From the NCBI GenBank assembly GCA_029856155.1, contig JAHQWL010000100.1, positions 1-13,875 on the forward strand: a stretch of DNA of 13,875 nt. Reading direction: 5' to 3'. Below the pieces are notes generated by a model that made no database searches, was not told the origin of the DNA, and saw nothing but the letters and a program-made list of their open reading frames with translations. Shown here one piece after another: positions 1 to 13,875 of this stretch. This stretch comes from Promethearchaeia archaeon. Its GTDB lineage: Archaea > Asgardarchaeota > Lokiarchaeia > Sigyniarchaeales > SOKP01. Both the position numbers and the translations under genes were made by a program. How positions within the stretch are numbered: position 1 is the stretch's first letter; each line of letters opens with the position of its first letter.

Positions 1-1152
1 GCTTTAGAATCACTTGAAAAAGCTTTTGAATTAGCTAAAAATGTAAAGGCTCCTTATATTATAATCAGCACGTTAGGGAGCATGATCGAAGTCTTGGTTT
101 TAAAAGGAGAGATTGAATCAGCTAAGGAGTATTTATTGAAACTCAGAGAAATCGAAGAAAAAGAGAAGAACAAACTTGTGGAACTATACACTCAATTTAG
201 CGAAGGACTTATCTTAAAGTCAAGAAATAGAATACAAGATCGTGCAAAAGCACAGAATATTTTCGAAGACATAATTCAAAAAGAATTGATATCTGCAGAA
301 ATAACAATGAAAGCTCTTTTAAATCTATGTGATCTCTTGGTTGAGGAATTTCGCTTAACTACCGAATTAGAAGTATTAGATGAACTTAATCCATTACTCG
401 AGAAATTGTTAGTCATTGCAGAAAATCTCAATTCATTTTGGATTTTAGCTGAAGCTTATTTATTACAAGCAAAATTAGCCTTATTGAAAGGGGATATAAA
501 AAGTGCCAGAAAAAAGTTAACTGAAGCTGAAGGAGTAGCTGAGAAATACGGTCTCAGATTATTAGCGGGTAAAATATCTTATGAACACGATAAATTGTTA
601 AAGAATTTAAAAACATGGGAATCTCTCATAGAAAATGACGTTCCTTTAAAAAGGAGAATCGAATTGGCCGATCTAAATGTACATATTGAAAATATGCTTT
701 TAAATCATAAAGTAGATTTTGAAATTCATAAAGAAGAACCTGTGATAATTTTAATCATTACAGAAGGGGGTACACCCCTCTTTTCACATTCATTTATCAA
801 AGAAAAAACATTTGAAACTCAGGTAATTAGTGGATTTTTAACTACAATAGATTATTTTATAAAAGAAACTTTTTCTCAAGGGTTAGATCGGGCGGTTTTC
901 GGAAATTATACTCTTTTAATGAAACATCTCCAACCATTTTATGTTACATATATATTCAGTGGAGATTCCTATTATGCTCATCAAAGAATAAAGTATTTTA
1001 TTGATTCCATACAACATAAAACACCTATTTGGCAGAATCTGGTGAAATGTAATCAAATTAATAAGTCTATTCGCACAAAAGATATCCCTTTACTGGAATC
1101 CTTAATTACAGAGATATTTGTTAAAAATAAAATTGCAATAAAAGAATTGTAA
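1..1152 (+). CDS. TPR/helical-repeat protein with C-terminal longin-like domain (5'-truncated by window edge)
   Basis: The frame is open from base 1 (ALESLEKAFELAKNVKAPY...), so the real start is upstream of the window. Amphipathic TPR-like helices (AEAYLLQAKLALLKGDIKSARKKL) are followed by a longin-like segment (PVIILIITEGGTPLFSHSF...ISGFLTTIDYFIKETF...FGNYTLLM), an architecture common in Lokiarchaeia. Confidence 0.7.
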   Translation, partial: ALESLEKAFELAKNVKAPYIIISTLGSMIEVLVLKGEIESAKEYLLKLREIEEKEKNKLVELYTQFSEGLILKSRNRIQDRAKAQNIFEDIIQKELISAEITMKALLNLCDLLVEEFRLTTELEVLDELNPLLEKLLVIAENLNSFWILAEAYLLQAKLALLKGDIKSARKKLTEAEGVAEKYGLRLLAGKISYEHDKLLKNLKTWESLIENDVPLKRRIELADLNVHIENMLLNHKVDFEIHKEEPVIILIITEGGTPLFSHSFIKEKTFETQVISGFLTTIDYFIKETFSQGLDRAVFGNYTLLMKHLQPFYVTYIFSGDSYYAHQRIKYFIDSIQHKTPIWQNLVKCNQINKSIRTKDIPLLESLITEIFVKNKIAIKEL

Positions 1153-1270
1153 AATGTAATGTTAACTTCCATTATTTTTCTAGTGTTAAATTTGTTAAAA
1201 ATTTTAAATGATCTAACTTCTAATTCTTAATTATAGAGATAATAAAATTTGAAAATTAATTAGGAAATTA

Positions 1271-1825
1271 ATGAATAATTCTGAGGAATTCGGATTTAAA
1301 ATAGCGGTAATTGGGGATGGAGGGGTTGGTAAAACCTCTTTAATTAAAAAATTTACGAAGGGGACTTTTGAAAAAGATTATGTAAAGACTATAGGCGCCC
1401 AATTTTCAAGATTTGATAAAAAGATTGGAGAGGATTTAATTAATCTAATATTTTGGGATATTGCAGGGCAAGATGATTTTAATTTTCTACACCCTTTATT
1501 TTATAAAGAAAGTCGAGCTGGGATTATAGTATATAGCCTTGAAGAAAATGATTTAGGGACAGATAGTTTCGCACATATAAAGAATTGGTATACTGAATTA
1601 AATAAGTATTGTGGCGATATTCCTGTAGTTTTATTTGCCAATAAAGTTGATTTGGTGGAACAAAATAATTTAAATGAACTTGAAATTCAGAATTTGGTCA
1701 AAGAATATAATTTTCTTGGATATTATATAACGTCCGCAAAAACCGGACAGGGAGTAATAGAAGGATTTAATGCAATTATTGAAAAATTATATTATAAATA
1801 CAAAAAGTTGTCTATTCAGGGATAA
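1271..1825 (+). CDS. Ras-superfamily small GTPase, Rab-like
   Basis: G1 GDGGVGKT, G2 KTIG, G3 WDIAGQ, G4 NKVD and G5 SAK are all present. There is no C-terminal Cys prenylation motif, as is usual for Asgard small GTPases. Confidence 0.93.
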   Translation: MNNSEEFGFKIAVIGDGGVGKTSLIKKFTKGTFEKDYVKTIGAQFSRFDKKIGEDLINLIFWDIAGQDDFNFLHPLFYKESRAGIIVYSLEENDLGTDSFAHIKNWYTELNKYCGDIPVVLFANKVDLVEQNNLNELEIQNLVKEYNFLGYYITSAKTGQGVIEGFNAIIEKLYYKYKKLSIQG

Positions 1826-1873
1826 TAATTGAATGATCTTCTTTTATTCAATCTATCAGAAATCTCACTTTTA
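1812..1873 (-). repeat. R1: degenerate copy of the lrp 3' end
   Basis: Minus strand reads ...D*IKEDHSIIIPE-TAG versus lrp ...DRIKEDHSIIIPE-TAA. It has a CGA>TGA nonsense change and a 1-nt indel upstream. The 23-bp core at 1825-1847 is identical to 9785-9807. Confidence 0.9.
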
Positions 1874-1952
1874 GTTTAATCAAAATTAGAGAAATAAAGA
1901 TTATTCAATATAATAATAATATTATTTATCTAATACTGAGTATGGTTAAATT

Positions 1953-2432
1953 CTATAGTGTAATCCATATTTTAAGCGGATTTTCAATTTTTGGTCCTAA
2001 AGATTTAAATGATTTATGCTTAAAATGGTCATCACAAGAAAAAATTACATCGACATCAGTATAGAGAGGTAATACACAAATATAATCCCAAATATGAATA
2101 CCACTTTTCATGCTTAATTCTACAGCCTCTTTTACATGCTTATCAAAAATTTGATACCAATGCATAAACTTAGATGATAAGAGTTGGTTACAATACCTAG
2201 AAGCCATAGATATTGGAGCTTTTTTACCCCTAAATGCTAAAGCGTGAAAAATTTCGCAAAGTTGATGATTTGTCATTGAGATTTCACTTTCGATAATGCT
2301 CTGTTTTAAAAATTTGCTTGATTCTTGATGGAGATCAAGAGCATTCTCAAATTCAGATACGTCTTGAAAATTTGAGCGATCAGGTATCTTTTGTGCAAAA
2401 ATCCAGATTTCAGTATCTATAAAGATTGTCAT
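1953..2432 (-). CDS. vapC: PIN-domain toxin (VapC family)
   Basis: N-terminal IFIDTE, LCE, IWDYI and FSCDDHF supply the PIN acidic residues. The start is reassigned to ATG 2432, directly after the antitoxin stop at 2434. Confidence 0.85.
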   Translation of the reverse strand: MTIFIDTEIWIFAQKIPDRSNFQDVSEFENALDLHQESSKFLKQSIIESEISMTNHQLCEIFHALAFRGKKAPISMASRYCNQLLSSKFMHWYQIFDKHVKEAVELSMKSGIHIWDYICVLPLYTDVDVIFSCDDHFKHKSFKSLGPKIENPLKIWITL

Positions 2433-2433
2433 C

Positions 2434-2706
2434 TTAATCACGACTAATATCTTCAAAATTATATTCTTTAAAATCTTCTGGTTGACCGCCTTTAATTTTT
2501 TGTTCTAATAAGGCTAAAAAAGCTTCTCTACCATCATCGATATTGGATGATTCCTCATTACTTTTTTTATTTCTTTCTTCCAAAAGTTTGTTTATTGCAT
2601 CTTCCAATGTAACTCTTTTTCCCAGTTTGGTTGCCATTTCTCCTGCTAATTTATGTAGACTTTCAAGAGTTTTTTTTGATACTTTAATAGTAGTATTTTT
2701 ACTCAT
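2434..2706 (-). CDS. Ribbon-helix-helix-type antitoxin (VapB-like)
   Basis: MSKNTTIKVSKKTLESLHKL...VTLEDAINKLLE fits a beta-helix-helix pattern with an acidic tail. It is 90 aa from ATG 2706 and lies directly upstream of the PIN gene. Confidence 0.75.
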   Translation of the reverse strand: MSKNTTIKVSKKTLESLHKLAGEMATKLGKRVTLEDAINKLLEERNKKSNEESSNIDDGREAFLALLEQKIKGGQPEDFKEYNFEDISRD

Positions 2707-2759
2707 ATAGTATATATAGTATAATATGTATATAAAGTATACCGAATTTTTAAACGGGC

Positions 2760-2785
2760 TAGATGTATAAACTTGGATACATCTA
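2760..2785. promoter_or_regulatory. Perfect inverted repeat TAGATGTAT-N8-ATACATCTA (operator, terminator or recombination site; role unknown)
   Basis: 9-bp arms with an 8-bp spacer, lying between R2 and the antitoxin promoter region. Confidence 0.4.
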
Positions 2786-2798
2786 ATAAACTCATCAT

Positions 2799-2927
2799 GC
2801 ATTCTGGAATAATAATTGAATGATCTTCTTTTATCCGATCTAAAACAATCTCTGTTTTGACTTCCTCAACTCCTGGAAGGTTACGGAGTGTTTCAATAAA
2901 ACCCATCAAATTTTGATTATGTAGACA
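2799..2927 (-). repeat. R2: copy of the last ~42 codons of lrp, stop codon lost
   Basis: Encodes MGFIETLRNLPGVEEVKTEIVLDRIKEDHSIIIPE versus lrp MGLIETLRNLPGVEEVKTEIVLDRIKEDHSIIIPE. Over 35 codons (2802-2906) I count 10 synonymous and 1 non-synonymous difference. The stop position reads TGC. Confidence 0.95.
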
Positions 2928-2971
2928 TGATTCTTCTATTAAAAATATCTAAAAAAACAGAAAAAATACTT

Positions 2972-3026
2972 TTAAAATATATTCTGGAGATGCTATTTTT
3001 TCATAAAGATATAAACACCAGCAATT
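2972..3026 (-). pseudogene. Remnant of the 3' end of a beta-helix surface-protein gene, homologous to 5964-6019
   Basis: ttaaaatatattctggagatgcta-ttttttcataaagatataaacaccagcaatt aligns with ttaaaatttattctggcgttgctcgttttttcataaagatatacacaccagctatt. It translates to IAGVYIFMKK/ASPE versus IAGVYIFMKKRATPE*. Confidence 0.8.
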
Positions 3027-3082
3027 GTATCAACTCAACTAAAATGTTCAAAAAGTGGAGTTTTTTCTTTCTGTTAAATATT

Positions 3083-3505
3083 TTAATCTGAAAACATGCT
3101 TTCAGGAAGTATCCAAACAGGCGGATCTCTTTTAAGCCCTTTTTCTTTAAGTTTTTGTAGCTTATTTCTATAATTATTATAAAAATCGGTTCCAAAGATA
3201 CAAATACCATGATCAATGGCATCTAAAATAGATACGACACCTTCATGAAACATTTTATTAAATTCATCTATTCTATAACAAAACGCATCCAAACCTAAAG
3301 ATAATTTATAATTCTCATAAATAATGGTGGGTCTATGAATAAAAGGTTCTTTAAAGTCTCCAATAAATATTATGTCTAGGTCGCTATTTTCCATAAAATC
3401 ACCTCTTGCTCTCGATCCGAACAGGATTACACATTCTAATGATACTTTTTTATTGATATTTTCCGAAAATTTAATTATATAATCCTTCAAATCAGCCTCT
3501 AGCAT
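3083..3505 (-). CDS. Minimal nucleotidyltransferase (MNT), antitoxin of a HEPN/MNT pair
   Basis: LFGSRARGD...SDLDIIFI is the Pol-beta-type GS...DxD motif. The start is reassigned to ATG 3505, just after the HEPN stop. Confidence 0.9.
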   Translation of the reverse strand: MLEADLKDYIIKFSENINKKVSLECVILFGSRARGDFMENSDLDIIFIGDFKEPFIHRPTIIYENYKLSLGLDAFCYRIDEFNKMFHEGVVSILDAIDHGICIFGTDFYNNYRNKLQKLKEKGLKRDPPVWILPESMFSD

Positions 3506-3509
3506 ATCA

Positions 3510-3908
3510 TCAGTCTCCTTTAATTTCCTTATTAACAAAATTAATTATATCTTTCGCTTGATTTATTGCAATTTCTGCTTCTTGTTTATTATAAGCTTTA
3601 TGTGGAGCAATATTTGGAAGTGCATCGGGATAACGTGTTGTAATATAGTGTTTATCAAGGCTTAGTGCTAATCTTTCAATATTATCAAAATTTTCATTTT
3701 TAATATTCTTATATTTTTCTAAAAGCGAGTGAATAGAATGCCCCCACCCATTAATTTTATTATGATATAACAAGGCTTTCACTGCTTTTTCTGCAGCTTG
3801 CTGACAATGAAAAACTACAGTATTGAATCTATCATTCTCAAACAAAATATTTGCGTTTCCAAGATCCCAGTTTGCTTCCTCTAACCAATTGGTAGTTCGT
3901 TCATTCAT
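3510..3908 (-). CDS. HEPN domain protein
   Basis: WLEEAxxDL, FHCQQAAEKAVKALL, GHSIxxLL and LDKHYITTRYPD are signature motifs of the archaeal HEPN family paired with MNT. Confidence 0.92.
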   Translation of the reverse strand: MNERTTNWLEEANWDLGNANILFENDRFNTVVFHCQQAAEKAVKALLYHNKINGWGHSIHSLLEKYKNIKNENFDNIERLALSLDKHYITTRYPDALPNIAPHKAYNKQEAEIAINQAKDIINFVNKEIKGD

Positions 3909-4226
3909 GAAAGTGATCTATTTTTTTAAAAGTTGCTCTATATTTAATATATCCTTTCAATTTTAAATAACTAGGTAGTAATAGAACTTTTTTCTACCTA
4001 TTTTCATTAATTTTCTTAGATTTGATTCCCATATAATTTGATATAATTTTGAAAATAATAGGATAGTACGATACTTTTCAATAAGACTTATTGAAACTTC
4101 TATTCAATTATTTTTTTAGAAAACATTAAACAGTTTATAAATTATAGTTAAATCTTTTTAGAAAAAATTTATTGATTCACTTAAATACTATTATTTTCTT
4201 TATTATATTGGAAAAGGGGGTGTATT

Positions 4227-5048
4227 ATGTTGAATGAAACCAGATTAAATAAAGTCAATGAGGAAAATTTGGAAAGAATTTGGCAAATTCGTGATTATAT
4301 CCAGGAACTCGAGGATGTAAAGGACGGATTTATTGGATTTATAAGCTCTGATGATGATATAGATGATTCCACGAGGAATATTTGGATATCAGATGCTAAA
4401 GAATTCTATTTTAGCACAGTGACAGCTTGGGAAATGCTCCACTTTACTGTGAGGGGGATGAAGAACCATTTGGATGATTCTAAAGGCTTTTTATATCGTG
4501 CTAAAAGTCGATTAGCCCAGTCTATTAGTGAATTAAAAATATTTGAGCAAGAAAAAAACCTTTCTAAATTAATAACAAAAGCAAAATTAGCATTTGAAAA
4601 ATGTTGGAATGCCTTCCAACGCGAATATAAGTTAATCGAACCAGATATAAGTATAATGAAGCCTGTTCCAAGGGTAATAAAAAAATCTAATCATGAATAT
4701 CAACTTCCATGTTCTATTTGTGGTGAAATAGCTGTCGATTATAGAATAGGTGTTGGACAATTTGATAAAGAAGAAAAACTCCTTTATAGAGGGATTATAT
4801 GTGGTACATCGCTTAATAAGGGATTAGCAAATGAATTGTTTGAGATTTTGGAAAACGAGGATATTGCAGGTATTCATGAATTTATGAAGAACTATCATTC
4901 AAATGAAGGATTAGATGCATACTGCCCAAAGTGTGATAAAATCTATTGTTGGAACCATTACAAATTAGAAGAAGAATGGGATGAGGGTTTTTATGATTGT
5001 ACTTATGGAGAATGCCCAGAAGGATATAGGAGAATGATAGATGATTAG
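4227..5048 (+). CDS. Hypothetical protein with helical N-terminal half and Cys-rich, probably Zn-binding, C-terminal half
   Basis: 273-aa ORF preceded by a G-rich Shine-Dalgarno-like sequence (AGGGGGTG). It contains CSIC, YCPKC...YCWNH and CTYGECP motifs. Confidence 0.7.
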   Translation: MLNETRLNKVNEENLERIWQIRDYIQELEDVKDGFIGFISSDDDIDDSTRNIWISDAKEFYFSTVTAWEMLHFTVRGMKNHLDDSKGFLYRAKSRLAQSISELKIFEQEKNLSKLITKAKLAFEKCWNAFQREYKLIEPDISIMKPVPRVIKKSNHEYQLPCSICGEIAVDYRIGVGQFDKEEKLLYRGIICGTSLNKGLANELFEILENEDIAGIHEFMKNYHSNEGLDAYCPKCDKIYCWNHYKLEEEWDEGFYDCTYGECPEGYRRMIDD

Positions 5049-5094
5049 ATTCATAAATATTGATATTTTTTTTATTTTCTTTAGAAAATGAAGT

Positions 5095-5145
5095 TTATTT
5101 GGGAATTATAGTCGAGTAATTTTCCTTTATACCATTTAAAATCAT
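5095..5145 (-). repeat. R3: strongly degenerate copy of the lrp 3' end
   Basis: Ungapped alignment to 9772-9822 translates MILNGIKENYSTIIPK-TAA versus IVLDRIKEDHSIIIPE-TAA. It has the same orientation and the same stop-codon end point as the other copies. Confidence 0.7.
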
Positions 5146-5151
5146 TAATAA

Positions 5152-5442
5152 CTAAGTCTTAAAGTCTGGAATTCGCGAACCATGAATTAGTCTTATTATC
5201 TGAATTTTTTCTACAAAAATCCTATAAATGAGGCAGTAATTTCTTAAGATTAATTCTCTAATATTAGGATCATCAAGCTCAGGTACTTTTCTTCCCATTT
5301 TCGGAAATTTGACTAAATTTTCAACCTTTTCACGTGCCTCTTCATAAAATGAAAGGGCATATTCAAGTGAGTCTTGAGCAATATAATCAATAATCTCATT
5401 CAAATCGTTTTCTGAGATTTGTGACCATTCTATTTCAACCAT
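5152..5442 (-). CDS. RelE/ParE family toxin
   Basis: IEWS...DLNEIIDYIAQDS, FPKMGRKVPE and IRELILRNYCLIYRI...IIRLIHGSR are the classic ParE-toxin pattern. Confidence 0.9.
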   Translation of the reverse strand: MVEIEWSQISENDLNEIIDYIAQDSLEYALSFYEEAREKVENLVKFPKMGRKVPELDDPNIRELILRNYCLIYRIFVEKIQIIRLIHGSRIPDFKT

Positions 5443-5630
5443 TGTTCTAATCTTTTTTTGACAGTCTCCATAATTTGTTCATGAGGGATTACGTTACATT
5501 GCTCAATATCTTTAATTCCCGTGAGAATCTTTTTTTTAACATAAAGATGATACATAATATCATCAATTGTAGCATCTTCTGGCAATTTTTTTATAAGATC
5601 TATAATTTCTTCCTTGAGATTAGAGGTCAT
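5430..5630 (-). CDS. Antitoxin partner of the RelE/ParE toxin
   Basis: 66-aa gene overlapping the toxin start. KEEIIDLIKKLPEDATIDDIMYHLYV...GIKDIEQxNVIPHE resembles small proteins encoded upstream of ParE toxins. Confidence 0.8.
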   Translation of the reverse strand: MTSNLKEEIIDLIKKLPEDATIDDIMYHLYVKKKILTGIKDIEQCNVIPHEQIMETVKKRLEQWLK

Positions 5631-5730
5631 ATTTTCTCACTATTTAAATAATTTTTCTAACTTTTATAATTTCTCATATCGTTTTGCTTATTATTCTAAT
5701 TAAATTTTAAAATTAAAAAAAATATATCTC

Positions 5731-5754
5731 TGGTATAATTTTCTAATTATACCA
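5731..5754. promoter_or_regulatory. Perfect inverted repeat TGGTATAATT-N4-AATTATACCA (role unknown)
   Basis: 10-bp arms with a 4-bp spacer, lying between R4 and the ParE-type TA start. Confidence 0.4.
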
Positions 5755-5791
5755 AATAACGTTTTAAATTTCTCTAAAAGAAAAAACTTTT

Positions 5792-5893
5792 TTATTCAGG
5801 AATTATAATTGATAAATTTCTTTTTACGCGATCTAATACTATTTCTGTTTTAACCTCCTCTACTCCTGGCATGTTGCAGAGTTTCTCAATAAA
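5792..5893 (-). repeat. R4: diverged copy of the last ~33 codons of lrp
   Basis: Ungapped alignment translates FIEKLCNMPGVEEVKTEIVLDRVKRNLSIIIPE-TAA versus LIETLRNLPGVEEVKTEIVLDRIKEDHSIIIPE-TAA. Confidence 0.93.
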
Positions 5894-5970
5894 GTATGTA
5901 AAATTTACTTGATTAAGACATTCTATTACCATTAAAACATATAAGAAAAAAGAAAAATTCTAGTTAAAAT

Positions 5971-7460
5971 TTATTCTGGCGTTGCTCGTTTTTTCATAAA
6001 GATATACACACCAGCTATTACTGCGACTCCTCCGACTACAGAAACAACAATAATAACTATAATAACGCTTGGATCTATTCCACCAGCAGGGATATTTTTA
6101 GTTATCGTTACTTCTTCAAAAGTGAGATTTCCAGCTGTATCATTAGTATAGAACGTAATCGTTATTGATCCTTCAGATAGAGCTACCCAAGCTGCTTGGT
6201 CAATAGTAGCATTCGTAGTAATAGCATAAGTGGTTAAGCCTCCATCAAGAGAATACCAGACAGAATCTAAATTGTAATCTGTAATCGTAACAATGAAAGC
6301 GGGAGCAGTAGCTCCAAACTCAGCTCCAGGAGATGGTGAATCGATTATGATTAATGGTACTACTGTATCCTTTATTATACTTACATCAGCAGTTCCCATA
6401 TTTCCCGGTATATCAGAAGCATAAAAAGATAATGTAATCATACCATCTGATAAAGCATCCCACGCTGATTGTTCAATGTTTCCAGATAATTCTGTAAATG
6501 TGTAATTATGTAAACCACCGTCAAGAGTATACCATATTTCAAATACAGAATTATCTGTCATTGTAACATCATAGCTTGGTGTATTACTTCCAAATACATC
6601 ATCATCGCTAAGCGAATTAATCGTTATCGATGGGGCACCATCTTCAGCTATAGGGAAATAATCAACACTCCCGGCAGAACCACCTATATACGTATACGGC
6701 TCATCCACAATTCCATCTTGGGGAGTTGTATCTGGACCAGTATGATTATCCCAATAATTCCCAATCGTCGTGCTTTTCCACGTATTATCAGTTCCCCCAT
6801 CATAAGCATGCTTTCCATTTTCTAGAAAGAAATTTTTATAGAGTGAATTGTTTCCACAATCGGTATCCTCAATATATATTCCCCTAGTATTATTGTATAC
6901 GACATTCTCAGTAATACTATTATAATCGCAATTAGATTCTAAATATATCCCGTACTCGTTACCGTTTACAGTATTTCCCGAAATGGTGTTATTATCACAC
7001 TGGTGTAAATATATCCCGTAATGGTTACCATTTGCAGTGTTTCCCGAAATCGTGTTATTATTGCAGTTAAAAATTATATATAACCCCAAAGTGTTATTAT
7101 TTGCGGTGTTTCCCGAAATCGTGTTATAATCACAATTACCATCAAAACATAGCCCTTCAGCATCATTATCGTTTGCAATGTTTCCGAAATGGTGTTATAC
7201 TCACAATAAGAAAATAAATATATCCCAAGATCGTTGTGGTTTGCGGTGTTTCCCAAGATGGTGTTATTATCGCAATTATTATGTATATCTATCCCGGTCA
7301 TATCGTTATCATGTGCGGTGTTGTTGTAGATGGTGTTATTATGACAATTACCATAAAAATTTATCCCGTCTCCGGTATTGTTACATGCGGTTTTTCCCGT
7401 AATGATATTATAATCGCAATCGTTATACAAAAACATTATTATGACAGTTGTGCAGTTGAA
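5971..7460 (-). pseudogene. Membrane-anchored surface protein (NosD/PbH1 right-handed beta-helix, Ig-like domains, C-terminal TM); frameshifted and 5'-truncated
   Basis: Repeats of GIYL..CDNNTISGNTAN.N, then GNYWD...DGIVDEPY, two P.I.I.SP...WYSLDGG Ig-like units and a TM segment followed by KKR. ORFs 7074-7436 and 5971-7089 join if CC at 7184-7185 is restored to the CCC seen in sister repeats. No signal peptide or N-terminus is seen, and the 5' limit is approximate. Confidence 0.85.
6960..7350. repeat. Imperfect intragenic tandem repeats, ~66-72 bp period (beta-helix coils)
   Basis: A recurring motif similar to gtgtttcccgaaat(c/g)gtgttat appears near 6970, 7037, 7106, 7178 and 7246, with a weaker copy near 7317. 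Confidence 0.75.
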
Positions 7461-7525
7461 ATCTAAATCTAAATAGTCTAATATTTCTGAAAAAACATAA
7501 ATAGTCAGAAAAACATATATTTTTT

Positions 7526-7786
7526 ATGACAACTCAAGATAAAACAATTGTTGGAAAAAAAGGAGAAATATTACCCAAAAAACCACTAAGGGAAATATCA
7601 GGGATTAATCCCGGAGATGAGGTAATTATTGAGGCACATCAAGGAGAACTAATTATAAAAAAGATTTTTTCTGTCGAAGAAGCATTAGCCATGCCACCTA
7701 TCAGCTCTGGCACTGCCGAAAGTATAGAAGCTGATATTAAAGAGGAGAGAGAATATCAGGAGAAACTTACTAATGAAGAACATTAA
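7526..7786 (+). CDS. AbrB/MazE/SpoVT-family antitoxin
   Basis: VGKKGEIxxxKxLRExxGINPGDEVII...GELIIKK is the swapped-hairpin signature. The gene overlaps the downstream PIN gene. Confidence 0.88.
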   Translation: MTTQDKTIVGKKGEILPKKPLREISGINPGDEVIIEAHQGELIIKKIFSVEEALAMPPISSGTAESIEADIKEEREYQEKLTNEEH

Positions 7787-8279
7787 ATCAATTATGCTGG
7801 ATACAACATATGTATTACCCCTTTTTGGTATTAAAATAAACCTTTCGGAAAACTTTCGAGAAGAGATAAGTCAACTCTGGAAAAACGGAATAAAAGATTA
7901 TGACATATATCTTCCATCAACATGTCTTATAGAAACTGTTTATAAATTACTTTATGAATATAGAAAAAGGGACGATTTGAGCATCTTAGAAAGATATCAT
8001 CTGATTCTCCCAACAATTCTTAATTCATCAATACAAATATATAATCCAGAATTAGACATAAAAGCTAGTGCAATAGCTTCAATCATTAGGAATTCGGGTC
8101 ATTTGGATTATATGGATTGTTGGATCGCGGGATCTGCAGTTGCTTTAAATTCGATCCTTTTAACCGAAGATAAAGAATTAGAAAAAATCCTTAAGATAAT
8201 CCCAGAAACTAAATCACTAAATGTAAGATCATGGAAAAAATTCATTACAAAAATCTTTAATGAGCATAAATTATCATAA
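7773..8279 (+). CDS. vapC: PIN-domain toxin (VapC family)
   Basis: MLDTTY, CLIET, DYMDCWIAGSA and LLTEDKEL carry the PIN catalytic acidic residues. Confidence 0.87.
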   Translation: MKNIKSIMLDTTYVLPLFGIKINLSENFREEISQLWKNGIKDYDIYLPSTCLIETVYKLLYEYRKRDDLSILERYHLILPTILNSSIQIYNPELDIKASAIASIIRNSGHLDYMDCWIAGSAVALNSILLTEDKELEKILKIIPETKSLNVRSWKKFITKIFNEHKLS

Positions 8280-8298
8280 ACTCCCAATATGAGTAAGA

Positions 8299-8617
8299 AT
8301 GAAAAAAGAGACCATAGATGAGCTTGATCGTATAGTGGAATTACTTGCTATAGATAGAATTACAATTGTAAGAAAAATAATTAGTACCGGAATTAAACAA
8401 CAAAAAATACAAGTAACCCTTGATTTATATCAAAAAGGAGATACATTGGAGCGAGCGACAAATTTATCTGATGCTTCGTTATGGGATCTCTTTGAAGAAT
8501 TTAAAAAATTGAGGTATAACATCTAAATTTGATATTGAAAAAGAGAAAGACACATATATTCGTATTTTTAGGAAAGATAATAAGGATTTATTTAAAAAAA
8601 TAAGAGATATTCAATAA
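8299..8617 (+). pseudogene. UPF0175-like HTH putative antitoxin, probably frameshifted near 8510
   Basis: RHH-like N-terminus plus LDLYQKGDTLERATNLSDASLWDLFEEFKK. A shifted frame continues GITSKFDIEKEK...RDIQ to TAA 8617, restoring the family-typical ...KxGI tail. No downstream toxin follows. Confidence 0.55.
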
Positions 8618-8707
8618 ATTTCTTCTATCCATTTGATTTAGTATCAAATTTAATGTGGAGAATAATCCTAAATAAAAAAAGGCTGTATGAAAAGATCTGA
8701 AATTTTA

Positions 8708-8808
8708 TCACTCAGGGATAATAATTGAATGATCTTCTTTTATTCGGTCCAAAACTATTTCAGTCTTAACTTCTTCAACTCTAGAAAAATCTTCTCAATC
8801 TTGTTTTT
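8708..8808 (-). repeat. R5: copy of the lrp 3' end plus a second, more upstream lrp segment
   Basis: 8708-8779 encodes VEEVKTEIVLDRIKEDHSIIIPE-TGA, identical in protein to lrp with 8 synonymous differences in 23 codons. 8789-8808 matches lrp 9962-9981 at 19 of 20 positions. Confidence 0.93.
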
Positions 8809-8929
8809 AATATTCTTTTCCCACCTCATATAAAGAACAGTCGAAATCTATTGAAAAATATTGATGATTCTCTCCTATTTTAAAGTAAAAATTATATAAT
8901 TTAGATATTATATATATTGTAGAGATAAT

Positions 8930-9172
8930 ATGACAGAAATAAAACTTAAAATTCCTGAAGCTTTACACGAAAAAATGAAAAAACACCCAGAGATTAGATG
9001 GGAAACCATTGCCCAATCAGCTTTAGAACGTTATGTCGAAAAAATTGAATTCACTGAAAAGATTGCATCAACTAGCAAATTAACTATTGATGACGTTGAG
9101 GATATAAGTAATGAAATTACTAAAAGAAGTTGGCAAAAACATAAAGAATATCTTGAAAAATTAAAAAAATGA
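8930..9172 (+). CDS. Ribbon-helix-helix antitoxin (archaeal VapB-like)
   Basis: IKLKIPEALHEKMKKHPEIRWETIAQSALERY fits the archaeal RHH 'EIxWS' type. It has an ATGA overlap with the PIN gene. Confidence 0.8.
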   Translation: MTEIKLKIPEALHEKMKKHPEIRWETIAQSALERYVEKIEFTEKIASTSKLTIDDVEDISNEITKRSWQKHKEYLEKLKK

Positions 9173-9630
9173 AGCTTATCATTGATACTAATGTATTAAT
9201 CTCTAGCTTATTGAAAGATTCAACTACTAGACAGCTACTTCTTAATGAGTCATTTGAATTTTATCTACCTGAAATCGTTATAATTGAGCTAAAGAAATAT
9301 CTTATATACATAATTCAAAAATCAGGAATAACTGAAGATGAGATAAAAAATCTTCTAAATGCGCTGCTTGAAAATTTAAAATTAGTGCCTTTTGATGAAT
9401 ATGAAGATCAAATGGATGAGGCAATGGAGATCATGGGTAAAATAGATGAAAAGGATACACAGTTTATAGCTTTAGCATTATCAATTAAAAATGATGGAAT
9501 ATGGTCTAATGATAAACATTTTGATGAGCAAACAAAAATCCAAGTCTATAAAACCATTGATATCATTAATCTCTTGGAGAAAAAGTCGAAAAGTCAGGAT
9601 GATGAAAAGCAAGATAATAAAAAGTTATGA
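9169..9630 (+). CDS. vapC: PIN-domain toxin (VapC family)
   Basis: LIIDTNVLISSLL, VIIEL, DEKDTQFIALAL and IWSNDKHF motifs. Confidence 0.92.
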   Translation: MKLIIDTNVLISSLLKDSTTRQLLLNESFEFYLPEIVIIELKKYLIYIIQKSGITEDEIKNLLNALLENLKLVPFDEYEDQMDEAMEIMGKIDEKDTQFIALALSIKNDGIWSNDKHFDEQTKIQVYKTIDIINLLEKKSKSQDDEKQDNKKL

Positions 9631-9771
9631 TTCTAAAAAATTTCTCTTAATTTAATACTAAAATAATTTATATGGTTTTTAGTTAAGTAAAATGCTTTTT
9701 GTCTTAATTTATGTTAAGTAGAATATTATTCAATCGTTTTTTCTTTTTTAGAAGAACAATAATCTGGAAAA

Positions 9772-10239
9772 TTACTCAGGAATTATAATTGAATGATCTT
9801 CTTTTATTCGGTCTAAGACAATCTCAGTTTTAACTTCCTCAACTCCGGGAAGGTTGCGGAGTGTTTCAATAAGACCCATAGAATCTTGATGGTTTAAACA
9901 TTTTGCCATAATAAATAAAGGATATTCTCCAGTAACTACATAAGCATATTTTATCTTTTCCATCTTCTCAATCTCGTTTTTGACACCCTCTAATGGATTT
10001 GTAGCATTTAATCTTAGAGATGCCATTACCATTTCTCGATATCCTAATAGGCGACAATCAATTAATGCAACATACTTTTTAATCAAATCTTTCTCAAGTC
10101 GTTGAATACGCGCTCTTATAGCAGTAGCACTCTTATTTGTTTGGTGCGCAATTTCTCTAATAGTTAATTTTGCATCATCTTGTAATAACTCAAGAATTTG
10201 TCGATCTATATCATCAAGAGTTCCATTTGTTGATACCAT
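9772..10239 (-). CDS. lrp: Lrp/AsnC family transcriptional regulator (target gene of the cassette array)
   Basis: LDDIDRQILELLQDDAKLTIREIA...RARIQRLE HTH and a C-terminal RAM domain (VTGEYP...LPGVEEVKTEIVL). Confidence 0.95.
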   Translation of the reverse strand: MVSTNGTLDDIDRQILELLQDDAKLTIREIAHQTNKSATAIRARIQRLEKDLIKKYVALIDCRLLGYREMVMASLRLNATNPLEGVKNEIEKMEKIKYAYVVTGEYPLFIMAKCLNHQDSMGLIETLRNLPGVEEVKTEIVLDRIKEDHSIIIPE

Positions 10240-10541
10240 AAAATCAATCCCGTTGGTAATTTTTCAAGGTCTATTATAACTGTTTATAATTTATTAGTTT
10301 CTTACTTTCATTAAAAAGTAATATGTTCTATTTTTAATATAGTAGTTTTGATTTATAATTTTTTTTACTACAAACTTATGATCATATAGTTTTATTTGTT
10401 AATAAATGATATGATTATAGAAAAAAAAACTATTATTTAAATAGTATATTATATTTTTGATCTATAATGAATATGATTCATAATCTAAAATGATATAATA
10501 ACAAAAAAAAATAAATAAAAAAACTAAAAAAAGTGAAAAAA
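10240..10541. promoter_or_regulatory. AT-rich divergent promoter region between lrp and tusA, with a candidate operator ATGAAT-N3-ATTCAT at 10467-10481
   Basis: About 300 bp of very AT-rich DNA between divergent starts, with TATA-like tracts and a 15-bp semi-palindrome. Lrp binding is inference only. Confidence 0.45.
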
Positions 10542-10766
10542 ATGGCTGTTAAAACATATAATTATACTGGCTTAAAATGCCCGATGCCAGTTTTGAAAAC
10601 AAAAAAGGAATTAAGAAATTTGGCTTCTGGAGAGGTTATAGAAGTAATCGCAGATGATGTAGGGGCTAAAAAAGACATTCCAGCGCTTCTCAATAAAAGT
10701 GGTGACGAATTAGTAGAACTTAGAGAAGATAATGGAAATTTAATTTTTGTCATTAAGAAAGCTTAA
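10542..10766 (+). CDS. tusA: Sulfur carrier TusA/SirA family
   Basis: GLKCPMPVLKTKKEL (CPxP motif) and GEVIEVIADD...DIP. The ATG at 10542 is preferred over the GTG at 10533. Confidence 0.93.
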   Translation: MAVKTYNYTGLKCPMPVLKTKKELRNLASGEVIEVIADDVGAKKDIPALLNKSGDELVELREDNGNLIFVIKKA

Positions 10767-10795
10767 AACGCATTATACGGAGCAAAGATATTAAA

Positions 10796-11164
10796 ATGTC
10801 TAAATATGTTTTCTTTATTAGCACGGAACCTTACAAATATCAGGCTGTAGATTCTCTTATAGAAATAGGTAAAGCTGCAATAAGAAAGGGGCACGAGATA
10901 GCGTGTATATTCTTCTTTGGGACTGGTGTTTATAATCTTAAAAAGGAGATTAGCTGTGGAACGACCATAAGAAATATCCCAGAGAAAATTGAGAAATTTT
11001 CCAATGAGAACAAAATTCCAGTATCAGGATGTAGTACATGGGTTAGTATAACAGGGCTTAAAGAACCAGAATTCATTGAAGGTGCATCTGAAGAAGGTTT
11101 AGGGGATTTTTCTAACTGGGTAATTGATGCAGATAAATTAATTGTATTTGGAGCTGGAGGTTAA
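10796..11164 (+). CDS. dsrE: DsrE/TusD-family sulfurtransferase subunit
   Basis: EPY...AAIRKGHEI..IFFFGTGV, a putative active-site Cys in GCSTW, and GLGDFS...ADKLIVF. Confidence 0.8.
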   Translation: MSKYVFFISTEPYKYQAVDSLIEIGKAAIRKGHEIACIFFFGTGVYNLKKEISCGTTIRNIPEKIEKFSNENKIPVSGCSTWVSITGLKEPEFIEGASEEGLGDFSNWVIDADKLIVFGAGG

Positions 11165-11169
11165 GAATT

Positions 11170-11538
11170 ATGGTAGAATCTGTGGTAATAATAAGCGATC
11201 AATCACCAATTGGCAGAAATTCGGCAGTTGAGGCCATTAGAATTGGTTCAGGATTTACTGCTCTTGGAGAATTTATTGACTGCAAAATTGTATTCATGGG
11301 TGATGCTGTGTATTTATTCAATAAGAATTGCAACCCTGAAGCTGTAGGAATGGATCCTCTGGCAGAAGTATTGGAAATGGCTGATTTATCTGATTTAGAA
11401 GTATATATTATTGAATCTGCTTTAACTGATGCGGGATTTACTAAAGCTGACATGATTGACTATGAAAATTTGAAAATCATTGGATATGATGAATTAACAG
11501 ATTTAATTGCTAATGCAGATACGTGTTTTAGATATTAA
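11170..11538 (+). CDS. dsrF: DsrF/TusC-family subunit
   Basis: SPIG...EAIR, VFMGDAVY and a C-terminal LIANAD..F motif. It lies between dsrE-like and dsrH-like genes. Confidence 0.75.
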   Translation: MVESVVIISDQSPIGRNSAVEAIRIGSGFTALGEFIDCKIVFMGDAVYLFNKNCNPEAVGMDPLAEVLEMADLSDLEVYIIESALTDAGFTKADMIDYENLKIIGYDELTDLIANADTCFRY

Positions 11539-11554
11539 GAGGGGATAAAAAAAG

Positions 11555-11896
11555 ATGTCAGAAAATCTTGATATGATATATTTGTTTGGATTTAGTGGAT
11601 TAACGGGGACTCAATTACAGAGGTTATTACCTATTTTGAAAAGTCAAATTAAAAAAAATACCAAGCTTGGATTAGTTTTAATTCACGATGGCGTAATAGG
11701 CATAACAACAAAGGGAAAGATACAAAAAGAAATGGAAGAACTCCTCAGTTTAGATGTAGTTCTATTTGCTATGAGATCAGACATGAAAGCTCGAGGTATA
11801 GCTCTAAAATACATACATGACAAAATTAAATCTATAGAATATGATGATCTAATAGATGTTATTGATGCTACGCCAAAAGTAATATCTTGGATGTAG
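11555..11896 (+). CDS. dsrH: DsrH/TusB-family subunit
   Basis: LVLIHDGV, DMKARGI and IEYDDLID...VISW are DsrH signatures. Confidence 0.85.
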   Translation: MSENLDMIYLFGFSGLTGTQLQRLLPILKSQIKKNTKLGLVLIHDGVIGITTKGKIQKEMEELLSLDVVLFAMRSDMKARGIALKYIHDKIKSIEYDDLIDVIDATPKVISWM

Positions 11897-12017
11897 TAAG
11901 ACGAGAAAATCAAAGTCAAAAAATTTTTTGATAAGTTCTGGGTAAAACCAGAAAATTTAAAGTTTTAAACAAAAAAAAGGAAATTTCCAAAAAAAAAAAC
12001 AAAAAAAGGTGGTATAT

Positions 12018-12443
12018 ATGGCAGAAGATGCTGAAACAATAAATTTTATTGTAAAGGACAAATCATTCGAAAAGTTCGCAATGATGATGATCCTTGGAAC
12101 AACAGGTGATGCTATGGATACTAAAATGAATTTTTTCTTTACTTTTTGGGGGTTAAATCTTCTAACTAAGAAGTTTAAACCAAAAGTTGCAGGAATGCCT
12201 ACTCCTATGAAAGGTATGGGAGCTAAGATATTCTTAAAAAGAATGAAAAAATTTGGTATTGAAGATCCATGGGCAATGATTAAGGAAGCTGTCGATAACG
12301 GAAATATGAAATTATATCCATGTCAAATGACAATGGAATTAATGGGGATTAAGAGAGAAGATTTACTTGATTGGGTTGAAGATCCTGTTGGTGCCGCTTC
12401 ATTTTTAGAAATGAGCAATGGTGGCAGAATAGTTTCATTATAA
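12018..12443 (+). CDS. DsrE2 (DrsE_2) family sulfur carrier-like protein
   Basis: FFFTFWGL, PCQMTMELMG and VGAASFL are DsrE2-family motifs. The ATG at 12018 follows AGGTGG. Confidence 0.88.
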   Translation: MAEDAETINFIVKDKSFEKFAMMMILGTTGDAMDTKMNFFFTFWGLNLLTKKFKPKVAGMPTPMKGMGAKIFLKRMKKFGIEDPWAMIKEAVDNGNMKLYPCQMTMELMGIKREDLLDWVEDPVGAASFLEMSNGGRIVSL

Positions 12444-12501
12444 TTTAAAAATTAATAAAAAAAATTTTTTTTATCTTTTAAACAAAATAAAGTGATGATT
12501 A

Positions 12502-13059
12502 ATGTCTGATGTAAAAGAAGAACACCGTGAGTATAAAACGGATGAAGATTTTGATCAGGATTTTTTTAAGAATATCGAAAGAAAATCAAATATCTGGCAG
12601 TGCATCCAATGTGGCACATGTACAGCAAGTTGTGAAAGTGGAAGATGGACTGCTCTAAAGACTCGTTCAATTATAAGAAAAGTTGTCTTAGGAGATCTAT
12701 CGGTATTAAAGGATCCTGATATTTGGTTATGTACAACGTGTTATCAATGTTATGAGCGATGTCCGCGTGATGTAAGACCTACAGACGTAATAATGGAGCT
12801 GAGAAATTATGCTACAAAATTAGGAAATATTTCTCCTAATCATAGAGCTGTTGTAGGATACTTGAAGAATTTTGGACATGCTGTACCTATAAATGATGAA
12901 GTAAGGAAACGAAGAGTTGAATTAGGATTAGAAGAATTACCCCCTACTGCATTTAAATTTAAGCAAGAGGGGGATGATAAAAATTTAAAGAATATTGAAG
13001 AAAATATGTTTGATTTACCTCCAGTAAAGGAGGATAAAAAAGAAGAGGAGGAGGCATAA
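12502..13059 (+). CDS. hdrC: Heterodisulfide reductase subunit C
   Basis: Two 4Fe-4S motifs, CIQCGTCTASC and IWLCTTCYQCYERCPR, plus GHAVPIN...R..LGL. Confidence 0.93.
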   Translation: MSDVKEEHREYKTDEDFDQDFFKNIERKSNIWQCIQCGTCTASCESGRWTALKTRSIIRKVVLGDLSVLKDPDIWLCTTCYQCYERCPRDVRPTDVIMELRNYATKLGNISPNHRAVVGYLKNFGHAVPINDEVRKRRVELGLEELPPTAFKFKQEGDDKNLKNIEENMFDLPPVKEDKKEEEEA

Positions 13060-13061
13060 AA

Positions 13062-13875
13062 ATGGTTAAAGAAAACACATTTGCTTTTTTTTTAGGGTGT
13101 ATTATGCCTAATCGATACCCTGCGATTGAAAAATCGACAAAATTTGTAATGGATAAACTAGGATATAAAATTTTAGACATGGAAAGAGCAACTTGTTGTC
13201 CAGCACCAGGAGTTTTCCGTTCCTTTAATAAATTTGATTGGATGGTTGCTGCAGCAAGAAATCTATGTATTGCAGAACAGTTAGATGCAGACATTTTGAC
13301 CGTTTGCAATGGATGTTTTGGTACACTCCAAGAAGTAAATAAACATCTTAAACAAAACGAAGAACACCGTGAATTGGTAAATGAGAAACTAAAGCTACTC
13401 GGAGATTATGAATTTAAAGGTACTATTAATGTACGCCATGTAGCTGAAGTTTTAGGTTATGAAATTGGACCCTGGGGAATTGAAGATCATCTAGTAAGAA
13501 AAGTAAATGTTAAAGCGGCGATTCATTATGGGTGTCATTTTTTAAAACCAACGAGAATTAGAGAAATTGAAAGTTCTGAAGGTCCAACGATTATTGAAGA
13601 TTTTGTTGAAGTATTAGGAGTTGAATCGGTACGGTTTAAAGAGCAGCTTACATGCTGTGGTGCGGGTGGTGGTGTAAAAGCATACTCTGGTGATGCGAGC
13701 ATGACAATTTTTGGTGAGAAAATGAAAAATATCGATGAGGTAAAACCAGATATAATATTAGATATCTGTCCATTTTGTCATTTACAATTTGAGACAGGAC
13801 AAGATTATTTAAATAAAAATAAAAGCTGTAATTATGATTATCCTGTAATTCATATCTCCCAGCTTGTTGCCTATT
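13062..13875 (+). CDS. hdrB: Heterodisulfide reductase subunit B (3'-truncated by window edge; absent from the ORF track)
   Basis: Manual translation gives MVKENTFAFFLGCIMPNRYPAIEKS...TCCPAPG...CNGCFG...HYGCHFLKP...CCGAGGG...CPFCHLQF..., two CCG domains, open to the window end. Confidence 0.95.
   Translation, partial: MVKENTFAFFLGCIMPNRYPAIEKSTKFVMDKLGYKILDMERATCCPAPGVFRSFNKFDWMVAAARNLCIAEQLDADILTVCNGCFGTLQEVNKHLKQNEEHRELVNEKLKLLGDYEFKGTINVRHVAEVLGYEIGPWGIEDHLVRKVNVKAAIHYGCHFLKPTRIREIESSEGPTIIEDFVEVLGVESVRFKEQLTCCGAGGGVKAYSGDASMTIFGEKMKNIDEVKPDIILDICPFCHLQFETGQDYLNKNKSCNYDYPVIHISQLVAY

Follow-up and report, generated by a model that had tools for sequence, protein, structure and literature searches.

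A probable recombinase-free, homology-driven cassette accretion array behind an lrp gene of an Asgard archaeon

The window analyzed here is one whole 13.9-kb contig from a 104-contig MAG of a Lokiarchaeia-type archaeon with an assembly size of 4.1 Mb. It carries an intact lrp gene encoding a regulator with Pfam matches to HTH_AsnC-type (2e-14) and AsnC_trans_reg (3e-9), flanked on its 5′ side by tusA-dsrE in divergent orientation; the position of lrp next to tusA-dsrEFH was conserved in all relatives examined. As listed in Table 1, genes for a TPR protein and a small Ras-family GTPase form the distal flank. A tblastn search of the window with the 155-aa Lrp sequence identified five co-oriented, 5′-truncated lrp 3′ ends (R1 to R5, minus strand) behind the full-length gene, and in each of these the lrp homology stopped at the stop-codon position. 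A preliminary description of this DNA had reported the same five tails, and its coordinates (8708, 5792, 5095, 2799, and 1812) are those of the stop codons. When the 4.1-Mb assembly was searched by tblastn with a 48-aa tail, no tail copies were found off this contig, the tails being confined to this locus.

Table 1. Features of the lrp locus in the window
Feature	Position	Strand	Remarks
TPR protein, distal flank	1..1152	+	Pfam TPR_MalT
Small Ras-family GTPase, distal flank	1271..1825	+	Pfam Ras 2e-39
R1, lrp end, 19-21 aa, one internal stop, TAG stop	1812..1877	-	tblastn 1815-1871, E 9e-4
Cassette 1, overlapping pair of unknown genes	1878..2801		2434-2802 (-) and 1953-2456 (-)
R2, truncated lrp tail, 42-46 aa	2802..2939	-	tblastn 2802-2927, 42 aa, 88%, E 4e-21; 46 aa to 2939 with the 48-aa tail against the whole assembly
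Cassette 2	2940..5094		DUF8328 gene, HEPN-MNT, NosD remnant
NosD gene 3′ end remnant	~2947-3026		repeat D15
MNT nucleotidyltransferase	3083-3538	-	NTP_transf_2/Polbeta
HEPN	3510-3908	-	HEPN 3e-32
DUF8328 gene	4227-5048	+	Atlas DUF8328 score 0.97
R3, short decayed lrp tail, ~16 aa, TAA stop	5095..5148	-	weak alone, E 0.09-0.2
Cassette 3, ParDE-type pair	5149..5791
ParE/RelE toxin	5152-5442	-	ParE_toxin 6.5e-18
Cassette 3 antitoxin	5430-5630	-
R4, truncated lrp tail, 48 aa, TAA stop	5792..5938	-	tblastn 5795-5938, 58%, E 3e-14
Cassette 4	5939..8707		PIN toxin-antitoxin pair, surface-protein gene, small ORF
Frameshifted NosD-like beta-helix/Ig surface-protein gene	5971-7436	-	Pfam NosD 5e-21, Big_13
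AbrB/MazE antitoxin	7526-7786	+	Pfam MazE 3e-4
PIN toxin	7773-8279	+	Pfam PIN 2e-9
Small ORF	8299-8526	+
R5, truncated lrp tail, 27 aa, TGA stop	8708..8791	-	tblastn 8711-8791, 85%, E 1e-9
Cassette 5, nearest lrp	8792..9771		VapBC-type toxin-antitoxin pair
Cassette 5 antitoxin	8930-9172	+	weak VapB match
PIN_2 toxin	9169-9630	+	PIN_2 1e-25
lrp, intact (Lrp/AsnC-family regulator, 155 aa)	9772..10239	-	array anchor gene

The tails are preserved to different degrees. R3 is the decayed counterpart of a clear 17-aa tail that follows the ParDE cassette, in synteny, in G001 (L016:2407). In R2, a mutation has turned the stop codon into TGC, and the last codon of the tail overlaps the start ATG of the following ORF. 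R1 and the convergent Ras-like GTPase gene overlap at the 3′ end of the latter, and their junction is homologous both to that between the GTPase gene and intact lrp in the metagenome contig L061 and to the terminal tail of G061. L061 and the genome G048 represent empty sites with the Ras-GTPase/TPR pair directly behind lrp, and in L061 the intact lrp end lies in exactly the context of R1. Because the empty sites show lrp abutting the same flank, R1 is the ancestral lrp end. Decay did not progress monotonically with distance, R2 being better preserved than R3 or R4, and some blocks contain internal tails; therefore, growth was not strictly cassette by cassette. The earlier proposal that each event pushes older cassettes away is supported in this looser form.

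As previously proposed, the tails bound five unrelated cassettes (0.65-2.9 kb). Their cargo, mostly toxin-antitoxin pairs, comprises two VapBC pairs, ParDE, HEPN-MNT, a pair of unknown genes, a disrupted NosD-like surface gene, and the DUF8328 gene. A Pfam scan of the five cassettes detected no integrase or transposase, and the tails showed no attC-like hairpin folding (z -2.2 to +1.3), both in agreement with the preliminary description. No Pfam or NCBIfam family was found for the gene pair of cassette 1, which is possibly another toxin-antitoxin pair. Distal tails stay with their cassettes: the unknown pair carries a 26-30-aa distal tail in G018 and, at ~60% identity, in G041, and the ParDE cassette is accompanied by its short distal tail in G001. 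Cassette 5 is present in G018 at 95% identity, where it follows an lrp copy of 131 aa that has been displaced; in G053, the order of HEPN-MNT and the DUF8328 gene is the reverse of that in cassette 2; and a NosD-like gene followed by an lrp tail recurs at 11 loci. The cargo in relatives extends to large surface proteins and metabolic genes.

Across the genus, a tail was present in 41 of 54 genomes, at least two copies were present in 21, and relatives differed in cassette content and order. The catalogue comprised 62 distinct truncated tails measuring 17-93 aa as well as longer ones (~105-135 aa), with spacings of 159-7285 bp. Genomes can differ in whether the same cassette lies behind intact lrp or behind a truncated tail. 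Conservation in the truncated tails is codon-periodic (0.87/0.93/0.69, versus 0.94/0.975/0.69 in intact genes), and the tails were therefore once functional gene ends. The 78-aa tail of G041 is identical to the intact lrp of the same genome over 180 nt and reflects a recent event.

Further evidence came from G018, whose intact lrp and displaced 131-codon copy form a reciprocal mosaic. With the window as close relative (~30 informative sites, one genome pair), the window matched the intact lrp at 8/8 sites from -390 to -286 and the displaced copy at 12/13 sites from -280 to -100, which places the crossover ~283 nt inside the homology. Judged from these variants, the mosaic appears to be the trace left by one homologous crossover (Campbell "pop-in"). 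Together with the codon-periodic conservation, it supports the earlier proposal that old tails are replaced by incoming ones. Patterns in G005 and G008 were more complex, and a mosaic was absent from G016: up to and including their last codons, the intact lrp belongs to one allele type and the adjacent tail to the other, which places this crossover at the extreme end. Crossovers inside the homology at variable places point to homologous recombination.

We therefore consider the 8-kb stretch that separates lrp from the Ras-GTPase gene to be, probably, a recombinase-free, homology-driven cassette accretion array. The starting state would have been an lrp stop codon overlapping the GTPase gene end, surviving as R1. 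Incoming DNA with an lrp 3′-end piece (17 to ~135 codons) joined to cargo would then have recombined repeatedly with the chromosomal lrp, each time by a single homologous crossover within the shared lrp sequence. The product would be an intact hybrid lrp, the cargo, and a 5′-truncated lrp tail, in that order, with older material pushed away from lrp. Some points count against accretion by homology. Homology ended at, or a few bases from, the stop codon in 109/109 catalogued tail copies, behind many different cassette starts, and random circles are not expected to give such a sharp 3′ edge, which would instead be expected from a site-specific event or if selection strongly favored minimal restoring fragments. 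Homologous recombination works poorly on tails of 17-25 codons with ~80% identity; the 3′ polarity of the copies, with few 5′ "heads," is accounted for solely by invoking selection; and the origin of the first tail-bearing cassette falls outside the account. No circle or excision product was seen among the assembled contigs.

The sharp edge would fit site-specific tandem accretion in trans, a scenario we regard as unlikely. Here, the tails would serve as att sites, and the cassettes, as non-autonomous elements akin to cis-mobilizable elements or integron cassettes, would be placed at the lrp stop codon by a recombinase whose gene lies elsewhere, be it the host XerA, the integrase of a transient virus or plasmid, or an unrecognized enzyme. 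This scenario would also suit the whole foreign-type tails next to a wholly resident-type lrp in G016, the retention of very short tails (17-25 aa), the travel of the distal tail with its cassette, and the presence of one conserved XerA-like recombinase in every genome. However, tyrosine, SSV-type, and serine recombinases (PF00589, PF16795, and PF00239) were absent from all tail-bearing contigs of the 54 genomes, including the tyrosine recombinase for which a search had been suggested, and G000 has no recombinase gene of these kinds besides a single XerA-like one, which lies on another contig. No integrase was found among ~70 cassette ORFs scanned, and no viral contigs carrying an lrp tail were found. 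There is no nucleotide-level core beyond coding constraint, as third codon positions of the last 30 nt vary as freely as elsewhere; the sequence right of the lrp stop is not conserved, hairpins are lacking, and the length of the repeat is variable. The G018 crossover, deep inside the homology, also argues against a fixed site.

The same footprint was seen at other genes of this genome. Genome-wide, we detected 18 downstream same-strand truncated C-terminal copies, versus 1 upstream and 2 on the opposite strand; lrp accounted for 3 of the 18, and the remaining 15 belonged to 14 further query genes (12 sites). At the 12 non-lrp sites, homology ended at -10 to +28 nt (+93 in one case), the inserts were ordinary cargo without an integrase, and no shared motif was found among the gene ends, which again speaks against a site-specific enzyme. 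Downstream tail duplication is thus not unique to lrp, although the gene probably is an accretion platform, as had been suggested.

Another explanation, which we hold to be improbable, is homology-facilitated illegitimate recombination. Here, linear foreign-lineage DNA would anchor in lrp and its far end would join illegitimately in the 3′ part of the recipient lrp, leaving the recipient's own old tail downstream with no circle involved. This model has been put forward for T6SS and rhs loci that carry arrays of orphan immunity genes and 3′ remnants (PMC5361080), and it would accommodate the variable tail lengths, the mosaicism of lrp and dsrE alleles between species, and the relative over-divergence of the 3′ third among closely related lrp alleles. 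Yet the 5′ part of the displaced G018 copy is foreign, not resident, and has variants in common with the copy that follows this cassette in G005, which fits a circle carrying its own lrp fragment. In addition, distal tail lengths are similar per cassette across genomes, even at ~60% protein identity, and independent illegitimate joints would not produce this.

We give still less weight to the idea that the locus is a graveyard of once-autonomous viruses or plasmids, each with an integrase and an lrp-end attP, from which deletion left nothing but addictive toxin-antitoxin genes and att scars. Integration at gene 3′ ends with gene restoration, tandem integration, and later integrase loss are documented for archaeal elements (PMC8371274), and toxin-antitoxin pairs are plausible survivors. 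Against this, no integrase, capsid, or replication gene was found beside a tail at ~45 loci from 40 genomes and 20 metagenome contigs, the viral contigs had no tail, and the recent events (the identical copies in G041, and G018) involve 1-5-kb cassettes without such genes. Finally, although the window is a single contig of a fragmented MAG and related contigs often break at lrp (C15 and C73 of G018), it is exceedingly improbable that strain variants collapsed at the repeated tail: the tails differ by 11-40% from one another, too diverged for mis-joining, syntenic blocks span two tails in G018 and G001, and Logan contigs from three other studies bridge R2 (runs X1, X3, X4, and X5), R3 (X3 and X4), R4 (X5), and R5 (X4 and X5) with both flanks, so the array is not an assembly chimera.

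The array shares features with several known systems. In rhs C-terminal displacement arrays (Jackson et al. 2009, PMC2935791, as cited in PMC5361080) and at the T6SS loci of Vibrio cholerae, where effector-immunity modules are displaced sequentially (PMC5361080), displaced 3′ ends likewise follow a conserved gene body, each with cargo and the newest nearest the gene, with no integrase and with homology-anchored recombination invoked. Their displaced tips, however, are different toxin domains and their cargo is the corresponding immunity genes, whereas here, in an Asgard archaeon, every tip is a copy of one regulator end and the cargo is functionally unlinked to lrp. Tandem accretion at gene 3′ ends is known for ICESt1/ICESt3 and CIMEs at fda of Streptococcus thermophilus and for ssrA islands of Dehalococcoides (PMC3146451); these arrays also consist of tandem non-autonomous units bounded by target-gene 3′-end repeats behind an intact target gene, but they use a cognate tyrosine/serine recombinase and an att core of constant length, neither of which was found at lrp. 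Chromosomal integrons (IntI, attI, and attC), including archaeal ones (PMC9668308), resemble the lrp array in their ordered stacks of small, mostly promoter-poor, toxin-antitoxin-rich cassettes, the repeated element at each cassette's distal end, and insertion beside a fixed platform. The term "integron-like" used earlier therefore holds as an analogy, but the lrp array has no IntI and no attC hairpin, its repeat is a protein-coding gene end, and its crossover site is not fixed.

Campbell-type single-crossover integration (pop-in/pop-out, insertion-duplication) of a circle with a 3′-terminal gene fragment is a textbook genetic procedure in routine use for archaea. Here too, the upstream copy is intact, the downstream one begins only at the 5′ edge of the fragment, and the two are direct repeats; the copies form a reciprocal mosaic, as in G018, no recombinase is required, and recombination between the repeats can reverse the event. 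The lrp case differs in appearing to be natural, repeated, and genus-wide, with arrays of up to six or more tails and a circle that we infer, and in that the lrp tail would be a portable homology tag for many unrelated cargos. Under homology-driven accretion, recombination between tails would pop out a cassette or block as a circle carrying one tail, and this circle could re-enter the lrp of another cell. Toxin-antitoxin pairs would accumulate because their loss is penalized, and the tails, as portable homology, would let cassettes move with no dedicated recombinase required.

The C-terminus of the 155-aa Lrp/AsnC-family regulator encoded by lrp was found by tblastn in five further co-oriented copies, R1 to R5, within the window (C100), which is a complete contig of 13,875 bp from a 4.1-Mb assembly (G000) with 104 contigs and 30% G+C. 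Together with the junction sequences, this confirmed that the copies split the region into unrelated cassettes, as the preliminary description had proposed. Genes for tusA and dsrE-family proteins are divergent from lrp, and in all R copies the stop-codon position is the limit of homology, with unrelated sequence beyond it. The 48-aa tail had no match elsewhere in the 4.1-Mb assembly, in agreement with the expectation that the lrp tails are limited to this locus and not scattered genome-wide. The R tails differ pairwise by 11-40%, and Logan contigs assembled from the runs of three further studies bridged R2, R3, R4 and R5 with both flanks. These independent contigs show that the array is not a chimeric-assembly artifact; one of the bridging metagenomes also contains the variant arrangement of a related genome, G018. 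At R2 (2799-2909), the lrp stop is mutated to TGC and the tail frame is open to 2703, the ATG of an ORF at 2434-2802 overlaps the last codon of the tail, and about 100 nt have apparently been lost relative to G018.

Anchor gene, tail copies and cassettes of the lrp array
Feature	Position	Strand	Description	Match
lrp	9772-10239	-	155 aa, Lrp/AsnC regulator	HTH_AsnC-type 2e-14, AsnC_trans_reg 3e-9
Cassette 5	nearest lrp		VapB-like gene and PIN_2 toxin	PIN_2 1e-25
R5	8711-8791	-	27 aa	tblastn E 1e-9
Cassette 4			AbrB/MazE antitoxin and PIN toxin, small ORF, frameshifted NosD-like beta-helix/Ig surface-protein gene	PIN 2e-9
R4	5795-5938	-	48 aa	tblastn E 3e-14
Cassette 3			ParE/RelE toxin, small partner upstream	ParE 6.5e-18
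R3	about 5098-5148	-	about 16 aa	weak on its own
Cassette 2			DUF8328 gene, HEPN and MNT nucleotidyltransferase, remnant NosD gene end	HEPN 3e-32
R2	2802-2939	-	42-46 aa	tblastn E 4e-21
Cassette 1	1953-2802		unknown gene pair, overlapping	
R1	1815-1877	-	19-21 aa, internal stop	tblastn E 9e-4

Small overlapping pairs with a toxin-family domain, the mark of type II toxin-antitoxin systems, were represented by PIN_2, PIN/MazE-AbrB, ParE and HEPN/MNT, all above the Pfam cut-offs. No family was found for the gene pair of cassette 1, Pfam searches detected no integrase or transposase family in the window cassettes, and neither NCBIfam nor Atlas gave a recombinase lead among the unknown cassette proteins; in the Atlas cluster of one cassette protein, Promethearchaeota was the commonest taxon. 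The NosD-like gene (5971-7436, minus strand) is frameshifted into ORFs of 372 and 120 aa and has internal repeats of ~69 nt. Its diverged paralogues, each with an lrp tail behind it, are the most frequent cargo genus-wide, with NosD-like surface proteins in relatives amounting to 15 ORFs at 11 loci. Relatives also carry four more PIN toxins, members of the DUF433/DUF5615, VapB, MazE and UPF0175 families, HTH regulators and, in one cassette, a glucodextranase with a sugar transporter. No single cassette protein is common to all arrays.

In every genus member examined, lrp is kept beside tusA-dsrEFH and the region behind it is variable. A tail is present in 41 of the 54 genomes, and at least two copies occur in 21. 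From fetched loci and 20 metagenome contigs we catalogued 109 tail ends, and deduplication left 42 long, full-length-like ends together with 62 tails truncated to 17-93 aa; further copies are longer, at about 105-135 aa, and successive tails are spaced 159-7285 bp apart. Empty or alternative sites, which the preliminary description had proposed to seek in relatives, were found. About 160 nt after lrp, genome G048 has the Ras-GTPase/TPR pair known from the left flank of the window. Metagenome contig L061 shows the empty site precisely: the last codons of its intact lrp overlap the end of the GTPase gene, and this junction is homologous at every base to that between R1 and the GTPase gene in the window. 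The terminal junction of a 19-kb array in genome G061 is the same. Because these junctions match, R1 is the ancestral lrp end, and all sequence from R1 to the present lrp stop is inserted. Within the G061 array (L033:10469-17277, L034:2766-4503), the Ras-like GTPase/TPR flank pair is itself duplicated, giving two GTPase and four TPR genes.

The cassettes also move as units. One and the same cassette start lies behind intact lrp in some genomes and behind a truncated tail in others, and the distal tail stays with its cassette: a tail of about 17 aa accompanies the ParDE cassette in G001 as it does in the window, and the unknown pair has a 19-30-aa distal tail in the window, G018 and G041, where the G041 pair is only about 60% identical. 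The order of the HEPN-MNT and DUF8328 genes is reversed between the window and G053. Two of the four tails in G016 are of another allele type than its resident lrp and therefore came in from other lineages. The tusA, dsrE and dsrH alleles (10533-11896 in the window, and orthologues) fall into two identity classes, at about 75% and about 90% to the window, that do not follow lrp allele type across genomes; this points to inter-lineage recombination as a probably frequent process in the conserved tusA-dsr flank as well. At four loci (L019:12801 in G024, L036:2252 in G042, L038:6673 in G059 and L051:12538 in G053), the lrp or tail frame is not closed at the usual stop position and continues into the adjoining cassette, giving Lrp with differing short C-terminal extensions.

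Profiles for phage integrase (PF00589), archaeal SSV-type integrase (PF16795) and resolvase (PF00239) had no match on any tail-bearing contig of the 54 genomes. A tyrosine recombinase co-occurring with the arrays, as had been envisaged, was thus absent from these contigs. A XerA-like gene occurs as one conserved copy per genome, away from the tails; that of G000 lies on contig C81 and is the only recombinase match in G000. A recombinase of a novel family acting at this locus is possible. Folding of both DNA strands revealed no attC-like hairpin shared by the tails (z -2.2 to +1.3), no conserved sequence lies to the right of the lrp stop (column conservation <0.7), and no 11-6-11, dif-like dyad of the kind that IMEX elements present to the host Xer was evident at the junctions. 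Exact-pattern and protein-guided scans of IMG/VR found no lrp tail in viral contigs. The metagenome scan yielded the 20 short contigs that supplied the L061 empty site and catalogue entries, and in none of them does a recombinase adjoin a tail. Across the Pfam, 54-genome and folding searches, the initial impression that the array has no recognisable integrase, transposase or attC-type site was borne out.

We then considered how the array grows. Conservation in the truncated tails is codon-periodic, at 0.87/0.93/0.69 for codon positions 1/2/3 against 0.94/0.975/0.69 in intact genes, with no extra nucleotide-level core beyond the codon pattern; this marks the tails as the ends of once-functional genes and not as specialised sites. 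The clearest view of an event came from G018, where, relative to the window, one additional cassette and behind it a 131-codon lrp copy precede the shared VapBC cassette (95% identity). At sites where the intact lrp and the displaced copy of G018 differ, with the window as reference, the window matched the intact gene at 8/8 positions from -390 to -286 and the displaced copy at 12/13 from -280 to -100. Variants in the 5' part of this displaced copy recur in the G005 copy behind the same cassette. The crossover thus lies about 283 nt from the lrp end, not at a fixed site, and the reciprocal mosaic is the pattern expected of one crossover within 393 nt of homology carried on an incoming molecule. 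It is clear in this one case; G005 and G008 have more complex patterns, and G016 showed no mosaic between intact lrp and tail. The 78-codon tail of G041 shows no difference from its intact lrp over 180 nt and marks a very recent event. In closely related alleles, the 3' third of lrp is somewhat more diverged than the remaining gene (28/38 pairs, binned by total distance, as selection on 5' distance was biased; the effect was modest after re-binning), and this lends weak support to tail replacement.

A strict clock with the newest cassette next to lrp was dropped, as the age gradient along the array is not monotonic. Two joints in sequencing run X4 (5047->3076 and 5082->2952) were rejected as circle junctions because they match the HEPN-MNT-then-DUF8328 order of G053. 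The low-depth contigs concerned link the DUF8328 gene end back to the end of MNT across 33-35 bases of other sequence, and could possibly derive from cassette 2 in a circular or tandem state.

Tail duplication in G000 extends beyond lrp. Truncated C-terminal copies on the same strand downstream of their gene numbered 18 (3 at lrp and 15 at other genes), versus 1 upstream and 2 on the opposite strand, and truncated N-terminal "heads" upstream were nearly absent. The 15 non-lrp copies correspond to 12 sites and 14 query genes, two of which are tandem paralogues in C3. At these 12 sites, the duplicated gene end spans 74-268 nt and stops -10 to +28 nt from the stop codon (+93 in one case), and the inserts hold ordinary cargo with no integrase. 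On contigs C102, C103, C21 (two convergent genes), C26, C28, C3, C51, C55, C5, C71, C72 and C88, the last 24-40 codons of a gene recur as a single truncated same-strand copy 0.2-3.2 kb downstream of it, with inserts encoding a histidine kinase, TetR plus SDR, hydrolases, a 3-hydroxyacyl-CoA dehydrogenase, an ABC transporter and URO-D; the C5 copy is 97.5% identical at the protein level, which indicates a recent event. A second tail array (C89:11287-14711; L072:5287-8712) lies behind an MFS transporter gene (C89:14572-15885, minus strand), where 3 or 4 copies of the last ~12 MFS codons plus ~35 nt of A-rich 3' flank, spaced at ~1.6 kb, separate a 405-aa orphan gene and a zinc-ribbon protein gene.

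Taken together, these data suggest that the array most likely grows by homologous recombination and not by an integron-like mechanism. Accretion at the lrp end, as first proposed, is supported by the empty sites and by cassette turnover; the comparison with integrons did not hold. Integrons are defined by IntI beside the array and by palindromic attC hairpins, and the lrp array has neither: the window and the tail-bearing contigs of the 54 genomes lack PF00589, and the repeats are codon-periodic lrp coding sequence. As in tandem accretion of integrative elements and CIMEs, lrp-derived direct repeats of the target 3' end flank each unit and the target gene is restored, but no cognate integrase, fixed core or constant repeat length was detected, tails ranging from 17 to about 135 codons with the 3' edge alone constant. 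The array acts like natural pop-in integration, that is, a Campbell-type single crossover, with a complete proximal copy, distal copies truncated only at the 5' end and in the same orientation, and the reciprocal mosaic of G018. It also resembles the C-terminal displacement arrays of rhs and T6SS effector-immunity loci, in which a conserved gene is followed by displaced 3' ends, each with cargo; there, however, the tips encode alternative toxin domains, each paired with its cognate immunity gene, whereas here the Lrp C-terminus is the tip in every case and the cargo has no relation to lrp. We found no account of an lrp-anchored array from Asgard archaea in the literature searched.

Pop-in does not readily account for the very sharp 3' edge of the duplication behind many different cassettes or for the very short tails, and it needs selection in addition to explain the 3' polarity. 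Because of these features, together with G016, where no mosaic was seen, and the failure to identify any tail-bearing circle among the assembled Logan contigs, we retain as an unlikely but live alternative that a site-specific mechanism acts in trans at the lrp end. Against it, no motif beyond chance is common to the 14 targeted gene ends, and the 12 further sites lie beyond the reach of one site-specific enzyme. Linear homology-facilitated illegitimate recombination, the model proposed for T6SS/rhs displacement arrays (PMC5361080), is less probable still.

Homologous growth at lrp could, rather doubtfully at present, reflect a distinct class of recombinase-free mobile DNA in Lokiarchaeia, namely, small circles that pass between species carrying a host gene 3'-end fragment, with lrp as a preferred platform; this fragment would be their sole "mobility gene." If so, the array would be a homology-guided counterpart of the integron, gathering genes for toxin-antitoxin systems, defence and surface proteins, and the same route would supply a measurable share of gene gain in G000 (13 gene sites including lrp, polarity 18:1). 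In a stronger version, an unrecognised host activity may target the stop-codon-proximal edge, explaining the sharp 3' boundary.

The genomes of Asgard archaea are large and mosaic. To our knowledge, their routes of gene gain are poorly known, and the integrated elements of which we are aware depend on integrases and mostly occupy tRNA sites. The lrp locus represents a simple and apparently common alternative, in which genes are added behind a conserved gene by means of a carried copy of its end, as documented by empty sites, genus-wide turnover and one crossover mapped inside the homology, with no recombinase gene seen. This route accounts for the pile-up of toxin-antitoxin pairs and variable surface proteins at a single address, and the truncated tail that it leaves on the same strand downstream of a gene offers a cheap computational footprint of recent gene gain in metagenome-assembled genomes.

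Follow-up and report, generated by a model that had tools for sequence, protein, structure and literature searches.

The gene for an Lrp/AsnC regulator (lrp) in a Loki-type Asgard archaeon is followed by five copies of its own 3′ end, all co-oriented with it, which bound five cassettes (A to E) in the 13,875-nucleotide stretch of DNA that was analysed as a whole (the window). These displaced ends, or tails, apart from the one farthest from lrp, which is native, and the cargo between them were shown to be of foreign origin. The reading that we favour, with a probability of roughly 0.6, is that the array grew without an integrase, by insertions for which homology in the conserved end of lrp served as the anchor, donor ends displacing the old ends; it is drawn from the failure to find an integrase or a conserved att core and from the scattered starts of the copies.

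Organisation of the lrp array

The lrp product has the domain order of Lrp/AsnC regulators, with an N-terminal AsnC-type HTH (PF13404, 2e-14) and a C-terminal ligand-binding RAM domain (AsnC_trans_reg, PF01037, 3e-9). Upstream lie tusA and dsrE, and an lrp ortholog adjoins tusA-dsrE in 16 of the 24 congeners searched. The array reads lrp-A-R5-B-R4-C-R3-D-R2-E-R1-GTPase (Table 1), where the repeated unit (R) is the final ~45 codons of lrp and the GTPase gene forms the distal boundary; the same gene is the conserved neighbour of the final tail copy in nine metagenome loci, and R1 overlaps its stop by 14 nt. No tail copies were found outside the array in this genome. The first-pass annotation had pointed out that matches to intact paralogs in the genome would speak against its account of the tails; none matched, the other Lrp paralogs being at most 31% identical.

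Table 1. Positions of genes, cassettes and displaced lrp tails in the window.
Feature	Position	Strand	Description
Ras-like small GTPase gene	1271–1825	+	Pfam Ras 2e-39; convergent with lrp
R1, lrp tail	1812–1847	-	11 codons + TAG; part further upstream decayed
Cassette E	1848–2798		Probable antitoxin + 167-aa partner
167-aa partner (E)	1953–2456	-	
R2, displaced lrp tail	2799–2939	-	Codons 110–155; stop position TGC
Cassette D	2940–5094		Cys-rich protein, HEPN, MNT, NosD remnant
NosD gene-end remnant (D)	~55 bp adjoining R2		
MNT nucleotidyltransferase (D)	3083–3538	-	Pfam NTP_transf_2
HEPN (D)	3510–3908	-	Pfam HEPN 3e-32
Cys-rich 273-aa protein (D)	4227–5048	+	
R3, strongly decayed lrp tail	5095–5139	-	Final ~15 codons + TAA
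Cassette C	5140–5791		Antitoxin + ParE toxin
ParE toxin (C)	5152–5442	-	Pfam ParE_toxin 6.5e-18
Antitoxin (C)	5430–5630	-	66-aa gene upstream of ParE
R4, displaced lrp tail, partly decayed	5792–5938	-	Codons 108–155 + stop TAA
Cassette B	5939–8707		75-aa ORF, PIN, AbrB/MazE, NosD/beta-helix; Pfam
NosD/beta-helix surface protein (B)	5971–7436	-	Split over two ORFs; Pfam
AbrB/MazE antitoxin (B)	7526–7786	+	Pfam
PIN toxin (B)	7773–8279	+	Pfam
75-aa ORF (B)	8299–8526	+	
R5, displaced lrp tail	8708–8779	-	Codons 133–155 + stop TGA
Cassette A	8782–9771		VapB-like antitoxin + PIN_2 toxin
VapB-like antitoxin (A)	8930–9172	+	NCBIfam VapB match weak
PIN_2 toxin (A)	9169–9630	+	Pfam PIN_2 1e-25
Resident lrp, Lrp/AsnC regulator	9772–10239	-	155 aa, stop TAA

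The arrangement of type II toxin-antitoxin (TA) modules, in which a small antitoxin gene overlaps or abuts a gene for a toxin of known family, was found in four cassettes (PIN_2/VapB-like, PIN/AbrB-MazE, ParE/66-aa gene and HEPN/MNT). Cassette A is 95% identical in the sister species G018, where the pair of cassette E, which has no Pfam match, is also kept (86–89% aa identity) between two tails; the true start of the cassette E antitoxin is probably near 2706, which yields the 90-aa form of G018. Pairs homologous to that of cassette C occur in five metagenome lrp loci. For two pieces of cargo the identity to a metagenome locus could be set beside that of the flank: the TA module of cassette B (7423–8260) is 95.6% identical at the nucleotide level to locus L105, the lrp-tusA flank 66.8%, and the gene for the Cys-rich protein of cassette D, which has no Pfam or NCBIfam match, is 88.7% identical to locus L076, the L076 flank 66%. 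In some contigs (L129) homologous TA modules have no tails between them; cargo is therefore also mobile, or maintained, in the absence of a tail.

The stop codons of the tails vary, as the first-pass annotation had reported for all copies except R2, on which it was silent and in which the stop codon is missing. Its observation that decay does not follow distance from lrp was also borne out, R5 and R2 being fresh and R4 and R3 decayed. R3 is a real lrp tail: it matches lrp at 33 of 48 nt, and the final 48 nt of lrp have just two matches of at least 33/48 in 8.2 million genome positions, of which R3 is one. R4 and R2 share a junction consisting of a NosD end, a spacer and the tail (families D2 and D15).

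Silent and replacement divergence of the tails

Synonymous and non-synonymous differences of each tail from the resident lrp were counted by the method of Nei and Gojobori and compared with neutrality by a binomial test. R5 has 8 synonymous and no non-synonymous differences in 23 codons (p = 4e-6) and R2 has 10 and 1 in its last 35 codons (p = 3e-6), exactly as had been counted by hand; over 42 codons the values for R2 are 12.5 and 5.5. R1 has 3 and 0, and R4 has 15.8 and 21.2 in 43 codons (omega 0.21). Overall dN/dS against lrp is 0 to 0.2 and not near 1. The earlier argument that a neutral duplicate would gain mostly non-synonymous changes also holds, as about 79% of changes are expected to be replacements, against the 0/8 (R5), 1/11 (R2) and 0/3 (R1) observed. 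The same bias is seen when 29 displaced copies are compared each with its own resident gene (pS 0.53, pN 0.105, pN/pS 0.20, p about 1e-113). These values support the proposal that the tails were under purifying selection as working lrp ends.

The distances between tail and resident gene (8/69 and 18/126 nt) are as large as those between lrp alleles of different species. Among codons invariant in residents, displaced copies are altered at ~5% on average (2–10%), and their silent sites differ at about 50%; turnover of the arrays is therefore far more rapid than the divergence of species. A phylogeny had been proposed to assign donors, but a tree of 210 nt gave no resolution within the main clade. 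Nearest-neighbour distances for R5, R2 and R1 (6–8/69 and 17–18/126 nt) likewise named no donor; at 69 to 126 nt the tails of the window are too short for this.

Recurrence of the arrays and exchange between lineages

Arrays of lrp tails were found in at least 10 of the 17 congeners that have lrp and in many (dozens) of the 80 metagenome loci examined, where the contigs are metagenome assemblies and a single array could be a composite of a population. That the array records DNA exchange among related archaea, as the first-pass annotation suggested, can be seen directly at several places, one being the TA module of cassette B. In congener G016 a displaced copy belongs to a foreign lrp clade and is excluded from the clade of the resident with 97/97 support, and two further copies are chimeras of the two clades, with a 5′ side of E type and a 3′ side of Q type (21 diagnostic sites). 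R1 and its flank align with empty-site contigs, in which the resident lrp lies directly against the GTPase gene (L103) or is separated from it by a short spacer (L089 and L128); since empty sites show the two genes overlapping tail to tail, R1 is the native lrp end. An identical cassette start follows either the resident gene or, on other contigs, displaced tails whose 5′ limits differ. Crossover points were also sought in the alleles of G018, G005 and G000, but these proved mosaic and yielded no single breakpoint.

Tail swaps of this kind are also present at unrelated genes of the genome, where the cargo is ordinary. At the YhhN locus, the sister species matches the displaced tail together with its flank (8/74 differences) but not the flank that follows the working end (36/71 differences); this comparison shows the displaced tail to be native and the working end imported. 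Two other candidates from the genome-wide search, on contigs C102 and C52, were recognised as full-length paralogs in tandem and not displaced tails.

Alternative explanations for the array

A different origin would be site-specific accretion, in which small mobilisable cassettes, with a copy of the lrp end as attP, are inserted by an integrase of tyrosine, serine or unknown type whose gene lies elsewhere (on a virus, plasmid or unbinned element), the integrase having been lost or never carried, as in CIMEs or tycheposons. In topology the array is identical to tandem accretion as known from the 3′ ends of genes (PMC5704250; bioRxiv 10.1101/2020.12.28.424599). The copies all point the same way and finish at the stop codon, directly after which the cassettes begin; the 5′ limits of the copies cluster loosely (codons 108–110, 119–124 and 129–136), and a 23-nt stretch is identical in four of the copies in the window. 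However, the only tyrosine recombinase found in this genome is one Xer-like PF00589 match on contig C81, and no PF00589 match lies on the lrp contigs of this genome and five congeners. Searches by tblastn and with an HMM made from six recombinases of the genus, which cover tyrosine-type enzymes, found none in 100 loci (652 kb), and no recombinase family is among the families listed for ~70 array ORFs; an unrecognised recombinase acting in trans, or one of a serine or other class, may nevertheless be involved. The silent sites of the 23-nt stretch follow the codon usage of the genome and show no conservation beyond codon bias among 56 resident alleles. The 5′ starts of the copies are scattered between codons 18 and 136, variable even inside a class and heterogeneous at the nucleotide level; their clustering could come from preferred breakpoints or from a few founder elements. 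The tail pattern was absent from the viral contigs scanned, and tail swaps at unrelated genes would require many different site specificities. We therefore consider accretion of this kind rather unlikely. An integron was also considered and rejected, there being no IntI, and folding of four tails on both strands gave hairpins no better than those of shuffled sequences (z -1.7 to +1.5). The aloposons, giant-gene transposons of Asgard archaea, are unrelated; those integrate at tRNA genes and carry giant genes.

If the end of lrp had been duplicated in tandem, had decayed neutrally and had received cargo later, direct repeats on one strand near the gene would be expected, as found, and a displaced copy in G008 is indeed nearly identical to its resident across most of its length. 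The scarcity of replacement changes, both in the window and among the 29 copies, the foreign-clade copies in G016 and the native ends represented by R1 and the displaced YhhN tail, which are not decayed duplicates, make such a history hardly credible. Selection acting in place, on small peptides, fusion ends or protein-binding DNA sites, could account for the few changes at codons invariant in residents, and R2 does lie inside a 68-codon ORF with a TTG start. Nevertheless this appears very improbable, since the frames of R5, R1 and most metagenome copies are closed by in-frame stops a short way upstream, with no start codon available; moreover, selection at the DNA level would keep the silent sites, which vary, and the older copies R4 and R3 decay.

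Discussion

In the integrase-free reading, the interval between lrp and the GTPase gene would be an insertion hotspot in which the ancestral genes overlapped tail to tail. Because of this overlap, entry without loss of lrp needs a replacement lrp end to be supplied. DNA from a related lineage, comprising the 3′ part of the donor's functional lrp and its cargo, mostly toxin-antitoxin pairs, would have recombined with the resident gene within its highly conserved last 20 to 130 codons, either through one crossover with a circle (Campbell type) or through a homology anchor at one end and an illegitimate join at the other. With each event the donor end would take over as the working end of lrp, and the one it replaced would be pushed downstream as a silent fragment. 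Repeated events would build the array, which recombination between tails and deletions may then have reshuffled and eroded. Some observations count against this reading: cassettes were not seen in circular or free form, the scan of viral contigs was empty, the 5′ limits of the copies cluster loosely, and TA modules with no tails between them exist (L129). The tails would differ mainly at silent sites because each had earlier been a functional lrp end in one genome or another, and only the older copies (R4, R3 and the 5′ part of R1) would have gained replacement changes. We infer that host homologous recombination is the joining agent, and the route of the DNA between cells is inferred in the same way.

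Several known systems resemble parts of this array. The ICESt1/ICESt3-type ICE/IME/CIME elements of Streptococcus thermophilus accrete in tandem at the 3′ end of a protein gene (PMC5704250): insertion is repeated at one gene's end, the units are bounded by copies of that end, decayed units lack recombination genes and newer units push older ones outward. They differ in encoding an integrase and having a defined att core, whereas the 100 lrp loci searched yielded no integrase, have an att-like stretch without conservation beyond codon bias, show scattered starts and belong to Asgard hosts. The tycheposon islands of Prochlorococcus are arrays of partial tRNA genes (bioRxiv 10.1101/2020.12.28.424599); they too are hotspot islands with partial copies of the target gene between cargo modules, in which arrivals push old modules deeper. 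However, they target tRNA genes, carry tyrosine recombinases and retain integrase fragments, whereas in the lrp array no recombinase remnants were seen and the repeat is a protein-gene tail with coding capacity, in which selection is recorded. Displaced 3′ fragments with a small partner gene also accumulate behind rhs and cdiA, the genes for polymorphic toxins, as orphan C-terminal modules whose likely origin is homologous recombination within a conserved part of that gene; there the ends encode different toxin tips, whereas all lrp ends encode the conserved Lrp C-terminus and it is the cargo between them that varies. With TA-rich chromosomal integrons of the Vibrio superintegron type the array shares a one-sided layout of small cassettes, a recurring repeat and a fixed chromosomal anchor, but it has no IntI, its repeats are not hairpin attC sites and, with its cassettes facing either way, a single array promoter could not read them all. 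Campbell-type insertion-duplication and homology-facilitated illegitimate recombination are known from work in laboratory genetics and on natural transformation, for the most part as single or laboratory events in bacteria. In these, as proposed here, one homologous anchor suffices, part of a gene is duplicated and the working copy is a chimera of donor and recipient. The literature searched held no report of such integration recurrently building natural cassette arrays in archaea, nor any earlier account of archaeal gene-tail arrays that lack an integrase.

Of all known lineages, Asgard archaea are the most closely related to eukaryotes, and little is known of their gene exchange; the mobile elements published for them are integrase-bearing plasmids, viruses and transposon-like elements (PMC8813620, PMC11529989). 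Displaced gene ends provide a built-in record of transfer, in which silent differences give the distance of the donor and replacement changes the date of insertion. They also offer a simple way to look for genes gained recently, whatever the genome: the mark to search for is a copy of a gene end that keeps its stop codon and differs from the working end mainly at silent sites. Tentatively, at somewhat less than even odds, tail-swap insertion may be a general means of integrase-free gene gain in Loki-type Asgard archaea, in which the native end that is replaced stays behind as a dated fossil, with lrp as its main hotspot and, throughout the genus, an integron-like platform for the capture of TA and surface-protein genes. 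The finding makes it testable whether the accessory-gene islands of these organisms are built by plain homologous recombination rather than by dedicated integrases.

Displaced lrp ends differ from the resident gene mainly at silent positions

The displaced copies of the lrp 3′ end (R1 to R5) lie downstream of the working, or resident, lrp gene on a contig of 13.9 kb (30% G+C), all of which is included in the window, from a metagenome-assembled genome of 4.1 Mb. Codon comparison with the resident reproduced the hand counts of the first-pass annotation exactly: R5 carries 8 silent and no replacement changes over 23 codons (p = 4e-6), and R2 carries 10 silent changes and 1 replacement over the last 35 codons (p = 3e-6). 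These p-values are against a neutral share of silent sites of 0.21; were mutation bias to lift this share to 0.35, the calculated p would still be about 2e-4. R1 has 3 silent and no replacement changes in 11 codons, and R4 has 15.8 silent and 21.2 replacement changes in 43 codons (omega 0.21). R3 is weak yet real, since a match of 33/48 is reached at 2 positions genome-wide, R3 being one of them. The stop codons vary as had been claimed, with TAA in lrp, R4 and R3, TGA in R5 and TAG in R1; the stop position of R2 reads TGC.

Features of the lrp array and of other loci with displaced gene ends in the same genome (G000)
Feature	Position	Orientation	Content or remark
lrp	9772..10239	-	typical Lrp/AsnC regulator; adjoins tusA-dsrE-hdr cluster
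Cassette A			VapB-like antitoxin and PIN_2 toxin
R5, lrp 3′-end copy	8708-8779	same strand as lrp, downstream	
Cassette B			75-aa ORF; AbrB and PIN; split NosD-type surface protein
R4, lrp 3′-end copy	5792-5938	same strand as lrp, downstream	
Cassette C			antitoxin and ParE
R3, lrp 3′-end copy	5095-5139	same strand as lrp, downstream	
Cassette D			Cys-rich protein without family; HEPN and MNT
R2, lrp 3′-end copy	2799-2939	same strand as lrp, downstream	
Cassette E			gene pair without family assignment
R1, lrp 3′-end copy	1812-1847	same strand as lrp, downstream	
YhhN	C5 4213-6420		locus L046
TFIIB paralog	C84 6310-10213		locus L042
PFOR-beta	C51 1770-4048		locus L040
AMP-ligase	C72 92115-95932		locus L041
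DUF998 gene	C3 8924-10461		locus L049
328-aa gene without family assignment	C21 25630-27983		locus L039

Orthologues of lrp adjoining tusA-dsrE were found in 16 of the 24 congeners searched, and one further congener has a tail-only contig; at least 10 of these 17 congeners with lrp sequence have displaced copies downstream, one to four each. When metagenome contigs were scanned for a degenerate form of the tail, 80 loci proved usable, and many of these have displaced copies. Overall, 59 resident-like and 65 displaced copies were collected, all sequences compared being metagenome assemblies. For 29 displaced copies set against the resident of the same contig, pS was 0.53 and pN 0.105 (ratio 0.20, p ~1e-113). 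Codon positions invariant among residents were changed in displaced copies at a rate of 2-10%, indicating that the copies are recent on the time scale over which the alleles diverged.

At the nucleotide level, R5 differs from the resident end at 8/69 positions and R2 at 18/126, distances similar to those of lrp ends in other species of the genus; in the 23 codons covered by R5, the closest sister species, G018, has 4 silent changes, fewer than R5 itself. A distance at species level argues that resident end and R5 both diverged under purifying selection, over a span close to that of species divergence, and hence that at least one member of each pair was imported. The proposal that the tails come from other functional lrp alleles, rather than from local duplication, is supported: their ratios of replacement to silent change are not those of neutral copies of the resident, and neither tail copies nor close lrp paralogues that the tails might match were found elsewhere in the genome. 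A tail phylogeny was also run, but the window tails are too short for a donor to be named.

R1 marks the original chromosomal end

In three metagenome contigs (L103, L089 and L128) the resident lrp leads straight to the Ras-like GTPase gene, the two overlapping tail to tail in L103 and being separated by a spacer of ~30-50 nt in the others. R1, which has a 14-nt overlap with the stop codon of this convergent gene, aligns together with its TAG and flank with the L103-type arrangement; R1 is thus the original chromosomal end. Any insertion between the overlapping lrp and GTPase genes must duplicate the lrp end if both are to stay intact, which explains why it is the tail-duplicating events that survive at this site. 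The presence of a Ras-like GTPase gene also fits a Loki-type Asgard archaeon.

Exchange between lineages

That the array is a record of DNA exchange among related archaea, as first suggested from the window alone, was supported by a foreign tail, by cargo identity and by a recurring cassette start. The resident lrp of another species, G016, belongs to a 'Q-type' clade and is 65% identical to the window lrp. Among its displaced copies, one belongs to an 'E-type' clade, outside the clade of the resident at 97/97 support, and two more are chimeric: 21 diagnostic sites show E-type sequence in the 5′ part and Q-type sequence in the 3′ part. The AbrB-PIN module (7423-8260) has 95.6% nucleotide identity to a metagenome locus (L105, 1757-2594), against 66.8% for the lrp-tusA flank, and for the cassette D gene that encodes the 273-aa protein, identity to another locus (L076) is 88.7%, against 66% for the flank. 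One cassette start, directly past the stop codon, recurs behind residents in some contigs and behind displaced tails in others, and the displaced tails preceding it differ in their 5′ limits. The AbrB-PIN block of high identity to L105 stops short of the lrp tails; the module thus moved, or underwent conversion, by itself.

The array of G018 resembles a deletion derivative of the window array with an extra DUF5615/DUF433 cassette. Its assembly breaks within the array; the two contigs (C15 and C73, loci L002 and L032) join via this toxin-antitoxin cassette and then a displaced lrp copy of 131 codons, and this unit of cassette and copy is also found in G005 and G019.

Several further features of the cargo were observed. 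The NosD/beta-helix gene (5971-7436, - strand) consists of two overlapping ORFs (7074-7436 and 5971-7089), whereas its relatives are single ORFs of 426-1368 aa; the split may be a frameshift, or possibly a small intron. R2 and R4 share tail, spacer and the last ~15 NosD codons (2799-3026 versus 5792-6019; 230 nt, 75% identical), and beside R2, adjoining the MNT gene, NosD is reduced to a remnant of ~55 bp; this junction must have been copied or captured twice, with one copy truncated. In cassette E, codons 1-32 of the 122-aa ORF (2434-2802, - strand) are probably not real: the G018 homologue aligns from residue 33 only, and the 5′ extension reaches into R2, where TGC replaces the stop. The 273-aa protein of cassette D (4227-5048, + strand) has Cys clusters at its C-terminus, is 80-85% conserved in three other lrp arrays and had no match in Pfam or NCBIfam.

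Insertion appears to be anchored by homology

A dedicated integrase is not supported. The tyrosine recombinase matches in five congeners all lie off the lrp contigs, 100 loci (652 kb) searched by tblastn and with a profile built on six recombinases from the genus gave no match, and the only Pfam families listed for ~70 array ORFs were toxin-antitoxin, surface, regulatory and metabolic ones. The genome itself has one Xer-like tyrosine recombinase, on a contig other than the window. Joining by a recombinase acting in trans is possible but less likely. In the tails, attC-like hairpin folding was not found. A stretch of 23 nt that four window copies share unchanged follows genome codon usage at its silent sites (56 resident alleles), and the copies have 5′ limits between codon 18 and codon 136, several nucleotides apart even within a class. 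Taken together, these negative and indirect results favour insertion anchored by homologous recombination within the conserved lrp end. Joining might proceed by one crossover with a DNA circle, or by one homologous end and one illegitimate join; what enzyme does the joining, and how the DNA passes between cells, are matters of inference. Inter-tail recombination and deletions would afterwards reshape the arrays, which accounts for the earlier observation that decay does not rise steadily with distance from lrp.

Within lrp, codons 127-132 (window 9841-9858) prefer rare G+C-rich synonyms across 56 alleles (CGC 39% versus 4% genome-wide, AAC 54% versus 16%, CTT 75% versus 19%), and pairing is possible as CTCCG-N9-CGGAG. 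This suggests a nucleotide-level constraint.

Orphan-module arrays behind rhs and cdiA genes are similar in logic to the lrp array, and chromosomal integrons are alike in cargo but differ in repeats and enzyme. In topology the lrp array matches integrative elements that have accreted in tandem at the ends of genes (PMC5704250), and also tycheposon islands, which carry partial tRNA arrays (bioRxiv 10.1101/2020.12.28.424599); unlike these, the lrp loci lack a detectable integrase. The mobile elements so far published for Asgard archaea bear an integrase or target tRNA genes (PMC8813620, PMC11529989), and a literature search found no prior description of such an lrp-tail arrangement.

The same tail swap at other genes

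A screen of the genome for displaced gene ends with a stop codon still in place found further cases, at the genes for YhhN, a TFIIB paralog, PFOR-beta, an AMP-ligase, a DUF998 protein and others. Per site, replacement changes were rarer than silent ones in these copies, and for most of them the difference was significant. At the tabulated loci other than lrp, the displaced 3′ ends lie 0.7-3 kb downstream with mostly silent differences, and the genes between are ordinary cargo, none of them a recombinase. The displaced YhhN tail has 15 silent and 3 replacement changes. Together with its flank it differs from the sister species G005, which has a single YhhN without duplicate, at 8/74 positions, whereas the sequence past the working end differs at 36/71. 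Thus, the working end arrived on the insert and the displaced copy is the native allele, which makes YhhN a direct demonstration of the DNA exchange proposed in the first-pass annotation. These results support the view that lrp is an insertion hotspot throughout the genus, and that the tail swap also takes place at other genes of this genome.

Follow-up and report, generated by a model that had tools for sequence, protein, structure and literature searches.

Downstream of a gene for an AsnC/Lrp family regulator (lrp), an archaeon of the Promethearchaeota carries a row of small gene cassettes, each followed by a shortened copy of the end of lrp itself. How are these cassettes joined to the gene, and is there a recombination site at its 3′ end? 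The window analysed here, a stretch of 13,875 nucleotides, is the whole contig C100 of the source genome (G000; 4.1 Mb, 30% G+C, 97% complete). Tyrosine-recombinase core sites consist of inverted arms around a 6-8 bp overlap, and the preliminary description of this DNA took a 23-bp sequence near the end of lrp, below called the 23-mer, for such a core, with the arms ATAATTGA and TCTTTTAT, the crossover in the spacer ATGATCT and a sequence constrained as DNA. The final 36 bases of the lrp ORF were numbered from 0 (window 9807) to 35 (window 9772), and the 23-mer takes up positions 0-22 (the block). From lrp to its distal end, the array contains the following features.

9772-10239, minus strand: intact lrp, AsnC/Lrp family regulator of 155 aa, the anchor gene (Pfam HTH_AsnC-type and AsnC_trans_reg)
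9785-9807, minus strand: 23-mer in lrp, exact match, encoding I145-K-E-D-H-S-I151 and two bases of I152, antisense to the window strand
8782-9771: cassette 1, with a small ORF (8930-9172) and a PIN_2 toxin (9169-9630)
8708-8781, minus strand: tail R5, the last 36 bases and 38 nt upstream, with an exact 23-mer (8721-8743)
5893-8707: cassette 2, with a broken beta-helix/NosD surface-protein gene (5971-7436), an AbrB/MazE and PIN pair (7526-8279) and a 75-aa ORF (8299-8526)
5792-5892, minus strand: tail R4, decayed, with 8/36 mismatches in the last 36 bases (5792-5827); 23-mer position 5805-5827
2929-5791: cassettes 3-4, with HEPN (3510-3908), nucleotidyltransferase (3083-3538), a 273-aa Cys-rich ORF (4227-5048), ParE (5152-5442) and an antitoxin (5430-5630)
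5095-5132, minus strand: tail R3, minimal and decayed, with 9/36 mismatches in the last 36 bases (5095-5130)
2799-2928, minus strand: tail R2, the last 36 bases and 94 nt upstream, with an exact 23-mer (2812-2834) and TGC in place of the stop codon
1856-2798: cassette 5, with a small antitoxin-like ORF and a 167-aa PIN-like ORF (1953-2456)
1812-1855, minus strand: tail R1, the distal end of the array, with an exact 23-mer (1825-1847) and a decayed 5′ part
1271-1825, plus strand: Ras-like small GTPase (Pfam Ras, E = 2e-39), the original convergent neighbour of lrp according to synteny with arrays of other genomes

The five further copies of the lrp 3′ end (R5, R4, R3, R2 and R1) all lie downstream of lrp and in its orientation. 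Over tail R5 and the 415 bp downstream of it, the identity to locus L069, from another species, is 94-97%, while the 5′ part of R5 reaches ~82%. Tail R3, an orthologue of a better preserved tail in locus L062, divides cassette 3 from cassette 4, and the pieces of these two cassettes are found separately in other genomes. The 5′ part of R1 carries a stop codon and a frameshift. R1 shares its final 14 nt with the end of the convergent GTPase gene, and the stop codon of this gene faces positions 22-24 of R1. The flank of R1 directly follows intact lrp in the unoccupied site of locus L077. In the unoccupied sites (window 1812-1825; L077:1312-1360), an overlap of ~14 nt between lrp and the convergent GTPase gene can be noted.

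Additional observations concern the content of the array. The beta-helix/NosD gene of cassette 2 (5971-7436) extends over two frames and its start is missing; among the array cargo of other genomes, NosD/beta-helix is the commonest (8 of 83 ORFs). The arginine codon CGA immediately 5′ of the block has changed to the in-frame stop codon TGA in R1 (1848-1853), and the same change was found at the same place in unrelated arrays (L045:4291-4296 and 9019-9024; L053:9627-9632).

Cassette arrays with a 5′-truncated lrp tail after each cassette occur genus-wide in Promethearchaeota (Lokiarchaeota-type Asgard archaea). Orthologues of lrp with 65-97% identity are present in 33 of the 54 genomes of the genus (E <= 1e-30), and a protein search revealed many genomes and metagenome contigs in which lrp is followed by 1-5 partial copies. 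The set of 146 distinct lrp ends and tails used below comes from Promethearchaeota genomes and metagenomes and includes 78 metagenome loci; tails were located via a 36-base anchor with <=9 mismatches, a search that misses scars of smaller size or stronger decay. The genomes used are MAGs, whose contigs may mix strains. Residue 154/155 is the end point of all partial copies, whereas their 5′ boundaries are spread from codon 26 to codon 144 (residues 20 to 137 in the protein search) without a common motif, each cassette family having its own tail 5′ boundary. The idea that the extreme 3′ end of lrp is the joining place, put forward in the preliminary description, is supported in the source genome and across the genus. 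The tails are ~36-390 nt in length and the array units are 0.7-3 kb; minimal tails (R3, L048 and L052) keep approximately the last 28-36 nt.

The cassettes are mobile. An identical downstream flank is found after intact lrp in one genome and after a tail in another, and the cassettes of the window, like the others carrying genes in both orientations, recur elsewhere in other orders. Cassette 5 is 85-93% identical to a cassette at another array position in L032 and L045. Cassette 1 from position 8850 on, together with lrp, is 95% identical to a long tail and its cassette in a sister species (L032). Since this long tail and the cassette behind it are orthologous to lrp and cassette 1 of the window, a formerly functional lrp became a tail in the sister species.

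Some arrays contain unusual elements. Locus L044 (G028:C128:8300-28000) is a 15.8-kb array with extra pairs of GTPase and TPR-longin genes between lrp and the terminal tail. Several tails of 100-130 codons span the whole ligand-binding (RAM) domain (L032:376-767, L073:11464-11855, L051:1823-2161 and L060:2455-2754); several of them lack an internal stop and might therefore yield separate RAM-domain proteins. Directly behind the lrp stop codon, a ‘trailer’ of ~52 nt (TAAAAACC, a T-run, AAGAGAAA and following bases) is nearly identical in several species, with different cassette bodies behind it (L073:10469-10520, L033:1823-1875, L076:633-683, L123:513-563 and L062:4253-4310); a related form is located in the window at ~5760-5791. 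The trailer could act as a terminator or represent a small independent module. The T-run/AAGAGAAA motif was considered as a universal right arm and rejected, being present in only ~13 of 143 copies and belonging to the trailer module.

One explanation of the tails would be that they are local duplications of the lrp end which decay in place, the 23-mer being the slowest part to decay, with no mobility of the cassettes. Decay itself can be seen: the preliminary description had called the site decayed in R4 (5805-5827) and R3 (5108-5130), and these tails indeed have 8 and 9 mismatches to the 36-base consensus, while the stop codon and frameshift in R1 point the same way. However, the differences of tails from functional lrp are mostly synonymous (913 synonymous to 483 nonsynonymous; 699:127 between functional genes), and the tails thus derive from functional alleles. 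In the tail parts 5′ of the block, similarity to the lrp of the same genome does not exceed that to foreign copies. For the block alone, a modest within-genome excess was found (0.75 vs 0.65), partly due to clade-level amino-acid differences. In addition, lrp alleles with 12% divergence are found next to identical cassette flanks, and cassettes take different array positions in different species. Duplication with decay in place is contradicted by these data and is the least probable of the explanations considered here. Homogenisation of tails by the resident lrp was rejected as well, the within-array similarity of the 5′ parts not being raised. Aberrant bases are ~3x more frequent within ~50 nt of the tail 5′ boundary than further in.

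The identity of the 23-mer copies had been put forward in favour of a recombinase core. The four identical copies reported in the preliminary description were found again as exact plus-strand copies at 1825-1847, 2812-2834, 8721-8743 and 9785-9807 (R1, R2, R5 and lrp), and the synonymous changes said to flank them are seen on both sides of the block. No further copy exists in the window at <=3 mismatches; in the rest of the 4.1-Mb genome, no extra copy was detected at <=4 mismatches, with the exception of one unrelated 4-mismatch match. Four matches occurred in 0 of 200 shuffles of the window. With a fairer null, in which copies are drawn from related lrp ends, the probability of at least four identical copies among six is 3e-4 to 2e-3, so that the identity exceeds independent draws from related copies. 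Identical block pairs within genomes also exceed expectation in a permutation test (8 observed vs 1.5 expected, p = 0.0016), but with this window removed there are 2 pairs vs 0.95 expected (p = 0.24). The fourfold identity is thus real and locally beyond chance; it is a peculiarity of this window and not a rule of the system, because the within-genome excess vanishes once the window is removed.

Held constant as DNA, the block would be expected to show a dip in synonymous diversity at the IKEDHSI codons, as the preliminary description itself had proposed. There is no such dip. In 24 full-length orthologues, the ratio of observed to expected codon identity is 1.31 for codons 145-151 vs 1.35 for the 120 codons before residue 145 that could be scored, and codons 145-151 rank 66 of 125 among the seven-codon windows of lrp for synonymous conservation. 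Bases absent from all functional lrp copies account for 3.1% of the block and 1.4-2.8% of its surroundings in 87 partial tails, and the ratio of synonymous to nonsynonymous differences in the block (101:52) is like that of the 5′ tail part (723:398). All third codon positions of the block vary (ATA/ATT/ATC, AAA/AAG, GAA/GAG, GAT/GAC, CAT/CAC, TCN and ATT/ATA). The exact 23-mer is the commonest version, yet it accounts for 7% of copies outside the window and 12% of the copies encoding the same peptide, and elsewhere, arrays with 3-6 copies mostly contain differing block versions. A block with <=2 mismatches is present in 19 of the 36 other sampled genomes of the same genus, often several times per genome. 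The block is not a recombinase core held constant as DNA.

As for the palindrome, the preliminary description had correctly read arms matching at 6/8 positions around a 7-bp spacer; the significance given to them does not hold, their frequency being at the level of chance. Such arms with such a spacer occur at ~1% (1.0%) of window positions per register and at 1.8% within lrp. Another weak dyad, ATTCA N11 TGAAT, is located at positions 13-17 and 29-33 and centred on position 23. Covariation of its paired positions was not found (paired fraction 0.72 vs 0.72 expected, and 0.61 vs 0.59).

The place of joining was mapped using copies from different loci with near-identical downstream flanks, the similarity being traced back into lrp; the sequence pairs are non-independent events. 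In 29 pairs sharing a flank, the variable positions 26-35 show an excess identity of 0.67-1.0; positions 20 and 23 show one of ~0.1, and those further upstream ~0.2. The converse test (same upstream sequence, different flanks) revealed linkage up to about position 20, which is lost from position 23. With flanks >=90% identical, lrp upstream of about position 24 is at background in 22 of 23 pairs, even when the tails are 60-390 nt long. The rightmost mismatch, with the last two codons excluded, was determined in 22 pairs: it is at position 23 in ten of them, at 26 in four, at 20 in two, at 29 in one, and at 5-15 or absent in five. The sequence 3′ of the exchange zone travels with the downstream cassette, and the sequence 5′ of it does not. 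One more feature can be added to the window.

9781-9787, minus strand: inferred exchange zone (positions 20-26), 10-13 nt ahead of the stop codon's end

The exchange points lie mostly between positions 23 and 26 (window 9781-9784), which is the 3′ edge of the 23-mer and not its centre. The crossover had been placed in ATGATCT (positions 8-14); this spacer, however, travels with the upstream side, the switch occurs 3′ of it at positions 20-26, and the junctions therefore fall outside the proposed overlap. Taken with the absence of a synonymous dip, the chance-level palindrome, the small share of the 23-mer among the copies and the lack of any linked integrase (see below), this contradicts the reading of the 23-mer as a tyrosine-recombinase core, for which the four exact copies amid synonymous variation had spoken; we consider it very improbable. 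By itself, the 23-mer is an ordinary, codon-limited peptide-coding stretch for the IKEDHSI of the Lrp C-terminus, adjoining the exchange zone. The best explanation of its copies is that it is retained in each lrp tail left behind by cassette insertion, and the four identical ones would reflect the commonest codon version in combination with local relatedness or a small conversion patch. The 23-mer was also considered as the minimal block of identity that resolves homologous exchange; this was rejected, the mismatches at positions 20 and 23 putting the exchange 3′ of it.

There is no single phosphodiester used for joining, because cassette families h and i join at positions 16-19, inside the 23-mer, and because in family a the last codon varies beside identical flanks. 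The last lrp codon (E155; positions 30-32, e.g., 9775-9777; L033, L073, L076 and L058) is unusually variable, with GAA, GAG, GAT, GGG and GAC recorded even beside identical flanks. The two families that join at positions 16-19 replace the last codons of an lrp-type gene, and the ORF runs into the cassette DNA, resulting in a different, longer C-terminus (L066:234-269, L071:9112-9147 and 9886-9921, L045:2365-2400 and 6914-6949, L070:10311-10346). In the unoccupied arrangement, the convergent GTPase gene has its stop codon facing positions 22-24 of the lrp end, the place to which most cassette junctions were mapped.

The right-hand junction is informed by one high-identity cassette pair only. 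The body of cassette a is 97% identical between two species (L032 and G005), while the identity is 88% for the left lrp and 86% for the right long tail. The switches of similarity are within ~3 nt of the stop codon on the left and within ~15 nt of the tail 5′ boundary on the right. A single Campbell crossover was rejected as an explanation; it cannot produce both of these sharp edges.

Is there a recombinase that could act on this place? A tyrosine recombinase was not found on any array contig among the 54 genomes of the genus, so the proposed tyrosine-recombinase site has no such enzyme linked to it in any array. A Pfam search found no integrase in the window, and a Pfam census of 83 array ORFs from other loci contained no recombinase among its 25 commonest families. 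The single Phage_integrase match in the source genome is an XerA orthologue (L001:1147-2070), whose best solved relatives are P. abyssi XerA (4a8e, E = 1e-39), XerD and T. acidophilum XerA; resolvase/serine recombinase and Cas1 were not found in this genome. Nearly all 54 genomes of the genus encode one conserved XerA-type protein of 307-329 aa, and many array-bearing genomes have no other. A degenerate lrp-end pattern did not reveal the lrp end in viral contigs.

A site-specific recombinase acting on the lrp end, either the host XerA, in the way IMEX use XerCD, or an unrecognised enzyme, has to be weighed here. The centre of its site would fall ~12 nt ahead of the stop codon's end, the overlap lying roughly within TATTATTCC (positions 20-28) and the 3′ half of the 23-mer serving as the left arm, and the array would be integrase-less and integron-like. 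This is consistent with the sharp, recurrent linkage step between positions 23 and 26-29 in most flank-sharing pairs, where no longer stretch hitch-hikes, with the minimal tails keeping only about the last 28-36 nt, with the XerA-type protein shared by nearly every genome, and with the weak dyad centred on position 23. On the other hand, third codon positions in and around the zone vary freely, the paired positions of the dyad do not covary, and neither the junctions of families h and i nor the variable last codon of family a fit one fixed crossover. The right-hand junction of cassette a is at an arbitrary point inside lrp. The lrp end is also unlike the 11-6-11 dif of P. abyssi (sequence taken from PMC2958812): a scan of the source genome with this dif, which may not be that of the genus, gave best matches with >=8 mismatches, none of them at lrp. 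Of 24 dif-like 11-6-11 candidates in the source genome, the best (C72:110583) was matched in none of the 53 further genomes of the genus. An enzyme of this kind appears possible but doubtful. The more specific claim that the lrp end is a true att site for a host recombinase (XerA being the only candidate seen), cut ~12 nt ahead of the stop codon's end and with arms tolerating synonymous variation, seems unlikely to us; if it is true, Promethearchaeota possess an integron-like, integrase-less cassette system.

Comparable scars at other genes bear on the same question. The source genome was compared with itself for intact genes followed downstream by a copy of their 3′ end that stops at the stop codon, and lrp and five more loci were recovered.

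C5, gene 4207-4884 and tail 6275-6427: YhhN scar (L151), three small ORFs between
C84, gene 9560-10504 and 348-nt tail 6322-6669: TFB scar (L152), ferritin and other genes between
C21:26870-29478: scar of an FrhB-like gene (L150)
C55:121447-133122: scar of a 749-aa gene (L154)
C82:5245-6505: scar of a 105-aa gene (L153)

In each of these five, a diverged 3′-end copy lies 1-9 kb downstream with unrelated genes between. In the YhhN alignment, examined by eye, most differences look like third-position ones, and the homology ends just past the stop codon. The end sequences of the YhhN, TFB and FrhB-like genes are unrelated to the lrp end, which argues against a recombinase that recognises that end.

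We favour, with moderate confidence, homology-guided 3′-end displacement, in which host recombination, either homologous or based on short homology, would do the joining. Incoming circular or linear DNA would bring a cassette beside its own copy of the lrp 3′ end and would pair and recombine with the resident lrp. The exchange would take place just inside the end of the lrp homology, mostly at positions 23-26. As a result, intact lrp would be followed by the new cassette, and a 5′-truncated lrp tail with the older cassettes would be shifted downstream. Homology appears to be at work, because the long tail of L032 is 95% identical to lrp of the window vs 86% to the G005 tail behind the same cassette. 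Several facts fit displacement by homology less well. The exchange zone is sharper than uniformly placed crossovers predict, and this requires exchange over many rounds, a strong bias towards the last block of identity next to the heterology, or a site-specific enzyme. The 12 bases of homology 3′ of the exchange point are short for canonical recombination, and codon bias alone fails to account for the fourfold identity in the window (p ~0.002). Its evidence on the right junction also comes from one high-identity cassette pair, the mapped pairs are non-independent, and MAG contigs may mix strains.

The junction gives base-level coordinates for the swapping of accessory cassettes behind a regulator gene in Lokiarchaeota-type Asgard archaea without a linked integrase. 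It also poses a testable question: is plain short-homology recombination or the host Xer recombinase the route by which toxin-antitoxin pairs and other small modules spread in these archaea?

Literature searches revealed no description of such arrays at lrp or in Asgard archaea, and the lrp array can be compared with several known systems. Like integrative elements targeting the 3′ ends of tRNA or protein genes, it keeps the target gene intact through a new 3′ end from the incoming DNA, leaves partial copies as direct repeats and grows by tandem accretion; unlike them, it has no integrase in or near the arrays, its units are only 0.7-3 kb, and the repeat length is not fixed. IMEX that use the host XerCD at dif (PMC5357621) are likewise integrase-less tandem elements at one site, in hosts whose sole tyrosine recombinase is Xer. 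However, the lrp end has no 11-6-11 dyad with conserved inner bases, its third positions are free, and comparable scars are present at other genes.

Chromosomal integrons and CALINs, including archaeal integrons (PMC9668308), resemble the lrp array in their small, swappable, toxin-antitoxin-rich cassettes, in the repeated joint and in having the newest cassette next to the anchor. In contrast to integrons, no IntI was found, the genes run both ways, and the joint is a coding gene tail of variable length and not a folded attC, the sole dyad around the junction showing no covariation of its paired positions.

The closest correspondence in our favoured reading is with displacement arrays (PMC5361080), in which an intact gene is followed by displaced modules, each behind a 5′-truncated piece of the conserved part of the gene, with a shared 3′ end point. 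For the orphan modules of rhs and cdiA and the effector-immunity arrays of the Vibrio cholerae T6SS, the mechanism proposed is homologous recombination or homology-facilitated illegitimate recombination (PMC5361080, citing Jackson et al. 2009). The anchor there is a toxin gene, whereas here it is a housekeeping-type transcription regulator of an Asgard archaeon; only the last ~4 codons of lrp are swapped with the cassette, and the cargo consists of toxin-antitoxin pairs, surface-protein fragments and regulators, in contrast to the toxin tips and immunity genes of displacement arrays. Both kinds of array contain fragments of foreign alleles and lack a dedicated recombinase, and the traits of displacement arrays are found at lrp: the tails have a common 3′ end, the fragments come from other functional alleles, and scars of the same kind are present at several unrelated genes.
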